Source: Candidatus Krumholzibacteriia bacterium
Lineage (GTDB): Bacteria; Krumholzibacteriota; Krumholzibacteriia; Krumholzibacteriales; Krumholzibacteriaceae
DNA: 64,000 nucleotides
NCBI GenBank assembly: GCA_963836185.1
Contig: CAWIIQ010000002.1
Span: 192,001 to 256,000, forward strand
Direction: 5' to 3'
Shown: one piece after another, positions 1 through 64,000 of the stretch
How the letters are laid out: each line of letters opens with the position of its first letter
Numbering within the stretch: position 1 is the first letter of the stretch
Position numbers and translations under genes: made by a program
Notes under the pieces: generated by a model
Seen by the model: only the letters and a program-made list of their open reading frames with translations
What the model was told of the DNA's origin: nothing
Database searches by the model: none

Positions 1-14
1 TGATTTCTACCGTT

Positions 15-497
15 ATGAAAGAGATAGTCTTCGTATGTACCGGTAACATGTGCCGCAGCCCGATGGCGGAGGGCCTTCTCCGCTTCGCGCTTCCGCCCGG
101 ATGGAGAGATGAGGTGACCGTTTCCTCGGCCGGTACCCACGCATGGGACGGTCAGCCCGCCTCGACTCTGGCAGTGACGGTAATGAAGGAGAAGGGGATC
201 GACATCTCTGGACACAGGGCGCGGCAAGTCACACCCGATATGATCAACAAGGCTTCGCTCGTCGTCGCACTTGCGGGAAACCACCTCGGGTATATGGAGG
301 CGCTGGTCCCGGGGGCCGGTGAATGGATGATCCTGCTCGGATCGCTCGATGCCGAACGCGGGGATAAGGACGTCCGCGATCCGATAGGGGGCAGCCTCGA
401 GGATTACAGGGGCGCGCGAGACGATATCGCCCATCTCATCGTACTCCTGCTGAATTACGTCGGTGAAAGATTTGGACTTCCCGGTGACAGAGACTGA
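15..497 (+). CDS. Low molecular weight protein tyrosine/arginine phosphatase
   Basis: P-loop VCTGNMCRSPMAE and C-terminal DPIG motif. Confidence 0.92.
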   Translation: MKEIVFVCTGNMCRSPMAEGLLRFALPPGWRDEVTVSSAGTHAWDGQPASTLAVTVMKEKGIDISGHRARQVTPDMINKASLVVALAGNHLGYMEALVPGAGEWMILLGSLDAERGDKDVRDPIGGSLEDYRGARDDIAHLIVLLLNYVGERFGLPGDRD

Positions 498-712
498 CCC
501 TGTATATTCTCTTATAAACAAACGTATTACATCGTCTGCCCGGCCTTTTATCCGGTATTCTGGAAATTACTGCGAAAAATGGATTTTTTGGTTGCCCGCC
601 GTGAGGATTTATTCATATAATAAATCGGGTCGTGAACTGGAATCACGGTTCTGATAGGTGATTTTCCCGCGATACACGATCCGTATTCACTGGTTCCAAA
701 AGGAGAATAGAG

Positions 713-1633
713 ATGGGTATTCCGAAGTCCGACAAGATCTGGATGGACGGCAAGTTCGTCGACTGGGATGACGCGAACATTCATGTATGCTCGCATGTCG
801 TACATTACGGCACGTGCCTGTTCGAGGGCATCCGATGTTACAAGACGAGCAAGGGCCCGGCGGTCTTCAGGCTCGAGCCGCATATCAAGAGGCTCTACAA
901 CTCATCGAAGATGTACCGGATGGAACCTGAGATGCCGATGGCTGACTTCATGGAGGCGTGCTTCGAGACGATCAGGGTCAACAAGATGGAGGAATGCTAC
1001 ATCAGGCCGGTCGTCTATCGCGGCTACGACTCTCTGGGCGTCAACCCGTTCCCCAACCCGATAAACATGTTCATCGTCGTGTGGGAATGGGGCAAGTACC
1101 TCGGTCCCGAAGCGCTCGAGCAGGGCGTTGACGTGATGGTCTCGAGCTGGGACCGTATAGCGCCGAACACCCTTCCCGCCCTGGCCAAGAGCGGCGCTAA
1201 CTACATGAACTCGCAGCTGATCAAGATGGAAGCGATCGTAAACGGTTACGTCGAGGGCATAGCGCTCGACGCGGGCGGATACGTCAGCGAGGGCAGCGGC
1301 GAGAATATCTTTCTCGTACAGGACGGCAAGCTGTACACTCCGCCTCTGGGCGCGAGCGTGCTTCCGGGTATCACCCGCAACACGACCATAGAGCTGGCTC
1401 AGGATCTCGGCTACGAGGTCATCGAGAAACTGGTCCCGCGCGAGATGCTCTACACCGCCGACGAGGTCTTCTTCACCGGGACGGCGGCGGAGATCTCGCC
1501 GATCAGAAGCGTCGACAAGATCCAGGTAGGAGAGGGCAGGCGCGGCCCCATCACGAAGGAGCTGCAGGACCTGTTCTTCAAGATGCTCAATGCTGAAGTC
1601 GACAAGTACATGCATTGGCTCGACTTCGTATAG
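713..1633 (+). CDS. ilvE: Branched-chain amino acid aminotransferase
   Basis: HYGTCLFEGIRCY, EGSGENIF, LPGITR and FFTGTAAEI class IV PLP motifs; GGAG RBS. Confidence 0.96.
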   Translation: MGIPKSDKIWMDGKFVDWDDANIHVCSHVVHYGTCLFEGIRCYKTSKGPAVFRLEPHIKRLYNSSKMYRMEPEMPMADFMEACFETIRVNKMEECYIRPVVYRGYDSLGVNPFPNPINMFIVVWEWGKYLGPEALEQGVDVMVSSWDRIAPNTLPALAKSGANYMNSQLIKMEAIVNGYVEGIALDAGGYVSEGSGENIFLVQDGKLYTPPLGASVLPGITRNTTIELAQDLGYEVIEKLVPREMLYTADEVFFTGTAAEISPIRSVDKIQVGEGRRGPITKELQDLFFKMLNAEVDKYMHWLDFV

Positions 1634-1702
1634 TCGAGATTGTAATATCGGCTTTGCGCGGATAGATGAGGACACGTTTTTCCTTCTTGAAAGGATAGTG
1701 TC

Positions 1703-2146
1703 TTGAAGATCGCAATCGGTTCCGATCATCGAGGCTACTCCCTCAAGGAACGGATCAAGAAACTGCTTGCCGGCGACGGTCACGAGATCGTCGATGTCGG
1801 CACGGACAGTGAGGATTCGACGGATTACCCCGATTACGCCATTCCGGTAGCGGAGAAGACCGCAGGCGGGGAGGTTGACCGGGGTATCGTCATATGCGGC
1901 TCGGGTATAGGCATATCGATAGCTGCCAACAAGGTCGACGGCGCGAGGGCGGCCCTCGTCTGGACGGTCGACCAGGCCAGGATGACGAGGCTGCACAACG
2001 ATTCGAATGTACTCGCTCTCGCGGAAGCCATGATGGACAACGAGCAGCTCGATGAGATCGTGCGAGTATGGATCGATACCGGGTTCGAGGGGGGGCGCCA
2101 CCAGAGGCGCGTCGACAAGATCACCGACTACGAAAAAAACAGGTAG
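1703..2146 (+). CDS. rpiB: Ribose-5-phosphate isomerase B
   Basis: [37 protein letters not shown]. Confidence 0.96.
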
Positions 2147-2181
2147 AGGCCGGGCGGCAGCCCGGGAGAGGGGCATTGAAG

Positions 2182-3438
2182 ATGCTGTACGACGAGAACC
2201 TGTTCCCATATCTCGAGAAGACAGATCCCGAGATAATGGAGACGATGCGGGGAGAGCTGGCCAGGCAGCAGGGGCAGCTCGAGCTTATAGCGAGCGAGAA
2301 TTTTACGAGCAGGGCCGTCATGGCCGCACTGAGCAACCCGATGCAGAACAAGTATGCCGAAGGGTATCCCCGCAAGCGGTACTACCGCGGTTGCAAGTGG
2401 GTAGACAGGGCGGAGGACATCGCGCGCGACCGTGCGAAGGAGCTCTTCGGAGCCGAGTACGCCAATGTTCAGCCTCACTCGGGTACCCAGGCCAATATCT
2501 CGGCCTACCTCGCTCTTATCAAGCCGGGCGATACGATGATGGGACTGAGCCTTTCGCACGGCGGCCATCTCTCGCACGGCCACCCGGTCAACTTCTCCGG
2601 CATGTTCTACAATGTCGTTCCGTACGAGGTCGATCCGGAAACGAAAGTCCTCAACTATGACAGTATCGAGAAACAGGCGAACGAGGTTAAGCCCAAGCTG
2701 CTCGTCGCCGGCGCGAGCGCATACCCGAGGTTCTGGGACTGGGAACGCCTGCGCGCTATATGCGACGGCGTGGGAGCGATGCTGATGGTCGACATCGCCC
2801 ATATCGCCGGCCTCATAGCGGCGGACGTCCACCCGAGCCCCGTTCCTTTCGCCGACATAGTCACATCGACGACACACAAGACCCTTCGCGGCCCGCGCGG
2901 AGGACTGATACTCTGCCGCGAGCAGTACGCGAAGGATGTCGACAAGTACAACTTCCCCGGCACGCAGGGCGGGCCCTTCATGCACGCCATCGCTGCGAAA
3001 GCTGTCTGCTTCAAGGAAGCGATGTCGGATGAGTTCAAGCAGTACCAGCGGCAGACGGTGGACAACGCGGCCAGGCTCGCCGCGGTGGTGATGGAGAAGG
3101 GGTACGACGTCGTCAGCGGCGGCACCGACAACCATCTCTTCCTCGTCGACCTGACGGCTAAGGGACTTACCGGCAAGGAGGCGGCGAAGGCGCTGCACAA
3201 GGCCGGTATCACGGTAAACAAGAACACAGTCCCGTTTGACAAGCAGAGCCCTTTCGTGACATCGGGGATCCGCGTAGGGACGCCGGCTCTGACGACGCGG
3301 GGGATGAAGGAGCCCGAGATGGACGAGGTCGGAGGCCTGATGGCCGAGGTCCTCGGGGACCTCGAGAACGCCGACGTGATCGAATCGGTAAAGATCAGGG
3401 TGGCGGACCTTACGAAGAGGTTCCCGCTGTACGAATAG
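2182..3438 (+). CDS. glyA: Serine hydroxymethyltransferase
   Basis: [29 protein letters not shown]; start moved to ATG 2182 after rpiB. Confidence 0.97.
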
Positions 3439-3450
3439 AGGAGATGCCTG

Positions 3451-3915
3451 GTGAAGAGGCCGACCTGGGACGAGTACTTCATGAAGATCACCCTTCTGGT
3501 GGCGGAGCGGTCCACATGCATGAGGCGCATGGTCGGGGCGATCATCGTGAAGGACAAGAAGATCGTCTCTACCGGTTACAACGGGGCGCCCAAGGGCCTG
3601 AAACACTGCCTCGAGGTCGGCTGCCTGCGCGATGAGATGGGTGTGCCGTCCGGAGAGCGTCATGAACTCTGCCGCGGTGCCCACGCCGAGCAGAACGCGA
3701 TCATCCAGGCGGCGGGAAGCGGCACGAACATGGATGGCGCGACGATGTACTGTACCGATTCACCATGTTCCACCTGCACGAAGATGATCATAAACTCCGG
3801 CATCAGGCGGCTGGTGCTCGGCAAGAAATATCCCGATGAGCTCGGCGAGAAGCTCATCCGCGAATCGGGGATCGAGACGGTCTATCTCGCGCTCGAGGCG
3901 GTATCCGGCAGTTGA
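3451..3915 (+). CDS. dCMP/cytidine deaminase family (ComEB-like)
   Basis: RPTWDEYFM, HAEQNAI and PCxxC zinc motif. Confidence 0.92.
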   Translation: MKRPTWDEYFMKITLLVAERSTCMRRMVGAIIVKDKKIVSTGYNGAPKGLKHCLEVGCLRDEMGVPSGERHELCRGAHAEQNAIIQAAGSGTNMDGATMYCTDSPCSTCTKMIINSGIRRLVLGKKYPDELGEKLIRESGIETVYLALEAVSGS

Positions 3916-3950
3916 TCCGGGGACCGGGAGGCTCAACACGGAGGCGGATA

Positions 3951-4409
3951 ATGCGCTGCCCCTCCTGCGGACACGAGGAAGACAAGGTCGTCGACAGCAG
4001 GTCGACGAAGGAGAACTCCGCGGTGCGAAGGCGCCGCGAATGCCTTTCCTGCGGACATCGATTCACCACTTACGAGTATGTCGAGCTCAGGCCCTTCATG
4101 GTCGTCAAAAAGGACGGCCGCAGGGAACACTACTCGCGTGAGAAGATCCTCAGCGGACTCCTGAGGGCGTGCGAGAAACGTCCCGTTTCAATGGAGACGC
4201 TGGAGAAACTTGTCGACGAGGTGGAGAAGTCCGTTTCGGCCAACGTTCGTGACGAGGTCCCGACCACAGAGATCGGAAACGAAGTGATGAAGCGCCTCGC
4301 CAGACTCGACCAGGTCGCCTATGTCAGGTTCGCCTCTGTCTATCGCGACTTCAAGGACGTCCAGCAGTTCCTCATGGAACTGCGCGGACTGCTGGAGAGC
4401 GGTGACTAG
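3951..4409 (+). CDS. nrdR: Transcriptional repressor NrdR
   Basis: MRCPSCG...RRRRECLSCGHRFTTYE zinc ribbon, ATP cone and VAYVRFASVY; GGAGG RBS before 3951. Confidence 0.97.
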   Translation: MRCPSCGHEEDKVVDSRSTKENSAVRRRRECLSCGHRFTTYEYVELRPFMVVKKDGRREHYSREKILSGLLRACEKRPVSMETLEKLVDEVEKSVSANVRDEVPTTEIGNEVMKRLARLDQVAYVRFASVYRDFKDVQQFLMELRGLLESGD

Positions 4410-4527
4410 GCTGCCGGAGCGTAGCGATGCGATTGCCGCTTTCCCATTCGAATCGAATCATGTAGATTATCTCTGTACAAGTACGTAATGGGACCCCCCC
4501 CCGATCTATCCTGGAGGTGCACAGGAC

Positions 4528-5382
4528 ATGACCAGAACAGTTTCTCGCTCCACTGTCTGTCTATTGCTGTTTTCGATCTTTATCGTTCCTGCTGTTTCCG
4601 GCCTGATATCGTCCGCGACGGCGCAGGAGGGAGAGCTGGTGACTCTCCGCTTCGCTCCAGAAGAGGGCAGGTTGTTCAAGTACAAGGGGGATTCCCGGAC
4701 CCAGAGATACTTCGGTGCGTTCAGTTTCGAGACGATCACGGGGCAGGAGCTCGAGATGTCGCTTCTCGAATTGCTGGAAAACGAGAATTTCAGGATGTCG
4801 GTGACCTTCACGAAATCGTCGACCAAGATGATGAGGATGGGTGACCTGATCGAGCAGGAACCGCGTATCAAACCCGAGGGCAGGACGGTCAAGGTGGAAG
4901 TCAGCCCGAAGGGCGAGGTCGTAGAAGCGCTAGGATTTATAATGGGCGTCAAAAAGGGCCGTCCTCTCGATACCTATATGGAGAAGTGGTTTTTCGAGCT
5001 GCCCGAGGAACCGGTCGGCAAGGGATCGACCTGGACCGTTCCGATAGATGAGGAGACACCGGGCGAGGGTGGCGAGGTCTATTCGGTCAAGGGAGCGGCA
5101 GAGTTCGAACTGAAGAAGATCGAAAAAAAGAACGGCATAATGGCCGCCGAGATAGAGGTAAAGGCCGAAGTGGAGATCCATTCGGACGGTGCGATGGGAA
5201 TGTTCGACGCTACTGCCAAGTCGAAAAAGAAGGTATACATAGCCATCGATGGCGGATATATCATCGAGGCGGATTCGAGTAACGAGGTCAAGGGCAAGAT
5301 GATCAGCGCGGACGCTAACGGCAAGGAGACCGAGAACGACGTCACCATGGTCGAGTCCGACAAGATAAAGCTGGAGAAGTAG
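4528..5382 (+). CDS. Exported hypothetical protein (beta-rich)
   Basis: Signal peptide ending ATA-Q, GGAGG RBS, host-like codon usage. Confidence 0.75.
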   Translation: MTRTVSRSTVCLLLFSIFIVPAVSGLISSATAQEGELVTLRFAPEEGRLFKYKGDSRTQRYFGAFSFETITGQELEMSLLELLENENFRMSVTFTKSSTKMMRMGDLIEQEPRIKPEGRTVKVEVSPKGEVVEALGFIMGVKKGRPLDTYMEKWFFELPEEPVGKGSTWTVPIDEETPGEGGEVYSVKGAAEFELKKIEKKNGIMAAEIEVKAEVEIHSDGAMGMFDATAKSKKKVYIAIDGGYIIEADSSNEVKGKMISADANGKETENDVTMVESDKIKLEK

Positions 5383-5404
5383 GCCGTCCGGCCGGGGAGG
5401 CGCG

Positions 5405-6172
5405 TTGTCCGAAAATGGAGAGAAACTCAGGGAGATGGGATTTCTCGATCATCTCCTTGAATTGCGGGCGACTATCATATGGATCCTGTCCGTTTGGCTT
5501 GGTTCCTCGATCATACTCTGGTTTTTCTCCGGCTATCTGCTCGAGTTTATTCTCTCGACCATTCCGGTCGAGAGCCTATATTTCAACGCTCCGATAGAAG
5601 CTTTTATGGTGAGGCTCAAGCTGAGTTTCATCACGGGGGCGCTTATTGCATTCCCGTTCGCTCTTTTCAAGCTCTGGTCCTTCATCTCGCCCGGTCTCTT
5701 TTCCCGCGAAAAACGGGTCATTATCCCGATGATCGCTCCATCGGCGATCCTCTTCTATACCGGAGCGCTGTTTGCCTACTGGGTGATGGTGCCGATCGTC
5801 CTGGGATTCCTTCTAAAGTTCGGGACCGACACGCTCGAGCCGCTCATATCGGTATCGAAGTACTTCGAGTTCGTTGCCCGGCTCTGCTTCGCCTTCGGGG
5901 TGGTCTTCCAGCTTCCACTGGCTATAATCTTCCTCACCTGGATCGGTGTCGTGTCGCCGAGGACGTTGCTTCGCAAGTGGCGCTACGCGATCGTGATCAT
6001 CTTCATCACGGGCGCCGTGCTTACACCTCCCGATCCGGCGTCGCAGCTGCTGATGGCGGTCCCGCTGGTGTTTCTCTTCATGGGAAGCGTCCTGCTCTCG
6101 CTCATATTCGAGAAGAAGAGGAAGCAGCGGGAAGAGGAGCGTGAGGCGGAGGAAGAGGGCGAGGAGGAATGA
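5405..6172 (+). CDS. tatC: Twin-arginine translocase subunit TatC
   Basis: FLDHLLELR, FISPGLFSREKR, FGVVFQLP, LTPPDPASQ. Confidence 0.96.
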   Translation: MSENGEKLREMGFLDHLLELRATIIWILSVWLGSSIILWFFSGYLLEFILSTIPVESLYFNAPIEAFMVRLKLSFITGALIAFPFALFKLWSFISPGLFSREKRVIIPMIAPSAILFYTGALFAYWVMVPIVLGFLLKFGTDTLEPLISVSKYFEFVARLCFAFGVVFQLPLAIIFLTWIGVVSPRTLLRKWRYAIVIIFITGAVLTPPDPASQLLMAVPLVFLFMGSVLLSLIFEKKRKQREEEREAEEEGEEE

Positions 6173-7149
6173 GACTCGCATCAGGGAAGACGATGAAGTC
6201 TCTCGGGATAGTGGCGCTCCTCGCGGCCGTTTTTCTTCTTCTGCTCTTTCTCGACAGGTTCAAATTTGAATCCAGGACATTATTCATGTATGCCGTGCGG
6301 AATTTCGGCCATCTCCCGCTGTTCGGCGCTATCGCTGTTATCCTGTTTTGGATATTGCAGTTATCAGTGGGGCATCGTTTAGGCGCACTGCCCTGTTATC
6401 TTTTTGCCTGGCTCGGGGCCGTCGGTCTTGGCGCTGTTTCGGAATACCTTCAGATATCCACCGGACGTAACGCGGACCTGATGGACTGGGCCTATGATAT
6501 CGCCGGGGCGACCTCGTTTCTCGCCCTCTACTATTCTGTCGATCCCCGGATACCGGAAGGGTGGAAGCCGTCGCGGGATAAGTACAGAACGCCGGTCCGT
6601 ATCGCGGCTCTTCTGATAATACTGGGAGCCGGGATCCCGATGATCACGGGAGCCGCAGCAAGCAGGCTTCACAGAAGTTCGTTCCCGGAGATGCATTCCT
6701 TCGAAAACCGTCTTGAGAAGATGTTCATCAAAACGCCATACGCTGAGCTGGAATTTACCGATCCTCCGGACGAATGGTCTGGCCACGGCTCGCGGGTCGC
6801 CAGGGTCACGTTCCTGCCGGCGAAGTATCCGGGCCTGGCCTTTATCGGGCCCTGGCCCGACTGGCGCGATTATCAGACGCTGACATTCGATGTATTCTCG
6901 CTGGCCGCATCTCCGGTATCCCTTAACCTGATGATCAAGGATAACGAGACCGCGAGTTTTAACGACAGATATAACGGTGAACTGCGGATCCTTCCGGGGC
7001 TGAATGAGATCAGGATACTTCTTTCGGAGATAGAGAACGCCCCGGCAGACAGAAAGCTCGACCTCTCGTCGGTCCATGCGGTCCACCTGTTTCTCATCGA
7101 ACCACAGCAGCCGCTGATCCTCTATATCGACGATCTGTTCCTGGAGTGA
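6169..7149 (+). CDS. VanZ-like membrane protein with C-terminal carbohydrate-binding-like domain
   Basis: GHLPLFG and SEYLQISTGRNADLMD VanZ-type motifs; DWRDYQTLTFDV...LYIDDLFL beta-sandwich. Confidence 0.7.
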   Translation: MRLASGKTMKSLGIVALLAAVFLLLLFLDRFKFESRTLFMYAVRNFGHLPLFGAIAVILFWILQLSVGHRLGALPCYLFAWLGAVGLGAVSEYLQISTGRNADLMDWAYDIAGATSFLALYYSVDPRIPEGWKPSRDKYRTPVRIAALLIILGAGIPMITGAAASRLHRSSFPEMHSFENRLEKMFIKTPYAELEFTDPPDEWSGHGSRVARVTFLPAKYPGLAFIGPWPDWRDYQTLTFDVFSLAASPVSLNLMIKDNETASFNDRYNGELRILPGLNEIRILLSEIENAPADRKLDLSSVHAVHLFLIEPQQPLILYIDDLFLE

Positions 7150-7164
7150 GCTGTTCCCGGACGA

Positions 7165-8154
7165 CTATCCCGCGTACCCGGCCCAGTCACGTTCAATCGC
7201 GTGAGGAAGCTGCCGGATATGCTCGGTCGCCGCGTGCTTCGAGTCGAAATCACGGTAAGCGCGATCGATCTGCTCGGTCGTGAGTCCCAACTCTTCAGCT
7301 ACAGCATTGATATCCAGCTTGTATTCCCATGCGTAAAGAAGAGGGTCGAGGATGTCGAAAGGCAGGCAGAAATAGAAATCCTTGTCCGATACGGCAAGGC
7401 TGAAGGTGTCCGGGCTGGGGGTCCGGTCCATGATTTCTCTGGGAGACCCGAAGAAGTCGCCGAGCTGGTACATCTGTGTTTTGTAAAGATGTGACACGCA
7501 CTCGAAATCGGTTCCGCCATCGCCGAACTTGCAGAAATCACCGAGCAGGAACTCGGTCTTGTTTGTCGTCCCGGCTACCATATAGTTCATCTGCTCTCCC
7601 CGGAAATACAGGGCGATCATTCGTGAGCGGATCTTTACGTTGGCCGCTGCTGTGATGGCCAGGAACTGTTTCTTCGCCAGGCGTTTTTCCGCCTTGTCGC
7701 CTTTGCCGTTATCGATACGAAGCGTATAAAAATTGTAGCGGTCGACCTCGAGGAGGTTCTGTGGAAGGCTTATATTAAACTTGTAGCTTTCGTCGTACTG
7801 CGGGAAGATCGACTTGATGATCTCATCTCTCGTACTGTAGGAACCGAAGCTGTCTACAGCGCCGGTCAGGTCCATCGTCTCATGCTGGATGCCGAGATCG
7901 TCGATGACCATCCGGGCGAATTTTGCCGAATCGGGGCTTGAATCCTTTTCGGGAAGTATCATGCCGTAGACCTTGTCTTTTCCCACAGCTGCCACGGCCA
8001 GCGCGGCGACTACGGCGGAATCGATGCCCCCGCTGACGCCGACGATGATCCCGTCCCTTTTAGGCGTTCCTTTCGTCTGTGCCGACATGAACTCCTGAAC
8101 GATGGCGGCCTCGTGCTTAGTATCGATTTTGAGGATATCCCTGATCGGTTTCAT
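7165..8154 (-). CDS. nadE: NH3-dependent NAD+ synthetase-like protein (ACP-cluster subfamily)
   Basis: SGGIDSAV PP-loop, NVKIRSRM, GTTNKTE, KFGDGG, LYKTQ; AAAGGA RBS before ATG 8154. Confidence 0.85.
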   Translation of the reverse strand: MKPIRDILKIDTKHEAAIVQEFMSAQTKGTPKRDGIIVGVSGGIDSAVVAALAVAAVGKDKVYGMILPEKDSSPDSAKFARMVIDDLGIQHETMDLTGAVDSFGSYSTRDEIIKSIFPQYDESYKFNISLPQNLLEVDRYNFYTLRIDNGKGDKAEKRLAKKQFLAITAAANVKIRSRMIALYFRGEQMNYMVAGTTNKTEFLLGDFCKFGDGGTDFECVSHLYKTQMYQLGDFFGSPREIMDRTPSPDTFSLAVSDKDFYFCLPFDILDPLLYAWEYKLDINAVAEELGLTTEQIDRAYRDFDSKHAATEHIRQLPHAIERDWAGYAG

Positions 8155-8176
8155 CAAAAGTCCTTTCTTCTTTCTG

Positions 8177-9727
8177 TCAACATTCACTTTTCAGTTTTTT
8201 CTTGTCGAGCTTGCCGGATTTCGTCTTGGGCAGCGACTGGGCAAATTCTATTATCTTGGGTATTTTATGTGTGGCGAGCCGTGCGCGGCAGAAATCCGAG
8301 ATATCCCTGGCGTCGGCATCGCACCCTTTCTTGTTGACGATCACGGCTTTTATCGCCTCTCCCAGCAGGGGATCATCGACTCCGAATACGGCGACTTCCA
8401 GGATCCCTTCGTCTTCGAGAATGCACTCCTCGACTTCCTTGACGCTTACTCGGTTGCCGCCCGTCTTGATGATCTCTTTCATGCGGCCAGTGACGAAGAT
8501 ATATCCGTCTTCGTCTTTCTTGGCCAGGTCGCCGGTGAAAAGGCGCCCGCCCCTGAGGACCTGGCGCTCTTCGTCCTCGTGGTTCCAGTAGCCCAGCATG
8601 ACATTGGGGCCGTCGACCACGATCTCGCCTTCCACGCCGGGAGGCAGTTCGTTCCCGTCTTCGTCACAGACCAGCACCGTTACTCCCGGAACGGGGATGC
8701 CGATCGATCCGAGCTTCTTCTCGAGCATGTCCGGGGGAAGCCAGGTTACGCGCGGAGCGGCCTCGGTCTGCCCGTACATTATGAAGATCTCTTTAGTCGG
8801 GAAGGCGTCGATGAGCTGCCTGACAACCTCCGGTGCCATCGCGCCGCCGGCCTGCGTGAAATATCTCAGCGACTTCAACTCACGTTTAGCAAAAGTCGAT
8901 TTGCCCATCAGGATCATGAAGTTCGAGGGAACTCCCGAGAAGCCCGTCACATTCTCGCTCTCCATCGTATCGAGTACTGCTTCCGGGTAGAGGAAGCGGT
9001 TATCGATCACTGTCCTGCCGCCGCAGCCGATGTGTGTGAGAAGCAGGGAATTGCCGTAGATGTAATAGAAGGGCAGGATGACCATTATGGCGTCTTCTTT
9101 TTCCAGCCTCAGGTACTCGATCGTCGCGATCGTATTGCTTACGAGGTTGCGGTGCGACAGCATGACGCCCTTCGGTTTGCCGGTGCTGCCAGAGGTATAA
9201 AAGATTGCGGCCAGGCTGTCTTCATCTGTTGTGCCTGCGGCAGTCCCGGAACATGTATCCGGCACCGCATCTTCCGTCAAGGTCACGACGGGCTCGACCA
9301 CCAGGTCATCACGGCCGGTACCGATCTTCTTGTTCGAAAAGACATGCTCGACGGGGGAGTTTCCGGCTACCAGTTCGGGAAGGATCCTGCGGTACCTCGA
9401 GTCGACCAGGAGGGCCTTGGCGTTACAATCCGCCAGGACGAATCTCAGGCTGTCCGCTCCGAGCGAAGTGTCAAGAGGTACAACCACGAATCCGGCCTTG
9501 AATACGGCAAAAAACGCGATGACGTATTCGATTGAATTTTCGAAGAGCACTCCGACCGGTGATCCCGCAGGGAGCGGGAGTTTTCCGAGATGGTCGGCCA
9601 GATGGCACGATGACCGGTAAAGCTGGTCGAAGGTCGTGTGTTTTCCGTCGTGCGATACTGCCGTCCTGTCGGCAAACAGTTTCACGCTTTCAGATAGCAA
9701 TTCAAATACAGTCATAATCCTGCTCAC
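8177..9727 (-). CDS. Class I adenylate-forming enzyme (acyl-CoA/acyl-ACP ligase)
   Basis: YTSGSTGKPKGV, MYGQTEA, FTGDLA, LPKTKSGK. Confidence 0.93.
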   Translation of the reverse strand: MSRIMTVFELLSESVKLFADRTAVSHDGKHTTFDQLYRSSCHLADHLGKLPLPAGSPVGVLFENSIEYVIAFFAVFKAGFVVVPLDTSLGADSLRFVLADCNAKALLVDSRYRRILPELVAGNSPVEHVFSNKKIGTGRDDLVVEPVVTLTEDAVPDTCSGTAAGTTDEDSLAAIFYTSGSTGKPKGVMLSHRNLVSNTIATIEYLRLEKEDAIMVILPFYYIYGNSLLLTHIGCGGRTVIDNRFLYPEAVLDTMESENVTGFSGVPSNFMILMGKSTFAKRELKSLRYFTQAGGAMAPEVVRQLIDAFPTKEIFIMYGQTEAAPRVTWLPPDMLEKKLGSIGIPVPGVTVLVCDEDGNELPPGVEGEIVVDGPNVMLGYWNHEDEERQVLRGGRLFTGDLAKKDEDGYIFVTGRMKEIIKTGGNRVSVKEVEECILEDEGILEVAVFGVDDPLLGEAIKAVIVNKKGCDADARDISDFCRARLATHKIPKIIEFAQSLPKTKSGKLDKKKLKSEC

Positions 9728-9761
9728 GTTCTTTTGTATGGATGGTCGGCTTAAGCCGCGG

Positions 9762-10025
9762 TCAGCCGAGTTTCCCTGATATGAAGACCACGAGGTTGTC
9801 TATTGAATCAAGATTAGCCGGAGTCATCTCGTCATCTTCAATAGTAAAGCCGTACTGTTCCTCGATAAAGGCGACCAGTTCCAGTACACCGGTGGAATCG
9901 ATTATGCCTTCCTGCATGAACGAATCGGAATCTCCGGGACATTCTTTTTCATCGCCCATCAGGAATAGTTCGATGATGAAGTCCTTGAGCTCCTTGCGAA
10001 TAGTATCCTGCTGTGTCATAGCCAA
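9762..10025 (-). CDS. Acyl carrier protein
   Basis: Acidic 87-aa protein with GIIDSTGVLEL phosphopantetheine Ser motif. Confidence 0.92.
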   Translation of the reverse strand: MAMTQQDTIRKELKDFIIELFLMGDEKECPGDSDSFMQEGIIDSTGVLELVAFIEEQYGFTIEDDEMTPANLDSIDNLVVFISGKLG

Positions 10026-10163
10026 TATCTTACCTCTGCTTCTCGAGTGCTCTTATTGCCTTCAAACTCTTCCATTAAACTTATAGGCACAAAACCTGCC
10101 CTTGTCTATAAGTTTACCGGCTGCCGGTCCTGGCCCGGACAACCCGGTGTAAACAGGCTAAAT

Positions 10164-10178
10164 GCACACTGCGTGCCA
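10164..10178 (-). promoter_or_regulatory. Putative sigma54 -24/-12 promoter of the ACP operon
   Basis: Minus strand TGGCACGCAGTGTGC (GG-N10-GC), ~140 bp upstream of ACP. Confidence 0.65.
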
Positions 10179-10303
10179 AGATTAAGAAATATTATTGGTC
10201 TTTTATCAGAATGAGGTGGAACAGTTTTCGGGTATAATGGCGAAGCTTCGCTGATGGTTCAGGCGGGGTGATTCCGTCATGCTGTTGCTTCAGCCCCGGA
10301 ATC

Positions 10304-10333
10304 TTGACAATACAGGACATCTTATGATAGATT
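10304..10333 (+). promoter_or_regulatory. Putative sigma70 promoter
   Basis: TTGACA-18-TAGATT with TG extension, upstream of 10413. Confidence 0.5.
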
Positions 10334-10412
10334 CCGGTCATCCGGGGCTGGCCGTCCCGGATAATACTTTTTCCGGCGCAAACGGAGAAAGGAAACCGGG
10401 TCACACACTTCT

Positions 10413-11417
10413 ATGAACGCCCTTGAATCAAAAGATCTCAGTATTTTCCAGGCTCCCGTCATCAGGGAGCTTGAAACGCTGGAGAGCGACCTGAAGGAAG
10501 CCCTGAGGTCGGACCTTCCGCTGCTGAGGGAGATCTCCGCGGCGCTCACCGAGGCGCCCGGCAAGAGGATCCGCCCCAATATGCTCTTTCTCGCATCACG
10601 GAGCGCCGGCGGCTCGCCTGAGAAAGCCGCTGTGGCGGCTCTGGCGGTAGAGTTGATCCACACGGCGACACTTCTTCATGATGATATCCTCGACGCTCAC
10701 ATGACACGCCGCGGCAGGCCGACAGTATTCGCGAGGTGGGGAGCGGACTCGGCGATGATTATGGGCGATTATCTCTTCTCGAAGGCTTTCGCGCGTCTCG
10801 GTGAAGCGAAGCTGGACTCGGCGATAGAGGTCCTCGCGAAGGTGACCAACCTGATGAGCCTGGGCGAGCTTATCCAGCTCCAGCACAGGAAAGACATAGA
10901 TGTCGATGAAGACAGCTATATGGAGATGATCTACCGGAAGACAGCGTCACTGTTCGCTGCTGCCGGCGAGTGTGGCGCGCTGACCGGAAACGGGTCGGAG
11001 AAATTCCGGGCGGAGTTCGCCAGCTTCGGCGAGAAGATCGGCCTGGCTTTCCAGATCACCGACGATCTGCTCGATTACCTCGCGGCAGACGTGCAGATCG
11101 GCAAGCCGATAGCGAGCGATTTCACCGAGGGAAGGGTTACCCTTCCCTTCATATCGGCCTACCGCAACGCCCCCGGGAAGAGCAGGGAGCGGGTCAGTGA
11201 GCTGTTTCACAGCAGCTTCAATGATGAGGCCCGATGGAACGAGGTCATCTCGTTTATCGGGGAGCATGGCGGGATCGAATACAGCCTCAAGAAAGCCCGC
11301 GAGCTTGGCGAGAAGGCGAAGGATGCCCTCGTCCCGGTCTCTCCATCGCCGGAGAAGGACGCTCTCTGCTTCGCCGCCGATTACATCGTACAGAGGATCG
11401 GCCCGTTTACCGCCTGA
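10413..11417 (+). CDS. Polyprenyl diphosphate synthase
   Basis: GKRIRP, LLHDDILD and FQITDDLLD aspartate-rich motifs. Confidence 0.94.
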   Translation: MNALESKDLSIFQAPVIRELETLESDLKEALRSDLPLLREISAALTEAPGKRIRPNMLFLASRSAGGSPEKAAVAALAVELIHTATLLHDDILDAHMTRRGRPTVFARWGADSAMIMGDYLFSKAFARLGEAKLDSAIEVLAKVTNLMSLGELIQLQHRKDIDVDEDSYMEMIYRKTASLFAAAGECGALTGNGSEKFRAEFASFGEKIGLAFQITDDLLDYLAADVQIGKPIASDFTEGRVTLPFISAYRNAPGKSRERVSELFHSSFNDEARWNEVISFIGEHGGIEYSLKKARELGEKAKDALVPVSPSPEKDALCFAADYIVQRIGPFTA

Positions 11418-11469
11418 TGCATGTCTTTAACCCTGTATCCCGTACTTTGAAGGGTGTATAATCCCGCCG

Positions 11470-12471
11470 ATGATCTCCAGAAAGATAAGGGAAGCGCTAT
11501 TCTACGAAAAACTCGACGATGGCAGGGTCAGGTGCCGCCTATGCCCGAACCTGTGCGTGGTAGCCGACGGTTCCGCCGGCCGCTGCATGGTAAGGAAGAA
11601 CGAGTCAGGGATACTTAGGACCAATTCCTACGGCAACACTGTGACCGCCGCGATAGATCCGATCGAGAAGAAGCCTCTCTACCATTTCATGCCGGGAAGC
11701 CAGATCCTCTCGATCGGCCCGAACGGATGCACCCTCACATGCGACCACTGCCAGAACTGGCAGATCTCGCAGGAGCAGGCGCCGGTGAGGTACATCTCCC
11801 CGGAGGAACTTGTCGATCTCGGCGGGAGGGATGGATCGGTCGGCGTGGCGTTCACATACACCGAGCCGTTGATATGGTTCGAGTACCTTCTCGATGCGCT
11901 GCCACTTCTCACCGATGCCGGGCTCAAGTCGGTCCTGGTGACAAACGGCTACCTCAACGAGGAGCCGGCGCGCCGGATCGTCCCGCTGGCAGACGCGTTC
12001 AACATCGATCTGAAGGCGTTCGACGACAGTTTCTACCGGCAGTACTGCGGGGGGAGCATCGAACCGGTCAAGTCTTTCATAGAGCTGGCCGCCGGGCACG
12101 CGCATGTCGAGGTGACCTGCCTCGTCATACCCGGACTGAACGATAGAGAAGAGGAGATAGCGAAGATGGCGCGTTGGCTTTCAGATATCTCGCGGGAGAT
12201 CCCGCTCCATCTTTCACGTTTCTTTCCGCGTTTCAGGATGGATGGGCAGCCGCCCACGCCGCAGGAAACTCTCGAGATGGCGTTCAGGACCGCGCGGGAA
12301 TATCTTGATTATGTCTATGTCGGTAATATATTCATCGAAGGTACGGAGAACACCGTCTGCCCGTCATGCGGCGCCGACGCGATCCTCCGTTCCGGTTATT
12401 CGGCGCAGCTCCGCGCCGCGGGAGGCATATGTGCCTCGTGCGGCCATCACATAAAGGGGGTCTGGAGTTAA
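11470..12471 (+). CDS. amrS: AmmeMemoRadiSam system radical SAM enzyme
   Basis: CRLCPNLC, DPIEKKPLYHF, CTLTCDHCQNWQISQ, TYTEP. Confidence 0.92.
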   Translation: MISRKIREALFYEKLDDGRVRCRLCPNLCVVADGSAGRCMVRKNESGILRTNSYGNTVTAAIDPIEKKPLYHFMPGSQILSIGPNGCTLTCDHCQNWQISQEQAPVRYISPEELVDLGGRDGSVGVAFTYTEPLIWFEYLLDALPLLTDAGLKSVLVTNGYLNEEPARRIVPLADAFNIDLKAFDDSFYRQYCGGSIEPVKSFIELAAGHAHVEVTCLVIPGLNDREEEIAKMARWLSDISREIPLHLSRFFPRFRMDGQPPTPQETLEMAFRTAREYLDYVYVGNIFIEGTENTVCPSCGADAILRSGYSAQLRAAGGICASCGHHIKGVWS

Positions 12472-12846
12472 TTGAGTAAAGAGACACCAAAAAAGAAGGT
12501 CCAGCCGAAGGCTCTCGCGAGAAGGATCATCAAGGCCGTCTGGGACAAGAAGGCCGAGGATATCATCCTTCTCAACCTGAAGAAGATCTCCGGCGTGACC
12601 GACTATTTCGTGATATGCACGGCGGGAAGTGAGATCCACGCGAGAGTGCTCTCCGATGCCGTTTCGGACAAGCTCAAGGGGACGGACCTTATAGTCCATA
12701 TCGAGGGCCAGGAAGGCGGGCGATGGATACTGATCGACTGTTTCGACGTCGTCCTGCACATATTCGTGGCGGACGCCCGGGACTTCTACGGCCTCGAGAA
12801 ATTCTGGGGCGATGCCCCGAAGGAGGAATTTCCCGATGGCAAGTAG
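12472..12846 (+). CDS. rsfS: Ribosome silencing factor
   Basis: DKKAEDI, DYFVICT, WILIDC, FYGLEKFWGD. Confidence 0.95.
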   Translation: MSKETPKKKVQPKALARRIIKAVWDKKAEDIILLNLKKISGVTDYFVICTAGSEIHARVLSDAVSDKLKGTDLIVHIEGQEGGRWILIDCFDVVLHIFVADARDFYGLEKFWGDAPKEEFPDGK

Positions 12847-14515
12847 AGGCGAAAACATCTTTTCGGCCAGGGAAGCCGTCACCGGAGCGATCGCTGCCGC
12901 CCTTGCGAAGCTCGATATCGAAGCGGACGAGGGATCGATTCAGCTCGAGCGTCCCAACGATCCCTCCCACGGCGACCTGAGCTGCAATATCGCCCTTATC
13001 CTGGCGAAAAAGACCGGTTCTAACCCGAGAGAGCTCGCCTCAAGGCTCGTCGAAGAGCTCGGGCTCGACGAATCTTTCATCGACAAGGTGGAGATCGCGG
13101 GGCCGGGATTCATCAACTTCTCTTTTTCAGACAGATATCTGACAGGACAGGTCGCCGCAATAAACAGGCTCGGAGATGCTTACGGGGACTCGAATCTCGG
13201 CAAAGGAAAAAAGATGCAGGTCGAGTTCGTGTCGGCCAATCCTACAGGCCCGCTCGTGATCGTGTCGGCCCGCTCGGCGGCCGTCGGCGCGTCGCTGGTC
13301 CACATCCTGAAGAAGGCCGGCTACGAAGTCGAGTCAGAGTATTATCTCAACGATGCCGGCAGCCAGGTGCGCAAGCTCGGGGCCTCGATGATGGCGAGGT
13401 TCAGGCAGAGGACCGGGGAGGAAGTGGAATTCCCCGAGGATGGATACCCGGGCCAGTACCTGATCGACCTTGCCGCGGAGATCCCCGAATGCGAGGGGCG
13501 CTCGTGGCTCGAGAAGCCGGGCGAAGACGCCGTCAAGGCATTCGGCGACTATACCCTCGATAAGATGATCGCCTGGATCAAAAAGGATCTCGATGGGTTC
13601 GGCGTCTCGTTCGACGTCTTCTTCAGGGAGTCGGCCCTGCATGCCGGGGGCGCCGAGATAGAAGAGGTCCTGGCCATGTACAGGGACAGGGGCTCGGTCT
13701 ACGAGGAAGAAGGGGCCGTCTGGTTCCGGTCGACCGACTACGGGGATGAGAAGGACCGAGTGCTCGTGCGGAGCGATGGGACACCTACATACTTTCTCGC
13801 CGACGCGGCGTATCATCTCAACAAGTTCAGACGCGGATTCGATCGTGTGATAAACATATTCGGGCCCGATCATCACGGGCATATCGCCAGGCTCAAGGCG
13901 GCAGCGGCCGTATTCGGAGCGCCGGATGACTGGCTCACCGTGCTGACTGTCCAATGGGTCCGGTTGATGGAGGACGGCAAACAGGTCAAGATGTCGAAGC
14001 GCGGGGGTGAGTTCGAGACACTCGCCGACCTGGTCACCGACGTCGGGGAGGATGCGGCGAAATTCTTCTTCCTGATGAGGAAGATGAGCGCTCATCTCGA
14101 TTTTAACCTGACGCTTGCCCGGAAGGAATCGGATGAGAACCCCGTTTATTACCTGCAGTACGCACACGCGAGGATATGCAGCGTCATCTCTTACGCGCAG
14201 GGCGAGGGAGTCGACTTCCCTGATGACAGTTCGTGTGTCGAGCTCCTCACCGAGCCCGAGGAGAAGGAGCTGATCAGGAATCTCGTCATCTTCCCTCACC
14301 TGATAGAGGGAGCAGCCGCGGCTAACGAGCCTCACAGGCTCACTACTTACGGGCAGCAGCTGGCAGGTTCATTCCACAGGTTCTACCACATATGCAGGAT
14401 AGTCTCCAGCGACACCCGTCTCAGCGGGGCCAGGCTGATGCTGGCAAGCGCGACGCGGATAGTCCTCTCGGAGACTCTGCGTCTGCTGGGGGTCTCGGCT
14501 CCCGAGCGGATGTAG
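12836..14515 (+). CDS. argS: Arginine--tRNA ligase
   Basis: EFVSANPTGPL, KMSKRGG, NPVYYLQYAHARICS, terminal APERM; AGGAGG RBS before 12836. Confidence 0.97.
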   Translation: MASRGENIFSAREAVTGAIAAALAKLDIEADEGSIQLERPNDPSHGDLSCNIALILAKKTGSNPRELASRLVEELGLDESFIDKVEIAGPGFINFSFSDRYLTGQVAAINRLGDAYGDSNLGKGKKMQVEFVSANPTGPLVIVSARSAAVGASLVHILKKAGYEVESEYYLNDAGSQVRKLGASMMARFRQRTGEEVEFPEDGYPGQYLIDLAAEIPECEGRSWLEKPGEDAVKAFGDYTLDKMIAWIKKDLDGFGVSFDVFFRESALHAGGAEIEEVLAMYRDRGSVYEEEGAVWFRSTDYGDEKDRVLVRSDGTPTYFLADAAYHLNKFRRGFDRVINIFGPDHHGHIARLKAAAAVFGAPDDWLTVLTVQWVRLMEDGKQVKMSKRGGEFETLADLVTDVGEDAAKFFFLMRKMSAHLDFNLTLARKESDENPVYYLQYAHARICSVISYAQGEGVDFPDDSSCVELLTEPEEKELIRNLVIFPHLIEGAAAANEPHRLTTYGQQLAGSFHRFYHICRIVSSDTRLSGARLMLASATRIVLSETLRLLGVSAPERM

Positions 14516-14550
14516 AACACAATTGAAATCGATACGAAGGGAGACACTCG

Positions 14551-15462
14551 ATGAGTCTGGTCATAGTCGGTTCTGTTGCATTCGATACGATAGAGACACC
14601 GCGAGGCAGGGCGGACAGGGCGATCGGAGGGTCGGCTGTATACTCGTCGATGATCGCGAGCAGATTCTGCGAGCCAAAGCTTGTCGGTGTCGTAGGTGAG
14701 GATTTCACGGCGGAACACAAGGCGATCCTCGAACAGAGGGGCGTCGACATCGAGGGACTCGAGACCGTAGCGGGCGGGAAGACATTCTTCTGGGAGGGCA
14801 GATACGGGGCCGATCCGAACGAGCGCGATACTATCGTGACAGAGCTCAACGTATTCGAAAGCTTCAGCCCGAAGCTGCCGGAGAGTTATCTTTCGGCGCG
14901 GTTCCTTTTTCTCGGCAATATCGATCCCGTACTCCAGCTCGCCGTTCTCGAGCAGTTTCCCGAGAAGCCGGTCACTGGTATCGACACGATGAATTTCTGG
15001 ATCGAGGGAAAGCCCGAAGAACTGCGCAGGGTCCTGGAGAAAGTCGACCTTGTATTCATCAACGACAGCGAGGCGAGGCAGCTAAGCGGCGAATCGAATC
15101 TTCTCGAGGCGGCAGGCACCGTCCTCACGATGGGGCCGAAGGTCGTCGTCATAAAGAAGGGCGAGCATGGGGCGCATCTTTTCACCCGGGGTTTCCAGTT
15201 CATCGCGCCGGCATTCCCCCTCGAGGACGTGCTCGATCCTACCGGCGCCGGGGATACCTTCGCCGGCGGGTTCATGGGATACCTCGCGTCGGCCGGCAAT
15301 ATGGAACACGAGACATTGAAGAAGGCGATGATCTACGGAACAGTCTCGGCCAGTTTCACCTGTGAAAGATTCTCCGTGGAGAGGCTTAAAACCCTCGAAA
15401 TCGACGAAATCACAGGGCGTTATAACACCCTTTCGGACATCACGAGGTTCGACAGGGAATAA
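14551..15462 (+). CDS. PfkB family carbohydrate/nucleoside kinase
   Basis: GSVAFD, GGSA, DTMNFWI, DPTGAGDTFAGG. Confidence 0.93.
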   Translation: MSLVIVGSVAFDTIETPRGRADRAIGGSAVYSSMIASRFCEPKLVGVVGEDFTAEHKAILEQRGVDIEGLETVAGGKTFFWEGRYGADPNERDTIVTELNVFESFSPKLPESYLSARFLFLGNIDPVLQLAVLEQFPEKPVTGIDTMNFWIEGKPEELRRVLEKVDLVFINDSEARQLSGESNLLEAAGTVLTMGPKVVVIKKGEHGAHLFTRGFQFIAPAFPLEDVLDPTGAGDTFAGGFMGYLASAGNMEHETLKKAMIYGTVSASFTCERFSVERLKTLEIDEITGRYNTLSDITRFDRE

Positions 15463-15500
15463 CAGGGAATGTCATTCGCGCGGCCTGTTTCAGCCCGGAC

Positions 15501-15529
15501 TTGAGTTTTCCAACCGTTTGTGGTACAAT
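15501..15529 (+). promoter_or_regulatory. Putative sigma70 promoter
   Basis: TTGAGT-17-TACAAT with TG extension. Confidence 0.55.
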
Positions 15530-15569
15530 GCATTAGTGATAGTTTACACCTGCATGCCGGAGGGATCGC

Positions 15570-16508
15570 ATGCGTGACGGATTCTCCGAACGGGAGATTG
15601 TATATAGAGCGGAGGACCTGATCCTCAGATTGAGGGACGTCAGGTCATGCCGTATCATCACCGATGAGACAGGCGCGATCAGCGAGATCCACGTCGTCGC
15701 TTCCTCTGACAGGCCTCCCAAGATGATAGCGCGTGATGTCGAGACGGCGCTCAAGGCCGAGCTGGACCTCGAGATCGATTACAGAAAGATCGGTGTCGTC
15801 CTGATGGATCCCGTGAGAAGGGACGAGCCGATGGAGGAAACGCAGCCTCTTGAAGAGAAGCCTTTCCGCGATACGGACGGAGATCCCGGCTTGACGGACG
15901 AACTAGTCGATGAACGTTTCATCGAAGCCGAACCGGATATAGAGCCTGAGACTCCCGCCGCGCCGTTTGTCGAAAGGCGCAAACCGGTCGCTCCGCCGGA
16001 GCCGGTCCACACGACCGTCCATATTCCGCTGCCGGAGATCCACGAAGAAGAGACTCCTGATATGGCCGGGGTAAAACTCGAGTTCCTCGAGAACGGTGTG
16101 AGGATAGGATTCCGCGGACTGAACCTCTCGATGGAAGAAGACCTGATCAAGGCCGAAGTCAGGCTGACGAGCAATGGCCTTGAGGTTATCGGCTGCGTGG
16201 ATGAGTGCTGCGGCAGCAGGCCCGTATTCGAGACGATCGCCACCGCCGCGGTGAAGGCCCTGGTGGAACTGCTTGACGAGGATTTTCATCTGTGTTTATC
16301 TGAAGTCAGAGAGCTGGAAATTAAGGGCCGCAAGGCTCTTGTAGCTGTGGTCGACATGATCCGGGGCCGTGAATCGAGCAGTTTTTCCGGATGCGCGTTT
16401 GTCGGCCGAGACTCCGGCGAGGCGGCAGTCATGGCTGTCCTCGACGCAGTAAACAGGCCATTCGGCAGATGGAAGTCAAGACGGGAAATCCACTATCGCA
16501 TAAGATAG
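15570..16508 (+). CDS. Hypothetical protein (two globular domains, acidic Pro-rich linker)
   Basis: Long ORF with GGAGG RBS; EIHVVA...RDVETAL N-domain; C-terminal AAVMAVLDAVNR helix. Confidence 0.75.
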   Translation: MRDGFSEREIVYRAEDLILRLRDVRSCRIITDETGAISEIHVVASSDRPPKMIARDVETALKAELDLEIDYRKIGVVLMDPVRRDEPMEETQPLEEKPFRDTDGDPGLTDELVDERFIEAEPDIEPETPAAPFVERRKPVAPPEPVHTTVHIPLPEIHEEETPDMAGVKLEFLENGVRIGFRGLNLSMEEDLIKAEVRLTSNGLEVIGCVDECCGSRPVFETIATAAVKALVELLDEDFHLCLSEVRELEIKGRKALVAVVDMIRGRESSSFSGCAFVGRDSGEAAVMAVLDAVNRPFGRWKSRREIHYRIR

Positions 16509-16616
16509 AGCCGATCGAGTCCCTGTGGGTATTGCCCCTGATTCCATACCATTCTTCAAAAGCATTCCATTGTCGCCGTAAATGGGTATATATATCCATG
16601 CGGCGTTGTAAGTTAT

Positions 16617-16631
16617 TGGCATAAATACTGC
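16617..16631 (+). promoter_or_regulatory. Putative sigma54 promoter of the HD-GYP gene
   Basis: TGGCATAAATACTGC (GG-N10-GC) ~80 bp upstream of 16710. Confidence 0.6.
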
Positions 16632-16709
16632 AAGACAGCGCATGCAGACTGTCACATTCGGAGGGGAATACGTTTTGATACCTGACGATCGGTCAGCAGG
16701 TTTATCCGG

Positions 16710-18023
16710 ATGGAAGAGCAGAAAAAAGCTGGTATAGGATTCAAGGCATACTACACCCTGTATGTTATCGTGGGGTTTTTGTGCCTTGCCTGGTTTGCCG
16801 GTAATCTACCGGTTGGCCAGTGGCGTGACATAATTCTATTCATAATCCTGATCATAATCGCCGATTCGGTCCAGATATCCCTGCCGAGGGGCGGTGCGTC
16901 GATCTACGCATCCTCGCCGATAGACCTGGCCGGGATCATCCTCTTCGGGCCGGCGGTGATGGCCGTATGTGAGGCTGTTTCCACCCTGATAACCGAGGGG
17001 ATCTTCCAGCGAAGACCGATCATCAAGGTGCTCTTCAACATACCGCTTCTGGTAATGACAGTCGGTGCGTCCGGCCTGGTCTACCAATCTTTCGGCAGCC
17101 TTACTGACACGGATTCGCCGCTCTTCCTCGTGCCGCTCTTCGTGTCGGGTATGGTCTACTACCTGTTCAACACCTGGTCTGTCAGCGTGATCATATCTCT
17201 GAGAAGCTCGAAGAACCCGCTGCATGTCTGGAAACAGAACTACATGTGGAATTTCTTCCACATCCTCGCGTTCCTGCCGATCGGCGCGGTCATTGCGCTG
17301 CTCTACAAGAATTCGGGTGTGTGGACGATAGCCCTGTTTATAATCCCGCTTTTCCTGGCGAGGTACTCGTTTCAGCTCTACCTCGACATGCGTGAGACGC
17401 ATATCAATACAGTCGCGGCTCTGACATCGGCGATAGACGCTTCCGACCCCTTCACACACGGACATTCGTACAGAGTCTCCAAGTACGCGATGAGGATCGC
17501 GAGGGAGATGGGGATGTCGTCGAAGGATCTTGAGACTCTCGAGTACGCCTCACTTCTGCATGATATCGGGAAGATCGCCATCCAGAACGATGTCCTTCTC
17601 AAGGTCGGGCCGCTGACGGACGAGGAATGGGCGTCGCTGAGGTCCCATCCTGACATCGGCGCCGATATCGTCGAGCAGCTGAAGTTCCTCAAGGTCGCTG
17701 TCAACGTGATCCGCTGCCACCACGAGCGTCCTGACGGGACGGGCTATCCGAACGGGCTGAAGGAAGACGAGATCCCGATGCTCGCCCATATCCTCAATGT
17801 AGTAGACGCCTTCGACGCGATGACATCCGACAGGCCCTACAGGAAATGCCTGCCGATAGAGCGGGTCCTTGATGAGCTGCGCAGATACAGGGGCACCCAG
17901 TTCCACTCGAAGGTGACCGATATACTGCTTGAGATGTACTACAGAGGCGATTTCACGCTTATCGTCGAGACCGATGCGACCACTGAGATCTACGATTCGC
18001 TCGTCGAACACGTCCAGATCTGA
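16710..18023 (+). CDS. Membrane-anchored HD-GYP c-di-GMP phosphodiesterase
   Basis: Multi-TM N-terminus; GHSYRV, LLHDIGKI, HHERPDGTGYP, DAFDAMTSDRPYR. Confidence 0.92.
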   Translation: MEEQKKAGIGFKAYYTLYVIVGFLCLAWFAGNLPVGQWRDIILFIILIIIADSVQISLPRGGASIYASSPIDLAGIILFGPAVMAVCEAVSTLITEGIFQRRPIIKVLFNIPLLVMTVGASGLVYQSFGSLTDTDSPLFLVPLFVSGMVYYLFNTWSVSVIISLRSSKNPLHVWKQNYMWNFFHILAFLPIGAVIALLYKNSGVWTIALFIIPLFLARYSFQLYLDMRETHINTVAALTSAIDASDPFTHGHSYRVSKYAMRIAREMGMSSKDLETLEYASLLHDIGKIAIQNDVLLKVGPLTDEEWASLRSHPDIGADIVEQLKFLKVAVNVIRCHHERPDGTGYPNGLKEDEIPMLAHILNVVDAFDAMTSDRPYRKCLPIERVLDELRRYRGTQFHSKVTDILLEMYYRGDFTLIVETDATTEIYDSLVEHVQI

Positions 18024-18132
18024 CCAGCTCCCGCAAATCCTCAAACATCACTTTGAACACCGCCGTAGTTCGATTATAATACGCCGGTAGTCACTGGTAT
18101 ACGGAACCGGGCAATCGAAGAAAGGTCCGAGG

Positions 18133-19152
18133 TTGAGTTCAAAATACAAGGATTCGGGAGTCGATATAGACGCTGCCGGCAGGGCCCTGAAGGGAATAGG
18201 CGAACTGGTCCGCGGAACGTTCCGCAAGGAGGTCCTCTCGCAGGTCGGTAATTTCGGGGGACTTTTCACGATGCCGGAAGGGCTGAAGGAGCCCGTGCTT
18301 GTATCGAGCATCGACGGCGTAGGGACAAAACTGAGGCTTGCCTTCATGACAGGCAGGCACGATACCGTCGGAGAGGACCTCGTCAATCACTGTGTGAACG
18401 ACATCCTTGTCCAGGGGGCCGGACCACTCTTCTTCCTCGACTATTTCGGGTGCGGAAAGCTCGAGGGAGGCGTCATCGAAGCGGTAGTGGCAGGGCTTGC
18501 GAGGGGATGCAGCAATAACGGATGCGCCCTGATAGGCGGCGAGACGGCCGAGATGCCCGGATTCTACACTGTGGGCGAGTATGACCTTGCCGGCTGCATC
18601 ATCGGAGTGGTCGAGCGCGGCGAACTGATCACCGGCGAGAGGATAGAGGACGGGGACGAGGTCTGGGCCTTTCCCTCGAGCGGACTTCATACAAACGGGT
18701 ATTCACTTGCCAGAAATATCGTATTTGAGGATGCGGGGCTCGGTGTGGATGATGAGATACCGGGCGCGGGCGGCACCGTGGCCGACCTGCTGCTGGCGGT
18801 CCACAGGAGCTACCTCCAGGAGATCCGCGCGCTGAGGAAAGTCGCGGACGTAAGGGGGCTCGCGCATATCACGGGCGGCGGCCTTATCGACAATATCCCG
18901 AGGATCCTTCCCGAGGGAGTGGGAGTCGTCATAGAGAGATCCGCCTGGGAGACGCCACCGTTGTTCAGATGGCTTGCCGAAGCGGGCGCCGTGGATGATC
19001 TCGAGATGCACAGGGTCTTCAATATGGGTATCGGGATGATAGCGATCGTTCCCGCTACCGACTCTGAAAAGGTCCCAGGGGGCGAATATCGCTGGAATCC
19101 GATTAGAATCGGCCGGGTTTCCAGGGATGCAGGCGGCGTGGAACTGGGTTGA
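18133..19152 (+). CDS. purM: Phosphoribosylformylglycinamidine cyclo-ligase
   Basis: YKDSGVDI, DGVGTKL, GGETAEMPG, SSGLHTNGYSL, HITGGG, FNMGIG. Confidence 0.97.
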   Translation: MSSKYKDSGVDIDAAGRALKGIGELVRGTFRKEVLSQVGNFGGLFTMPEGLKEPVLVSSIDGVGTKLRLAFMTGRHDTVGEDLVNHCVNDILVQGAGPLFFLDYFGCGKLEGGVIEAVVAGLARGCSNNGCALIGGETAEMPGFYTVGEYDLAGCIIGVVERGELITGERIEDGDEVWAFPSSGLHTNGYSLARNIVFEDAGLGVDDEIPGAGGTVADLLLAVHRSYLQEIRALRKVADVRGLAHITGGGLIDNIPRILPEGVGVVIERSAWETPPLFRWLAEAGAVDDLEMHRVFNMGIGMIAIVPATDSEKVPGGEYRWNPIRIGRVSRDAGGVELG

Positions 19153-19169
19153 GAGCCGGTCGACTGTTC

Positions 19170-19198
19170 TTGACAGCCTCAGGAACCGGTGATACGAT
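19170..19198 (+). promoter_or_regulatory. Putative sigma70 promoter of the STAS pair
   Basis: TTGACA-17-TACGAT with TG extension. Confidence 0.6.
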
Positions 19199-19307
19199 TC
19201 ACTCGCGGGGCATTTTCTGTTTGTCCCGGACTGCGGATATTCTTATTATAGTTGTAAGTACGTTTGAAAATAAAGAATAAGGGAACACCCAGAAGGAGGA
19301 GTTCGAG

Positions 19308-19649
19308 ATGCTGAACGTCTCTCAGAGAGATGAAGGTGGAGTCCTGATACTGGACCTCGAGGGACAGATCGATGGCGGACCCGAATCTGAGAAGATCCAG
19401 GAGATCATCAAGGCCAGTATTGAGGACGGGCAGAGGAAATTCCTGCTCAACCTCAAGGATGTCAAGTGGCTCAACTCTCTCGGAGCCGGTGTACTCATCG
19501 CTTCGTACGCGTCTGCCAAGAGAGAAGAGGCAGCTCTCAAGCTCCTGTCCGTTACAGATCGCGTGGGCGTCGTCCTGAAGACATGCGGGCTGATCCCGGA
19601 AGTATTCGAGACATTTGAAGACGAAGCCGAGGCCGTCACAAGTTTCTGA
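19308..19649 (+). CDS. STAS domain anti-sigma factor antagonist
   Basis: LDLEGQID, LLNLKDVKWLNSLGAG. Confidence 0.88.
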   Translation: MLNVSQRDEGGVLILDLEGQIDGGPESEKIQEIIKASIEDGQRKFLLNLKDVKWLNSLGAGVLIASYASAKREEAALKLLSVTDRVGVVLKTCGLIPEVFETFEDEAEAVTSF

Positions 19650-19692
19650 CCGGCACCTTTGCGGCTGGAGTTTTAGCAAAAAGGAAGACAGG

Positions 19693-20034
19693 ATGAAGAT
19701 CAAGAAGAAGGAAGTCGACGGAGTAACTGTTCTCGATCTGTCGGGTGAGATGTACGGCGGACCGGAGAACATGAAACTCGTCGATGTCGTCATGGAGCTT
19801 GCTGAAGCGGGAACGCTCGACTTGGTGATCAACCTCTCAAAGGTGAAGTGGATCTCGAGTACCGGCCTTGGGATCATGGTCTCCGCCAGGTCCAAGTTCG
19901 CGAAACTGGGTGGAGTCATCAAACTGTCGCATCCGAACGACAGGGTCCTGGGAATACTTCAGGTGACACGGCTGAATCTTATATTCGATGTATATGACAA
20001 TGAGAAGGAAGCTGTCGCAAGCCTTCAGAAGTGA
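19693..20034 (+). CDS. STAS domain anti-sigma factor antagonist
   Basis: INLSKVKWISSTGLG, LQVTRL; start moved to ATG 19693. Confidence 0.88.
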   Translation: MKIKKKEVDGVTVLDLSGEMYGGPENMKLVDVVMELAEAGTLDLVINLSKVKWISSTGLGIMVSARSKFAKLGGVIKLSHPNDRVLGILQVTRLNLIFDVYDNEKEAVASLQK

Positions 20035-20159
20035 TCGGTGAATAAAGGCGATAACTGGCTGTCTGTGAAAGCGGCCCGTTCCGCCCTGGACTGTCGGAAT
20101 AATAATTGTCAATACGATGCCCGGCGCCTGCCGGGCATTTTCTTTTTCGGAGGTGGAAA

Positions 20160-22211
20160 ATGGATCGAAGGACTGTTTCGTTAGCGGCACTGCTGGTCGC
20201 GGCGGGAATTGTTTTTACGGCGGTCTGCGCGGAAGGTGGAGAGGTACTGAGCGTTGAGAAATTCGCCTCGATGACACGCTGTTCCGATCCGCAGATATCT
20301 CCGGACGGGAAGAAGCTGGCCTTTGTAGTATCCGTACCTGATATAGAGGCTAACAGGAACAGAACGCATATCTGGATCGCGCCGCTAAGCGGTGGCGAAC
20401 CGAAGAAGTTCGTCTCCGGACAGGGGGCCGACTTCCATCCAAGGTGGTCGCCATCCGGGGACAGGATAGCGTTCGTTTCGACCAGAGGAGGTTCGTCTCA
20501 GATATGGGTCATACCCTCTACAGGCGGAGAAGCGGTCAAGTTGACCGATATTTCGACCGGCGCGCACGATCCTGTCTGGTCGCCTGACGGCGGAACGATA
20601 GCGTTCTATTCGTTTGTCTATTCCGACTGTCCCGATGACTCGTGCAATGTGTCGAGGGAAAAGGAGATGAGCGACGACCCTGTGAAAGCGAAGGTCATCG
20701 ACCATCTACTCTACAGGCACTGGGACACATGGAAGGACGGGAAGAGGAACCATCTCTTCATCGTAGACGTGGAATCAGGGGAAACGCGGGATCTGACCAC
20801 CGGGATCGACCGCGATTTTCCTCCCTTCCCCTGGGGCGGTTCGGGCGACTACACCTTCTCGCCCGACGGGAAGGAGATCTGCTGTGTCTCGAGGACGGGA
20901 GAGATGGAGGCGATCTCGACAGACACGGAGCTGTTCGTCATCGATCTCGTATCGGGAGAGATGAAGCAGCTGGGCGGAAATCCGGCGGCCGATGAATCGC
21001 CGGCGTACAGCCCGGATGGGCGTTATCTTGCCTGGCGGGCACAGGCAATCCCCGGATTCGAGGCCGACAGGTGGCGCCTGATGCTCATGGACAGGAAGAA
21101 CGGGGAAACGCGGGAACTCACCCCCGGTCTCGACAGATGGGTGACAGAATTCGTATGGGGTCCGCGGTCGAAGAAGATCTACTTTACAGCCGGTGACGAC
21201 GGCCACAAACCTCTCTTCAGCCTCGATGTGAAAAAGGGGAAGATCACGAAACTGGTCGATCGCTCCAATAACTTCCAGCCGCGGATATCACCCGACGGAA
21301 GGACGCTCGTATTCACGCGAAACAGTTTCGACTATCCTCACTCGGTCTGGAAGATCGGTTCGAAGGGCGGCGATCCCGTCCGGGTAACGGAGTTCAATCA
21401 GCCTGTACTTGAAGAATTAGAGCTCAATACCGCGGAGGACGTCAGATACAGGGGCGCCGATGGAGCGACGATACAGGCGTTTCTGATCAAACCTCCCGGT
21501 TTCGATCCTTCCCTGCGCTACCCGGCGATAATGCTCATCCACGGAGGCCCGCAGTCTGCCTTTATCGACATGTGGCTGACCAACTGGAACGCCCAGACCT
21601 TTGCGGCGGCGGGATACGTGATATTCATCCCCAACTTCCACGGCAGCGACGGGTTCGGCCAGGAGTTCGTCAACTCGATCAGCCGCGACTGGGGCGGAAA
21701 GTGCTACGAGGACATCATGATGGGGCTCGACTGGCTCGCCGAGCTCGACTATGTCGATCCCGGCAGGATCGGGGCGGCCGGAGCCTCTTACGGCGGATAC
21801 ATGGTCAACTGGCTCGCAGGACACACTGACAGGTTCGCGGCGCTGATCTCGATGGCCGGCGCGTTCAACCTTACAAGCAAGTACGGTGTCACCGAGGAAC
21901 TCTGGTTCCCCGAATGGGACCTCGGCGGGACGCCGTGGGACAATCCCGAGGATTACGAAAAATGGAGCCCGCATAATTATGCCGCGGCGTTCAGCACTCC
22001 GACGCTCGTCGTGCATGGTGAGCTTGACTACAGGGTGCCTGTAGGTGAAGGGCTGCAGATGTTCACGGCGCTGCAGAGACAGGGAGTGCCCTCCCGGCTT
22101 GTCTACTTCCCCGACGAGGGTCACTGGATACTGAAGCCGAAGAACAACATCTTCTACTACGGACAGTTTATCGGATGGATGGACCTCTACCTGAAGCAGG
22201 GGGAAGAATAA
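20160..22211 (+). CDS. Exported S9 family peptidase (prolyl oligopeptidase/acylaminoacyl peptidase)
   Basis: Signal peptide, SPDG propeller repeats, HGGP, GASYGG nucleophile, DYRV, EGHW. Confidence 0.93.
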   Translation: MDRRTVSLAALLVAAGIVFTAVCAEGGEVLSVEKFASMTRCSDPQISPDGKKLAFVVSVPDIEANRNRTHIWIAPLSGGEPKKFVSGQGADFHPRWSPSGDRIAFVSTRGGSSQIWVIPSTGGEAVKLTDISTGAHDPVWSPDGGTIAFYSFVYSDCPDDSCNVSREKEMSDDPVKAKVIDHLLYRHWDTWKDGKRNHLFIVDVESGETRDLTTGIDRDFPPFPWGGSGDYTFSPDGKEICCVSRTGEMEAISTDTELFVIDLVSGEMKQLGGNPAADESPAYSPDGRYLAWRAQAIPGFEADRWRLMLMDRKNGETRELTPGLDRWVTEFVWGPRSKKIYFTAGDDGHKPLFSLDVKKGKITKLVDRSNNFQPRISPDGRTLVFTRNSFDYPHSVWKIGSKGGDPVRVTEFNQPVLEELELNTAEDVRYRGADGATIQAFLIKPPGFDPSLRYPAIMLIHGGPQSAFIDMWLTNWNAQTFAAAGYVIFIPNFHGSDGFGQEFVNSISRDWGGKCYEDIMMGLDWLAELDYVDPGRIGAAGASYGGYMVNWLAGHTDRFAALISMAGAFNLTSKYGVTEELWFPEWDLGGTPWDNPEDYEKWSPHNYAAAFSTPTLVVHGELDYRVPVGEGLQMFTALQRQGVPSRLVYFPDEGHWILKPKNNIFYYGQFIGWMDLYLKQGEE

Positions 22212-22235
22212 GGCTGGTCCTTGCGATAAAGCGGA

Positions 22236-23555
22236 TCAGTGCGGCTCCGCGCAGATGAGCCACTCCGGTACGGCGGCTATGCCGTACCGCTCGGAATCGC
22301 TGAGGTCGAGTGAGAATACTTCGCTCTGGTACTCGATGACGAACTTCTCCTCGTCGGAAGTCCCGGTGGCGTCGAGGACGACGAGTCTGTTCATCCGCGT
22401 GTCGATCAGGTAAAGATGGTCCCCGAGAACGGTGATGTCTCCCCAGCGGCCGGTCAGGTTGTTCGTTCCTCCGAAGTAATCGAAGAAATCGAACCATTTC
22501 GGCTCCACGTCCCACCCTGATTTGATCCGGGCGACACTTCTTGAGTTGCCGTTGCTGTCGACAGTGATATACAGGAACCCTTCACTGTCTACGCACATTC
22601 CTCTCGGTGAGCCGATGCCGGTATCAAGTGTGAATACCAGGTTGTCCGTGACTTCTCCCTTCCCGTCCCATTCGTTCCAGGAGATATTGTACAGCGGCCC
22701 GCTGCCGGTCGCGATAAAAAAGTCTCGCGATACCGGGTCCACGGCGAGGTTCTCATAGTTCACGATATAGTATTCAGCCAGCAGTACGGCTGGCACCCCG
22801 GGGCATCCGATCGTGTAGACGTTCGTGTTGCCGACAAGCAGCAGCACCCCGCCCATGTTGAACTCTATCTCGCTTCCGGTAAGTACGGGGAGCTCAGCGT
22901 ACTCCGTGAGGATCTTCGTGTCGGGCTCGACCTTGTAGACGTCCGTTTGTGTTGTGACGAACATCTCTCCTCTCGATGAAAAGTCGATATCGCGCAGAAT
23001 CAGGTCTGTCTCCAGCACCTTTTCCGTGGCCCCGGTCGCGGGGTCGAAATCGATCAGGACCGATCCGAGGCCCGTTATCATCGAGGAGGAGGTCGTCGTT
23101 ATGAATACGTGTCCGCCGGGCCACTGGCACGCACTCTCAGGGCTCTCCTCTGTGCAGCCCAGCGCGTTGGCCGTATGATTGAATGTCGTGGAATCGGTGC
23201 CTGACCTGACCCCTGCCATCTGGGCGCCGGCTATCGCGCCCAGCCTGAAACGGGCCGAGGCATAGCCTTCCCTGTCAGTATACATATCCGGAGGGTCGAT
23301 CGCCGCTCCAGGATCTTCCGTGCTGAAGAATACGGGCGCGCCGAAGATCGGATTTCCGTTAAGATCGGTCACCCTGACGACCATCGGTTCAGGCAGGACC
23401 GCACCGACTCTCTCGGTCTGGCGGTTTCCGCTCGTGACCCTGATATTCGTGATGCCTTCGAGGTCCTCGTTCTTGGAATCATCGCAGGAGACGAGGATCA
23501 CAGAGGAAAGCAGCAGGATAAACAATATCGATACGATCTTGTATGCAGTGGTCAT
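22236..23555 (-). CDS. Lipoprotein with Ig-like (Big_1) domain and beta-propeller
   Basis: Lipobox LVSC; SGNRQT...VRVTDLNGNPI...TDREGYASA invasin-type Ig signature; SPRGMCVD NHL-like blade. Confidence 0.7.
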   Translation of the reverse strand: MTTAYKIVSILFILLLSSVILVSCDDSKNEDLEGITNIRVTSGNRQTERVGAVLPEPMVVRVTDLNGNPIFGAPVFFSTEDPGAAIDPPDMYTDREGYASARFRLGAIAGAQMAGVRSGTDSTTFNHTANALGCTEESPESACQWPGGHVFITTTSSSMITGLGSVLIDFDPATGATEKVLETDLILRDIDFSSRGEMFVTTQTDVYKVEPDTKILTEYAELPVLTGSEIEFNMGGVLLLVGNTNVYTIGCPGVPAVLLAEYYIVNYENLAVDPVSRDFFIATGSGPLYNISWNEWDGKGEVTDNLVFTLDTGIGSPRGMCVDSEGFLYITVDSNGNSRSVARIKSGWDVEPKWFDFFDYFGGTNNLTGRWGDITVLGDHLYLIDTRMNRLVVLDATGTSDEEKFVIEYQSEVFSLDLSDSERYGIAAVPEWLICAEPH

Positions 23556-23723
23556 AACAGGACACCATCCTTCGTCAGTATCCCCGGAGCATCGTTCATT
23601 ATCGAGACTCTATGAGAATCAGGCGCCCGCGTCAACGATGATAAGCAAAAACTTCTTTGAACGACCGCCCCGACATATGTAAAGTCAGGGGCAGGTGACA
23701 GATGTCGTTAACAAGGAGGGTGC

Positions 23724-25304
23724 GTGGACGGCAGCGGATTCGCTTACCCATGGATCGTGAAGCGCGACATTGATGGCTTCTTCGGGCTGGCTATAGACAA
23801 TCTCATACAGTTTCTCCTCATCGCGGCGCTCTGCCCCGTCATCGCGGGCATCCCGGCGGAATTCGTGTTTACCAGGATAATGCCCGGTGCGGCGCTCTCG
23901 GTGATCATCGGCAACCTTTTCTATTCGTGGCAGGCGAGGAAACTCGCCGAAAAGGAAAAGAGAGCGGACGTTACCGCTCTTCCGTACGGGATCAACACGG
24001 TGAGCCTCTTCGCCTACCTCATCTTCATAATGGGGCCTGTATACAGAGAAACGGGAAGCTACGAGATGGCGTGGAAAGTCGGTCTGCTGGCATGCTTCGG
24101 CAGCGGCATCATCGAATTCGCCGGAGCTTTCTGCGTCGATATCCTCAGGCGCATCACTCCGAGGGCGGCGCTGCTCTCGACCCTGGCTGGTATAGCGATC
24201 ACCTTCATATCGATGGATTTTGCATTCCAGACATTCGAAAAGCCGCTGATAGCAATGCTGCCCCTCGCGATAATACTCATCCAGTACTTTTCGAAGGTGC
24301 GGTTCCCGTTCGGCCTTCCCGGCGGAGCTGTAGCCCTGGCCGCGGGGACACTGCTGGCCTGGGCGTTCGGGCTTATGGATGCGGGAGCGGTCTCCGGGGC
24401 GGCTGCGCAGGTCGGATTCTACGGGCCGAGATTCGCCGGCGCCGACCTGTTTGAAGTGATGAGGAGCCCCTACCTGTGGAAGTATTTCTCGATCATCATC
24501 CCGATGGCGGTGTTCAACGTCCTCGGATCGTTGCAGAACCTCGAGTCCGCGGAGGCGGCAGGTGACAGGTATGAGACGAGGCCCTCGCTGGCAGTCAACG
24601 GCATAGGCACCCTGATCGCCTCGTTATTCGGCTCCTGCTTCCCCACGACATTATATATCGGGCACCCGGGCTGGAAGGGGCTCGGCGCGAGGACGGGATA
24701 CTCGGTCCTCAACGGTATCTTCTTCGCCGTCGTCGCCCTATTCGGGCTGGTCCGGCTGATCAATACGATCGTTCCTATGGAGGCGGGTATTGCGATCGTC
24801 CTCTGGATAGGGATAATCATCTCGGCGCAGGCGTTTCAGGCTACGCCGAGGAATCACGCGCCAGCGGTAGTGGTCGGGCTGTTTCCCGCCTTCGCCGCAT
24901 GGGGAATCAATCTCCTCAAGCTCGGTTATCAGGGAGCGGGGACGACCCTGTCGGAGGAGGCCGCGAAGGGAGTGCCGATCAACGGATTCATGGGGATGCT
25001 CGCGCTGGAGCGCGGATTCATATTCACATCGATGATGCTTGCCGCGATCAGCGTCTTCCTGATAGAGAGGGAGTTCCGCAAGGCATCGCTCTGGTCGCTC
25101 GCCGCGGCGGTCATGGCGTTCTTCGGAGTGATCCACACATACGAGTTCTCAGGGAACGAGACGGTCAGTGTCCTGGGCTGGAACACCGGCGGGCCATGGG
25201 CATTCGGTTACTTATGCTTCGCCGCAGTTTTCATGGTCTTTTTTCTATGGGAAAGATCAGTCAGGAAACGTTCTGGAGAGGGGCTCGAGATCCAGGATCA
25301 CTGA
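23724..25304 (+). CDS. NCS2-family (xanthine/uracil/AzgA-like) permease
   Basis: DIDGFFGL, TALPYGIN, NLESAEAAGD, YIGHPGWK; many TM helices. Confidence 0.85.
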   Translation: MDGSGFAYPWIVKRDIDGFFGLAIDNLIQFLLIAALCPVIAGIPAEFVFTRIMPGAALSVIIGNLFYSWQARKLAEKEKRADVTALPYGINTVSLFAYLIFIMGPVYRETGSYEMAWKVGLLACFGSGIIEFAGAFCVDILRRITPRAALLSTLAGIAITFISMDFAFQTFEKPLIAMLPLAIILIQYFSKVRFPFGLPGGAVALAAGTLLAWAFGLMDAGAVSGAAAQVGFYGPRFAGADLFEVMRSPYLWKYFSIIIPMAVFNVLGSLQNLESAEAAGDRYETRPSLAVNGIGTLIASLFGSCFPTTLYIGHPGWKGLGARTGYSVLNGIFFAVVALFGLVRLINTIVPMEAGIAIVLWIGIIISAQAFQATPRNHAPAVVVGLFPAFAAWGINLLKLGYQGAGTTLSEEAAKGVPINGFMGMLALERGFIFTSMMLAAISVFLIEREFRKASLWSLAAAVMAFFGVIHTYEFSGNETVSVLGWNTGGPWAFGYLCFAAVFMVFFLWERSVRKRSGEGLEIQDH

Positions 25305-25316
25305 CTTTCAGGGGAT

Positions 25317-25347
25317 AAAAAGGCGCGCCTGCCGTGAGGCAGGCGCG
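25317..25347 (-). terminator. Intrinsic terminator oriented for a minus-strand transcript
   Basis: 10-bp stem CGCGCCTGCC/GGCAGGCGCG, 4-nt loop, T5 tract only on the minus strand. Confidence 0.8.
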
Positions 25348-25440
25348 AGACAAGCAATGATGGGCCCATTTGATGTCAGTTATGTAGTAATCCAAAGATG
25401 TCAGGTCTTCAAGCAACCCCTCGGAACCTATTGCTAATCG
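25317..25440 (-). ncRNA. Candidate ~125-nt small RNA
   Basis: Bounded by a near-consensus sigma70 promoter and an intrinsic terminator, with no convincing ORF inside. Confidence 0.6.
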
Positions 25441-25446
25441 TGAGGG

Positions 25447-25475
25447 AGTATACCATAATCAGCCTTTTTTGTCAA
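25447..25475 (-). promoter_or_regulatory. Sigma70 promoter of the candidate sRNA
   Basis: Minus strand TTGACA-17-TATACT with TG extension. Confidence 0.75.
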
Positions 25476-25538
25476 TATAGATTAACACTAAAGCCAGATA
25501 TTACAACAAGTTGAGTGGTTATACCTACTCCGCCCCGG

Positions 25539-25567
25539 TTGACAATAATCCCCGGTACTGGTATAAT
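25539..25567 (+). promoter_or_regulatory. Perfect-consensus sigma70 promoter
   Basis: TTGACA-17-TATAAT with TG extension. Confidence 0.8.
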
Positions 25568-25711
25568 CCATTCCGACGTTTGAACATACAGCGGTACATT
25601 CCAGATGCCGCTTGAGATCGCGAAAAGGGGGGACACTTTCGTCTTCCCGTTTCTGCATCCGGGGGGGCGGAAGTGCCGGACGCCGTAGTCCGGTCAAGCG
25701 GCTCAACCGAT

Positions 25712-26683
25712 ATGCGGAAAGACAACTCGCCCGTCTTTATCACCTCTGATCCTGCCACGCGGGACCTTCTCGCTGATATCCGCAGAATAGCCGGATTTCC
25801 CGTCCCGGTCCTCGTAACAGGGGAGTCAGGCACCGGCAAGGAAGTCATCGCCAGGATGATCCACAGGTGGAGCGGCAGGGGGAGGGGGCCGTTTATACCC
25901 GTAAATGCCTCTACTCTTCGAGGAGATCTTCTGGAAAGCTCCCTTTTCGGCCATTCAAGAGGAGCATTCACAGGAGCTGTTGCAAGGCATTCCGGTCTTG
26001 CGGCCGCGGCTGACACAGGCACCCTGTTCCTGGACGAAATCGGTGAAATGGATCCCGGGGCCCAGGCAAGACTCCTCAGGTTTCTCGATTCGGGGGAGTA
26101 CCTTCCCGTCGGTGAGAGTGTAGCCAGGAGATCGAATGCCAGGGTGATTGCAGCGACCAACCGCGATCTTCTTTCCGAGATCTCGAGAGGCCGGTTCAGA
26201 GCTGATCTCTATTACAGACTGTCGGTAGCCGTGTTCAGGATCCCGCCGCTCCGGGACCGGAGGGAAGACATCCTCCCGCTTGCCATGCATTTCATCGACA
26301 GCCTGATTTCGGAATTCGCTCTTCCGGCAGTATCGCTCTCCGATGAAGCAGTGAATCTATTGAAGTCATACGACTGGTCGGGCAATGTCCGTCAGCTTCG
26401 AAACGAGATCACCGCCTCGTTCCTGAGAAAAGCGGGCGGCAGGATCGAGATGACGGATCTGTCACGGGACCTGCTCGAAACATCTCTGGAATATTCCGAA
26501 GGATACGGCGGCAGTCTCGATGCCAGGCTCATGAGGTACGAGAGGCGGGAGATGCTCGATGCCCTGCGCGCCGCGGGCTCGAACTGCAGCCGCGCTGCCG
26601 AGATCCTCGGCCTGAAGAGGACGACGCTTCTTTACAGGATGCAAAGGCACGGGATAGTGCTGAGAGAGAAGCAGAAAGACTGA
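25712..26683 (+). CDS. Sigma54-dependent activator lacking a sensory domain (PspF-like architecture)
   Basis: GESGTGKE, GAFTGA, FLDEIG, WSGNVRQL, Fis HTH; start may instead be GTG 25673. Confidence 0.88.
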   Translation: MRKDNSPVFITSDPATRDLLADIRRIAGFPVPVLVTGESGTGKEVIARMIHRWSGRGRGPFIPVNASTLRGDLLESSLFGHSRGAFTGAVARHSGLAAAADTGTLFLDEIGEMDPGAQARLLRFLDSGEYLPVGESVARRSNARVIAATNRDLLSEISRGRFRADLYYRLSVAVFRIPPLRDRREDILPLAMHFIDSLISEFALPAVSLSDEAVNLLKSYDWSGNVRQLRNEITASFLRKAGGRIEMTDLSRDLLETSLEYSEGYGGSLDARLMRYERREMLDALRAAGSNCSRAAEILGLKRTTLLYRMQRHGIVLREKQKD

Positions 26684-26765
26684 TATCGTTTTTCTTGCAG
26701 AAGCCGGGTTCAGGGTCGATAATCATCATATAACCGATCACATTCTGGCACTGAACGATGGAGTT

Positions 26766-27974
26766 GTGAAGATGGCGAATATCAACAAGATAAAAGGCAG
26801 GATAGCGATCCTCACCGGAGGAGGGGACGTCCCCGGTCTGAATCCCGCGATAAGAAGTGTCACGATAAGGGCGATACGCGAAGGATATGAGGTCATAGGC
26901 ATAAGGCATGGATGGTCCGGGATGATCGAGATCGTCCGTGATAAGGAAGCCGACAACAGTAGAAATTACGAATTCCTCACCGAGGCCATGGTCAACAAGA
27001 TCGGCCGTTCGGGCGGCACCTTCCTGCACAGCTCGCGGACCCGGCCTAGCAATGTGCCGGCCAGAAACGTTCCCGATCATCTCAAGGATACCTACAGCGA
27101 CGAGATGAACGACCTGACCCCCGAGGTCCTGAAGAACCTCGACTTTCTCGGTATCGACTACCTGATCCCAATCGGAGGCGACGATACTCTGAGCTATGGA
27201 GTGAGTCTGCATCACGAGGGCGTCAAGGTCATCGCGATCCCCAAGACAATGGACAACGACGTGCCCGGCACCGACTACTGCCTCGGATTCAGTACGTGCG
27301 TCACGAGGACGATCCAGATGACGAACAGTCTTCGTACTTCGGCTGGTTCCCACGAGCGGTTCCTCGTTATCGAGGTCTTTGGCAGGTACGCTGGATTCAC
27401 GGCCCTGCTGCCGACCATGGCAGGTGCGGCAAACCGCTGCGTCATCCCGGAACACCCCTTTAATATGGAGAGGCTGTGTGAACTTCTCGTCGAGGACTGG
27501 ACCACGAATCCGAGCCATTACTCGGTCGTGCTCGTATCCGAGGGAGCCATGCCCGAGGGTGAGGAGATGGTATTCGAGGACTGTGAGCAGGATGCCTACG
27601 GGCACAAGAAGCTCGGCGGCAACAGCGACTTTATATCGAAGAAACTCAAGGAGATCTCCCCGAAATACCATGGCGGGAGAAGGATCAACGTCATCAACCA
27701 GAGGCTCGGGTATCTCGTACGATGCGGCGACCCCGATGCCATCGATTCGATAGTGCCTATGGCCTTCGGCAATCTGGCGCTCAACCTGATCCTGGAAGGT
27801 ACATCCGGGCGCCTGATCGCCCTGAAGAACGGTCGGTACGACAACGTTCCAATAGAGATAGTGACGAGTTTCAAGAAGGTCGTCGATGTCGATCAGTATT
27901 ACAATACTGACCGTTTGCGCCCCTTCTACAAGAGTTTTGAGGCCAAGCCGCTCTTTATAATGGCGAGCGACTGA
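26766..27974 (+). CDS. pfkA: 6-phosphofructokinase (probably PPi-dependent)
   Basis: TGGGDVPGLN, GGDDT, PKTMDND, EVFGR. Confidence 0.92.
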   Translation: MKMANINKIKGRIAILTGGGDVPGLNPAIRSVTIRAIREGYEVIGIRHGWSGMIEIVRDKEADNSRNYEFLTEAMVNKIGRSGGTFLHSSRTRPSNVPARNVPDHLKDTYSDEMNDLTPEVLKNLDFLGIDYLIPIGGDDTLSYGVSLHHEGVKVIAIPKTMDNDVPGTDYCLGFSTCVTRTIQMTNSLRTSAGSHERFLVIEVFGRYAGFTALLPTMAGAANRCVIPEHPFNMERLCELLVEDWTTNPSHYSVVLVSEGAMPEGEEMVFEDCEQDAYGHKKLGGNSDFISKKLKEISPKYHGGRRINVINQRLGYLVRCGDPDAIDSIVPMAFGNLALNLILEGTSGRLIALKNGRYDNVPIEIVTSFKKVVDVDQYYNTDRLRPFYKSFEAKPLFIMASD

Positions 27975-27980
27975 TCCGGA

Positions 27981-28469
27981 TCACAACTTGTATCCGAATT
28001 TTCTCAGGATGTCGTGCCGCCAGGCCTTTCCCTCGTCATCCTCGATGCCTTTCGGCTTCTCCCCGTCTATGACGCCGAGGATCCCCCGTCCCTGCTTTGA
28101 TTCGGCAACGATGACTTCTACCGGGTTGGCAGTCGCGCAGAATATCCCGCAGACTTCAGGCACCGCTTTTACGGCGTTGAGGATGTTGATAGGGAAGGCA
28201 TCCTTCATGAAGATGATAAATGAGTGGCCCGCGCTGATTGCGGTAGCGTTGTTTGTCGCCAGCTCGATCATCTCCTGATCGTTTCCGGAGAATCGGATCA
28301 GGCAGTCTCCTGATGCTTCGCAGAAGGCTATCCCGAACTTGATCCCGGCAGCGGATGATATGGCGGTCTCGTGCAGATCCTCGACAGTTTTAATAAAATG
28401 TGACTGGCCGAGGATGAAGTTGATCTCCGACGGCTTCTCGATCTTTACCGTCTTAAGTTCCATAGTCAA
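27981..28469 (-). CDS. Adenosine-specific kinase family (DUF355)
   Basis: ILGQSHFIKTVEDL, FCEASG, FCATANP, GVIDG, terminal FGYKL. Confidence 0.9.
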   Translation of the reverse strand: MTMELKTVKIEKPSEINFILGQSHFIKTVEDLHETAISSAAGIKFGIAFCEASGDCLIRFSGNDQEMIELATNNATAISAGHSFIIFMKDAFPINILNAVKAVPEVCGIFCATANPVEVIVAESKQGRGILGVIDGEKPKGIEDDEGKAWRHDILRKFGYKL

Positions 28470-28495
28470 CCTCCATCGCTGATTGCAGTGGCAGG

Positions 28496-30145
28496 CTATT
28501 TCTTCTTCTTGTTCAGGCCGTACTGCTTGATCTTATTATGCAGATGCTGCCTCGTCACGTCGAGCAGTTCCGCGGCCTTCGTGATCTTTCCGCCCGTTTC
28601 TTCCAGGGCCTCGATGATGATCTGTTTCTCGACTATTCGTATCTTCTCTTTGAGAGTACCTCCGGCATCTATCGTTCCCAGGACACCGTCGCTGCGGCCG
28701 AGCTGCGGGAAGTGGCTGGCCGCGAGGACCGTCGAGTCTCCACACAGGGCGAGCGCCCGCTCTATGGTGTTCTCCAGCTCCCTGACATTGCCTGGCCAGG
28801 AGCTGGACAATATCATCTTCATCGCGCTTGATTCGATCTCCATCTCACCCTTGTCCATCTTGGCGGCATATTTCTCGAGGAAATGCAGGGTCAGGGGCAG
28901 GATGTCCTCCTGCCTCTCGTTCAGGGGAGGGATGCCGACCGGTACCACGTTCAGCCTGTAGAAGAGGTCCTGGCGGAATCTGCCGGCCGTTATGTCCTCG
29001 GAAAGGTCGCGGTTTGTAGCGGCTATGACCCGGACGTCCACATTACGCACGGTGTTTTCCCCGACTCTTCTTATCTCGCCTTCCTGGAGCGCCCGCAGAA
29101 GCTTCACCTGCAGGGGCAGCGGCATGTCCCCGATCTCGTCGAGGAACAGTGTGCCTCCGCTCGCGGTCTCGAAGAGGCCGGGCTTGTCGCTCACCGCGCC
29201 TGTGAAAGAGCCCTTCTTGTGGCCGAAGAGCTCGCTCTCCAGGAGCTCCGGCGCCATCGCACCGCAGTTGATCGTTACAAGCTGGTTCGTCTTGCGGGGC
29301 CCATTGAAATGTATCGCCTTAGCGATCAGTTCCTTACCTGTTCCCGTGGCTCCAGTGATCAGAACGGTCGTGTCGAACGGCGAGATCTTCCTTATCGTGC
29401 TGAAGATCTCCATCATCGGCTTACTCTTGCCGATGATGCCGGAGAATTCGTACTTCTCGGATAGTACGGCCCTGAGCTCGAGATTTTCCCTCGCGAGGTT
29501 CTCCTTCGACATAATCAATTCGCCGTGGAGCCGGGCGTTCTCGATTGCGATCGCCGCCTGCACGGCAAAGGCGGAGAATATCGGCATGTCTTCCTGCTCT
29601 ATCTCTATGCTGAGCCTGCTGGCATCGGTGTAGATTACACCGATGACTGAATCGTCACGCATGAGGGGGAGGCAGATCGCCGTTTTCAGCTGCAGGTCTA
29701 GGACACTTTCCTGGTCCTTGTATCTGCCGTTTTTATCGATATCGGAGATGAAGAGGGGTTTGCCTTTATCGGCGGCCTCTCCGATGATCGTATGGCTCAC
29801 CTCGAAATCGCTCTCTCCGAGGTTCTGCTGCCTGCTGTCCCTGGCGATCCTGAACTCGAGCTCGCCGGTCTTGTTGCTGAGCATGAGGAATCCACGGTCC
29901 ATCTCGGCGATCTTAATCGTTGAATCGACAATATGCGACAGGAGCTCGTTGAGATTGAGTGTCGAGTTCATCGCCTTGGTGATCTCGGTCAACATCTCGA
30001 GTTTGCGCACCCGGTGCTGGCTGTTAGCTAGCTGACCGGAAAGGTCCTTGCTCTGACGGACAGCTTCTGATCCCTCGAGCTTCTCGAGATCACTTTCCAC
30101 GTCCGCAAAAAAATCTTCAGGTGCATCTTTCTTTTTTGTGCTCAT
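28496..30145 (-). CDS. GAF-domain sigma54-dependent activator
   Basis: GAF (ICLPL...GVIYTD...QAAIAIENARL), GATGTGKE, GSFTGA, WPGNVRELEN, HTH. Confidence 0.93.
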   Translation of the reverse strand: MSTKKKDAPEDFFADVESDLEKLEGSEAVRQSKDLSGQLANSQHRVRKLEMLTEITKAMNSTLNLNELLSHIVDSTIKIAEMDRGFLMLSNKTGELEFRIARDSRQQNLGESDFEVSHTIIGEAADKGKPLFISDIDKNGRYKDQESVLDLQLKTAICLPLMRDDSVIGVIYTDASRLSIEIEQEDMPIFSAFAVQAAIAIENARLHGELIMSKENLARENLELRAVLSEKYEFSGIIGKSKPMMEIFSTIRKISPFDTTVLITGATGTGKELIAKAIHFNGPRKTNQLVTINCGAMAPELLESELFGHKKGSFTGAVSDKPGLFETASGGTLFLDEIGDMPLPLQVKLLRALQEGEIRRVGENTVRNVDVRVIAATNRDLSEDITAGRFRQDLFYRLNVVPVGIPPLNERQEDILPLTLHFLEKYAAKMDKGEMEIESSAMKMILSSSWPGNVRELENTIERALALCGDSTVLAASHFPQLGRSDGVLGTIDAGGTLKEKIRIVEKQIIIEALEETGGKITKAAELLDVTRQHLHNKIKQYGLNKKKK

Positions 30146-30192
30146 CCTGCCGGAACCCCCCTTTGTCCGGTCACTGACCTCTGGGCCTGTAT

Positions 30193-30205
30193 TATCAACA
30201 GGTTA
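30193..30205 (+). promoter_or_regulatory. IHF-consensus site
   Basis: TATCAACAGGTTA matches WATCAANNNNTTR exactly. Confidence 0.45.
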
Positions 30206-30246
30206 CACCGGTCATTATGGTCGATCCTGACTGGGCTGGATCGTAG

Positions 30247-30509
30247 TGTAAAAAACAGTTTACTGGCAATCAATCCTGCCGCAAGGTATGTGCCACCATC
30301 AAGCGAATAAGAATATAGTGCGTAACTATCATTAATAGAGACAGATAACCCAAACATTAACGCCGGCCTCCGGAGGTGTCTTCGCTTGACAAGCCCTATT
30401 TAGGTAAAGAATGCTTTACAAGCCCACAGTCAATATTAGTTAACCATCTGTTAAATCATATGATGCTTCACTGTAAAGTAATTATAGCATATGTAAACAA
30501 AAGTTTCCA
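30247..30509. promoter_or_regulatory. Three TGTAAA-N6-TTTACA-like boxes (candidate enhancer/operator sites)
   Basis: 30247 TGTAAA-AAACAG-TTTACT; 30403 GGTAAA-GAATGC-TTTACA; 30492 TGTAAA-CAAAAG-TTTCCA. Confidence 0.55.
30281..30295 (-). promoter_or_regulatory. Sigma54 promoter of the GAF-bEBP gene
   Basis: Minus strand TGGCACATACCTTGC, full TGGCAC-N5-TTGC consensus. Confidence 0.8.
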
Positions 30510-30576
30510 CTTTATATCTTAAAATATTACATCACAGCCGATTTCGTTTACAAAATTACACAAGCTGGCGACTGAC

Positions 30577-30606
30577 TTGACCTGGCTATCACGGATATGG
30601 TAGAAT
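30577..30606 (+). promoter_or_regulatory. Putative sigma70 promoter of the small secreted protein/TPR-bEBP operon
   Basis: TTGACC-18-TAGAAT with TG extension. Confidence 0.5.
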
Positions 30607-30705
30607 TGTATAACAAGAAAGCGATGCTTCAGGCGGTTTGATACAGGGTAGTTCGCTCAGGTAATTGAAATCCGGTCGCGATTGTGTGCGACAGGAGCGA
30701 TGCTA

Positions 30706-31071
30706 ATGAGAATCTGTATCAGTCGCCTCTTTTCTTATTCTGTCCTGGCTCTGATTGTCGCCATTTTTCTGCTTTCGCTCTCCAGTGCGGCATATGCCAG
30801 GTCTCCCAGAACAGGAATCTATTCGATCTTCGATGATATCGTCGAGGCTGACCCAGGCGAAGATCCGCATCTGAAGGTCGACCCTGTGGTGGAATACGGG
30901 ATTCCCCTGTATCTGCCTGAAGGGACATCCTTATCTATGACAGATCGTGTGGACAAGGAGATTACAGGGGGACATAAGGCCACTGGTTACAAGGCAGGGA
31001 CGGGAAGATCCCGCGTGAAAACTAAATTGTTGAATACGCTGCAGATCCTGTTCGGACCATTATTCAGATAG
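30706..31071 (+). CDS. Small secreted protein, candidate signalling pro-peptide
   Basis: AGGAG RBS 8 nt before ATG 30706; signal peptide ending AYA; acidic EADPGEDPH core; basic amphipathic C-terminus; 19 bp before the TPR-bEBP. Confidence 0.7.
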   Translation: MRICISRLFSYSVLALIVAIFLLSLSSAAYARSPRTGIYSIFDDIVEADPGEDPHLKVDPVVEYGIPLYLPEGTSLSMTDRVDKEITGGHKATGYKAGTGRSRVKTKLLNTLQILFGPLFR

Positions 31072-31090
31072 TCCGGAGCCGACCGACACC

Positions 31091-33547
31091 ATGCGTAAAC
31101 GACACGAGTCCGTGGAAAGGTATATATCCCATGCGCAGGGCCACCAGGCCACCGGTGACTACCGGAGTGCGCTCAAATCGGCGAGAGACGCGTTGACCGC
31201 TATCGAGGGGCAACCAGTCTCGTTCGAGATGGAGTCGCGCGTCCTGCTGCTGGCGGCGAGGAACGCGTACTATCTCAGCGGATTCGATGAATGTACGATC
31301 TACCTCGATATGCTCAGCGAACTCATACGATCCGTCAGTGTCGATGCCAGCTGCGAGCGTTATGAAGCGTCTGTGATCAGGGCGAACATTTTCAGGCGGC
31401 AGGGGGAATACCGTGCCGCGCTCGATGTGTTAAGCGACATCGACGGATCGGTCGAAAGCTGCCTGGCAGGGGCTCTGACGGGAGAGAAGTATCTTATCGA
31501 AGGTGCGTGTCACTACTTTCTGAAGGATACTCACCGCGCGAAGGAAATACTGGAAACCGCCCTCGGACTTACTGCCGGCGTATCGAGCTGGAAACTGAGG
31601 GCCAGGGTCCTGACGATGATGGGGCTTGTCCTCAGGCGCCTCGGATTCATGAGGAAAGCCGCTGACGACCTGCGCAGGGCCGCTGCCGCATGTTCAAAGA
31701 ACAATGACGAATATGGTCTTGCCGCCGCGCTCCTCAATCTCGGGATAACGCAATACCACGTCGGCGACATCGAGGCTGCAGAAAGATCCTTTATAAAGGC
31801 CTCTGCGCTCTTTGAACGCATCAACTGGCATATCGGAAGATGCAGATGCCTCATCGCCCTCGGAAACACAGCCAGGATGAGGGAAGCGCTCGATGAAGCG
31901 CTGGAACTCTACTCGGACGCATCCAGGCTCGCGAAGGAGCAGACATACCAGCGTGAGCTGGCGCAGTCCCTCTCGGGTATCGCTTCGCTCCACACAAGCA
32001 GGAAAGACTTCACTCTCGCGAGAAACTGTCTGGTAAAGGCGCGTATGATCGCATCGGAGATCGCTCCTGATGGGGACCTCGCCGCTGAGGTAACGCGGAA
32101 GATCGGTGAACTGGAGATAGTCGAGGGCAATATTCAAAAAGCGATGTACCGTCTTGAGGAGGCAGAGGGGTTAGCGAAGGGGCAGGATGCGCCGCTGGAA
32201 CTGGGGCTTGTCTACCGGTCTATGGGAAAGGCCGAGACCGGCCGGGGAAATCTCGACACGGGAAAGATCCTTTTTAAGCGCTCGAAGGACCTGATAAGGA
32301 AATCGGGAAGTACCTATGAGCTGGCCAGGACATGTCTCAAATATGCCGAGACCCTGATCTCGTCAAATGGAGCGGGACTGTCGCACGGTATTCCAGGAAA
32401 GAAATACACAGATGAACCATGGAGCCTTCTCTGGGAAGCGCGGCACCTGTTCGCCGGGATGCACGCTCAGCACATGGTCGATCGTATCGATTGTCTGCTC
32501 GGCAGGGAAGAGCGAGGCAGTACCACACATCCCCGGATCGATGAAACCGCCGTTGCCGGCTCCGGTATGATCGAGGTCGGATTTTCGCTCGATTACAAGG
32601 TCTGTGACGGCCTTGTAGCAGTTTCGCCGGTCATGCAGGACGTTTGGGACAGGATCCAGTTTGCGGCCTCCTACAGAGGCACTGTTCTCGTGACTGGAGA
32701 GACAGGCACAGGGAAAGAGCTTGTCGCCAGGCTGATCCACAATGCCAGTGACAGGGCCCAGGGTCCGTTTGTCGCGGTCAATTGCGCCGCGATACCTGAC
32801 CATCTTTTCGAGAGTGAATTCTTTGGTCACAGGAAAGGGTCGTTTACCGGAGCAGTGATCGACCGTCGGGGCTTCTTCGAGGAGGCCAGCGGAGGAACGC
32901 TTTTCCTCGATGAAGTAGGAGAGCTTTCCACACTGCACCAGGCCAAGCTTCTCAGGGTGCTGCAGGAGGGGAAGATCAGGCGGCTGGGAGAGAACATCGA
33001 ACACGAGGTCGATATAAAGCTCGTATCTGCCACGAACCAGGATCTCGGGAGTAAACTCGATGACTCATCGCTGAGAGAGGATTTCTTCTTCAGGATCAAC
33101 GCCGAAAGGATACATATCCCGCCATTGAGGGATCGCAGGGAGGATATAATCCCGTTGATAAGCTGGCGGCTCTGTGGAAATGGAAATGGCAATAACGGCA
33201 GGACGGTGCAGGTCGACCGTGATGTCGTCTCTCTCTTTCAGAAATATCACTGGCCCGGTAACGTCAGGGAGTTGATCTCGATCGCTGACAGGCTGAGCTG
33301 CTTTGCCAATGATTCTCCTATTACGATCGACATGCTGCCTGACAGGATGACGGGAGATTCAACGGTTCTGCCCGAATGGAATCTCCGCCAGTCCGGTGCC
33401 TGCGATCGTCAAAGGCTTGAGAGCGCGATGAGTATATGCAAGGGCAACAAGAGCGCAGCCGCACGCTGGCTCGGGATATCAAGAGGCAAGCTGTACAAGG
33501 AGCTTAAAAAGACAGGCCTGTACAGATTCTACCGCACCGCAACGTGA
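31091..33547 (+). CDS. TPR-repeat sigma54-dependent activator
   Basis: ~460 aa of helical TPR-like repeats (AALLNLGITQY, CLIALGNTA), then GETGTGKE, GSFTGA, WPGNVREL and HTH GNKSAAARWLGISR. Confidence 0.9.
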   Translation: MRKRHESVERYISHAQGHQATGDYRSALKSARDALTAIEGQPVSFEMESRVLLLAARNAYYLSGFDECTIYLDMLSELIRSVSVDASCERYEASVIRANIFRRQGEYRAALDVLSDIDGSVESCLAGALTGEKYLIEGACHYFLKDTHRAKEILETALGLTAGVSSWKLRARVLTMMGLVLRRLGFMRKAADDLRRAAAACSKNNDEYGLAAALLNLGITQYHVGDIEAAERSFIKASALFERINWHIGRCRCLIALGNTARMREALDEALELYSDASRLAKEQTYQRELAQSLSGIASLHTSRKDFTLARNCLVKARMIASEIAPDGDLAAEVTRKIGELEIVEGNIQKAMYRLEEAEGLAKGQDAPLELGLVYRSMGKAETGRGNLDTGKILFKRSKDLIRKSGSTYELARTCLKYAETLISSNGAGLSHGIPGKKYTDEPWSLLWEARHLFAGMHAQHMVDRIDCLLGREERGSTTHPRIDETAVAGSGMIEVGFSLDYKVCDGLVAVSPVMQDVWDRIQFAASYRGTVLVTGETGTGKELVARLIHNASDRAQGPFVAVNCAAIPDHLFESEFFGHRKGSFTGAVIDRRGFFEEASGGTLFLDEVGELSTLHQAKLLRVLQEGKIRRLGENIEHEVDIKLVSATNQDLGSKLDDSSLREDFFFRINAERIHIPPLRDRREDIIPLISWRLCGNGNGNNGRTVQVDRDVVSLFQKYHWPGNVRELISIADRLSCFANDSPITIDMLPDRMTGDSTVLPEWNLRQSGACDRQRLESAMSICKGNKSAAARWLGISRGKLYKELKKTGLYRFYRTAT

Positions 33548-33601
33548 CAGATCTTTCTGTCCTGACTTTTCAATATCATCCACATCCTGAATCAGAAAAC
33601 A

Positions 33602-33709
33602 TGTTCATGTTGTTCATGTCGTGAACAGTCTTGTCTTCCCCTGCAACACTCAATCCCGCAACAGGTTGTCCCCCGTCATGTCCGTTTCCCGGAAACAGCA
33701 TGAACAACA
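33602..33709. promoter_or_regulatory. Candidate upstream activator sequence
   Basis: Palindrome TGTTCA-N5-TGAACA (33611-33627) with extra half-sites at 33602 and ~33701. Confidence 0.5.
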
Positions 33710-33837
33710 GAGCTGGAAAGGAGCCGCTGGCGCAGGCACATATGGCCGCGCCGCGTACTTTCGTATCGCAATACTTATAAGATGGTTAGGGGAGCGGATG
33801 TGCCGGCCGGCATGATGGATTACGGGCAGTTTCTCTC

Positions 33838-33852
33838 TGGCACGAATGGTGA
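33838..33852 (+). promoter_or_regulatory. Sigma54-like promoter (variant -12)
   Basis: TGGCACG-AATGG-TGA: perfect -24 element, GA instead of GC at -12. Confidence 0.5.
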
Positions 33853-33914
33853 TATTGGTATGTGTATCAAACCGCGTCACGGCGACGCTTTCTGAAAGGC
33901 CGGACCAAATTGGT

Positions 33915-34086
33915 AAGGTGTTTCGAATAAGAACCATCCGCTTTCTACGGTGCCGCTCTGAGTCCCCCCATCGCGCAACCATACCGTAGATAAGGTGGTT
34001 CTTATTTTTTTCTTCTACAGTTGCGCGATTCGAGGAGGCGGTTCCATTGGATCGGTGAGCACGGAAACGGGGGGACGAATCACCTT
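33915..34086 (+). ncRNA. Highly structured, possibly pseudoknotted leader RNA
   Basis: Five complementary pairs: 33915-25/34076-86, 33926-38/33994-34006, 33944-51/33983-90, 33962-69/34069-76, 33970-79/34020-29. Confidence 0.6.
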
Positions 34087-34101
34087 TTACTGGAGGATAA
34101 C

Positions 34102-34785
34102 ATGATATCGAAAGGTTTCTTCTTTCTGTTTCTGTCGCTCATCCTGATCTCAGTCGTTTCGTGCGAGCAGTCGCTCGAACCGTCCGGATCCGATGATGTT
34201 GAGATGTCCCTGGAGGACAGGCTGGAAGTCAGTTACGACGAAACTCAGACCGAAGATGAAATCGCCTCGTTCAGGATCACACCCAGTTGCTCGATATTCG
34301 GTAGGCTGCTGGAGGATAAGGGCTATCATATCCAGCCCGAAGACGCTGCTCACTACAGGGCAGTCGATCCAGCCACAGGAAAGACCGGGCATATGACGAT
34401 GATACCGTGTTCCGTTCCTGGCGATGAATCAAGGATCGCCATGATCAAATACTTCCGCGGTGAGGATGGATATGCTGTCACTGCAGCAGAGTATTTTGAG
34501 GCTGAGGATTTCGAGATAGTCCATCCGCTCGATGAAAGTGCAGGAATATTGCTGCTTGGTGATGACTCCGATCTTGATCTCAAACTCGACCTGCTCGAAC
34601 GGAGTGAGCGTTCCAAGCGTTACTGGCAGTGTGTCGCGACCAAGTTCATGGCCGGGTGTGCCGGGTGCGCTACCGTCTGCTACATCACGGGGCCTGCATG
34701 GGGTGCGTGTACAGCCAAATGCTGCGCCGGTTCCGCTGTCGTAGCTATGGTTGCCTGTGCGGCCACTGTATACCTGGGGTGGTGA
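34102..34785 (+). CDS. Lipoprotein with C-terminal 8-Cys hydrophobic bacteriocin-like (halocin C8-like) domain
   Basis: GGAGG RBS before ATG 34102; lipobox VVSC; acidic pro-region; SKR followed by YWQC...GCAGCATVC...CTAKCC...ACAATVYLGW. Confidence 0.65.
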   Translation: MISKGFFFLFLSLILISVVSCEQSLEPSGSDDVEMSLEDRLEVSYDETQTEDEIASFRITPSCSIFGRLLEDKGYHIQPEDAAHYRAVDPATGKTGHMTMIPCSVPGDESRIAMIKYFRGEDGYAVTAAEYFEAEDFEIVHPLDESAGILLLGDDSDLDLKLDLLERSERSKRYWQCVATKFMAGCAGCATVCYITGPAWGACTAKCCAGSAVVAMVACAATVYLGW

Positions 34786-34788
34786 GTG

Positions 34789-35121
34789 ATGAAATCATCA
34801 AAACGGATCGTCTATTGTTACCTGTTCTGTTTTCTCCTGATAGTAACGGTCGATCTGCTGAGTTCCGGCGATATGTCCGGTGAAAGGATGTACCTTGTAC
34901 TCATGCCGCTTCTGGCTCTATCGCTCTTTCTGTTCAGCGACTTTACGCCAGAGGGGATCAAAAGGAGGATCAAAGGGTATCGCTGGTCGATAATGGTCCT
35001 GCTGATCGGTATCACGACGAGTCTATTTATAGACAAGACGTTGTCCGCTGGAGTGGTGATACTTGTGAGTTCGTTCACGGCACCGTTTCTACGTATAAGG
35101 AAGTATGCCGATCAGGATTAG
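34789..35121 (+). CDS. Small 4-TM membrane protein, candidate immunity protein
   Basis: ~110 aa with four hydrophobic segments; starts 3 nt after the preceding stop. Confidence 0.6.
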   Translation: MKSSKRIVYCYLFCFLLIVTVDLLSSGDMSGERMYLVLMPLLALSLFLFSDFTPEGIKRRIKGYRWSIMVLLIGITTSLFIDKTLSAGVVILVSSFTAPFLRIRKYADQD

Positions 35122-38100
35122 GACTTGAGGCTTTTTACAAAGTCAAAGACCTGCGTTCTCAGCGGCACCTGGAGGTAGGAAGATATCTGTTCAGAATTGT
35201 CGAAAGCCTCGGTTATCTCCTTGAGGGTATTGATAGATTCCCTGCTGTATTTGACCGAGTTGGAGATATCGCCGGCCTGCTTGTAAAGCCGCGCAAGCTC
35301 AAACTGGATCTGCCATGTCCACTCCCTGGTCCCGAATTCTCTGGAGACATCGATAGCCTCCAGCATCGGGGCCAGGGATTTCGAATTATCGTGAACCTCA
35401 CTCAAAGCGATGACGTAACTGTACAGTGGCTTGAGATACCCGCAATTGATCTCCCTGAATATCTTCGCCGCCTGCCTGGCGTAATCACGAGCTATCTCAT
35501 GGTCCCCCATGTGTCGATGTGTGAGGGACAGCTTTAGTAATGCTTCGAGCAAGTCGTCCTTGGCGTTGGCTCCTTTGAAAATGTCGGAAGAAATAAGGGC
35601 ATGATTTATAGCAGTCTTGAGTTCAAGATTGTAGTAGGCTGAATCGGCATGTCTGAGCTCCAAATGTCCCAAGCCAATCTTATTGTTGTATTTATGAATT
35701 GATTCTTTTGATGTTTCTGTGAATTCCTTGTATTTGTCATGATATAGACTCCCCATAAGCAAGAATGCTCGAGCTCCTGTTGACGGAAATGTTGGGGAGA
35801 TCGCCGATACATTATACTTAGCTATATATTGAGATCCTTCAAATATTAAGGCTATTGCTTCAGAGAAATTAGCTATGGATATATGTCCCAAGGCCTTGTT
35901 TGCGAGAAAAACAATCAAGTGAGAATAGGCTTGGTATATCTTTGCCAAATGGCACGCCTTGTCCAGTATGCCAATCTGATCGTTGAATTTACCTTGAATA
36001 TAGTTCAGTCCGGCAAGCCCGCTCATGTGGTCAATGCGGCTAATTTCATCGCAACTGAGTTTGTCTAAAGCTATCATTTTCCCTAAGACTGTGTGGGCAG
36101 TATCATATTCTCCTGTGTAGAATGCTTTAACGTATTTCGAAAAGTAAATTCTATCTGTTGTTCTTAGATCACTTTCGTCAAGAAGGTCGTCTAACTCAAT
36201 ATCGATTGCATTGTACTTTTCTGCATCACCGGAGAATGTGTAATAATACATTGCGTTAGAAATCGCCCTGATATACTGAGCTGGAAGGATATCTTTGGCA
36301 GTTGTGGCAGCTGATTCAAGGAATGAGACATCGTTCAATACTATTCCTAGCGAAATGAGCGCTTCTGATTCGATGATTGCGTTTGAATTATTTCGAGCAA
36401 TATCTAGAGCCCTGTTATAAAAATTAACCGCCTTTTTCGAATTGCCTTTGTAGTATTGTTCGATATATCCCAATCTATTGTAGTACTCTGCTTTAGATTC
36501 TTCATTAGGGGCCATATTAAGCAGATAAGTGTAATTCTCAATGGAATCATCAACATATCCGAGAGTTAGTTCTAAAGGGGCAAGTTTAGAAAGAACAGTG
36601 CTTCTGATTTCTGGTAAATCTTGTGTATCAATCAAACTTTTAAGCGATAGTAATAGGTTAAAGGCTGAATAATATTCGTGCTGTGCCATGTGTTCATCAT
36701 GTGCCTTGATTGTATAACTATATGACTGTTCAATATCTCTGGCTTGAATGAAATGATTAGCTATCATTGGGAAGTTCTCTGGGTCGACCTGAATGGAATA
36801 GTATGCTAGATCTCTGTGAATCGAAGTGGATTGGTCATCTTGTGTGTTTCGAATGAGATAATTTTTAATAATTGGAGATAATAAACGACTTAGATTATTT
36901 TTCGATTCAATCAAGTCTGCTCGCTCAAGGCTATCAATTACAGGTGCAATATCAAAAGACATAAAAGTATTGAGTATATTTGTTTCTATAGGATTGTTAT
37001 GGGCGGAAAGTAACTGTAGGACATATAACTCATCTGTGCTTAATCCAGCAACTATTTGATCTGCCAGATCATCAAAGATCTCTGCGGATTGGTAGGTGCT
37101 TAATTTTTTGTGATTAACAAAATAGGCCCTGCCTGTCTTTGAAATAATGTCGTTTAGTATTAAGAAATTGTAGTAATCGATTATGTATAGTGGAATCCCA
37201 TCTGTAAGCAATAGAATGTCACTATATTCTTTTTTGCTGAATATGTCGGATTCAAACAGTGCAGTAGAAAGTGTTTTTAGCTCGGCATTGTTGAATCCTC
37301 GAATAGGCAAAGAGTAGGCGTTATTGGCAAGAGAGGCTAACTGTGTGTCAAGTGCGTCGCTGTGAGGGTAATCTGTGGCATGGGAAAGAATAACTTTTAC
37401 ATCAGCATTTAGATATTCGATTTCATTGATGAGATGAGTAAGGAATTTCAATGAATCAAGTCCACGACGCTCTATATTAGAAATTGTAATCAGAACTGGC
37501 TGATCTTTTGAAAGGGTATAAATATATTCGATGATGTTGCTATACAATACTCCGAGACTATCTAAATCTCTAGAGTCCTCGTATTTGTTAATGTTGGCTA
37601 CCAATTTGCCATGCTGAACAGAAAGCTTTTTGCGTGAAGTTAATGATAGGTTTGTGGCAATAGAATCGATAATGTTTTGAAGGGTTAGTCTTTCCGGTTG
37701 CGGCTCAATAAAGCTTATAACTTTGTATTTCAAGAGTTGAGCTTTGCTGATCGCTTTTATTAGCAGTGATTGTTTGCCCATCCCAATAGGGCCTTCTAAA
37801 ATAATCGTCCTCTCATGCAAGTCAGCACCCTCAATGAACTGTTCGATTGCTGAGTCAACGCCCTCGCGCAATACATGCTTAGTACTATTGAAATTGTATG
37901 GTATTGACGAGGGTGTGATGATTGAAGCCAGATTCTGTATTGCTTGCGAGGGTGTGGCTGGGCGAAGTGCGATGGATGGATTGGAAAGTCTGACAATATA
38001 CGAGGCAAGATTTCTTGGATGTTCAATCCCAGAATTCTGGAATAGTTGGCTCAGTGCTTCGTATGCAGAACTTAAATAATCATCCGTGAGGTTTGGTGCT

Positions 38101-38702
38101 AGTGGTGTTTCATATTTAAGCAGGCTTTCCATAAGTGTGTGCCCTAGTGCATAAAGGTCACTGCTGGGTGAATAATTTCTGGAAGAGATGATTTCTGGGG
38201 CTAAAAACCTGGGCGTTCCAAATAGTTTGTCGTTGTCTGTAAGTGCGATTGTTGATAATCCAAAATCAACTAAAACAGGACATAAATTACCATCGCCTGC
38301 TATAAGAACATTCTCTGGTTTTATATCTCCATGGATAATATTTTCCCTATTGAGGTAATGAAGTGCTTCGAGAATACCTGTGATTATAGCGGAAGTGGAT
38401 AACACGCGATCGGGAGATTCAAAGAAATCGTTTAGATTGGGGCCATTAATAAAATCCATGGTGAAGTATGAATGCCCCGATTCGCTCTGGCCAAAATCGT
38501 AAACACGAATCAGATTGGGATGATTTAGTGGCGTAAGAGTTGAGAATTCGTTTTCAATAGAAGCAGTTAGTGCTGGTTCAATATGATTCAGGATTTTTAG
38601 GGCAATATTCTTATTGGCCTGAGAGTCAAATGCCTTGAATACTGTCCCAATGCCACCAGATCCTATTAGAGGAGAAATTGCTGTATCTTGAAGGAAATCC
38701 AT
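35118..38702 (-). CDS. Ser/Thr protein kinase fused to degenerate STAND-like ATPase and TPR repeats
   Basis: GSGGIGTV, ALK, HGDIKPEN, DFG, GTPRFLAPE, SDLYALG; GPIGMGKQ; TDGIPLY GxP motif; C-terminal TPR-like helices. Confidence 0.88.
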   Translation of the reverse strand: MDFLQDTAISPLIGSGGIGTVFKAFDSQANKNIALKILNHIEPALTASIENEFSTLTPLNHPNLIRVYDFGQSESGHSYFTMDFINGPNLNDFFESPDRVLSTSAIITGILEALHYLNRENIIHGDIKPENVLIAGDGNLCPVLVDFGLSTIALTDNDKLFGTPRFLAPEIISSRNYSPSSDLYALGHTLMESLLKYETPLAPNLTDDYLSSAYEALSQLFQNSGIEHPRNLASYIVRLSNPSIALRPATPSQAIQNLASIITPSSIPYNFNSTKHVLREGVDSAIEQFIEGADLHERTIILEGPIGMGKQSLLIKAISKAQLLKYKVISFIEPQPERLTLQNIIDSIATNLSLTSRKKLSVQHGKLVANINKYEDSRDLDSLGVLYSNIIEYIYTLSKDQPVLITISNIERRGLDSLKFLTHLINEIEYLNADVKVILSHATDYPHSDALDTQLASLANNAYSLPIRGFNNAELKTLSTALFESDIFSKKEYSDILLLTDGIPLYIIDYYNFLILNDIISKTGRAYFVNHKKLSTYQSAEIFDDLADQIVAGLSTDELYVLQLLSAHNNPIETNILNTFMSFDIAPVIDSLERADLIESKNNLSRLLSPIIKNYLIRNTQDDQSTSIHRDLAYYSIQVDPENFPMIANHFIQARDIEQSYSYTIKAHDEHMAQHEYYSAFNLLLSLKSLIDTQDLPEIRSTVLSKLAPLELTLGYVDDSIENYTYLLNMAPNEESKAEYYNRLGYIEQYYKGNSKKAVNFYNRALDIARNNSNAIIESEALISLGIVLNDVSFLESAATTAKDILPAQYIRAISNAMYYYTFSGDAEKYNAIDIELDDLLDESDLRTTDRIYFSKYVKAFYTGEYDTAHTVLGKMIALDKLSCDEISRIDHMSGLAGLNYIQGKFNDQIGILDKACHLAKIYQAYSHLIVFLANKALGHISIANFSEAIALIFEGSQYIAKYNVSAISPTFPSTGARAFLLMGSLYHDKYKEFTETSKESIHKYNNKIGLGHLELRHADSAYYNLELKTAINHALISSDIFKGANAKDDLLEALLKLSLTHRHMGDHEIARDYARQAAKIFREINCGYLKPLYSYVIALSEVHDNSKSLAPMLEAIDVSREFGTREWTWQIQFELARLYKQAGDISNSVKYSRESINTLKEITEAFDNSEQISSYLQVPLRTQVFDFVKSLKS

Positions 38703-38753
38703 ATCTGTCAGTCATGGAGTAGCGATTCTAGTTTGTATGGGAGAAAAATCAAT

Positions 38754-38784
38754 AAAAAAACCCTCTCCGGGGAGAGGGTTTTTT
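38754..38784. terminator. Bidirectional intrinsic terminator
   Basis: A7-CCCTCTC-CGGG-GAGAGGG-T6. Confidence 0.85.
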
Positions 38785-38807
38785 AAGGTTCAAGTTACGA
38801 GTTAATA

Positions 38808-39356
38808 TTATCCGTTTGGCCAAATCCCATAACCACTGAAATGTTTAAGTTCAGTAACTATGTCCCCATTCTCTACGCGTCCACCGACATCCTGCCAGAT
38901 TCCTGCATCTTCATTGTTCCACAGAGTCCTATAGGAAGTTGCGTTCGAATCGACCTTTGCCAGTGGCAGCGTCATGATGACGTTCTTGTTAAACTCGATG
39001 CCGTGGGGGCCCAGCTCTACCATCGCTTCAGGGTACCTGGGCATGTCGATGGTGATCTCGGTGTCCTCATTGAGGGCTCCGGGCGGGAAGTACAAACTGA
39101 CGTAGCCGTTTGTCACGGTCCCGCCCGTTTCGGCTGAAATCACCATGGAGACGGAGGTTGAGGAGGTCAGTAACATATCTCGACCAGAAGAACCCGCGGA
39201 GGTGGAGAGAACCTGGACGAAAACGGGGTTCTCAACACCGGGCGTAGTGTCGTCCTGTGAGGGGGATACAGGAGAGTATCCACAGCCCATGGCAGCCAGT
39301 ACACTGAGGAAGGTTGAAACGGTGAGGAATTTGTGGGCTATGGTTCGTCCTGACAT
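38808..39356 (-). CDS. Lipoprotein with ZU5-like domain
   Basis: AAGGAGG RBS before ATG 39356; lipobox AMGC; GGTV...LYFPPGAL...ELGPHGIEF...KHFS. Confidence 0.75.
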   Translation of the reverse strand: MSGRTIAHKFLTVSTFLSVLAAMGCGYSPVSPSQDDTTPGVENPVFVQVLSTSAGSSGRDMLLTSSTSVSMVISAETGGTVTNGYVSLYFPPGALNEDTEITIDMPRYPEAMVELGPHGIEFNKNVIMTLPLAKVDSNATSYRTLWNNEDAGIWQDVGGRVENGDIVTELKHFSGYGIWPNG

Positions 39357-39417
39357 TTCTCCCACCTCCTTGGGGTCTTTGGTGAACAACTTCTTTCGTT
39401 TCTCACCCTGGTATAAG

Positions 39418-39432
39418 GCAACGCAAGTGCCA
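39418..39432 (-). promoter_or_regulatory. Sigma54 promoter of the ZU5 lipoprotein gene
   Basis: Minus strand TGGCACTTGCGTTGC, full consensus; IHF-like TATCAACAAGTTC at 39517-39529. Confidence 0.82.
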
Positions 39433-39704
39433 CGGGCCAAAAGCCGGCACGCAGATGCCGTTCTGGGGAGCGATCATTGTGTCAACTTATGTTGTCTGTC
39501 TGGATTTGTGACTTTGGAACTTGTTGATAGACAAGCAACTACAGGATCTGGAAAAGTCCCGGATCCTGCCTTGAAAAAGTGATCGTTCGTGGAAATAGGC
39601 TGGTACGAAAGCCCCGGCCGAAATGTCGGATTGGGATTATTCCTGAATCTGTTGGGGGAGATTTTCGGACTGGCAGGGGGGTATGCTTGTAAGAGTCAGC
39701 GTTT

Positions 39705-41165
39705 TCAGTCTGTTACAGAAACCGGCTCAAATTCGCCGGTTTTGAGTTTTTTCTTAAGCTCCTGACCGTCTATTCCGTGTTTCTTCATCTTGTATCTCAA
39801 GGTTCCTCGTTCTACCTCAAGAAGGTGGGCTGCGCGGGTTATATTTCCCCCTGTCCTGACGAGCGTCTCGAGGATCACGGCCTCTTCGACCTGGTCGAGA
39901 CTGACACCCTCTGATGGAATATCGATCCTCAGAGTTCCGTTTTCTTTCTTAACCTGGCAGGTTGTTTCTTCCGTTCTGGTCTCGGTGGCTATGGGCAAGT
40001 CAGCTGAACGGATCATTCCTGTCGTGTTCAGAAGAACCGCGCGCTCGATGAGATTGATCAACTCCCGGATGTTTCCAGGCCATGAATACTGCTCGAGAAG
40101 GGTGAACGCATCCTCTGTGAGGGAGATGTCGCCTTTGTTGAGGCGGCGGGAGAACTTTTCTGTGTATGTCTCGGCTATAGGGCGGATATCTTCCTTGCGG
40201 CTGCGAAGGGGCGGAATCACGATCTCGACAACGTTTAGCCTGTAATAGAGATCGGCCCTGAACCGCTTTGTATCCACGTCATCCTTCAAATTCCTGTTTG
40301 TAGCGGAGATCACCCTGACATCTACAGGAAGGAACTGTGTGCCGCTCACTCTCCTTATAGTCCTCGAATCGAGGAACTTGAGGAGCTTTGCCTGGAGGTT
40401 GAAGTCGATCTCGCCTACTTCATCAAGGAAGATCGATCCTCCATTTGCGACCTCGAACAGCCCCATCTTTCTTTCCTTGGCGTCTGTGAAGGCTCCCTTC
40501 TCATATCCGAAGAACTCACTTTCAAGAAGCTTGGAAGGGATCGCGGCGCAGTTTACCTCTATGAGGGGCCCTGAAGATCGAGCGCTTATCTGATGGATAG
40601 CGCTGGCGAGCACTCCTTTGCCGGTGCCGTTTTCGCCCGTGATCATGACCGATGTGCAATCGCTCTTTCCTACCTTGATCGCCAGGGCGATGATTTCCTG
40701 CATGGCCTCACTGACACCTATGATGTCATCGAACCCTTCTGGTTTCGACGTTCTTTCCCTTATGGCTTCATCCCGTTTACGTTTCCCGAGACCGCTGGCG
40801 ATCTGGCTGAGGATAAGGTGGAGGTCCCTGCTCTCGTACGGCATATGGAGCTGGTGTCTTGCGCCCAGCCTCAAGCTGACGTTGTCCTCGTTCCTCAGTC
40901 CCTCCGGTATAAGAAGGATGATCTGGGAAGTGGAATTGTGTCTGTGCCAGTCGATCAGGTTGTCGATATCAGGTGAGATGTCCCGGGTTCCGGCTTCATT
41001 CGTGCCGGCTAATATAAGGACCTGTGGAGCCGATTTCTCTCTTTCCAGAATGAAATCGTTTACGCTGGAGAACTTAGATACTTTCCATCCTGACTCGGCA
41101 CAGTCGTTCTCTACTGTCCCGAGGATATCTGAATGGGAGCATATTATGTCTAGTTCAAGTGACAT
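39705..41165 (-). CDS. Sigma54-dependent activator with degenerate receiver-like domain
   Basis: GENGTGKG, GAFTDA, WPGNIRELIN, HTH; N-terminal ~125 aa of REC-like length without the phospho-Asp. Confidence 0.9.
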   Translation of the reverse strand: MSLELDIICSHSDILGTVENDCAESGWKVSKFSSVNDFILEREKSAPQVLILAGTNEAGTRDISPDIDNLIDWHRHNSTSQIILLIPEGLRNEDNVSLRLGARHQLHMPYESRDLHLILSQIASGLGKRKRDEAIRERTSKPEGFDDIIGVSEAMQEIIALAIKVGKSDCTSVMITGENGTGKGVLASAIHQISARSSGPLIEVNCAAIPSKLLESEFFGYEKGAFTDAKERKMGLFEVANGGSIFLDEVGEIDFNLQAKLLKFLDSRTIRRVSGTQFLPVDVRVISATNRNLKDDVDTKRFRADLYYRLNVVEIVIPPLRSRKEDIRPIAETYTEKFSRRLNKGDISLTEDAFTLLEQYSWPGNIRELINLIERAVLLNTTGMIRSADLPIATETRTEETTCQVKKENGTLRIDIPSEGVSLDQVEEAVILETLVRTGGNITRAAHLLEVERGTLRYKMKKHGIDGQELKKKLKTGEFEPVSVTD

Positions 41166-41223
41166 TTTTTAAACTGCATTTGTAAAGTCGGTGTTTCAGG
41201 CGTACTGGTTCAGGCTGTTAACT

Positions 41224-41238
41224 GCAAGATATATGCCT
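41224..41238 (-). promoter_or_regulatory. Putative sigma54 promoter of the bEBP gene
   Basis: Minus strand AGGCATATATCTTGC (GG-N10-GC). Confidence 0.62.
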
Positions 41239-41328
41239 CATTACGGGGAATCATGCCTCGCGTGGATATCAGTCGGCATTGAAAGGAGAGGTCTTATTTG
41301 TTATCTTATTAACCGATTGCATCTGTTG

Positions 41329-41354
41329 ACTATCCGCGGAGTTACTATCCGCGG
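41329..41354. repeat. 11-bp direct repeat ACTATCCGCGG
   Basis: Copies at 41329-41339 and 41344-41354 in a divergent intergenic region. Confidence 0.7.
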
Positions 41355-41393
41355 GGTCTCAAAACTAGCAGCCCCTGGATCGAGGTTGATGAT

Positions 41394-43307
41394 ATGCGTG
41401 ATTTGGGAAAGATGTTCCCGCGGATGACTGGATACGCCCTGTTGCTTGCGATTGCTGCATTCGGCCTTTCAGGCTGCAGTGATGATGCGGAGGGTGGTGG
41501 AGAGCCTGTCACCATAAGTTCCGTCACTCCTTCTGAAGCGAGTGCCGGGGATATGGTTACGATAGAAGGTAATGGCTTCAGCGCCGATCCGGCGAAGAAT
41601 GTTGTCAGCTTCTCGGTGGCCGGCGTTTCAAGCTCCTCGGCGAGCAGGGATGCCATTCCTGTCGAAGCGACAAGTACGAGCCTGAGGGTCGAAGTCCCCG
41701 AAGGTTCGTTCACGGGTGATGTGGCGGTAAGATCGCCGTTTCCTATCAGCAGTGGTTCATTCGACTTTACGCCGCCCGGTGTTCCTTCAAACTCTCTGGA
41801 CTTCATGGTCAGGCTGCTCCGCGGTGATGTGGCGAAGATCTACTATGCTGCTTCCGACTACGACCTGGCTGTCAAGACAGGGCTGTCCGGCGAGGAGTAC
41901 ATCCTGATACTCTTCGACAGCGCCACCCCCCCGGACCTGAACATGACTTTCAATTACACGGTCAATAACGATACGCCGTGTTCATCGGCTCCCGCTGCCG
42001 TTGGACCGGATGCCGGTGTTGATAGCGGCGACCAGCCGGACAAGACCGATCCCATGCTTCTGGCGGGGGCTGGAGAGATCACCAGGTCGTTCGAGCGCAA
42101 GAAGTGGGAGGAAGCTCTCGGCCTTCTTCGCGGCGGACCTGTTGATATCGATGTCGACAATACCAGGCCGGCACCATCGCGGTCTTCCTCGCTGGAACCT
42201 CAGGAGCGGCAGTTTTACGTGTTCAGTAATTTCAGTGGAAGCACGGTCAACCCTGACGATTTCACACTCGTTACAGCCGACCTGAAATACGAGGGAACGC
42301 ACACCCTGCTTTACCTCGACCAGACTACACACAGTACCTGCATCAATGACTCAGAGGCGGAGGCCCTTGGCCTGGAGTTCGAGAACAGTATCTATCCGAC
42401 AAATACCTCGAGTTTCGGATCCGAGCCCGATATTAATGGTGACGGCAAGGTCGTCATCCTCCTGACCCCGCTGGTTAACGAACTGACTCCTGATGGCGGC
42501 GCCTCGGCCGGTTATATTGCCGGATTCTTCATGCCGGGCGACCTTCTGCCCGCTTATGTCCCGTCCGGAGCGTCGAACGGGATGGAGATCTACTACTCGA
42601 TGGTACCTGATCCTGGCGGTGAATACGGGAACGTGTACCCCAAGGAGCCGGCGCTCGAGTCGATCAAGGGTGTTACCGCGCACGAGTTCCAGCACATGAT
42701 AATGTTCAATTACCGGGTCCTGATATTCGGGAGCGGTTACAGCGGTGCATACATGGCCGAACTCTGGGTGGATGAGGGACTCGCTCATATTGCCGAGGAT
42801 CTCAACGATCACGACCAGAGTAATATTAACCGCGCGAACCTCTTCCTGAACGATCCTGGTAACGTAACCCTGATCCAGGGGGGAGATGCCCTCACGGAGA
42901 GGGGAGCCAGTTTTCTTTTCTTCAGGTACCTCGGTGACCGGTTCGGCGTAGGAGTCTATTGGGATATCGTTCAGACAAGGAAGACAGGTATCGCCAACAT
43001 AGAAGAGGTCACCGGCTACAGCTTCAAGGAACTGTTTACCGACTGGGCTGCCACTATGTATTTTGAGAGCATGGAGGTGACGCCCGTCGATCCGAAGTAT
43101 TCTTATTCCTCATTTGATATGGCGGCGGTTTTTGAGCCGCTAAGGGTCAGGCAGACCAATATCTGCGGGAGCCCTTACAACGGAGACGTGAAATCGTACG
43201 GGCCGGATTTCCTGCGTCTGGAATTCTCCGGTTCTGACGTCTACGACATAAATATTTCAAGTGCGTTGTTCGGGAGTATGAATGCGGCTCTTATCAGGAC
43301 CCAGTGA
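41394..43307 (+). CDS. Lipoprotein zinc metallopeptidase with IPT/TIG domain (M30-like gluzincin)
   Basis: Lipobox LSGC; ITSVTP-type TIG start (TISSVTP...VTIEGNGF); DINGDGKV, AHEFQHMI and WVDEGLAH; start could be 41412. Confidence 0.82.
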   Translation: MRDLGKMFPRMTGYALLLAIAAFGLSGCSDDAEGGGEPVTISSVTPSEASAGDMVTIEGNGFSADPAKNVVSFSVAGVSSSSASRDAIPVEATSTSLRVEVPEGSFTGDVAVRSPFPISSGSFDFTPPGVPSNSLDFMVRLLRGDVAKIYYAASDYDLAVKTGLSGEEYILILFDSATPPDLNMTFNYTVNNDTPCSSAPAAVGPDAGVDSGDQPDKTDPMLLAGAGEITRSFERKKWEEALGLLRGGPVDIDVDNTRPAPSRSSSLEPQERQFYVFSNFSGSTVNPDDFTLVTADLKYEGTHTLLYLDQTTHSTCINDSEAEALGLEFENSIYPTNTSSFGSEPDINGDGKVVILLTPLVNELTPDGGASAGYIAGFFMPGDLLPAYVPSGASNGMEIYYSMVPDPGGEYGNVYPKEPALESIKGVTAHEFQHMIMFNYRVLIFGSGYSGAYMAELWVDEGLAHIAEDLNDHDQSNINRANLFLNDPGNVTLIQGGDALTERGASFLFFRYLGDRFGVGVYWDIVQTRKTGIANIEEVTGYSFKELFTDWAATMYFESMEVTPVDPKYSYSSFDMAAVFEPLRVRQTNICGSPYNGDVKSYGPDFLRLEFSGSDVYDINISSALFGSMNAALIRTQ

Positions 43308-43806
43308 TATTCTGATCGCGCTGCTTCTTCTCGCGGTGACTTCGTGCGCCTCCGCTCCTCCAGCTTCATCTTCCATGGAGCAGTTTCAGCTGGAAGGCTC
43401 CATCCGTGTCGAGGGAGATCAGCCATTCAACAGGGTGATAGTCCTTTCAGACTCTCAGGAGATCAGGTGGAACCTCGATCCGGGCGATCTGGAGGCTGAA
43501 CTTATTCTGCTCGACGGCTATGACGTGACGCTTGTCTGTTCCGGTATTCCTGGTAAAAGGGGCGAGAGGGATGCCCTGGTAGAGAGTTATGTGCTGGTAC
43601 CGCCTGAGGGGATGGTCGCGGTGCTTGGGGATCTTTCGGTCGGGGACGAAACTGTCTTCCTGAATGTCGACGGCAGCAGTTATCGGCTCAACGGGCCCCT
43701 TACAGCCGCGCTGAGGGCTTTCGACGATCACCGAGCCTGGGTATGGGGGATGCCGGGTGATGGTGATATTCTCGACGTAAGCGGCTACGAGGTCCTCGGG
43801 CCGTAG
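43282..43806 (+). CDS. Hypothetical lipoprotein
   Basis: Lipobox VTSC; overlaps the peptidase stop codon. Confidence 0.6.
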   Translation: MRLLSGPSDILIALLLLAVTSCASAPPASSSMEQFQLEGSIRVEGDQPFNRVIVLSDSQEIRWNLDPGDLEAELILLDGYDVTLVCSGIPGKRGERDALVESYVLVPPEGMVAVLGDLSVGDETVFLNVDGSSYRLNGPLTAALRAFDDHRAWVWGMPGDGDILDVSGYEVLGP

Positions 43807-43838
43807 AAAAGGGATTTCAACAATAATCGAGGAAACAG

Positions 43839-44253
43839 TCACTGCTGATGTGAGTCAGCCCGGGCCTGATCCCGTCTCTCCTTGACCTCTTCGATGTTCT
43901 TGTAGCGGATGAAGCGGGACATCTCGAGCTGGGTGAAGAACATCGCGAGGCGGTCGTTGCACGGCTCGATCTTCTCACCGAACTTCTCCTTGAGGATGAC
44001 TGGCGATCTCTCCGATGTCGCGCGTGCCGTCGATGTTCTCCCAGACGGTCGCTCCGATATCGTCGAGCGCGATCTTGAAATAGGGGCTTTTCAGACGAGA
44101 GCCGACCATCTTTTTCATTAAGCCGGTCTTGAACCTCGGGCCGAGAATGGTGACGATGCCTTCATCGTCCCTTGTCGACTTCACGGTCTGCTCGGGGATG
44201 AGCTCGAGAAGGTTGATGTCTGGACTGGTCGTCTTTTTCTTTCTTCCGAACAT
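43839..44253 (-). CDS. PqqD-family (RRE-like) protein, +1 frameshift near 44001
   Basis: IALDDIGATVWENIDG..IGEIA continues as VILKEKFGEKIEPCNDRLAMFFTQLE in the shifted frame. Confidence 0.8.
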
Positions 44254-44274
44254 TGTCTGACTATCCCGTCTTCG

Positions 44275-44310
44275 AAAAAGAAGGCCCCGGAGCTCTGCGG
44301 CTCCGGGGCC
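44275..44310 (-). terminator. Intrinsic terminator after the OPT gene
   Basis: 11-bp stem GGCCCCGGAGC/GCTCCGGGGCC followed by TTCTTTTT on the minus strand. Confidence 0.75.
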
Positions 44311-44326
44311 AATAACGCTATATAGA

Positions 44327-46312
44327 CTATTTTGACGCGCTCTTCGCGGGAATCCTGATCAGGATCCATCCGAGAAGGGCGAATACAAGAAGGGCCAGCC
44401 ACGGGTTGCCGCCCTCGATGATCGAGGGAAGGATCGCCTCGCCACCACCGGCGACGACAGTCGCGGCAATGATGATACCCATCAGCGCCTGGCCCGCGAT
44501 GAGGCCCGACGCGAGGAGTATGCCGGTATTGTCGGCCTTCTCCTTGTTGAGGTTGCGCTTCTTGATGTATCCGTCGGCGAACCACTTGATGATCCCGCCG
44601 ATGAAGATCGCGGAGGTCGTGTGGAACGGAAGGTACATGCCGACTGCGATCAGCATCGGCGAAGGAGCGCCGATGAGGATCAGGGCGATCGCGAAGATCG
44701 CTCCCATGATCACGAGCGGCCAGGCCATCTGTCCGGTGATGATACCCTGAGCCAGCATCGCCATCAGTCCGGCCTGCGGCGCGGGAAGGTCGGTTCCGCC
44801 GATACCTCCCGTTGAGGCGTACCCCGTGTGGAGCAGCTGGAGGACCAGGGCCATGACGAACGCGGCCGCGACCACTCCTATGATGCAGCCGAGTTCCATA
44901 GCCCTCGGCGTACCGCCGAGGATATGTCCGGCCTTGAGATCCTGTATGATGTCGCCCGCCACTCCGCTCGAGCAGCAGACAACGGCCGCGACTCCGAGCA
45001 CCGCGGCTACGCCGAACGCTCCCTTCACTCCGACGGCCACCATCAATATCGCCGCCACGATCAATGTAGATAGCGTGAGCCCGGAGATCGGGTTGTTGCT
45101 CGATCCGATCGTTCCTACGAGGAAACCGGCGACCGCGGCGAAGAGGAATCCCGCGATCGTCATTACGATCGCCGAGACAGCCGCTCCGATGATGCTGCCG
45201 CTGAAGTACCAGTAGAGGAAGAAGATCGGTATGACGAGCGCTATGATCCCGATCAGCGTGATCGAGTAGGGGATGTCCTTGTCGATGCGGCTCGTTTCAC
45301 CTTCGGTCTTGACCTTGCCGATCTGGCCGAGGTCCTTGAAGGCCCTCGCTACGCCTGCGCTGAGTGATTTGCGCATCTTGAAGAGTGTATAGAACGCTCC
45401 GACGAGCATTGCGCCTACGGCGAGAGGACGGACCTGCGAGTTCCATACGGCGCCGGTCGTCTCCATCCAGTCGGTGCCCGGGCCGAAGGTGCCGGCGATG
45501 AAGATAAAGAGCGGGGTCATCATCATGTGGCCGAAGACGCCGCCGGCGAATACGATCGCCGCGAGCCTCGGGCCGATGATGTAGCCGACGCCGAGCATCG
45601 CGGGCGAGGCCTCGGGCGACTCGATGAAGATGCCGCCTGTCGGGTTCGACCCGGCCGTTATCGCCTTCAGGTCACTCGTCATCAGCTGGAAGTTCTTTAC
45701 CGTCGGCAGCATCCAGAAATGCTTGACGTAACCCTGGATGAGCTGGAGGCCGAAGCTGTTCTTCAGCATTTCGAGAAGGGCCGCAACGCCTATCATCCCG
45801 AATACGTACTTCGCGCCTGTCGCTCCGCCCTGGCCCGCCTTCACGATCTCTGAGCAGGCGACGCTCTCCGGGAAGGGGAGCGACTTGTCGTCGATCAGGA
45901 CGCGCCTGAGGAAGATCACGAAGAACACGCCGAGGATGCCGCCTACCAGCATGAGGAAGGTGCTTTCCCAGTAGTGGATGTTCTCCCAGATAGGGGCGCC
46001 GGTCTCAGGATTCTTGGCGATCAGGAACGCGGGGATCGTGAAGATCGCTCCGGCGACGACGGCCTCTCCGACAGCAGCCGTGGTACGGCACGTGTTCTCC
46101 TCGAGGATCGATCCCTTGAGCGGTTTGAGCACCGCCATGGCCATCACGGCCGCCGGGAACGTGGCCGCCACAGTCATGCCCGCCACGAGGCCGAGGTAGG
46201 CGTTCGCCGCGCCGAGGACGATCGAGAGTATCGCGCCGAACACGATCGCCGGCAGCGTAAACTCCTTCATCTTCGTTTCAGCGGACACATATGGTTTGAA
46301 CTCTTCGGCCAT
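44327..46312 (-). CDS. OPT family oligopeptide transporter
   Basis: EFTL, ANAYLGL, ILEEN, LPFPESVAC, SSNNPISG, QDLKAG, LPAPQA, AVGMYLP. Confidence 0.94.
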   Translation of the reverse strand: MAEEFKPYVSAETKMKEFTLPAIVFGAILSIVLGAANAYLGLVAGMTVAATFPAAVMAMAVLKPLKGSILEENTCRTTAAVGEAVVAGAIFTIPAFLIAKNPETGAPIWENIHYWESTFLMLVGGILGVFFVIFLRRVLIDDKSLPFPESVACSEIVKAGQGGATGAKYVFGMIGVAALLEMLKNSFGLQLIQGYVKHFWMLPTVKNFQLMTSDLKAITAGSNPTGGIFIESPEASPAMLGVGYIIGPRLAAIVFAGGVFGHMMMTPLFIFIAGTFGPGTDWMETTGAVWNSQVRPLAVGAMLVGAFYTLFKMRKSLSAGVARAFKDLGQIGKVKTEGETSRIDKDIPYSITLIGIIALVIPIFFLYWYFSGSIIGAAVSAIVMTIAGFLFAAVAGFLVGTIGSSNNPISGLTLSTLIVAAILMVAVGVKGAFGVAAVLGVAAVVCCSSGVAGDIIQDLKAGHILGGTPRAMELGCIIGVVAAAFVMALVLQLLHTGYASTGGIGGTDLPAPQAGLMAMLAQGIITGQMAWPLVIMGAIFAIALILIGAPSPMLIAVGMYLPFHTTSAIFIGGIIKWFADGYIKKRNLNKEKADNTGILLASGLIAGQALMGIIIAATVVAGGGEAILPSIIEGGNPWLALLVFALLGWILIRIPAKSASK

Positions 46313-46431
46313 ATAGCCCTCCTTCCCTGGTCGAGAAACGGAACAACTCCACCTAGTCAGATATTTGACACCCGGTTATCCGGATGGGGCATGTTATTCA
46401 CAGCGTTCAGGCAAAGTCAAGGAAATCGTAC

Positions 46432-46447
46432 TGTCAGGAAGCTGACA
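46432..46447. promoter_or_regulatory. Palindromic operator/enhancer
   Basis: TGTCAG-GAAG-CTGACA (TGT-N10-ACA) between the divergent OPT and bEBP genes. Confidence 0.5.
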
Positions 46448-46589
46448 AGATCTCGTTCATAGATCGCCGGGGTCGTCGCGGCAACTGTCATTGTTGCAGG
46501 GAGTTGTTGAGACAGCAGTCTGCGGGTACAGGTATTGCCTTATCAGCGATGAATGATGTGAGCGGGCAGCTGAATCGAGGGAGGCAGGA

Positions 46590-48020
46590 TTGAAGAACGC
46601 GATAACCGAATACCTCGGGATTCTCTGCGGCGCTTGCGGAGCGTCGACTGCCCGCCTGCGTTTTTATTCCGGTGAGACAGGCTCGCAAGAACCGATAGTG
46701 GAGATTTGTGGAGGTGTTGACGCAGTTCAGGGCATGGAACTGGCGCTGAGGGAATCGGCCGCGTTTGTCGAGGGTTTCGGGGTCTGGCGGATGGACCGCA
46801 GCAGTTACGGCAGCGAGTGGCGGCTCGAACGGCGGCTCGACGGCATGTCTGTCTCACTCGACCTTGAGATGAACGAGAGCTCGCCATCGTTTGTCTCCAG
46901 GAGGCTGTCGGCCGCCGGGGAACTGCTCGGTCTGCTCGAACAGCTGATACCACTGGTCGAGTATCCGGTATCAGGCCCTGAGACATCCGGAGGGGCGGCA
47001 GCCGGAGGGAGCCGCCCTTTCGACCCTCCGATCATCGGGATCTCTCCCTCGATCGTCTCTCTCAGGGATGATGTCAGGAAGGTAGCGGCCGGGGAGATCC
47101 CCGTTCTTGTATGCGGGGAGAGTGGGACGGGGAAGGAACTCGTCGCGCGGAACATCCATTCGCTCGGGCCGAGAGAAGGCGGACCGTTCATCGCGGTCAA
47201 CTGCCTCGAGATGCCGGAAGGCCTTTTGCAGGGTGAACTGTTTGGAAGCGTCAGAGGTGCCTATACGGGAGCTGACCGTGACCGAGAGGGCCTGATCGAG
47301 GCGTCCGGGGGAGGGATCTTCTTTCTCGACGAGATTGGAGAGCTTCCCATGCATCTCCAGGCGGCGCTTCTTCGCGTCCTGCAGGAAAAGGAGGTCCGCA
47401 GGCTCGGAGAGGGCAGGAGCAGGAAGGTCGATGTCCGGTTCATCTTCGCGACCAATCGTGATCTCGAGGAACTCGTCCGTTCGGGAAGCTTCAGGGAGGA
47501 CCTCTATTTCAGATTGAACGCCGTGAAACTTTATATCCCGCCCCTGAGAGCGAGAAGCGAGGATATTCCGGTCCTGGCAGCGAGGTTTCTCGGTGAATCG
47601 TCCCGCCGGATGAGCGGCTGTTCGATGTCGATCACTGCCGGAGCCCTGTCGAGGCTCGTCGGCCACGTGTGGCCGGGGAATGTACGCGAGATGCGAAACG
47701 AGATCGAAAGGGCTGTGACGATGAATCCCGGCGCCAGGAGGATCACCGCTTCGATGCTCGAGATCCCGGAGAAGCGAAAGGGGATCCTGCCCGTCAACGA
47801 TTCAGGTTTTAAGGCGGCAACGATGCCCGAAGCTGTATTGGCGCTCGAACGGAAGATGATCGTAAGGGCGCTTGAGGGATTCGGCGGGAACAGGACTCGT
47901 ACGGCGAAGGCCCTGGGGATCACCCGCCAGGGCCTTCTGAAGAAACTCAAGAGAATGTGTATCGATCCGGATATATTCCGTGACAATCGATCTATCTCAG
48001 TAGAACAGCCTTCCGCGTGA
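46590..48020 (+). CDS. Sigma54-dependent activator with unrecognised N-terminal domain
   Basis: GESGTGKE, GAYTGA, WPGNVREMRN, GNRTRTAKALGITR. Confidence 0.88.
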   Translation: MKNAITEYLGILCGACGASTARLRFYSGETGSQEPIVEICGGVDAVQGMELALRESAAFVEGFGVWRMDRSSYGSEWRLERRLDGMSVSLDLEMNESSPSFVSRRLSAAGELLGLLEQLIPLVEYPVSGPETSGGAAAGGSRPFDPPIIGISPSIVSLRDDVRKVAAGEIPVLVCGESGTGKELVARNIHSLGPREGGPFIAVNCLEMPEGLLQGELFGSVRGAYTGADRDREGLIEASGGGIFFLDEIGELPMHLQAALLRVLQEKEVRRLGEGRSRKVDVRFIFATNRDLEELVRSGSFREDLYFRLNAVKLYIPPLRARSEDIPVLAARFLGESSRRMSGCSMSITAGALSRLVGHVWPGNVREMRNEIERAVTMNPGARRITASMLEIPEKRKGILPVNDSGFKAATMPEAVLALERKMIVRALEGFGGNRTRTAKALGITRQGLLKKLKRMCIDPDIFRDNRSISVEQPSA

Positions 48021-50680
48021 ATGTATATGCTCCCGCCCGGTATCTGATAAAATAGATACCCGAGGCAAGAGTGCGGCCCGTGTCATCCGTGCCGTTCCAT
48101 GTCACCGAATAACGTGATGGTTCCTGTTCGGCGTCGACGATCACGCTCACCTGTCTGCCAGTCACGTCATAAGCGGCGATGTATACTTGTGACCTTTCGG
48201 CGATCGAGTAGTCGATCCTCGTCACCGGGTTGAACGGGTTGGGGAAGTTCTGTTCAAGGTTGTAGATCAGCGGAGTCTCCGATATTTCGTCATCGGTAAC
48301 AGTTACGTTGACAGCCGCTCTGACTCTTACCATGACCTCCGGCGTCGATTTTCCGTGTGCTACCCATGAATCGTAGAAGTCCTGCCCGGTAGAGTTCGTT
48401 GTGTTCTCATCGCGGAGAAACTCGACATATTCCTTTGATGTCGTCTGGTAGTAGAGAGTGACGACGACGGAATCGGTTTCGGCCGGCAGCACGTACGGAG
48501 TGTCGTCCCAGTACTGGCCGTCCTCGTAGACGTGCGCTACCGCCGGAGACTGGATGCTCTCGAAGCCAGCGTTGGTGAATCCTCTCGGCGGGATCCTGTT
48601 GTCGGAGTAGATCGTGTCGTTAAGGACGAAATGGAACGACTTGCCTGCCTCCAGGCCGATCGCGTCCGCCAGTCCGGGGCTCAGGCCGGGCTGGATCTCG
48701 TAGATCTTCGCCTGTGAGTCATGTGAGAGATCAGCTGTTTCCAGGTCGTAGGCGCACGACTCGTAGATCGGCGTCCCCGTGTCGTTCATCGCTACGATGT
48801 TGAGCCAGATCCTTCTGCCCTCGGGGTAACCGGAGGGTAGCTTGTGCGCCGTCTCATTTGTTACCCGTACGGTGATGCCGAAATCCTCGGGAGTCACTGT
48901 CATCGAGGCGGCGTTCTGCAGCATGTATCTAGCCCGGTCCTCGGCTGCCTGAAGCTGGGCCAGGTCGACCTCGTCGGGAAAGAAATCGTGGACAGTGCTG
49001 GGCATGAACGTGTTGCCGCCGGAGAAATCATGAAGGCCGAGGTCCGCCCTGTCGTTGACGCCGTTAACGTTGGCGCCCTTGCCGAGAACGTCCCTCATGT
49101 GGCAGTCCTGGCAGGAGGAAACGATGCCGTCGGCCTTGTTGCCGGCGAACTGAGGGGCGTATACGCCGGTCGATGCGTATTCGGTCTGAGTCCACTCGCT
49201 GTATGTGCGCTCTATCGGGAACATGTTTCTCAGGTCCATGTCTGGATGTTCCTCGTCGAAGGTGTTGGGCACGTAATCCGCGCCGCCGGCGTGGACGTAG
49301 ACCGGGTTGCTGACGTCATGGCAGATGCCGCACATGTCGGAGGACCGGTGTATCGGCGATTCGACGAACTGGTGACTCGCCTCGGCGTCGGAGTAGGGGC
49401 CGCGCTTGAGCGGTGACGGATCGTTTATGAACTGTCCGTTCGCATAGTTCAGCGGCAGTGGATCGATGTCGTCGAGAACGTCCTGATCAATAGGAGGGCT
49501 CGTTCCCTCGACGTAATTCTGATCGACTACACGGTGGCAGAAATCGCACTGAACCGAGTGCCTGTCCTTGACGTTGATCATGTCTCCGCTCGTATCGATC
49601 GAGCGGCCTTCCTGCCATCCGCCGGGAGAGTGGCACCTGATGCAGAGATCGCCGACAGACGGTGCGTCCTGCTCGGCAACGGTCATGCAGGCGAGGAATA
49701 TCGGATCCCTCTGCGCCTGTCCCATCATCGAGCCGCGCCAGTTGTACCATGGTTCAGCATTTGTGTCGTAATTGCCGTGGCACGAGGCGCATGAGACATC
49801 CGGATCGTCGAGGATCGCTCCCCTGTGAGGCTCTGTGCCGGGCAGTCTCCATATCCCTCATCGATGTCGGGACGTACCCGGCCGGAGTCCCCGTGATTGT
49901 GAAATCGCTCATGCTCTCGCCGCTTCCCTCGTTGGCGGCGTTGTCGACGGCTTCGACCTTTATCCTGCTGAACGTTCCGGGGAAGTTCGGGACGAACCAC
50001 GAGTAACCCGTGCCGGGGGTCTCGTTCTTCGCGACCGTCTTGAACCATTCCGATCCGCTGTCGTCTGATAAGTAGATGTTCACATGGTTGATCCCGCTCG
50101 CGTCATCCGCTGTATACTGGATCGAATGATATGAGCCGGCCTGGAGGTTCTCTCCGCCCATCGGATCGCTCACAGTCACTGTCGGCGGTATCGTATCTGT
50201 CGCGCCGGCCGGGGTGAGGTAGGGGAGAAGATCGACATGGTCGACGTTCCAGGCGAGGGTGTAATTGTCGATCGTGAGCCCGGGGAACGTAGGTGTGTTG
50301 GAAAAATTAACAATATCGGTCGTCTCGATGTGGTTGTTGAAGCCGTCCGCGTCGGAGTCGTCATTCTCTACCGCCGCGATCGCCTCTTCTATCGACAGAC
50401 CGTTGTTCAGGCCCACCTCTACCGCGAGACCGTAGGGATTCCTCGCGTCAGAGCCGCCGAAATCGAAATGGCATACGCCGCAGTGCCCGGCGTTACTCGG
50501 TACATCGTCGAGCACCGTGCCGACAGCCCCAGGGTGCTGCACGAAGAACTCTTTTCTATACGGATTCTTAGCGAGCGGTGATGAACCGGGGATAAAGATC
50601 GCAGCGAGTATCGTAAGGACCACAAGTGAGAGGACGATCCTGTAAACGAGACACGACTCGGCGAAGATGAATCTCTTCAT
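47992..50680 (-). CDS. Secreted multiheme cytochrome c with Ig-like and FlgD/Por-type C-terminal domain, +1 frameshift near 49846
   Basis: Six CxxCH motifs (CGVCH, CASCH, CIRCH, CDFCH, CGICH, CQDCH) when the ORFs are joined; HKLPSGYPEGRR; QNFPNPFNP...ASGIYF tail. Confidence 0.85.
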
Positions 50681-50853
50681 TGGCGGGGCTCCAGTCTGAT
50701 TTTCCCTCCGGCAGCTTTGCGAGAGCAGGTGGTGCTTGAGATATGAGAAGCTATAAATAATTATACCAGATCAACAGAACGGGGCGGCAAGAGTCAGCTC
50801 ACTGATCCTGTCCTCTGCAGTCTGGTATAATTATCCGGCGGACCCTGATCCGC

Positions 50854-51532
50854 CTATCTATTGTACTGCGACTTGATGCTTCCCCACGTCGATTCCTCCG
50901 TGGGTATCGTCGAGTCGTGCGAGAAAGCGGTGAAGCATTCGCCTCCATCGTGTGTCCCGCTGTTGTCCTCGTCCGAGAAGGCCCAGGCGTGTAGCCCGTA
51001 ACATCCATACCATGAGACGAGGATCGTCATCGTGTCCGAATAGTTGTTTCCTTCCGCGGTCGGTGTGGTTACGACCAGGTCACCGGCGTTGTAAGTGTTC
51101 CCCGCAATCGGCATACCGTTCACCATGATGTTCGGGACGCAGCTGTGTGGGACAAACTTGTCGAATACGACGAGGATATTGGGGTAGGTCGTCGGAGTAT
51201 TGCTGAATCCATCGATGACCAGTTCGAATTCCGTGTGGATGAAAACGTATCCATCGTTTCCGTCTGTCGACACCTCGAAGCCCATAAGGCCGGGAGCCTG
51301 ATAGATACTGTGATCGATCTCGTTCGATCCTACCTCGAGTAGGACTTCTCCTCCCCTGTCGTACGCAGCATCGTAGAAAGGATCCCCATATCCGACAGTG
51401 TAGTATTCGGTCATGTCATAGTGGTACATACATGGACCGGTGGGATACACTACAAGGCAGGGATCAGCCATAGCGGCGCTTGCGAGGGACAGGATAAAGA
51501 GATGCGGCGAGAAACCTGAAGCTGTGTTTCAT
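50854..51532 (-). CDS. Secreted protein with C-terminal TEESTWGSIK motif, frameshift in the signal peptide near 51503
   Basis: MKHSFRFLAA joined to LFILSLASAAMA-DP reconstructs a signal peptide; ORF 50854-51471. Confidence 0.75.
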
Positions 51533-51762
51533 TCTCTTCCCCTAAAGAAAAAATAAGTTTTGCTTAAGGCACAGCCGTCATGCCTTTCTTGATGCACCTG
51601 CATTGTATCACAGTTCAGGGCAGTTTACAATGATTATTGTAAACGGATTTTGACACTGCTGGAAGCCCGAAAAACATGCTGGACAGGTGTCCGGAGAAGA
51701 AAATGTGATGTGATTGAGTGCATGGGTAACATGCACTAATACAGGGAGTTAGCGGCTATTGC

Positions 51763-52797
51763 CTAGAACGCGAGGATCGTCCCGAGGCTGAATCCCCAGG
51801 CGTTCTGGCCTTCGACAGGCAGGAATGTCCAGAAGAGGCCTGAGTTGACAGCGTTATACCGGGCGTTCTCCTGGTTCAGGGTAAACGCTCCGGCAAGGAA
51901 GAATAGTGCGGATTCACTGAGGACATAGTCGATACTTCCGGCAAACATGTTGCCACCGGAATGATCGATATCGGAACGTCCGGCAGTTCCCACATATTTT
52001 GTCCTCAGGTTCCACTTCTCCCGGAGATAATATCTGCTGCCGAGTACCCAGGAGTATTTCTGGACATCGCTGTATCCAAGGAAATTACCGATTCCCTCAA
52101 GCAGGCCGAAGAAGGACCACGATTCGATGCGCCAGGCCGCGGCCGCCCTCAGTCCATATTCATTGGCTTCCGACGGCGTCGAATCGTTGACCGCCGTCAT
52201 CATCTTTCCATGGATCTCGCCAGCCGCCCACATGTAGAGCCCGCCGACCTCGTATTCGGCGCTTGCGCTGAGCAGGTCGGTGCCTTCCTGCCCGGATTCG
52301 GTCTTGTAGAGTATCTTGTATCCCGCCTTGTATTCGGGGGGGCTTTCGTACATCACCATCCGGTTGGTCCTTAGATCGAAGCCTCCACCGAAGGAGCCGA
52401 TGAGGTTTCTGCTGTCTCCGAAGCGGTTCAGGAATGCGTCTGTCTTGTTGTTGGTCATTTTGTATGGTGAGTCGTGACGGCCGAATTTTATTGTACCGTA
52501 CTGGCCGGTAAATCCGACGAAAGTGTTTCTCGTCGCGAAATCATCTCCGGACAGATCGAACCGGACCCTCGATTCTATCTGCCAGATCGCCTTGTAATCT
52601 TCAGTGAGGATAAAATGCCCCCTGAATCCCAGGCGCGAGTTGCTGCTGGTAATGCCGAGATATCCATCATCGCCGTTGTTGGCGTAATCAGTCGACATGA
52701 TGATCTTGCCGTAGATGGTAACGGGGCTGATCTCGACTGCTTCTGAAGAGGATACAAGGAGTGAGGAGACGAGGACTGCCAGGATGAGGGCGCGCAT
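51763..52797 (-). CDS. Gram-negative porin
   Basis: Signal peptide, VTIYG, SRLGFRG, AIWQIES, RNTFVG, terminal Phe. Confidence 0.88.
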   Translation of the reverse strand: MRALILAVLVSSLLVSSSEAVEISPVTIYGKIIMSTDYANNGDDGYLGITSSNSRLGFRGHFILTEDYKAIWQIESRVRFDLSGDDFATRNTFVGFTGQYGTIKFGRHDSPYKMTNNKTDAFLNRFGDSRNLIGSFGGGFDLRTNRMVMYESPPEYKAGYKILYKTESGQEGTDLLSASAEYEVGGLYMWAAGEIHGKMMTAVNDSTPSEANEYGLRAAAAWRIESWSFFGLLEGIGNFLGYSDVQKYSWVLGSRYYLREKWNLRTKYVGTAGRSDIDHSGGNMFAGSIDYVLSESALFFLAGAFTLNQENARYNAVNSGLFWTFLPVEGQNAWGFSLGTILAF

Positions 52798-52969
52798 TTC
52801 AGGACCTCTGTTCCATGTTCAGGATCGCCGGTCTATTCCGGCATGATGTCTTTCCTCGAAACTAACGAAGCCAGTTACTTCAGGCAAGAATAAATGAGCC
52901 CTCAATGGTAATGGTTGTCCGGCCGCAGGGTGTTGTATATACTCCCGGTCATATTCTTGCGAAGGAGTC

Positions 52970-54559
52970 ATGTTGGGCGGTATCGAGAGACGTTCATTAT
53001 ACGCGAGGTGGAGAGCGGAGATCTTTGCCGGGATCGGCGGCGGATTACTGCTGGCCCTTTCATTTCCCCCTTATCCGACTCGACTGCTGGCGCTTCTGGC
53101 TCTCGTCCCGGTCTTCAGGTATTTCCTCATCATCTTTCCTTCATATGGGGGGAAAAAAGGACGGCTCAAGAGGGGGTTTCTCACCGGGTGGTTCTTCGGT
53201 ATCACATTCTTCCTCGTGCTGCTCTTCTGGATCCCGGATCTTATCCCTGCCTCGAGCGTAAATCTCAGGTGGGTCCTGACGCCGGCCCTGCTCCTTCTCG
53301 TGATGTACCTCGGGTTGTACTCGGGGCTCTTTACACTGGCCATCGCCGCTCTGCACGGCCGGATCGGCAGGAGAGCGCTGCTGGCAGCGCCGGCTCTCTG
53401 GGCCTTCGCCGAGTATCTCAGGTCGAGCGGGGAGCTCGCCTTCTCGTGGGGCAATATAGCGGGAGCGCTCCTGAAGTATCCGATCGCGTCGCAGTCCCTT
53501 TTCGCAGTTGGGCCTTTCGGGTCAGCCATGCTGATAGTCGCGGTGAACCTGCTCGTCGCTTCGATCCTGTTCATCAGGGAGCGGGGCAGGAGGATACAGG
53601 CGGCTCTGCTTCTTGTCCTGCTTATCGCCGGAGCCCTGGCCGGCGGCCATTTCAGGATCCGTCGAATCGACGCGGAGATCGAGGCAGTCGACCAGCCGGC
53701 AAATGTCGCGGTCGTCCAGCCGAACCTCGACCTGGCGATCAAATGGAAGCCTGTTTACAGGGATACGATATTTACCGAGATCGAGGAACTGACCGGCAAG
53801 GCGGCGGCACTGGGAGCGAGGCTGGTCATATTCCCCGAGACGGCAGCGCCCGTCTCGATGAGCCATACGCGAAAATACAGGGAATGGATGAGGGACATCT
53901 CGAGGGAAGCAGGCGTAGATCTGTATATCGGATACATCAGGCATATCCAGGAGGGCGAGAGGTGGCGCTCGTTCAACTCCTCGGGAATGTTCAACCGAAA
54001 CGGAAACCTTGTCCAGCAGTATGACAAGATCAATCTCCTCCAGTTCGGTGAGAGGGTGCCTTTCAGCGGCTGGCTCCCTTTTCTCGAGAGGATGGATTTC
54101 GGGCAGGCCAACTTCAAACGCGGCGAGGATCAGACTATCTTTGAATCCCCCGTCGGTAGATTCGGATCGCTGATATGCTTCGAGTCGACATACTCAGGTT
54201 ATTCGAGGGACTATGTGAATCTCGGGGCCGATTTCCTCGTGAATATCACGAACGACGGCTGGTTCGGCGGAGCTCGCGGTCCCCTGCAGCACAGTGAATC
54301 CGCCATTCAGAGGGCGATAGAGAATGGGGTGACGGTGCTTCGCTCGGCTAATACGGGTATCTCGATGCTGATCGATCCGGCAGGGCGGGTAGTCGAGTCG
54401 ATCGGCCTGGACAGGGAGGGGATGCTCCTCGTCTCCGTTCACAAACTCTCGTCCCGGACCCCATACACGCTTTACGGGCAGAAAATATTCTTCGGGATGG
54501 TTATCCTGAACATAATCTTCACATTTGCGTGGGCAGTCATTTCGGATCGCAGAAGATAG
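52970..54559 (+). CDS. lnt: Apolipoprotein N-acyltransferase
   Basis: ALSFPP, FSWG, VVQPN, FPETA, YDK..L.FGE, ICFES, TNDGWF, RSANTGIS. Confidence 0.95.
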   Translation: MLGGIERRSLYARWRAEIFAGIGGGLLLALSFPPYPTRLLALLALVPVFRYFLIIFPSYGGKKGRLKRGFLTGWFFGITFFLVLLFWIPDLIPASSVNLRWVLTPALLLLVMYLGLYSGLFTLAIAALHGRIGRRALLAAPALWAFAEYLRSSGELAFSWGNIAGALLKYPIASQSLFAVGPFGSAMLIVAVNLLVASILFIRERGRRIQAALLLVLLIAGALAGGHFRIRRIDAEIEAVDQPANVAVVQPNLDLAIKWKPVYRDTIFTEIEELTGKAAALGARLVIFPETAAPVSMSHTRKYREWMRDISREAGVDLYIGYIRHIQEGERWRSFNSSGMFNRNGNLVQQYDKINLLQFGERVPFSGWLPFLERMDFGQANFKRGEDQTIFESPVGRFGSLICFESTYSGYSRDYVNLGADFLVNITNDGWFGGARGPLQHSESAIQRAIENGVTVLRSANTGISMLIDPAGRVVESIGLDREGMLLVSVHKLSSRTPYTLYGQKIFFGMVILNIIFTFAWAVISDRRR

Positions 54560-54585
54560 TCTTCACAAGTTTTTTTGTAGAGAAT

Positions 54586-54619
54586 AAAAAAGGGAGCGCT
54601 CCTGCGAGCGCTCCCTTTT
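54586..54619. terminator. Bidirectional intrinsic terminator
   Basis: AAAAGGGAGCGCTC-CTGC-GAGCGCTCCCTTTT between convergent genes. Confidence 0.85.
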
Positions 54620-54648
54620 ACGTCCAGATTTTTATAATCCGGCGGATG

Positions 54649-55479
54649 CTACTTGTGCATCTGCTTGATCGAACCCCAGGAGCTTTCCTCGGTAGCCGCC
54701 GCGGCCTTGTCGAGAGTGGAGGTACCCTCGATTGAAAGCATCACGTCAGGCGTATCGCAGTAGCAAGGGGTCTGGTTGTAATCCTTAAGCTCGTTCTTGA
54801 TCGCCACGCACATATCCTTCAGGTCGCCGGCCGGCTTGCTGAAGAGGCCATACGTGCAGAGGTAGTCGTCGCCGTCGTTGATCGCGCCCATGATGTAATC
54901 GTCAGCGCCGTACAGTACGTTGAGCTTCGCGGCGAGGAGGTGATGGAACATCTTGATCGTCAAGTCGCCCCTTGTCGGCATATCAAGGATCCTGAGCAAC
55001 TGGCTCTGTGAGTATTCGACGCAGCCGACCGTCAGTTCCGTTACCGGCCAGTATTCCTCGTGGTTCTTCCAGTATCCGGGTGTGTACATGCAGGTCGTAG
55101 GCATGCACTCACAGGTGAGGTATGCCTCATACCGCTTTACCCCTGGACCATACTGTCCGATCCACTGCGTATAGAGATACACCTTATAGTCTCCGCACAG
55201 CTCCGTGCCCCATTCATCCCCGATGAGGAATTCAGCGCCATCGATTTCGAAGATGGTACCGGTGCCGGTATAGGTCTGGACCGTATCCTCACCCTGGATC
55301 AGGGAGATCCTGTAGTAATAATCGATATGGTCCCAGGATCCGAAATGCATGATGCCGCCTATGGTCCATCCATAGCAGTCGGCGGTCACTTCAACAGGAT
55401 CGGGGCCGACGGCGAAAACGGCGGAAGAGACTGAAAGGAGAAGTAGAGCTGTCAGCAATACTACAGCATTGCGCTTCAT
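54649..55479 (-). CDS. Secreted Cys-containing protein with C-terminal WGSIK motif (paralog 1)
   Basis: Signal peptide ending VFA; TPGYWKNH and LLAAKLNV helical domain; ends TEESSWGSIKQMHK. Confidence 0.8.
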   Translation of the reverse strand: MKRNAVVLLTALLLLSVSSAVFAVGPDPVEVTADCYGWTIGGIMHFGSWDHIDYYYRISLIQGEDTVQTYTGTGTIFEIDGAEFLIGDEWGTELCGDYKVYLYTQWIGQYGPGVKRYEAYLTCECMPTTCMYTPGYWKNHEEYWPVTELTVGCVEYSQSQLLRILDMPTRGDLTIKMFHHLLAAKLNVLYGADDYIMGAINDGDDYLCTYGLFSKPAGDLKDMCVAIKNELKDYNQTPCYCDTPDVMLSIEGTSTLDKAAAATEESSWGSIKQMHK

Positions 55480-55562
55480 AAGAGTCCTGCCTTTCAAACG
55501 GTTAGAAATAGAGAGAGCCGATTTAACAGTTTCGCAGATTTAGTAGTCTCGCAACTGTGTAA

Positions 55563-55592
55563 ATTATACCAGAAACCGGGGAGTAGGGTCAA
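55563..55592 (-). promoter_or_regulatory. Sigma70 promoter of paralog 1
   Basis: TTGACC-18-TATAAT with TG extension; same design upstream of paralog 2. Confidence 0.7.
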
Positions 55593-55672
55593 TACCTTAT
55601 ATATCCGGCAATATTTGGAACTCATTATTAACGAGAGGCTTAGAGATATATAAAAATTATTGGATCGGTACT

Positions 55673-55708
55673 GGAAAGGAGCGCCCGGATGAGCGCTCCT
55701 TTCCTTTT
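55673..55708. terminator. Hairpin/terminator after paralog 2
   Basis: GGAAAGGAGCGC...GCGCTCCTTTCC, related to the hairpin at 54586. Confidence 0.7.
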
Positions 55709-55732
55709 CTGACATTGCAGGTGCTGTGGACA

Positions 55733-56554
55733 CTATCTGTGCATCTGCTTGATCGAGCCCCAGGACTTCTCTTCCGCATCTTCAGGCATATCTTCGATAC
55801 TCTCTATGGAGAACAGAGGAGCAGTAGAATACGCGGCATCACACGGCCGCCAGTTATAGGCGAACAGATTCGCCAGTATTGTAAAGCCCAGTCTCCAGTC
55901 CGTGAAACATACCCTGCTTCCGATCGGATACTTGCAGAGGAACTTGTCTCCTGCGTCGATCCAGGGCTGGATGTAATCATCCGCGCCGTTGACAACGTTG
56001 AGCTTGGCGGCTATCAGCTGGCGGGAGACGGCCACTGTCAGGCTGATGAAGGGCCGCATCCCGAGTATCTTGAGCAGTTCGTCCTTCGAGTAGCTCCTGC
56101 AGCCGATGGTCAGTTCGTCGGCCGGCCACATCGCCTCATTCTTCAACCAGTATATCGCCGGGTAGTTGCAGACCGGGCCGCATTCACAGGTAAACGGCAG
56201 CTCGAATCTCAGCACGCCGGGGCCGTATTGTCCGATCCACTGCGAGTAGATGTATGCAGTATAGTCCCCGCAGAGTTCCATGTCCCACTCACCTTCGATG
56301 ACGAACTCGGGGTCGCCCGTGTCGTATACCGTGCCCGTGCCGGTATAGGTCTGGATCGTATCGCCATCCTTGATCAGGGATACCCTGTAGTAATAGTCGA
56401 TATGATCCCAGGACCCGAAATGCATGATCCCACCCATGCTCCAGCCGGTGCAGTCGACATCGGCCTCAAGCGGATCCGGGCCTACGGCGAATACGGCGGA
56501 AGAGATTGAAAGGAATAGGAGGACAGCCAGCGATACTAGAACAGTTCGCTTCAT
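55733..56554 (-). CDS. Secreted protein with C-terminal WGSIK motif (paralog 2)
   Basis: Shares AVGPDP, GGIMHFGSWDHIDYYYR, QWIGQYGPGV and AAKLNV with paralog 1; ends EEKSWGSIKQMHR. Confidence 0.8.
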   Translation of the reverse strand: MKRTVLVSLAVLLFLSISSAVFAVGPDPLEADVDCTGWSMGGIMHFGSWDHIDYYYRVSLIKDGDTIQTYTGTGTVYDTGDPEFVIEGEWDMELCGDYTAYIYSQWIGQYGPGVLRFELPFTCECGPVCNYPAIYWLKNEAMWPADELTIGCRSYSKDELLKILGMRPFISLTVAVSRQLIAAKLNVVNGADDYIQPWIDAGDKFLCKYPIGSRVCFTDWRLGFTILANLFAYNWRPCDAAYSTAPLFSIESIEDMPEDAEEKSWGSIKQMHR

Positions 56555-56620
56555 AAGAATCCACCCCTTCAACAGGTTACAGGGAAAAAATAAATTTATC
56601 CGAATACTGAGCCTGGGTAG

Positions 56621-56650
56621 ATTATACCAGATATCGATGCGCCAGGTCAA
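56621..56650 (-). promoter_or_regulatory. Sigma70 promoter of paralog 2
   Basis: TTGACC-18-TATAAT with TG extension. Confidence 0.7.
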
Positions 56651-56786
56651 TAGTGCAGCGACGGGGTTAGCGGATCAACTTCCATTTCTGCAATGTGTTA
56701 TGGAAAATATCATGGAAAGATATTCAAGACAGCCTATGAAAGCAGTTGAATATTCAGCGGCTATATGATGATGTCTACCGTATATC

Positions 56787-57440
56787 ATGGAATCTGGAGA
56801 GAAGAATAAGTGGAGCACTGAAGGGCATGCGCCCGAGGAGACCCCTGAGCCCGGCACGCACGCGAACTACCACCGGAAGCTCTGGCACTTCGCCAGCGGG
56901 GCCGTCGTGGTAGCCGCACTGGTGATCTTCGCGCCGTCGAAGAGATGGGCGATCGTGATCCTCGCCGCGGGGCTCGCTCTGATGATCGCCATCGATCTTG
57001 CCCGCTTCTTCAGCCGAAGGGGGAAGAAGCTCTTCTGGAAGCATCTCGGTTTTCTCACCTCGGTCAAGGAGAAGAAGGGACCGACGACCTCCCTCTACTA
57101 TGCGGCCTCTCTTCTGCTCTGTGTCCTTATATTCCCGGTCTATGCCGCTGTCGGCGGAGTGATCAGCCTCGCGGCGGGCGACCCGGTCGCCGCTATAGTG
57201 GGGCGAAGGTACGGGAAGCTGAGGATCGGAGGCAAGAGTATAGAGGGCGGCCTGGCAAACGCGGTCCTGGCTTTCTGCCTTATATTCATCTTCGTCAGGT
57301 CGGTGCCGGTCGCGGCGTCGGGGGCGCTTGCCGGGGCGTTCGTCGAGATGTTCGAGATACCTTACCTGGACGACAACATCACCGTTCCACTCGCCGCCGG
57401 CGGGGCGATGGTCGCAGTCGTACATTTTTTCGGGATGTGA
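56787..57440 (+). CDS. Polyprenol/phytol/dolichol kinase family membrane protein
   Basis: RKLWH, GDPVAAIVGRRYG, KSIEG, DDNITVP. Confidence 0.88.
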   Translation: MESGEKNKWSTEGHAPEETPEPGTHANYHRKLWHFASGAVVVAALVIFAPSKRWAIVILAAGLALMIAIDLARFFSRRGKKLFWKHLGFLTSVKEKKGPTTSLYYAASLLLCVLIFPVYAAVGGVISLAAGDPVAAIVGRRYGKLRIGGKSIEGGLANAVLAFCLIFIFVRSVPVAASGALAGAFVEMFEIPYLDDNITVPLAAGGAMVAVVHFFGM

Positions 57441-57461
57441 CCGCCGGGCCCGATCGATCCA

Positions 57462-58765
57462 TCAGAACATCGTGCCTATATCGAAGAACCAGCGTCCCTT
57501 CGGGTCCATCGGCCAGGCGTATCCGAATTTGATCAGCCAGCCTTCCTTTACGATGAAACTCATCGCCAGTCCGGCCCCGCTGTAGAAGAGATCGGTGGTA
57601 AGGGTCTCGTCATTGTCCCAGGCTGCGCCGGTGTCGACGAAGACGCTCATGTCGACGAGGATCATCGGGTTGCCGAGCTCGGAGAGCTCCCTGAAGTTCA
57701 GAGGTACGCGAAGGTCGGTGCGGATCAGGGCACTGTTTTCCCCGTAGAAGATGCCGAACTCGTGTCCCCTGATCGTCGAGGTCCCGCCGAGGTGTTCGTA
57801 GAGGTAGGCGGGGATGCCCGCCTCGTTGATCGCGCTTCTCGCGTTACACGAAAAGAGGGGCCGGCCGAGGTCGAGGAACACTGTCCCGTCGACAAAGAGC
57901 CTCGTGGTTGAAAACGCCGGGTCGCTCTGCAGGAGCCCCCAGCTCTTTACCGCCGCCCCTATATGGACACCGGACTCGGGGTAGAAGATCCTGTCGAGCC
58001 GAGAGAAATTCAACCCGGTGCCTGATCGTGAACAGGGTGCCGCTCGGAGCGCCGGGGACGCCGCCCTCGCCCTGGCCCTCCAGCATCGGGTCGCCCGCGC
58101 TGATGACGTCGAGGCCCGGGTCGAGGAAAAGCGTGAATCCGTCGGCGATCCTGAATTTGAATGCGAGAGACCCTTCGAACCACTTTATCCTGTCGTCGAC
58201 CATGAACTGCTCGAACGAGGGGTAGGGCCAGTGGTATCCCCGGTATCCCGCCAGTATCCCCGCGCTGAGCCTTTCTATCCCGAAGACCCGCGGCTTCATC
58301 CACTTCGCCTGCAGGATCAGGGCGCCATGCACCATTGCCGAGAGATAGAGCTGCTCATTTTTTCCGCGCAGGTTGGTCTCGTTGAAGGCGGCGCCGAAGG
58401 CGATCTTGTCGGCGAAGTTCCTGTTGATCCGCGGGTAGATGGACCATGTCCTCTCCTCCTCGGTGATCATCAGCAGGATGAAGACTCCGCGCCCCTCGCT
58501 GTCGAAATTGAGTTTGTGGGAGGCGTAGCGGACACCTGAGAGTTTTTTTACCCGTGAAATGCCCTCCTGCACAGCGTCGTGCGTGCAGGTATCGCCCACG
58601 GCGAGGCCGAACTCGCTGACGACAAGGCCGCGGTCGATGCCGTAATTGCCGTAGACGGCGATTCCGAGGATCGGTCTGTCCCTCACCTCTGTACGCGCCG
58701 GCGGGGGTGGAGAGGAGGATCAGCGCGGCGAACGCTGCTGCCATTCTGAATACCGTATCTTTCAT
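57462..58765 (-). CDS. Omp85/BamA-TamA family outer membrane protein, frameshifts near 58685 and 58020
   Basis: Signal peptide, POTRA-like IAVYGN, ETNLRGKN, LGGTSTIRG, FVDTG and terminal Phe across three ORFs. Confidence 0.78.
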
Positions 58766-58946
58766 GATATGTCCCGCCGCCCCTGAGTCATCGTGTGTTC
58801 TGTTTCCTGCCCTCCGAGAGTAATCGGGGACGGCTCCACGGTCAACACCATACGTTGTCCGGGATAATTCGGTTGTCGAGTGCCCCCTGCATCAATTAAA
58901 ATCCTGCCGTCGCGACAGAAGGCCGCGACATCGGAAGATATCAGAG

Positions 58947-59474
58947 GTGGCGTCGATGTACCTGGATCTTTTCATGGCTTTTCTTCGCGTCGGGCTCTTC
59001 GGCTACGGAGGGGGGCAGGCGATGCTTCCGCTGATCGAAAAGGAGGTCGTCGAGAACTACGGCTGGCTGACTGGCGAGCAGTTCATCGATGCGATCGCCA
59101 TGGCCAGCACGCTTCCGGGTCCGATCGCGACGAAGATGGCGCTCAGTATCGGCCTTCAGGTAGGCGGGCCGTTCGGAGCATTCATAGCGATCGGGGCGAT
59201 GCTTCTCCCGTCGAGCGTCCTGATCATCATCTTTACGGTTCTCTATTACAAATACAAGCATCTCACTTCGGTGCAGAGCATCATCCGGGGCGTGCGTCCT
59301 GTCGTAATCGCGCTGCTGCTCGTAACGGTGGCTCATCTTGCCCCGAGAGCGGTATTCTCGTGGGATACATTCGTTATCTCGCTGGCGGCCTTCGTCATCG
59401 TCTTCTTCTTCAAGGTACATCCGATATACACGATAGCGGCGGCGGCGCTGATCGGGTTCTGGTTCTATCGCTGA
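58947..59474 (+). CDS. Short-chain chromate transporter (CHR family)
   Basis: GLFGYGGG, WLT..F.D, LPGPIAT, LLPS, GVRPVV. Confidence 0.9.
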   Translation: MASMYLDLFMAFLRVGLFGYGGGQAMLPLIEKEVVENYGWLTGEQFIDAIAMASTLPGPIATKMALSIGLQVGGPFGAFIAIGAMLLPSSVLIIIFTVLYYKYKHLTSVQSIIRGVRPVVIALLLVTVAHLAPRAVFSWDTFVISLAAFVIVFFFKVHPIYTIAAAALIGFWFYR

Positions 59475-59509
59475 CCGCTTTCTTCAGATCTTCTCAGAGG
59501 TGAAACGTT

Positions 59510-60733
59510 ATGGATGAAATGGAAAGGGGCTATCTGTCGGATCCCCTTCAGGGCGACTTTACGGCAAAGGTGACCAAGGCGGAGGATGCGGGCGACGGAG
59601 TGAGGAAGATCTGGCTCGACAGGACGCTTTTCTACCCGGAGTCGGGCGGGCAGCCCGACGACCGGGGCACACTCGGGGGATTCAAGGTCGAATGCGGTGA
59701 GCGAGGATGATTCCGGCGTCTGTCATCTCGTCAAGGGCGCACTCAGGTCGGCGACGAGATCAACGGTCACGTCGACATGGCGAGGCGCTTCGATCACATG
59801 CAGCAGCATACCGGCCAGCACATCCTCTCGCGTATCTTCGTCTCGCTAGGCGGCCTGATGACCGTCGGCTTCCATCTCGGGGAGAAGGCGAGCACGATCG
59901 ACCTGAGCGGCGCGGCGTCTGAAGAGATGATCGCGAAGGCAGAGAGGGAAGCGAACGCCGTAGTCTTCCAGGACCTCCCGGTCCTCGCGAGGATCGTATC
60001 CCGCGATGAGTACGAATCGGCGAAGGAGGATGGAGACGGCGTAAGGTCGAGGCTCCCCGAAGGGGTAGGCAGCATCCGCATCGTCGAGATAGAGGATACC
60101 GACAGCTCGACCTGCTGCGGCACACACTGTCTTTCGACGGGGATGGTCGGGACTATCAAGATAACAGGCAGAGAGAATGTCAGGGGGGGGACGCGTGTCG
60201 AGTTTCTCTGCGGAGGCAGGTCTCTCGGCGATTACAGTGAAAAGCACGCCCTGCTGGCGGCTCTCGGGAGCGAGATGAGCACCGACTGGCGCGAGCTCGG
60301 CAGCATAACGGAGAAACTCGTTTCGGAGAACAAGACGCTGCGCAGGGAACGGGACGCGCTGTCCAGAGAGCTTGCCGGATACAGGGCGGCTGAGGTCGGA
60401 GAGCCGACAGGCGAGCTCGGCGGCTACGGACTGGTGAGGAAGACATTCGATACCGGTGATCCGGGCGAAGTCAGGGAAATGGCGACGAAGATCAAGGGAT
60501 CGGGGCAAAAGATAGTCCTGTTCGGGATAGTCTCTCCGGCTCCGGGACTGGTATTCGCCTGTGATCCGTCGATACAAGCCGATATGGGTTCTGCTCTGAG
60601 GGAAGCCGCCTCGGTCATCGGCGGAAAAGGAGGGGGCGGGAAAGATTTCGCCCAGGGCGGAGGGGGCGATCCCTCGAAGATGGAGGCGGCCCTTGATGCC
60701 GCCGAGAAGATGATTCGGGAGGCTCTCGAGTGA
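59510..60733 (+). CDS. Alanyl-tRNA editing protein AlaX with DHHA1 domain, compensating frameshifts near 59692 and 59744
   Basis: [32 protein letters not shown]. Confidence 0.85.
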
Positions 60734-61378
60734 TGGACGATCCGCGAGAGGTAAACAGGGGCGGACGCGATGAGATGGTAAGGACCCAGATCGCCGGGCG
60801 GGGCATCTCTGACGCCAGGGTGCTCGCCGCGATGCGCGAGGTGCCGCGGGAGCTTTTCGTAAGGCCGGAAGATCATCGCGCCGCCTTCCACGACGGCCCG
60901 CTTTCGATCGGGCACGGACAGACGATCTCACAGCCATACATAGTCGCGTATATGACCGAGTTGCTCGGAGATCGGCGAGGGTGACCGCGTCCTAGAGATC
61001 GGGACAGGATGCGGCTACCAGACTGCCGTACTCGCCGAACTGGCCGGTACGGTCTATACCGTTGAGATCATCCCCGAGCTATCCGGTCGGGCGCGGGAGA
61101 CACTCACCGCGATGGGATACTCCAATATCGAGTTCAGGACAGGGGACGGCCGGGATGGATGGCCCGGTGAGCCGCCCTTTGACGCGATCATCGTAACCGC
61201 GGCGCCGGAGAATGTGCCTCGGGACCTGAAGGACCAGCTCGCCGAGGGAGGAAGGCTCGTGATACCGGTGGGCACCTCGGTCCAGTACATCCACAGGATC
61301 GTCCGCAGCGGCGAAGGATTCGACGACGAGGGATTGCTGGCGGTGAGATTCGTTCCCCTGACGGGCAGATCTGAATGA
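60733..61378 (+). CDS. pcm: Protein-L-isoaspartate O-methyltransferase, +1 frameshift near 60967
   Basis: [28 protein letters not shown] (shifted frame), [16 protein letters not shown]. Confidence 0.9.
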
Positions 61379-61415
61379 CAGGCAGGATGACATATAAAGG
61401 CGGGAGGATACAGGT

Positions 61416-62355
61416 ATGACCGGTATATATTACCACGATCTCTTCGGCCGGCATCTCGAGGGGTACGGACATGTCGAGAGCCCGGGGCGGTACATGGCCA
61501 TCATGGAGCGGTTGAGGAACTGTCCGTTTGCCGGCAGCCTCGAGTTCATCAAGGCTGCCCCTGCGGACCTGGACGTTATAAAGGCTGTCCACGAGGCCGG
61601 ATATGTCGACGGAATACTCTCGCTGGAGATCGATCAGGCCGTAGTCCTCGACTGGGGCGACACGGCGGCCACGCCCGATACGCCGCGTGCCGCGCTTCAT
61701 GCCGCCGGGGCAGGCGTGCAGGCTGCCCGGGATATCCTCGCGGGAAGGTTCGCGAACGCTTTCTGCCCAGTCAGGCCGCCCGGGCACCATGCGGAGAAGC
61801 GACCGCGCGATGGGATTCTGCCTCTTCAATAATGTCGCGGTCGCGGCGAGATGGCTGACCGGAGATGGAGGGCTCGACAGGGTCGCAATCATCGACTGGG
61901 ATATCCATCACGGGAACGGCACAGAGGGAATGTTCCTCGACGATCCGGGTGTGCTCTACATCAGTCTTCACCAGTACCCGCACTACCCCGGCACGGGCCA
62001 CTTCAACATGGTCGGCACGGGCGACGGCACCGGCTATACCCTCAACATCCCGCTCGGCGCCGGCGCGGACGATGAAAAATACAGGGCGGAATTCGAAAGC
62101 AGGCTGCTTCCCGCCCTCGATGAGTTCGAACCGGAGATGATCCTGATCTCGGCCGGGTTCGACGCACACGCCGATGACCCGCTCTCCGGAGCGATGCTTT
62201 CCACGGGGATGTATGCCGAGATGACGGAGATGCTTGCGGGAGCCGCGGACAGGCACTGCGGAGGCAGGATACTCTCTCTTCTCGAGGGAGGGTACGACCT
62301 CGACGCCCTCGCCGATTCGGTCGAGGCGCACGTCGGTGTGCTCGCTGGAAGGTAG
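61416..62355 (+). CDS. Histone deacetylase family protein, +1 frameshift near 61797
   Basis: HVESPGR, RPPGHHA, GFCLFNN, DWDIHHGNGT, SAGFDAH, LEGGY. Confidence 0.9.
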
Positions 62356-62396
62356 GGCCGCGGATTCACAGGGTCCGGCTGCTGCCTTTAGAATCT

Positions 62397-63954
62397 CTAC
62401 AGAAAGAGCCTCGCATCGTGGCGGCTCTCGTTGATCGGGGAGACCCTGATCGCGGGGATGTCGACCACCGGGCACTTGTTCTCGCAGATCCCGCACCCGA
62501 TGCAGATCTGGGGGATCACGTAAGGCTTCTTGAGGGTGAAGGTCCTGCCCTTCCTGTCGACAGATTCCTCCTCCTCGAACCTGTATGGCCTTGCCCTGCG
62601 CGGGGCAGTGCTCCTCGCACACGCCGCAGTTGCGGTTGTATGTATAGGGGATGCAGCGGCTCTTGTCGAATGTCGCCAGGCCGATCTTCGTCTTCTGTTT
62701 TTTCACCATATCGAGTGGCTGGATCGCGCCGGTCGGGCAGACCTGCGTGCAGAGATTGCAGTGATACTCGCAGTAGCCGAGCTTCGGGACGAGCATCGGG
62801 GTCCACAATCCCTCGAGGCCGGCCTGGTGGAATGTCGGCTGAAGACCGTTTGTCAGGCAGACCTTCATGCACTCGCCGCACTTGACGCATGTCTTGACGA
62901 AGTCCTTCTCGGGAAGGGAGCCGGGTGGGCGTATAAGCTCCGGATGGACACGTTCGCGGTGCTCGCCGAGTGTCACGACCGGCACGGACAGGATAGCCAC
63001 CGCTCCGGTCGAGAGGAGCCAGCGGCGCTCGAGGTCGACGTTTCCGTCGCCCGTCTTCCGCATCGTCGGGTGGATGGAGACGGCATCGACGGGGCAGACA
63101 TCCTTGCAGTTATAGCAGACGAGGCATTCCCTGCTTGCCCACTGGCCCGGAGGGAATGGGGTGGCGTCTCCCTGGCATGTCCTGTTGCAGCAGCCGCACT
63201 TGACGCATTTATCGCCGCTCACGTCGACCCTCGCCATCATCTGCTTTGTCCCGATAACGCCGAGCATGGCGCCGAGCGGGCAGAGATACCTGCACCAGAA
63301 GCGGGGGGCGAGAAGGTTCAGCCCGAGGATCACCGAGAATATCAGGGCGATCGGGATCATCTGTCTGAAGACGGGCTGCTCGAAGGCGAGGAGCGTTCCG
63401 ACCATCATCGAGTAGACGGCGTCAGCGGCGGGAGAGATGCCCGGCATATCGAGGGAGTAGGCCGAATCGAGTATCGTTCTCACGATCCGGTTCACGCCTG
63501 GATTGTATCCTATCGCGAGCGACCTGATCGTCAGCGATATCGGGTCGAATATACCCGCGGCGTTCCAGCCGAAGACAGCCGCCGCGAGTATGAAGACGAG
63601 TATGAAATATTTGACCGGCCGCAGGCGCGGGAAACGGCCATCGTTCGGAGTCGGCCTGCCCCTTCTCATCCTGAACCAGCCGACTATGGTATTGAGGGTT
63701 CCGAGAGGGCATACCCATCCACAGAAGACCCTGCCGAAGAAGAGCGCCACGACGGCCGTGATCAGAGACAAGAGAAAGGCCGCCTTAACGGTGTGGGTAG
63801 CGAGTATTGTGCTAAGCGCTATCAGCGGGCTGAAATCGAGAAAGAACTTCACCGGGAGGCCGAGTTCGTCGCTGCCCTTGTACTCGGTCTGGATGAAGAG
63901 AAAGAAGAAGAGCGCGAGAAAAAGTATCTGCGAGATTCTTCTGAGATTTTTCAT
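62397..63954 (-). CDS. Membrane 4Fe-4S polyferredoxin (NapH/MauN plus NapG/MauM-like fusion), +1 frameshift near 62583
   Basis: FCGWVCPLG, RFWCRYLCPLG, RPPG and several CxxCxxCxxxCP motifs; last cluster CIGCGICENKCP in the shifted frame ending at TAG 62397. Confidence 0.85.
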
Positions 63955-63959
63955 GTCAC

Positions 63960-64000
63960 CTATCCGAGGTTTATTTCCATGTATCCTTCGCCGGAGAAGT
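63960..64000 (-). CDS. 3' end of an upstream gene (partial)
   Basis: Open frame FSGEGYMEINLG* ending 5 nt before the ferredoxin start. Confidence 0.4.
   Translation of the reverse strand, partial: FSGEGYMEINLG

Follow-up and report, generated by a model that had tools for sequence, protein, structure and literature searches.

A predicted small RNA of Krumholzibacteriota with a sigma54-type promoter and a C-rich loop that may pair with the leaders of mobile DUF222-HNH genes

In the RRNPP pairs, such as Rap-Phr, NprR-NprX and AimR-AimP, a TPR-array regulator is encoded next to a small protein that is exported and carries a short invariant motif, and in IS10 (RNA-OUT) and IS200 (art200) an RNA that pairs near the ribosome-binding site restrains a gene of the mobile element. 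In the Qrr/LuxO system of Vibrionaceae, the gene of a sigma54 activator adjoins that of a sigma54-dependent base-pairing sRNA, the latter in opposite orientation to luxO, as described in the available part of PMC10162802. In Enterobacteriaceae, sigma54 promoters together with upstream activator sites for GlrR drive the sRNAs GlmY and GlmZ (available part of PMC3045617). The 6C sRNA of Actinobacteria binds G-rich 5' leaders near the ribosome-binding site through a six-C loop, apparently free of a chaperone, according to the available text of PMC6486639. On the side of the targets discussed below, REP13E12 is named as a repeat class in the accessible part of PMC10589994. The locus described here, from a Krumholzibacteriia genome (the source genome, G000), probably encodes a trans-acting small RNA whose C-rich loop pairs upstream of ribosome-binding sites and represses translation.

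The window, that is, the whole stretch of 64,000 nt that was analysed, provides all positions given below, and features lie on its plus strand unless stated otherwise. A sequence-only reading had described 33915-34086 as a compact pseudoknotted RNA just before the ribosome-binding site of a bacteriocin-like gene, and its elements can be read off the DNA: an outer helix with a single T-T mismatch (arms 33915-25 and 34076-86), a long hairpin composed of the stems P2 (33926-38/33994-34006) and P3 (33944-51/33983-90), a run of seven T (34005-11), two loop pieces (33962-69 and 33970-79) complementary to 34069-76 and 34020-29, respectively, and, after the RNA, the GGAGG of a lipoprotein gene (34092-96). 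That the loop is meant to pair with both downstream segments was counted right, and so was the claim of a new structured RNA on the plus strand. All of the helices exist as claimed, but the outer helix and the pairing of the downstream G-run are never both complete, because each of them uses C34076. The double complement exceeds chance, since, when the 91 nt downstream were dinucleotide-shuffled 5000 times, the 10-nt and 8-nt complements never appeared together (the 10-nt complement alone appeared in 40 of 5000). In its folding energy, the 211-nt region does not stand out (z -1.08). The earlier statement that no known riboswitch is matched agrees with a cmscan-type comparison with Rfam, in which no family reached the gathering score anywhere in the 64,000 nt; at loose E-values only chance matches were obtained (E up to 10 locally, and up to 1 at four homologous loci). 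Additionally, the RNA is not a dispersed MITE-like repeat, a case that the same reading had named as refuting it, because it has one copy in the source genome; there is one locus per genome, and second matches are the opposite strand.

What is kept across the order is smaller than the 170-nt cis-acting pseudoknot, switch or ribozyme that had been proposed, and consists of the promoter, the hairpin and the U-run. The predicted unit is best read as a stand-alone small RNA of about 145 nt, at roughly 33866-34011, its ends being placed by the promoter and the U-run. It would begin with two variable 5' hairpins (33874-33924; 33874-88 and 33894-924), which the shortest homologs lack, followed by a conserved core hairpin (33926-34006) with closing stem P2 and covarying inner stem P3, an exposed loop (33952-33982) with the near-invariant seed GUCCCCCCAUCGCGCAACC at 33962-33980, and, directly after the closing stem, the U-run (34005-34011) as the predicted 3' end. 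Among 35 homologs the predicted length ranges from 83 to 147 nt, with 83 nt in L052, and the conserved hairpin has about 80 nt and two stems, which leave a C6 loop exposed. When these 35 sequences are aligned without a covariance model, 97.7% of the stem cells are paired; the inner stem P3 has two-sided changes in five of its seven pairs, and 24 cells with two-sided changes were observed versus 8.9 in shuffles (0 of 500 reached the observed number). In RNA folds of all 35 homologs the C-run is predicted to be 0.80-0.99 unpaired, with one C-run loop per fold (35/35), and 5 to 9 of the ten bases past the stem are T at 35 of 35 loci; a simple terminator scan did not call the U-run at 34005-11. 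The sole contig from an RNA library, belonging to a relative and with a depth of 2.5, covers 33901-34095 and thus crosses the U-run, and it could be DNA.

Several other features also bear on whether this unit is a leader or a separate RNA. Different genes follow the RNA at different loci, and at least 7 of 35 have a convergent one; since promoter, hairpin, loop and tail are kept while the next gene is variable, the anatomy is that of a stand-alone sRNA and not of a 5' leader. The proposed switch between a terminator and a loop-paired form does not hold, as both complements are transcribed after the U-run, without competing with the hairpin; therefore there is no antitermination at 34005-11. 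Nor does the outer helix belong to the conserved unit, as its 5' arm falls in a separate 5' hairpin when the RNA is folded alone, and one metagenome copy (L375) lacks this arm, yet keeps the downstream leader, an assembly collapse being possible. A self-cleaving ribozyme was considered and is disfavoured, as the pseudoknot partners are absent beyond the genus and show no compensatory change within it. A riboswitch or attenuator was rejected, given the varying, often convergent next gene and the lack of an alternative helix upstream of the U-run.

In the genomes searched, the RNA is confined to one order. A DNA search matched 27 of 61 genomes, and beyond the genus the matches are limited to the hairpin region, while a covariance model of the hairpin found it in 25/34, 1/1 and 7/7 genomes of the order's three families; in other orders, the 108 genomes covered yielded a single match to the model, in G079, which falls within coding sequence and was discarded. 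When the cut-off of the model was tightened, 30 of 39 other genomes of the same order were matched, and none of 111 from elsewhere in the phylum. In GTDB, a scan by pattern returned 29 matches, 28 of them with the architecture of the RNA cassette: 13 belong to Krumholzibacteriota or a sub-rank, 15 are others with the same architecture, and one is a chance match. Metagenomes gave 22 pattern matches, with the cassette architecture in 21, and viral contigs gave none; the pattern matches L079 and L384 were set aside as chance.

The RNA is preceded by a conserved sigma54-type -24/-12 promoter of the variant TGGCAC-N5-GTGAT (33838-33853). A promoter of this type is present at every genome locus (35 of 35) and at every genuine metagenome locus (21 of 21), and, written as TGGCAY-N6-TG, it lies 33-94 nt upstream in 35/35. 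Its -12 element is TGA or TGT; the -12 element of sigma54 promoters is usually TGC. Further upstream, a candidate enhancer dyad without strand assignment, GTTCAT-N12-GTGAAC (33603-33626), is accompanied by a degenerate second copy (33682-33705), and 27 of 35 loci have enhancer-like half-sites whose distance from the promoter is about -236/-218 or -150/-141. The neighbouring gene (31091-33547) encodes a sigma54 enhancer-binding activator of 818 aa with a TPR array (Pfam TPR_12, TPR_MalT, Sigma54_activat and HTH_8), which is found near full-length upstream of the RNA at 24 of 32 loci. Ahead of it lies the gene of a small exported protein (30700-31071), a candidate signal pro-peptide with an invariant PGEDPH, a motif present at 25 of 32 loci (six contigs are too short and one copy is altered). 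The peptide-activator operon has a predicted sigma70-type promoter, TTGACC-18-TAGAAT (30577-30606), similar to those ahead of the orthologous operon leaders; its own leader (30607-30699) contains AGGCGG and CAGGG blocks that are kept across the order and are not explained by pairing with the RNA. The genome contains rpoN, so that the sequence features expected for sigma54 control of an sRNA are present, namely the -24/-12 promoter, candidate activator sites, a neighbouring enhancer-binding protein and rpoN; no match to Hfq was found in this genome, which is 92.5% complete. The same taxonomic order also has additional paralogous pairs in which a small exported protein accompanies a TPR activator (L017, L020, L263, L282 and L289-L292), with other exported-protein motifs, of the GEPG-, EPGG- and GGDAD-type.

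Downstream of the RNA, 34102-34785 encodes a lipoprotein of 227 aa with a Cys-rich hydrophobic C-terminal domain, a predicted target, and 34789-35121 encodes a membrane protein of 110 aa with no family above cut-off, possibly, judging from its position, an immunity partner. The description of the first gene as bacteriocin-like stands as a resemblance, an Atlas lead placing it in a cluster with Gpos_C8-like on 17% of members (score 0.80), but the halocin C8 domain profile is not matched, and no Pfam or NCBIfam match was found at E 0.1. Background on halocin C8 is taken from the available part of 10.64898/2026.07.27.741052. Convergent on the lipoprotein pair is a Ser/Thr kinase of 1194 aa with AAA-like and TPR regions (35118-38702, minus strand), and TPR proteins similar to it directly follow the RNA in several genomes.

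The leader of the lipoprotein gene holds both complements of the loop. The half-site W' (34020-34029) lies 5 nt before a first Shine-Dalgarno site, the GGAGG at 34034-38, which is followed by a predicted three-codon upstream ORF, TTG-GAT-CGG-TGA (34047-58; the whole element spans 34034-34058), and the half-site Z' (GGGGGGAC, 34069-34076) lies 35 nt before the lipoprotein start. As W' sits just before the first Shine-Dalgarno site, like the sites in the nuclease leaders described below, W' and Z' would be target sites, and the two downstream complements are best read, from their place in the sequence, as putative sites that belong to the lipoprotein leader. The comparison of homologs for covariation, which had been proposed as a check, supports the inner stem but not the outer helix: in six congeners the outer helix is 88.7% paired with zero compensatory changes, and W' (86.7%) and Z' (97.9%) show no compensatory change either. 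Fourteen orthologous lipoprotein leaders were examined, two of them near-duplicates of others, and 13 were called. The G-run lies 34-46 nt before the ATG in 13 of 13, a spacing also kept in the four that lie 348-469 nt from the RNA, and in 12 of 13 a Shine-Dalgarno site is followed after 8 nt by ATG, GTG or TTG and 3-4 codons. W' is absent from four distant orthologous leaders.

The main predicted targets are genes of a different kind. When the loop complement was searched in 51 genomes, G010 and G023 showed several copies of it besides the RNA itself, and these directly follow a TATAAT promoter at the start of a multicopy gene. The proteins encoded are of the DUF222-HNH type, with HNH above cut-off and DUF222 at 23.7 bits versus a cut-off of 24.4 (one of the proteins scanned), and the complement sits at the 5' end of the leader, just upstream of the Shine-Dalgarno site. 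Within the order, 28 of 52 genomes have this family, and G000 has seven copies. Among 80 loci examined, 13 were dropped as no promoter was called and 67 leaders were scored, 46 of them from genomes with a known RNA of their own and the other 21 with the common loop. For 32 of the 46 leaders, no more than 5 of 100 dinucleotide shuffles paired as well with the loop of the same genome as the real leader did (mean z -2.7); among the 14 that did not beat the shuffles are six of the seven G006 leaders and the sole leaders of G017 and of G038. With the common loop, the leaders of G010 and G023 pass in 10 of 10 cases and those of G012 in 0 of 4; the RNA and the peptide gene were both looked for in G012 and not found. 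The same two genes were not found in G010 (94% complete) and G009 (98%), which nevertheless carry complementary leaders, and the cassette of G023 runs off the contig end. Outside the order, 0 of 23 DUF222-HNH leaders reach p 0.05 (23 from 30 loci, the rest having no usable alignment), and 13 of these 23 carry a CTCCC anti-Shine-Dalgarno motif instead of the site. The carriers of CTCCC in other orders are L216, L217, L221, L223, L225, L226, L230, L233, L239, L242-L244 and L222.

In short leaders the predicted site ends about 3-12 nt before GGAGG, and in most of them it begins within a few bases of the predicted +1; in G041, G042, G045 and one leader of G043 it lies 40-60 nt further downstream and still adjoins the Shine-Dalgarno site. 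In a duplex ranking of the source genome, for which gene calls were rough and one whole genome was script-scanned, one HNH gene came 3rd of 3118 called genes; with another choice of the interval compared it came 7th and the lipoprotein gene 316th. This single-genome ranking was mostly noise before the comparative lead, and genome-wide k-mer counts gave no clear excess of the loop complement; other conserved targets of the RNA may exist. A conserved site at a gene junction in the same genus, the genes presumably being rnfB and rnfC by resemblance, coincides with stop and start codons and was left out of the count.

The leader site changes with the loop from lineage to lineage. In genomes with a variant loop, the genome's own loop outpairs the common loop in 14 of 18 leaders, and leaders of the common type prefer the common loop in 5 of 5 cases. 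In G037, an altered loop and its own leader form 17 consecutive pairs, with -39.2 kcal/mol versus -22.7 kcal/mol for the common loop; in G041, an insertion of 3 nt in the loop is matched in the leader (-41.5 versus -29.6), and the divergent loops of G040 and G043 fit their own leaders. The common loop is better than the own one in all three leaders of G018 and in the leader of G017, and the own type is strictly the best of ten loop types in only 7 of 21 leaders, close types splitting the score. Moreover, within the target sites, transitions that keep a G-U pair are found at 18 of 99 positions versus pair-breaking ones at 21 of 297, a comparison made on 33 distinct sites chosen by plain identity from 53, in which kin are not independent and a C-to-T bias of the sense strand may inflate the difference.

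The nuclease genes appear to move together with their sites. For two of the HNH copies of G000, congeners (G003, G004 and G001) have empty sites, with gaps of 89, 86 and 17 nt versus about 1.9-2.0 kb in G000. The promoter and leader are common to six similar copies in G000, and therefore the site travels with the element; these six copies (L141-L146) share about 190 nt upstream, with a TTGAC about 150 nt before TGTTATAAT. In genus g2 the seed and the RNA are kept and DUF222-HNH genes are absent (0/16 and 0/5); genes for ORF6N-domain proteins begin there with the same loop complement. Their leaders pass in 8 of 14 cases in g2 (one further leader was mis-windowed) and in 0 of 7 in other genera, four having been skipped; a promoter-plus-site pattern gave one match in five g2 genomes versus two control matches.

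The mechanism that we propose for this RNA would start with the adjacent activator, which is expected to bind the dyads and drive sigma54-dependent transcription. The exposed loop would then pair over 9-17 bases with target leaders upstream of GGAGG, Hfq probably not being needed, and ribosome loading would be blocked, as for the 6C sRNA. Repression is favoured as the sign of the effect because, in short leaders, about 3-12 nt separate the end of the site from GGAGG. Besides the nuclease genes, the RNA may also act on the lipoprotein gene next to it and, in one genus, on ORF6N genes. The least tested step is a speculative one, drawn by analogy with RRNPP systems, in which the exported peptide might be the signal of the activator; if the activator senses it, nuclease expression would be tied to cell density. 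The complete chain, from the PGEDPH peptide through the TPR-sigma54 activator and the C-loop RNA to the translation of DUF222-HNH, ORF6N and bacteriocin-like genes via co-evolving sites, with mobile elements that have swapped an anti-Shine-Dalgarno brake for a receiver of the host RNA, is put forward tentatively and at less than even confidence.

Other explanations have to be weighed against repression in trans. One is a cis-acting fold limited to the genus: in a transcript that has read through the U-run, W' and Z' would be paired with the loop, and formation of the outer helix would open a weak hairpin over the Shine-Dalgarno site of the lipoprotein gene, whose translation would then depend on read-through. 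This fold might exist beside a role in trans but not take its place. Because the lipoprotein gene has no evident promoter of its own in the genus, none being seen in the 90 nt ahead of it, such a genus-limited fold may exist, and it is in line with the 87-98% pairing of W', Z' and the outer helix in six congeners, with a U-rich linker of about 13-16 nt, with a lipoprotein leader that alone folds over GGAGG and, weakly, with the RNA-library contig that bridges the U-run. Nevertheless, compensatory changes are absent, the architecture is absent outside the genus, the G-run keeps its spacing to the ATG and not to the hairpin, L375 lacks the 5' arm, and the complements follow the U-run, leaving no antitermination, so that this fold seems unlikely. 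It is quite improbable that the shared motif is a DNA operator to which a protein repressor binds, both within the RNA gene and at the +1 of HNH and ORF6N promoters, without any RNA-RNA pairing. Operators often lie near +1, and most short-leader sites do begin within a few bases of the predicted +1, but the motif is not palindromic, moves 40-60 nt downstream together with the Shine-Dalgarno site in some leaders, tolerates a matched insertion of 3 nt and favours changes that keep G-U pairs, and its copy in the RNA gene is part of a loop that a covarying stem keeps open.

The sign of the effect could also be the reverse, the RNA pairing with the leaders but activating or stabilising them, so that the signal turns the nuclease and lipoprotein genes on. 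Some leaders indeed fold over the G-run or the Shine-Dalgarno site, and a duplex at the extreme 5' end might shield the mRNA; however, the short leaders have no anti-Shine-Dalgarno motif to open, blocking the G-run of one type-2 leader favours a GGAGG hairpin at nearly equal energy, and the same contact between a C-loop and a G-run represses in the case of the 6C sRNA (available part of PMC6486639). We therefore regard activation as improbable. Hardly credible, finally, is that the RNA feeds back on its own peptide-activator operon or serves as a protein-binding or guide RNA. The conserved blocks of the operon leader would suit feedback, but the loop scores a mean z of +0.25 against its own operon leader (1 of 17 at p<0.05), and the start of the activator gene came 2894th of 3118 in the ranking. 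Some relatives of HNH nucleases are RNA-guided, and weak matches to IscB and Cas9d were obtained (HNH domain only, 24 bits versus a cut-off of 175), but the complement lies inside the element's own leader, so that a guide would target the element itself.

Some related loci were noted along the way. A second sigma54-type unit of the source genome (L028:3044-3250, about G000:C3 195043-195250, plus strand) shares the promoter variant and has a C8 loop, with a hairpin and a U-run; it lies between genes labelled by eye as pyruvate kinase-like and citrate lyase-like, is unmatched by model R1, and its loop pairs with HNH leaders worse than, or about equally to, the main RNA. Another occurrence of the promoter variant (G000:C1 1737779, minus strand) precedes a gene that we take, from its N-terminus, to be DnaK-like. 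In the window, a divergent GAF-sigma54 activator gene (28496-30145, minus strand) has GGGGGG 11-16 nt before its ATG and is a possible further target, ranked only 429th of 3118; a gene resembling it is located 5' of the peptide gene in G023. In G048 (L286, G048:C8), a sigma54-type RNA lies behind a different TPR activator, and by eye a segment of it pairs over 10 of 11 bases with GGATGCGGG of the HNH leaders of that genome (L234, L240 and L245). The link between RNA and HNH leaders may thus be more general beyond the order, activator-adjacent RNAs of other orders having been inspected by eye only.

The targets of new bacterial RNAs in uncultured phyla are seldom pinned down from sequence alone, and here the co-change of seed and target spans three families. 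The DUF222-HNH (13E12-like) repeat family is poorly understood, and a host RNA wired to a signalling activator would show how mobile nucleases are restrained or timed, and would give the peptide/TPR/sigma54 cassettes a concrete output; if the complete chain is true, the activity of the mobile elements is tied to a density signal of the host. No published report of this RNA family, or of a chromosomal sRNA acting on DUF222-HNH leaders, was found in the literature searched, which was largely open-access.

Compared with the described systems, the cassette is like the RRNPP pairs in that a candidate exported pro-peptide gene adjoins the gene of a TPR regulator, and unlike them in that the output is an AAA+ sigma54 activator together with a small RNA, in a different phylum. 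The antisense RNAs of IS10 and IS200 are encoded by the element itself on the opposite strand, whereas the RNA described here is a single-copy chromosomal gene with its own activator. Its predicted nuclease targets resemble REP13E12/DUF222-HNH genes in their dispersed multicopy nature, with an N-terminal DUF222-like and a C-terminal HNH domain, and differ from them in a DUF222 score just below cut-off and in leaders that carry a predicted site for a host RNA. GlmY and GlmZ, which have a two-component input, the target glmS and a different structure, show no match to this RNA. As in Qrr/LuxO, going by the available part of PMC10162802, the gene of a sigma54 enhancer-binding activator lies beside a predicted sigma54-type base-pairing RNA; unlike Qrr as described there, the RNA has no sequence or Rfam match, and the activator is of the TPR-AAA-HTH type, without a receiver domain, and stands in tandem with the RNA. 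It also differs from Qrr in that Hfq was not found, only one copy exists and the predicted targets are mobile nuclease genes. The C6 loop facing a G-rich leader near the ribosome-binding site recalls the 6C sRNA, which, in the text available of PMC6486639, has two C-rich loops, unlike the one loop on one long hairpin found here; a second seed, AUCGCGCA, the sigma54-type promoter, the lack of an Rfam match and a different phylum separate the two as well. The control of this RNA is Qrr/GlmY-like and its seed is 6C-like, yet membership of each of these families fails.
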